Of a DNA stretch of 9,059 nt, positions 1-9,059 are shown piece by piece (the stretch's first letter is position 1; every line of letters begins with the position of its first letter). This stretch comes from a virus. Lineage: Monodnaviria > Loebvirae > Hofneiviricota > Faserviricetes > Tubulavirales > Inoviridae. The stretch is from the IMG/VR virus record IMGVR_UViG_2563366954_000001. One strand, written 5' to 3'. The notes under the pieces are model-generated. The model searched no databases. It saw only the letters and a list, made by a program, of their open reading frames with translations, and was not told where the DNA came from. The position numbers and the translations under genes were made by a program.

Positions 1-7870: not shown

Positions 7871-8974
7871 ATGAGAAAAAAGATGCCGGACTTGATTACT
7901 GATACATTGAAAGTAGTTACTTCTTTTTTTGTGGCATTAGTCCTCAATAAGTTTTTATCTATATTTAGGAAAAGACAACTTTACTTATCCTGTTGGAACT
8001 CCTTGAGTAAAACCTCAATATCTGACAATGCAATAGTAATAAATGCATCAGTATTTAATAAAGGTAAGGATAAAGAAAAAAATGTAGAAATAAAAGTCCC
8101 AAACGGTATGTCTTGTACTGTAATTGCAAGTGATCATGATGCAACTACCGAAGGTTCTTTTGTGAAGATAGATAGAATATTAGCAAATAAAAAAATATCC
8201 ATGGTGCTCTTGATTGAAGGAACAAGAGTTCTTGATAAAAGTACCATGCCTTCCATAAGATCAGAAGATACTGACGGGAAAACATACCTTTCAAAAGACT
8301 CAGTGCCACCGAGTGCAGGTTCTTTTATTTTAGGCGGTGCTATTTTTGCTGCATTTTTCAGTTATATGGTCATCAGTATCCAAACAGAAGACAACCCTCT
8401 CGCGGGCCCATTGAAAGCATATAACTACATGATTTATAACAATATGTACAATTCTGGACTTTCGATTAATCCTATAGGTAATGGACTGATAACTGAAAAT
8501 TACAATCTAAGAGCGAATGAATACCCTATTGAAATAATAGATGCCAAGATAGAAAAAAATCAAATAATGTTCAAATTTAGAATAATTAATAAAACATCAG
8601 AAGCACTGAAAGTTTCAGGCGGATGGAGAATATATAAAAACTTTCAATATATTTCCGAACATGTTGATACATTTGATTATAAAGATGAAAAGAAAAGAGA
8701 AGAAGAAGAAATAAGGGTGTATAAGAAATACAATGTGGAATTTGTTAATGATAATGGATATCTTATGGAAAAACCGAAAGAAAGGGTTGAAGTTCCTGCA
8801 AATTCAGTTGGCTATATTATAATAAACAGAAAATACTCTCCAAGCATTACTTATAATGACCTAAACATCGAGTTTAACTTTAGTGGTGGTTCAGGTGAAA
8901 TATACCAAGAAGCAGATATGCTTTTTACAGCTAAGAATTCTAATATAAGCAGTACTATATTAGACAAGAAATAA
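7871..8974 (+). CDS. Hypothetical AT-rich protein with two predicted TM segments (367 aa); function unknown (candidate phage accessory/moron gene)
   Basis: Long uninterrupted ORF in a markedly AT-rich segment. N-terminal hydrophobic segment (VVTSFFVALVLNKFLSIF) and a second TM (GSFILGGAIFAAFFSYMVISI). Lys/Asn/Ile-rich soluble regions. No motif I can assign to a known family. Confidence 0.6.
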   Translation: MRKKMPDLITDTLKVVTSFFVALVLNKFLSIFRKRQLYLSCWNSLSKTSISDNAIVINASVFNKGKDKEKNVEIKVPNGMSCTVIASDHDATTEGSFVKIDRILANKKISMVLLIEGTRVLDKSTMPSIRSEDTDGKTYLSKDSVPPSAGSFILGGAIFAAFFSYMVISIQTEDNPLAGPLKAYNYMIYNNMYNSGLSINPIGNGLITENYNLRANEYPIEIIDAKIEKNQIMFKFRIINKTSEALKVSGGWRIYKNFQYISEHVDTFDYKDEKKREEEEIRVYKKYNVEFVNDNGYLMEKPKERVEVPANSVGYIIINRKYSPSITYNDLNIEFNFSGGSGEIYQEADMLFTAKNSNISSTILDKK

Positions 8975-8980
8975 TTAATT

Positions 8981-9007
8981 GGTTCGCACAATGACGTTAT
9001 GCTAAAG
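8981..9007 (+). other. Degenerate dif-like site (site A): XerC-like arm, 5-nt central region, XerD-like arm
   Basis: GGTTCGCACAA-TGACG-TTATGCTAAAG versus E. coli dif GGTGCGCATAA-TGTATA-TTATGTTAAAT: 9/11 and 9/11 arm identities by hand alignment, with a non-canonical 5-nt spacer. Confidence 0.5.
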
Positions 9008-9043
9008 AGGCCGCTGCGGAGGCCATTTTCGCAGCGGCCTTTT
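9008..9043 (+). terminator. Perfect GC-rich hairpin (11-bp stem, 11-nt loop) followed by TTT; terminator for the cargo gene and/or apex of the folded attachment hairpin
   Basis: AGGCCGCTGCG (9008-9018) pairs exactly with CGCAGCGGCCT (9030-9040); TTT at 9041-9043. Confidence 0.6.
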
Positions 9044-9059
9044 CAACATAACGAGTCGC
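9041..9059 (-). other. Partial dif-like site (site B): XerD-like arm plus extended central region; completed by window positions 1-14 if the ends are joined
   Basis: Reverse complement of 9041-9059 followed by reverse complement of 1-14 gives GGTGCGCATAA-TGTGCGACTCG-TTATGTTGAAA: a perfect XerC arm, an 11-nt central region and a 9/11 XerD arm. It is inverted relative to site A. Confidence 0.45.

Follow-up and report, generated by a model that had tools for sequence, protein, structure and literature searches.

A 367-residue membrane protein as putative anti-phage cargo in a Xer-site-bounded slot of CUS-1/YpfPhi-type filamentous prophages of Escherichia coli

Among the filamentous phages that use the XerCD recombination system of their host, CUS-1, a prophage of E. 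coli O18:K1:H7, and YpfPhi, a prophage of Yersinia pestis, have been compared with each other in some respects that matter here. Inverted XerC/XerD sites have been described for YpfPhi (review, PMC4266046), and beyond the regulator, adjacent to attL in the orientation used by the review, the two phages possess two ORFs each that differ between them (YPO2271/2272 in YpfPhi, orf1/orf1a in CUS-1) and have no known function (PMC4266046). The function of these terminal ORFs has been called unknown since 2002-2014, though phages of this type influence how fit plague bacilli and extraintestinal E. coli are (PMC4266046). In filamentous prophages of Vibrio, a defined variable locus is rich in defence systems (Steensen et al. 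2024, PMC11630473). The same article refers to hotspots for defence genes in P2/P4-type elements (Rousset et al. 2022, cited in PMC11630473).

The window, that is the whole stretch of 9,059 nucleotides that was analysed (IMG/VR record IMGVR_UViG_2563366954_000001), is a XerCD-dependent inovirus of the CUS-1/YpfPhi type that is integrated at dif in E. coli. It contains the inovirus core, as revealed by Pfam matches to Phage_CRI (1.2e-73), G2P_X_C (3.6e-34), Zot and Secretin (1.3e-24), with the replication protein, the Zot/pI ATPase and the pIV secretin encoded on one strand and the HTH regulator encoded divergently. The likeness to CUS-1 and YpfPhi comprises the G2P-type Rep, the ssDNA-binding protein, the coat genes, Zot, the secretin and the divergent HTH regulator, as well as dif as the integration site and XerC/XerD sites in inverted orientation. 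The prophage neighbours hipBA, as do other E. coli copies. Neither a megablast search with the whole window nor a tblastn search with the 367-aa protein discussed below gave a match among the INPHARED phages, and the only records of the phage are bacterial ones, in which it appears as prophages or 'plasmids'.

The row of genes on the regulator strand is headed by an RstR-like HTH regulator (6804-7250, plus strand; HTH_3, E = 1.6e-9; phrog_3557), which reaches 21.0 bits with Phage_CI_repr, just under the Pfam cut-off of 22, and shows 100% protein identity in the three examined variants with other cargo. It is followed by a conserved backbone gene for a protein of 140 aa with four transmembrane (TM) segments (7347-7769, plus strand; phrog_4174, unknown function), which is the left boundary of a cargo slot, and by the cargo gene for the 367-aa protein (7871-8974, plus strand), which is the final gene of this strand.

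The attachment region consists of an exact dif at the prophage junction and two inverted dif-like sites around a hairpin (8981-9059 plus 1-14). Only 6 bases separate the stop codon of the cargo gene (8972-8974) from the first dif-like XerC/XerD site of attP (GGTTCGCACAA-TGACG-TTATGCTAAAG; 8981-9007, plus strand), which forms the right boundary of the cassette. In the centre of the attP inverted repeat (arms 8995-9018 and 9030-9053) lies a G+C-rich hairpin (GGCCGCTGCG ... CGCAGCGGCC, then TTTT; 9009-9043, plus strand), at which transcription of the cargo gene likely ends by intrinsic termination. The window closes with the XerD-arm-like half of the other dif-like site, which is inverted (TTATGTTGAAA; 9041-9059, minus strand), and in the circular or tandem form this site is completed by the XerC arm at positions 1-14. 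The latter positions (minus strand) comprise the XerC arm of the exact E. coli dif at the prophage junction plus the first part of its central region, and they overlap with the exact dif at 5987-6014 of locus L001. In agreement with an earlier note on this DNA, the cargo gene is not part of the inovirus core and lies between regulator and attachment region.

Together with its leader, the 367-aa gene constitutes a sharply delimited, replaceable cassette (7772 to about 8973, plus strand; 31.2% G+C). Homology to three prophages with the same backbone and other cargo ends at 7771 and restarts at 8972-8976. The slot thus spans from the stop codon of the 4-TM gene to the first dif-like attP site, and copies of the same phage hold different genes of low G+C content in it (34.7-35.6% in the three other-cargo copies examined). 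Four different cassettes were found among the compared elements, the flanks of which are 94-98% identical, so that the gene content differs between otherwise near-identical elements. The backbone (HTH and 4-TM genes) is present in 97 of 5,426 complete E. coli genomes and the cargo gene in 17. Taken with the three copies holding other cargo, this bears out the suggestion that the position is a variable cargo hotspot. The same distribution makes it hardly conceivable that the gene encodes a core virion or morphogenesis protein, a reading for which nothing but the location in a phage genome speaks: about 80 of the 97 E. coli genomes that carry this backbone lack it, its strand is that of the regulator and not that of the structural genes, and its family also occurs on plasmids and in non-phage loci.

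At the left cassette edge there is a perfect 13-bp inverted repeat with a 5-nt loop (AATATTACCCTAG / CTAGGGTAATATT; 7773-7803), which is specific to this cassette and missing from the other cargo variants. It might serve as an operator or, behind the 4-TM gene, as a terminator or attenuator. The leader of the cassette comprises 99 bp, and the cassette contains no second ORF.

The cassette boundary lies between the 4-TM gene and the cargo gene, and this concerns the proposal of the earlier note that the two might act together as a membrane system. Systems of the Kiwa or RexAB kind would be examples. The genes are indeed adjacent, on the same strand and downstream of a repressor-like gene. However, the 4-TM protein is conserved backbone whatever the cargo (98.6-100% identical alongside three unrelated cargos), its gene is missing from 19 of 19 homologue-bearing loci outside this backbone, and both proteins are without a PADLOC match at E <= 1. 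A two-gene system is therefore very unlikely and largely refuted by the distribution of the genes. Likewise, membership in Kiwa (KwaA plus KwaB with DUF4868) or in a RexAB-like system was rejected, as there is no PADLOC match and the genes are not co-inherited.

Recognisable defence genes occur among the occupants of the slot and among the genes adjoining attP-like copies elsewhere. One alternative occupant encodes a protein with a DpnII-MboI REase domain (Pfam, 6.9e-59; PADLOC Aga_Helical-REase, 1.3e-34). The attP-like element itself matches several hundred places on plasmids. A SIR2 protein (PDC-S25, 2e-82; ThsA-like) adjoins a second attP-like copy elsewhere, a gene annotated as DUF2971 adjoins another one, and on one plasmid examined in detail the neighbour is a gene with AbiJ_NTD4 and DUF7014 (PDC-S32), where the PDC models stand for candidate defence families and not for validated systems.

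The cargo gene has an ATG start at 7871, and an alternative in-frame ATG at 7883 would result in a protein of 363 aa. The latter start is the one of the RefSeq call (WP_001534184.1), and its equivalent is used in most homologues, so the start is ambiguous by four codons. With 31.7% G+C (GC3 26.4%), the gene differs clearly from the remainder of the window (42.7%) and from all other genes in it (37-49%), and the lower G+C content that had been estimated by eye is thereby confirmed in a sliding profile. The ORF is a genuine gene and a chance ORF is excluded, judging from an open frame of 1.1 kb in AT-rich DNA, from 21 database homologues with identities down to 30% and from a dN of 0.16 at saturated synonymous sites in the comparison with a 76%-identical homologue. 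By the same sequence comparison, it is under purifying selection. A promoter scan found no consensus sigma-70 promoter immediately upstream of the gene; the site count was not above that of shuffles, and none of the sites was positioned to drive the gene. Expression in lysogens is therefore only assumed. A promoter candidate noticed by eye (TTGATC-17-TTAAGT, 7839-7867) falls below the criteria of the scan. No RNA family was detected in an Rfam search of the whole window.

The protein possesses two TM helices and two folded domains, all encoded on the plus strand. In TM helix 1 (residues 13-31; 7907-7963), the polar residues N26 and S30 are conserved, and an invariant FRKRQLY motif comes after it. 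Next comes a conserved beta-sandwich domain (domain 1, residues 33-147; 7967-8311) with the invariant motifs NKGKDKEK, IDR and KSEDxxGK. TM helix 2 (residues 150-171; 8318-8383) is both a hydrophobic segment and an AlphaFold2 helix, and it leads to a variable C-terminal beta-sandwich with a helical hairpin insert (residues 173-367; 8387-8971). The AlphaFold2 helices extend over residues 6-31 and 150-172, the hydrophobic segments over 13-31 and 150-171, and the two beta-sandwiches are plain, generic folds in the AlphaFold2 model. Within the family, mean pairwise identity amounts to 54% for domain 1 and to 24% for the C-terminal domain. The positive-inside rule, which is the sole basis for the orientation, predicts a cytoplasmic domain 1 and a periplasmic C-terminal domain, and its statistics fit this topology in 114 of 128 family members.

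The searches did not lead to a known family. The sole PHROG matched by the 367-aa protein is phrog_17621 ('unknown function', E = 7.5e-212). There was no match in Pfam and NCBIfam, including no annotated Sie/Imm family, nothing at E <= 1 among the family HMMs of PADLOC-DB v2.0.0, no matching family in a PDB profile search (best E = 0.41), and TM-scores did not exceed 0.23 (query-normalised) in a Foldseek search of the model against BFVD. When 61 diverse family members were searched, PADLOC gave just two isolated single-member matches at E <= 0.01 (Csn2 and PDC-M67A) and Pfam only stray single-member matches. In the searches run, no sequence or specific fold likeness to known defence or exclusion proteins was thus found. 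The description in the earlier note stands after these profile and structure searches: there are two TM segments, and the C-terminal domain, about 190 aa long, contains no recognisable motif. Since a catalytic domain is lacking, the protein probably acts by binding.

The same slot at the prophage end, either next to attP or at the very edge, harbours homologues in four other inovirus lineages that carry different replication proteins, namely in Providencia (GPA), in Morganella (Rep_trans), in E. coli LD39-1 and in a Pf-like prophage of Pseudomonas peli with an integrase. Further homologues were found outside phages, in small elements at dif as well as at a Xer-like site of a plasmid. The dif-like site of the window is also found directly 3' of the homologue in loci L003, L005, L017 and L022; the attP-like element lies at or a few bases past the stop codon in L003, L005 and L022, and about 35 bases past the matched part of the gene in L017. 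An analogous attP follows the gene directly in L004 and L008, and dif or Xer-like sites are located upstream of the homologue in L005, L018, L023 and L025. Gene and XerC/XerD-like site therefore recur as a unit at dif and plasmid Xer sites, and nearly all copies in Enterobacterales and Morganellaceae adjoin dif, an attP-like element or a plasmid Xer-like site.

Remote homologues are found in a different environment, namely in the hotspot behind gpD of a P2-like prophage, with PDC-M38A/B and PDC-S52 on either side, and in a defence island between PDC-S06/NACHT and PDC-S31. The contexts in Serratia, in Proteus and on a metagenome contig are uninformative; a search with the distant member P0064 gave just three matches and a context that was likewise uninformative. 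A scan of species-representative genomes revealed only five loci, in Kluyvera, Serratia and Pseudomonas, so the family is rare and accessory. If Y. pestis is among the scanned representatives, this argues against a homologue of the cargo gene in YpfPhi; the terminal ORFs of CUS-1 and YpfPhi were compared with the cargo gene by their description in the review.

Taken together, we favour, with a probability of about 0.5, the reading that the 367-aa gene is a 'moron', an accessory gene that is exchanged horizontally and occupies a single cargo slot, and the product of which would protect the lysogen from other phages. Defence or exclusion had been among the roles considered in the earlier note, and it is the reading best supported by the context: the nuclease in the slot, the defence candidates at attP remnants, the P2-like hotspot and the defence island. 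This is guilt by association over about 20 loci, many of which are related. The product would reside in the inner membrane and consist of a very short N-terminus in the periplasm, TM helix 1, a cytoplasmic beta-sandwich, TM helix 2 and a fast-evolving periplasmic beta-sandwich, the cytoplasmic domain bearing an invariant charged surface (FRKRQLY, NKGKDKEK, IDR, KSED). Expressed from the prophage on the repressor strand, it would act at the inner membrane and protect the lysogen from superinfection by phages. Its variable periplasmic domain might recognise a component of the incoming phage or a host entry factor used by the phage, and the conserved TM/cytoplasmic module might then prevent the genome from entering (superinfection exclusion) or cause the membrane to fail (abortive infection), with exclusion being slightly favoured. 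Cassettes would spread by Xer recombination at the adjoining dif-like site and by homologous recombination in the backbone; Xer-mediated movement is probable, judging from the position of the boundary alone.

The strong bias to Xer-dependent elements could mean that the function concerns these elements and not phage defence. The protein might, for instance, mask TolQRA or another envelope entry factor and thereby prevent other filamentous phages or Xer-dependent elements (IMEX) from entering or becoming established. The occupation of the same slot in five inovirus lineages, the association of nearly all enterobacterial and Morganellaceae copies with Xer sites, the predicted periplasmic variable domain of a membrane protein and the partial protection that resident YpfPhi confers against superinfection by the same phage (PMC4266046) would all be in line with such a competition. 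Nevertheless, we regard it as unlikely, since the remote homologues in the P2-like hotspot and in the defence island have no inovirus nearby, the nuclease-, SIR2- and AbiJ-like genes in the slot or at attP-like remnants are not specific for filamentous phages, and the review likens the protection by YpfPhi to the repressor-based immunity of CTXphi (PMC4266046).

A benefit to the host without any action on phages is a further alternative, in which an envelope protein would alter the surface, the stress tolerance or the in-host fitness of extraintestinal E. coli. CUS-1 and YpfPhi confer a modest fitness advantage in vivo and have terminal ORFs with no assigned function (PMC4266046), and the carriers of the cargo gene among complete genomes are mostly human isolates. 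However, the reported effect of CUS-1 stems from an insertion in puvA, the gene of a receptor-binding virion protein, and not in the cargo gene (PMC4266046), the family is also present in Pseudomonas, in a soil-type metagenome and on plasmids of several genera, and the other cargo of the slot and of the attP remnants is defence-like. A role of this kind is accordingly unlikely as well.

Finally, the protein could be a membrane toxin that kills upon loss or de-repression and so stabilises an unstable episomal or tandem prophage. Episomal phages of the YpfPhi type are unstable (PMC4266046), toxin-antitoxin cargo is common in filamentous prophages of Vibrio (PMC11630473), and a conserved 76-aa ORF that precedes the homologue in three related loci could encode an antitoxin or a regulator. 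Against this, the cassette of the window has only its 99-bp leader and neither a second ORF nor an Rfam RNA; with 367 aa and a pair of folded beta-sandwich domains, the protein does not resemble small membrane toxins, and its variable C-terminal domain points to an external ligand with which it co-evolves. We therefore consider an addiction module improbable. The 76-aa ORF was also rejected as a general upstream partner, as it is restricted to the three related loci and missing in the window.

In E. coli, the position beyond the regulator is thus a cargo slot for one or two genes that is bounded by a Xer site and has defence-like occupants. Should the 367-aa protein act in anti-phage defence or exclusion, it would add a family of unusual structure that has folded domains on both sides of the membrane and no catalytic domain, and it would provide a test object of 1.3 kb that is small and easily cloned. 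Xer sites would then be a route for shuffling defence genes among filamentous phages, chromosomes and plasmids. This is of relevance to phage therapy, since small filamentous prophages are readily missed as sources of resistance.

With regard to known systems, the earlier comparison with the cargo position of CTXphi-type phages is only loosely apt, because ctxAB sits at the opposite, attR-adjacent end of CTXphi (YpfPhi review, PMC4266046). The likeness to cI-rexAB of lambda is one of gene order and strand only, that is an accessory membrane-protein gene downstream of a repressor-like gene on the same strand, whereas the cargo is here a single gene without partner and no PADLOC or Pfam model matched. 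Membrane proteins for superinfection exclusion are known from T4 (Imm and Sp), P22 (SieA) and HK97 (gp15). The 367-aa protein shares with them that it is a phage-encoded inner-membrane protein without catalytic domain, lies on the lysogenic side and is proposed to act on incoming phages. It is, however, much larger, has its predicted beta-sandwiches on opposite sides of the membrane and shows no sequence or specific fold similarity to them, and exclusion by it is putative.

The locus in filamentous and tailless prophages of Vibrio is alike in being a slot between conserved flanks with diverse genes of low G+C content in a small, dif-integrated phage. It differs in host and phage lineage, and the slot in E. 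coli holds just one or two genes and has a Xer site as its right edge, with the 367-aa protein belonging to no catalogued defence family. In the pdif modules of Acinetobacter plasmids, genes are flanked by XerC/XerD sites (PMC5790767, PMC7399989). Here, the pair of Xer sites is present on one side of the cassette only, with backbone homology on the other; the cargo is defence-like instead of conferring antibiotic resistance, and the exchange by Xer is inferred. What both have in common is the tight coupling of an accessory gene to a XerC/XerD-like site and the occurrence of this 'gene + site' unit on chromosomes and plasmids. Tentatively, and with considerable doubt, one may go further and suppose that the protein represents a new single-protein, membrane-spanning immunity family (conserved cytoplasmic beta-sandwich, two TM helices, fast-evolving periplasmic sensor) and that it belongs to a wider, undescribed pool of 'defence gene + attP hairpin' cassettes, which would be exchanged among the Xer-dependent elements of enterobacteria (filamentous prophages, small dif-integrated elements, plasmid Xer sites) like integron cassettes or the pdif modules of Acinetobacter.

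Comparison of the window with three E. coli prophages that share its backbone revealed a replaceable cassette slot beside the attachment site. The HTH protein is 100% identical and the 4-TM protein 98.6-100% identical in these prophages, and the alignment runs to position 7771, two bases beyond the stop codon of the 4-TM gene, and restarts at 8972-8976; between these points, the window aligns to none of the three. The window holds the 367-aa ORF here, and the other prophages hold a DpnII/MboI-type REase-domain protein (Pfam DpnII-MboI, 6.9e-59; PADLOC Aga_Helical-REase, 1.3e-34) with a DUF6953 protein, an ECs_2282 zinc-binding protein with a 159-aa ORF, or two hypothetical ORFs of 155 and 123 aa. 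The three alternative cassettes are G+C-poor (34.7-35.6%), and in 3/3 the last stop codon adjoins the dif-like site. The backbone segment occurs in 97 of 5,426 complete E. coli genomes and the 367-aa gene in 17 of them, mostly as two tandem copies. The earlier note had proposed a variable cargo site, and the gene is indeed exchangeable cargo of a filamentous prophage, located at its Xer-site edge; that it serves a core phage function is extremely improbable. A perfect 13-bp inverted repeat (7773-7803), particular to this cargo variant, sits right at the left cassette boundary.

The ORF (7871-8974, plus strand, 367 aa) has the length and position given in the earlier note; RefSeq places the start at an in-frame ATG at 7883, which results in 363 aa. 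Its G+C content, which had been estimated by eye to be below that of the core genes, is 31.7% (GC3 26.4%) compared to 42.7% for the rest of the window, where all other genes reach at least 37%. The two expected TM segments were found as hydrophobic helices at residues 13-31 and 150-171. Comparison with a 76%-identical homologue (dN 0.16, synonymous sites saturated) indicates purifying selection on this conserved two-TM protein. The first of two inverted dif-like sites begins 6 bases past the stop codon. Both sites flank a G+C-rich hairpin followed by TTTT, an attP structure of the same form as that of YpfPhi, and hairpin and TTTT probably serve as transcription terminator as well.

The phage belongs to the CUS-1/YpfPhi family, in which YpfPhi and CUS-1 differ in the ORFs beyond the regulator, these being without known function (PMC4266046). 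Its minus strand carries the inovirus core: the replication protein is of G2P type (5580-6632; Phage_CRI, 1.2e-73), RefSeq's 'DNA-binding protein' is a putative ssDNA-binding protein, and a protein of 570 aa occupies the pIII position; small membrane/coat-like ORFs, a DUF2523-type pVI-like protein, Zot/pI and the pIV secretin complete the set. An RstR-like HTH regulator (6804-7250) is located on the plus strand. The exact E. coli dif overlaps positions 1-14, and hipBA adjoins the element. Two 82-aa ORFs at this dif-proximal end (155-403 and 549-797, minus strand) match no family; they are kept in the E. coli copies of the phage and hold the same position as YPO2280a/YPO2281 in YpfPhi. Prophages in complete E. 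coli genomes are 99.5-100% identical to the window. Likewise identical is NZ_CP128883.1, a 9,565-bp circular record annotated as untypable plasmid, which is a complete phage genome and presumably its replicative form. The strain additionally possesses chromosomal phage copies, and the cargo gene in this record appears frameshifted, possibly through a sequencing error. In the window, zot/pI (2130-2648) carries an in-frame 507-bp deletion (junction 2540) compared with all full-length E. coli copies, leaving 172 instead of 341 aa; the missing part corresponds to 8541-9046 of L001, an E. coli locus with the window prophage at dif. Since the deletion joins the Walker-A N-terminus to the C-terminal part, this copy is probably assembly-defective.

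The family of the cargo protein is small (among 1.84 billion representatives, a profile search gave 208 clusters with E <= 1e-3 and 37 with E <= 1e-30), has no name in any source searched and is absent from the libraries searched (Pfam, NCBIfam, PADLOC, PDB). In four other inovirus lineages, homologues hold the same terminal position as the window gene. In a Providencia inovirus with GPA-type Rep and a Morganella inovirus with Rep_trans, the homologue is directly followed by an analogous attP. E. coli LD39-1 possesses a different, degraded inovirus at the dif/hipA locus (L022 1-10174) with a homologue of 39-41% identity in the corresponding slot and, on the far side, a DUF2971 gene with an attP-like copy, and in Pseudomonas peli the homologue lies in a Pf-like, integrase-bearing prophage. 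Small loci at or near dif also carry homologues: no inovirus genes were detected in the Serratia locus or in L005, and none was called within 8 kb upstream in the Proteus locus. IncF-type plasmids of Enterobacter also carry homologues, one of which lies downstream of a Xer-type site. Remote homologues (~30-33% identity) occur in a P2-like prophage hotspot after gpD, between the PADLOC defence candidates PDC-M38A/B and PDC-S52, and in an island between PDC-S06, a NACHT protein and PDC-S31. A competition factor specific to inoviruses or IMEX is an unlikely reading. In two Enterobacter plasmids and the LD39-1 inovirus, a 74-76-aa ORF (MHNEIEKWLN...; 85-96% identity; L003 7705-7929, L022 8698-8928, L023 1921-2151) immediately precedes the homologue; it matches no family, and the window cassette lacks it.

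It had also been suggested that the gene forms a two-gene membrane system with the 140-aa 4-TM protein (7347-7769, plus strand; phrog_4174, annotated 'unknown function') encoded between the repressor-like gene and the slot. The 4-TM protein is conserved backbone of the phage lineage, and none of the 19 homologue-carrying loci outside the CUS backbone contains a 4-TM homologue. Therefore this idea fails, and we regard such a system as very improbable.

Genes associated with the attP-like element are defence-like, among them the DpnII/MboI-type nuclease found in the slot itself. Immediately past the prophage, L001 (15567-18297) contains an ISNCY transposase fragment and a SIR2 gene, whose ThsA-like product matches PDC-S25 (2e-82) and whose stop codon lies directly at a second attP-like copy (18223-18297); this segment appears to be left over from a further Xer-dependent element that was stacked at dif. 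In LD39-1, the DUF2971 gene adjoins its attP-like copy at 775-843. The 71-bp attP-like element of the window (8980-9050; dif-like site and G+C hairpin) has several hundred matches on E. coli plasmids (~93% identity), and on the plasmid examined (L026 3501-3571) it is located directly 3' of an AbiJ_NTD4 + DUF7014 ('STM4504/CBY_0614') gene matching PDC-S32. An ISNCY transposase pseudogene precedes this gene. The cassette edge falls precisely on the dif-like site, and units of gene and attP hairpin recur on chromosomes and plasmids, two observations suggesting that cassettes are shuffled with Xer assistance.

The AlphaFold2 model (mean pLDDT 80.7) comprises TM1 (6-31), a beta-sandwich (37-139), TM2 (150-172) and a second beta-sandwich (178-365) with a helical hairpin insert; modelled alone, the C-terminal domain reaches pLDDT 89.5 and pTM 0.84. 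Conservation is strongly asymmetric, with a mean pairwise identity of 54% for domain 1 versus 24% for the C-terminal domain. The juxtamembrane FRKRQLY and the domain 1 motifs NKGKDKEK, IDR and KSEDxxGK are nearly invariant. In 114 of 128 family members, the Lys/Arg counts flanking the TM segments speak for domain 1 lying in the cytoplasm and the C-terminal domain in the periplasm. Two distant members, P0122 (464 aa), in which the C-terminal beta-sandwich is duplicated in tandem, and P0088 (531 aa), which has a ~200-aa C-terminal extension, illustrate that the outer domain is modular. We consider a membrane-level anti-phage exclusion or defence protein the main reading, with a probability of about one half: the variable periplasmic domain would determine specificity, while the conserved TM/cytoplasmic module would do the work. 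We think a host-fitness factor unlikely, and an addiction toxin seems somewhat less likely still.

In the literature searched, we found no description of the protein family, its architecture or, for E. coli inoviruses, of a cassette layout bounded by a Xer site. Features of this kind are already known, since variable, defence-enriched loci have been described for filamentous prophages of Vibrio (PMC11630473) and, as cited in that article, for P2/P4-type elements.

What the first reader, a model, noticed from the sequence alone, without database searches (positions are those of the whole stretch)
8981..9059. CTXphi-style composite attachment region: two inverted dif-like sites flanking a perfect hairpin
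Site A (8981-9007) and site B (9041-9059 joined to 1-14) are both dif-like but inverted relative to each other, and they directly flank the perfect 11-bp stem-loop (9008-9040). In single-stranded DNA the whole region would fold into one long imperfect hairpin. By hand pairing, the XerC arms match at 9/11, the XerD arms at 8/11 plus one G-T, and the central regions (5 nt versus 11 nt) form a bulge. This is the architecture described for the CTXphi attP(+) forked hairpin that XerCD uses to integrate ssDNA at dif. Here it occurs in a phage with Ff-like gene order and an enterobacterial-type XerC arm.
Basis: partly seen in the sequence, partly recalled or inferred. Interest (0 to 1): 0.8.

Follow-up and report, generated by a model that had tools for sequence, protein, structure and literature searches.

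The report
CTX-type phage attachment hairpin, already known
The window is a CUS-1/Ypf-type filamentous prophage of E. coli, and its ends join into two inverted dif-like sites around a hairpin, which is the site the phage most likely uses to insert its single-stranded DNA at the chromosomal dif site with the host XerC/XerD enzymes; the reading is correct, but reviews have reported it for this phage family since 2011, crediting a 2005 paper.

Summary
Site A (8981-9007, GGTTCGCACAA-TGACG-TTATGCTAAAG), a perfect 11-bp stem-loop (9008-9040) and inverted site B (9041-9059 plus 1-14; GGTGCGCATAA-TGTGCGACTCG-TTATGTTGAAA) are all present. The window ends are contiguous in a 9,565-bp circular episome and at tandem-prophage junctions. 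Single-stranded DNA folds into one long imperfect hairpin, the most stable 100-nt fold in the genome. That fold is stronger on the strand predicted to be packaged.

Prophage junctions match XerC-only exchange. An intact dif is rebuilt on one side, and site A, the hairpin and site B lie together on the other. Swapped XerC arms place the crossover within TAA|TGT, around the XerC cleavage point.

The architecture is kept in 29 closely related variants and in two divergent modules. Site B always starts its spacer with TGT.

The phage matches the published description of CUS-1: 99.6-99.7% identical to Yersinia pestis YpfΦ over 7.3 kb, with different cargo. Reviews already class CUS-1Φ and YpfΦ as CTX-type elements with inverted XerC/XerD sites. 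The finding is therefore correct but already known, and biochemical proof for this family is still missing.

The parts
8981..8991 (+). Site A (attP2-like), XerC-like arm GGTTCGCACAA. In the packaged strand its complement forms the bottom strand of the XerC-binding duplex.
   Evidence: 2 mismatches to the dif XerC arm; paired with site B arm columns 1-11 (helix 1, which also holds 2 central pairs, has 93% of cells paired).
8992..8996 (+). Site A spacer TGACG (5 nt). TG and CG pair with the ends of the site B spacer.
   Evidence: fold. pairs 12/84, 13/83, 21/81, 22/80: standard pairs in all 29 variants (13/83 is G-C in 26 and G.U in 3).
8997..9007 (+). Site A XerD-like arm TTATGCTAAAG.
   Evidence: 2 mismatches to the dif XerD arm; pairs with the site B XerD arm, with T.G at arm position 6 (24 of 29) and G.T at position 8 (29 of 29).
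9008..9040 (.). Connecting stem-loop: perfect 11-bp stem (9008-9018 / 9030-9040) and 11-nt loop (9019-9029). It closes the attP(+) hairpin, stacked on the XerD arms. It may also act as a transcription terminator.
   Evidence: hairpin pairs 34-44/57-67 include 3 pairs with compensatory G-C to C-G changes in the Brenneria-type variants; not called a terminator under the tool's criteria.
9041..9051 (-). Site B (attP1-like) XerD-like arm; reverse complement TTATGTTGAAA.
   Evidence: 2 mismatches to the dif XerD arm.
9052..9059 (-). Site B spacer, distal 8 nt (reverse complement GCGACTCG). It has no identity to the dif central region and is mostly unpaired in the fold.
   Evidence: It varies among relatives.
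1..3 (-). First 3 nt of the site B spacer (reverse complement TGT), identical to the first 3 nt of the dif central region TGTATA. This is the homology patch for XerC strand exchange. The predicted XerC cleavage point lies between window positions 4 and 3 on the - strand.
   Evidence: All 8 distinct site B spacers found by an arm-only scan begin with TGT.
4..14 (-). Site B XerC arm; reverse complement GGTGCGCATAA, identical to the E. coli dif XerC arm. In the prophage it becomes part of the rebuilt functional dif.
   Evidence: Arm swapping seen in L004, L010, L165.
8978..8980 (.). ATT, pairing with AAT at window 15-17. This extends the stem by 3 bp beyond the XerC arms.
   Evidence: fold of the 180-nt joined region.
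5580..6632 (-). Gene II replication protein (context). It sets the polarity of the phage: the morphogenesis and replication genes are on the window - strand, so the packaged (+) ssDNA is inferred to be the window - strand.
   Evidence: PF05144 at 1.2e-73 and PF05155 at 3.6e-34. Annotation.

Best explanation
The region is the attP(+) site of a CUS-1/YpfΦ-type filamentous phage (Inoviridae), a CTXφ-type integrative element that exploits host Xer recombination.

Proposed mechanism:
1. In the packaged (+) single strand (the window - strand), site B pairs with the complement of site A. The 33-nt stem-loop closes the structure.
2. The result is a roughly 93-nt hairpin whose stem mimics dif. It has a XerC-binding duplex and a XerD-binding duplex, separated by a partly unpaired central region (11 nt on top, 5 nt on the bottom).
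3. Host XerC and XerD bind it and synapse it with chromosomal dif.
4. XerC cleaves after GGTGCGCATAA and exchanges one strand pair. The shared TGT stabilises the exchange.
5. XerD exchange cannot follow because the rest of the spacer is not homologous.
6. Replication converts the pseudo-Holliday junction into a prophage.

The prophage then carries a rebuilt, functional dif (phage XerC arm, host centre and host XerD arm) at one end. Site A, the hairpin and site B (now with the host XerC arm) lie at the other end as inert duplex DNA. Further copies can insert at the new dif and build tandem arrays. New circles would then arise from these arrays by gene-II rolling-circle replication rather than by excision.

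What is shown here: the sequence anatomy, the fold, the contiguity of the ends, the junction structure, the crossover interval, and the conservation. What is inferred by analogy with CTXφ: ssDNA as the substrate, XerC-only catalysis, resolution by replication, and irreversibility.
For: 1. Anatomy and chance. Two inverted dif-like sites flank a perfect hairpin. Such sites appeared in 5 of 300 shuffles, and never in pairs.

2. Contiguity of the ends. They abut in a circular 9,565-bp episome, in a 3-copy tandem array in the same strain, and at tandem junctions in 7 genomes with this cargo. At least about 25 of the 40 records listed hold such junctions with other cargo.

3. Fold. One long hairpin forms, with z = -6.1. 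It is the most stable 100-nt window of the whole genome on the phage (+) strand: -28.0 kcal/mol against a mean of -8.7 (sd 4.0). The (+) strand fold is more stable than the (-) strand fold in 28 of 29 variants, by 2.0 kcal/mol on average. This is because the arm differences are G.T wobbles on the (+) strand.

4. Junctions. In NZ_CM132638.1 a perfect dif overlaps window 1-14 on the left. Site A, the hairpin and a complete site B are followed by host DNA on the right. K-12 shows the empty site.

5. Crossover mapping. Outer site B copies carry the host or plasmid XerC arm: GGTGCACATAA in Y. pestis, GGTGCGCCTAA in Photorhabdus, AGTGCGCTTAA in a Klebsiella plasmid. The rebuilt site or the internal junctions carry the phage arm. 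The centres differ from position 4 onward. The exchange therefore lies within TAA|TGT, which brackets the XerC cleavage site.

6. Spacers of 11 and 5 nt parallel CTXφ attP1 and attP2 (12 and 7 nt), and both long spacers start with TGT.

7. Conservation. 29 distinct variants are 95.1% paired, against 29-54% for slid controls, and 7 pairs show compensatory changes. Two sequence-divergent modules, L005 from Klebsiella spallanzanii and L006, keep the same architecture with unrelated connecting hairpins.

8. No recombinase domain was found in the 8 ORFs scanned.

9. Literature. CUS-1Φ and YpfΦ are already listed as CTX-type.
Against: No biochemical or genetic test of XerCD action on this hairpin is available here. 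The reviews I read call the YpfΦ mechanism 'proposed'.

Junction sequences alone cannot separate ssDNA-hairpin integration from a double-stranded site B recombining with dif.

The covariation is modest. The 29 variants are closely related (92% mean column identity) and were partly selected by patterns that fix parts of site B.

The assignment of the packaged strand rests on gene polarity, not on virion DNA.

The review of YpfΦ reports that superinfecting phage inserts preferentially between resident copies rather than at the rebuilt dif. The simple CTXφ model does not predict this.
Confidence: 0.88

Rival explanations
1. VGJφ-type mechanism. Double-stranded site B of the replicative form is the real attP and recombines with dif by XerC exchange. 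Site A is a non-functional relic.
For: The crossover maps inside site B, and the prophage is flanked by a 14-nt direct repeat. A dsDNA reaction would produce the same result. A circular double-stranded form exists.
Against: Site B has an 11-bp spacer, whereas dif has 6 bp and VGJφ attP is a 29-bp site. Site A never forms a junction, yet it is retained in every relative that holds the region. It stays complementary to site B, with compensatory changes and conserved G.T wobbles, including in the divergent modules L005 and L006. Strand asymmetry of the fold in 28 of 29 variants is unexplained by a dsDNA site.
Confidence: 0.06
2. The stem-loop is simply a bidirectional intrinsic terminator between convergent transcription units. 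The flanking dif-like arms are scars of past integration with no role as a folded structure.
For: The GC-rich 11-bp stem is followed by TTTT on the + strand, just after the stop of the 367-aa ORF at 8974, and by TCTTT on the - strand. The stem is conserved with compensatory changes.
Against: The terminator scan found no site: the loop is 11 nt and only 4 T follow. The arms are part of the circular phage genome, not only of prophage borders. Two dif-like sites with 4 or fewer mismatches each, 33 nt apart and mutually complementary, are far beyond chance. A terminator role for the inner stem-loop is compatible with the main explanation as a second function, but it does not explain the arms.
Confidence: 0.03
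3. The long (+) strand hairpin is primarily the packaging signal or the complementary-strand origin of the phage. Ff phages carry such hairpins after gene IV. The dif-likeness would be secondary.
For: It is the most stable hairpin of the (+) strand. It lies in the non-coding region downstream of gene IV and two small ORFs, a position comparable to the Ff intergenic region (established knowledge of Ff phages).
Against: An 11/11 match to the host XerC arm, a 9/11 match to the XerD arm, and the TGT patch are unexplained by packaging. Other strong (+) strand hairpins exist at about 871-980 and 381-480 and could serve these roles. A dual role cannot be excluded.
Confidence: 0.03

Closest known systems
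CUS-1Φ (E. coli O18:K1:H7) and YpfΦ/CUS-2 (Yersinia pestis) filamentous prophages
   Same: The window is 99.6-99.7% identical to YpfΦ over window 1-7330. It differs in the two cargo ORFs next to the repressor-like gene. This is how CUS-1 is described relative to YpfΦ (PMC4266046). It integrates at dif, rebuilds an intact dif, forms tandem copies and an extrachromosomal form, and has a pair of XerC/XerD sites in inverted orientation.
   Different: The attP region is 93% identical to YpfΦ: spacer TGTGCGACTCG against TGTACGACTCG, and the loop differs by several bases and is 1 nt shorter. The window also carries a 507-bp in-frame deletion in the zot/gene I homologue, seen in none of about 100 E. 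coli genomes with this phage. I could not read the original CUS-1 record or paper, so identity with the type sequence is inferred from the description.
CTXφ attP(+) of Vibrio cholerae (Val et al. 2005 model; attP1/attP2)
   Same: Two inverted dif-like sites with over-long and odd spacers (12/7 nt in CTXφ, 11/5 nt here). The long spacer begins with TGT, as dif does. There are mismatches and G.T wobbles in the arms, including G against A at XerD-arm position 8 in both phages. Both sites end up together at one prophage end and a new dif forms at the other. Tandem arrays occur. No integrase is encoded.
   Different: About 33 nt separate the sites here, against about 90 nt in CTXφ. The structure is therefore a compact, unbranched hairpin of about 93 nt rather than a forked hairpin of about 150 nt. 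The arms match enterobacterial dif rather than V. cholerae dif1. The phage is only distantly related. For CTXφ the mechanism is shown experimentally; here it is inferred.
VGJφ-type and TLCφ-type Xer-exploiting elements
   Same: They also use host XerCD and integrate at dif.
   Different: VGJφ has a single 29-bp double-stranded attP and integrates reversibly. TLCφ starts with XerD catalysis. The window instead has two inverted sites with 5- and 11-nt spacers.
Lineavirus I22 (phage I2-2), the nearest phage in the INPHARED collection
   Same: Gene II protein is 57.8% identical over 98% of its length, and the gene order is Ff-like.
   Different: There is no nucleotide-level match. To my knowledge I2-2 is not described as an integrating phage, and I did not scan it for an attP site.

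Membership tests
CTXφ-type Xer-exploiting integrative element (IMEX) | Two dif-like XerC/XerD site pairs in inverted orientation in the phage genome | tested here: met
   Site A at 8981-9007 (+) and site B at 9041-9059 plus 1-14 (-), with 4 and 2 arm mismatches to dif. They are contiguous in the circular form. They appeared in 5 of 300 shuffles, and never twice.
CTXφ-type Xer-exploiting integrative element (IMEX) | In the (+) ssDNA the two sites anneal into a hairpin stem that presents XerC and XerD binding duplexes around a partly unpaired central region | tested here: met
   In silico only. MFE is -27.3 kcal/mol with z = -6.1, and the centroid keeps the whole stem. It is the best fold in the genome. 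The (+) strand is favoured in 28 of 29 variants. 95.1% of cells are paired across 29 variants, with 7 covarying pairs.
CTXφ-type Xer-exploiting integrative element (IMEX) | Homology with host dif restricted to the XerC side of the central region | tested here: met
   The site B spacer TGTGCGACTCG shares only TGT with dif TGTATA. All 8 independently found spacers start with TGT and vary afterwards.
CTXφ-type Xer-exploiting integrative element (IMEX) | Prophage flanked by a rebuilt functional dif on one side and by both phage sites (attP2 and attP1 equivalents) on the other, with the crossover at the XerC cleavage point | tested here: met
   L002 and L050 junctions. Host or plasmid XerC arms on outer site B in L004, L010 and L165 place the crossover within TAA|TGT.
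CTXφ-type Xer-exploiting integrative element (IMEX) | Tandem prophage arrays and an extrachromosomal replicative form; no phage integrase | tested here: met
   Strain TUM14759 has three tandem copies plus a 9,565-bp circle. Tandem junctions occur in other genomes. No recombinase domain was found in the 8 ORFs scanned, and none is annotated.
CTXφ-type Xer-exploiting integrative element (IMEX) | Integration requires XerC catalysis only, uses ssDNA as substrate, is completed by replication, and is irreversible | not testable with these tools
   This needs xerC/xerD mutants, catalytic mutants and in vitro recombination on the folded oligonucleotide. Reviews describe the YpfΦ mechanism as 'proposed'.
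VGJφ-type IMEX | A single double-stranded dif-like attP of about 29 bp | tested here: not met
   There are two sites, with spacers of 5 and 11 nt. The VGJφ description comes from PMC4246890.
Rho-independent terminator | GC-rich stem, short loop, and a run of T directly after the stem | tested here: not met
   The scan found no terminator-like site in L001 1-900. The loop is 11 nt and only 4 T follow the stem. A weak or unconventional terminator role is not excluded.
Any Rfam RNA family | Score at or above the family's gathering threshold | tested here: not met
   The best hit scored 22.8 bits against a threshold of 45.

The most novel reading that the evidence does not exclude
The site itself is known. 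The evidence leaves three less-known points open.

1. The strictly conserved imperfections of the stem are functional determinants. These are G.T at XerD-arm position 8 in 29 of 29 variants (also present in CTXφ), T.G at XerD-arm position 6, and the recurrent G.A mismatch at XerC-arm position 4. They would make the site active only in the (+) single strand and restrict catalysis to XerC.

2. The compact unbranched hairpin also serves as a terminator or packaging element.

3. This family targets plasmid Xer sites as well as chromosomal dif. CTX-type composite sites are also common in distantly related inoviruses with other XerC arms.
Probability: 0.3. Interest if true: 0.45.

Novelty: already known. 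Interest (0 to 1): 0.25.

Why it matters
The result confirms, with far more genomes than were available in 2005, that an enterobacterial filamentous phage family carried by extraintestinal pathogenic E. coli and by Yersinia pestis has the sequence hallmarks of single-strand integration at dif. It also maps the crossover to a 6-nt interval around the XerC cleavage site. None of this changes the accepted picture.

The practical value is for annotation. The 14-nt repeat ACATTATGCGCACC, the rebuilt dif, and the block of site A, hairpin and site B define the prophage borders and the order in which elements were inserted. The conserved wobble and mismatch positions also give concrete targets for the XerCD biochemistry that is still missing for this family.

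Tried and rejected
- A strict search for a dif with a 6-nt spacer and up to 3 mismatches found nothing in the window. The sites only appear when the spacer is allowed to vary.
- Megablast of the whole window against the phage collection found nothing. The nearest listed phage is I2-2, and only at protein level.
- The original CUS-1 paper (PMC135385) is not held, so identity with CUS-1 rests on the review's description and the comparison with YpfΦ.
- The terminator scan and the Rfam scan were negative.
- My first extraction of composite sites used too short a search window and missed most variants. It was repeated correctly.
- One L050 variant of site A (TTGTGCTGAAC) was dropped as a likely assembly error, because that chromosome is full of frameshifts.
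- I considered that the window ends might be artificial prophage borders that never abut. The circular record and the tandem junctions reject this.
- I considered a cer/psi-type multimer-resolution site for the episome and rejected it, because neither spacer (5 or 11 nt) fits the 6-8 bp of such sites. That range is from my own knowledge and was not checked against a paper here.

Full report
**1. What is in the sequence**

The window ends with site A at 8981-9007 (+ strand): GGTTCGCACAA TGACG TTATGCTAAAG. A stem-loop follows at 9008-9040, with stem AGGCCGCTGCG / CGCAGCGGCCT (11 perfect pairs) and an 11-nt loop. The last 19 bases plus the first 14 bases of the window, read on the - strand, give site B: GGTGCGCATAA TGTGCGACTCG TTATGTTGAAA.

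E. coli K-12 dif is GGTGCGCATAA TGTATA TTATGTTAAAT. Compared with it:
- Site B has a perfect XerC arm and a 9/11 XerD arm, but an 11-nt spacer.
- Site A has 9/11 in each arm and a 5-nt spacer.

A site this close to dif (4 or fewer arm mismatches, spacer 4-13 nt) occurred in only 5 of 300 dinucleotide-preserving shuffles of the window, and never twice.

**2. Are the window ends really joined?**

Yes. The window is 100% identical, apart from one internal deletion, to a prophage in E. coli ESBLEC_MG32 and to a 9,565-bp circular record of strain TUM14759. In that circle, window 9059 is directly followed by window 1 (L001 338|339).

The TUM14759 chromosome carries three head-to-tail copies between a perfect dif and the hipA-side flank. 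Every internal junction reads ...CGAGTCGC|ACATTATGCGCACCAATGG.... An 860-nt probe spanning the junction matches in one piece in seven genomes. At least about 25 of the 40 records listed match from site A onward but carry different cargo to its left.

**3. What the element is**

The - strand encodes a gene II replication protein (PF05144, 1.2e-73). It also encodes a DNA-binding protein, small coat-like proteins, a 570-aa adsorption-protein candidate, a DUF2523 protein, a Zot/gene I homologue and a GspD-type secretin. The + strand encodes an HTH repressor-like protein and two ORFs with no family match. This is an inovirus.

Against the Y. pestis locus L004, window 1-7330 is 99.6-99.7% identical to YpfΦ. 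Window 7331-8967, holding the two unknown ORFs, has no counterpart there. The attP region is 93% identical. A review describes CUS-1 of E. coli O18:K1:H7 relative to YpfΦ in the same terms. I could not read the original CUS-1 paper.

**4. Folding**

With DNA parameters, the joined 93 nt fold into one long imperfect hairpin on either strand: -27.3 kcal/mol (z = -6.1) on the window - strand and -25.1 kcal/mol (z = -5.7) on the + strand. Only the - strand centroid keeps the XerC-arm helix.

On the - strand:
- The XerC arms form 9 Watson-Crick pairs, one T.G and one G.A.
- The XerD arms form 8 Watson-Crick pairs, two G.T/T.G and one A.C.
- The spacers pair by 2 bp at each end and leave a 7-nt/1-nt internal loop.
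- Three further pairs (ATT/AAT) extend the stem.

This hairpin is the most stable 100-nt window of the whole genome on that strand: -28.0 kcal/mol against a mean of -8.7 (sd 4.0). The replication and morphogenesis genes are on the window - strand. Inoviruses package the strand of mRNA sense (established knowledge). I therefore infer that the - strand is the packaged (+) strand.

**5. Junctions and the crossover point**

In the single-copy lysogen L002, the left border is a perfect dif whose XerC arm and first three central bases are window 14-1. The right border is site A, the hairpin and a complete site B, followed by host DNA. The CTXφ model predicts this product of a XerC-side exchange.

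The exchange point can be narrowed from both sides.
- The central regions differ from position 4 onward. The host's TGTATA stays with the host XerD arm, and the phage's TGTGCG... stays with the phage XerD-like arm.
- Outer site B copies carry XerC arms that differ from the phage arm: GGTGCACATAA in Y. pestis, GGTGCGCCTAA in Photorhabdus, and AGTGCGCTTAA in a Klebsiella plasmid. Internal junctions or the rebuilt site carry the phage arm GGTGCGCATAA.

The crossover therefore lies between arm position 9 and central position 3, within TAA|TGT. This interval brackets the known XerC cleavage position.

**6. Conservation in relatives**

Searches with the gene II protein gave 7 genome loci and 39 viral contigs. 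Every locus that holds this part of the genome has the same arrangement: a long-spacer site, a hairpin, and an inverted short-spacer site.

Eight distinct long spacers were found by a scan that scored only the arms. All begin with TGT and vary afterwards.

Two modules are divergent in sequence but keep the plan.
- L005 (Klebsiella spallanzanii) has spacers of 9 and 6 nt and a different 62-nt connector.
- L006 has spacers of 11 and 6 nt, and its connector folds into two hairpins, forked as in CTXφ.

Both fold well, with z = -6.6 and -8.3.

Adding a pattern scan of viral contigs gave 29 distinct 92-95-nt variants, aligned as A1. On the proposed structure:
- 95.1% of cells form standard pairs, against 29-54% when partners are slid by 1-3 columns.
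- Seven pairs change on both sides.
- No shuffle out of 500 reached the observed values.

These variants are closely related, and some were selected with a pattern that fixes parts of site B. The covariation is therefore supportive rather than decisive.

The imperfections are more telling because they persist. G.T at XerD-arm position 8 occurs in 29 of 29 variants, and CTXφ attP1/attP2 show G against A at the same position. T.G at position 6 occurs in 24 of 29, T.G at XerC-arm position 9 in 21 of 29, and a mismatch at XerC-arm position 4 in 18 of 29. These are wobbles on the (+) strand and would be C.A mismatches on the other strand. Consistent with this, the (+) strand fold is the more stable one in 28 of 29 variants. 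The exception is the Y. pestis outer copy, whose XerC arm is host-derived.

**7. Mechanism**

The best explanation is the CTXφ mechanism in a compact form. The (+) ssDNA hairpin mimics dif, and XerCD synapse it with chromosomal dif. XerC exchanges one strand pair using the TGT patch. XerD cannot complete the reaction because the rest of the spacer is heterologous. Replication then resolves the intermediate.

Afterwards both phage sites are buried in duplex DNA with 5- and 11-bp spacers, so they are inert. The rebuilt dif can accept further copies, which produces the tandem arrays. Circles would then arise by gene-II rolling-circle replication across a tandem junction. The one strain with an assembled episome does carry a three-copy array.

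The anatomy, fold, junctions, crossover interval and conservation are shown here. The nature of the substrate, the catalytic requirements and the irreversibility are inferred by analogy.

**8. Rivals**

- Double-stranded site B acting alone (VGJφ-type). This fits the junctions. It does not fit the 11-bp spacer, the maintained complementarity of site A, or the strand asymmetry.
- Terminator only. This fails to explain the arms, and the scanner does not call the stem-loop a terminator. A secondary terminator role for the inner stem-loop remains possible.
- Packaging signal or complementary-strand origin. This cannot be excluded as a second function, but other strong (+) strand hairpins exist.
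- No Rfam family matches.

**9. Comparison with the literature and novelty**

[quoted passage not shown] 2005 (PMC3089051). A review lists YpfΦ and CUS-1Φ as related members of the CTXφ class (PMC4246890). [quoted passage not shown] A research paper calls CUS-1Φ and YpfΦ enterobacterial elements related to CTXφ (PMC3442271).

A specialist would not be surprised. What is still missing for this family is direct biochemistry. One reported behaviour of YpfΦ also does not fit the simple model: it inserts preferentially between resident copies.

**10. Verdict**

Novelty is "already known", and interest is 0.25.

Noticed in passing
window 2540/2541 (inside the zot/gene I homologue, ORF 2130-2648, - strand): The window lacks 507 bp that are present in the episome (about L001 2879-3385) and in YpfΦ. 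The deletion is in frame and leaves a 172-aa Zot remnant that keeps only the first ~38 residues of the Zot domain. None of the ~100 complete E. coli genomes matching this stretch has the deletion: all ten records listed match in two pieces spanning ~648 bp. This copy is probably assembly-defective, or the deletion is an artefact of the source.
   Followed up: partly
L165 (Klebsiella pneumoniae plasmid NZ_CP132684.1, 248 kb, IncFIB/IncHI1B), locus 2572-21607: Two tandem copies of a CUS-1/Ypf-type phage with different cargo sit in a plasmid Xer site. The rebuilt site is GGTGCGCATAA TGTACG TTATGTTAAAT. The outer site B carries the plasmid XerC arm AGTGCGCTTAA. This phage family can therefore integrate into a plasmid dimer-resolution site as well as chromosomal dif. 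I did not check whether this has been reported.
   Followed up: partly
L002 13581-16300 (E. coli ESBLEC_MG32 chromosome, right of the prophage): A decayed second attP lies next to the ancestral hipA-side flank: site A-like GGTTCGCATAA TGACG TTATGCTAAAG, a degenerate hairpin, and only the XerD arm of site B. An ISNCY transposase fragment and a SIR2-family gene lie between it and the live prophage. They look like the remains, or cargo, of an older element inserted at dif.
   Followed up: partly
About 20 further distinct composite sites have other XerC arms (ACCGCGCATAA, ACTGCGCATAA, ATTGCGCATAA) and connectors of 70-120 nt between the two sites (composites of roughly 105-156 nt). Many contigs encode only distant Zot homologues (22-30% identity). 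CTX-type composite sites seem widespread among inoviruses well beyond Vibrio and Enterobacterales.
   Followed up: partly
window about 8972-8977 (just left of site A) and about 7330: Matches from other E. coli genomes start abruptly at window 8972-8977 and continue through site A, the hairpin, site B and the window start. YpfΦ homology stops at 7330. The cargo module (the two unknown ORFs at 7347-7769 and 7871-8974, with no Pfam match) is therefore exchanged as a cassette bounded by the attP site and the repressor region.
   Followed up: partly
L004 993-1025 against 9735-9767 (Yersinia pestis NCTC5923): The outermost site B has XerC arm GGTGCACATAA, while the inter-copy junction has GGTGCGCATAA. 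A published table lists the Y. pestis CO92 dif with the G form. The functional dif listed for phage-carrying Y. pestis may therefore carry a phage-derived XerC arm. This was not verified on a phage-free Yersinia genome.
   Followed up: no
L006 (contig titled MAG: Aerococcus sp.) and L008 (MAG: Candidatus Nanosynbacter sp.): Both contigs encode gene II proteins 86-96% identical to this enterobacterial phage. L008 also holds a perfect E. coli-type dif and K-12-like flanking sequence. They look like binning contaminants rather than phages of those hosts.
   Followed up: no
window 8940-8963 and window about 871-980 and 381-480 (- strand): There are further hairpins. One is an 8-bp stem (CTAATATA...TATATTAG) inside the 3' end of the 367-aa ORF. 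Two strong (+) strand structures lie near the end of gene IV and near the start of the small ORF at 155-403 (- strand). They are candidates for the packaging signal or complementary-strand origin.
   Followed up: no
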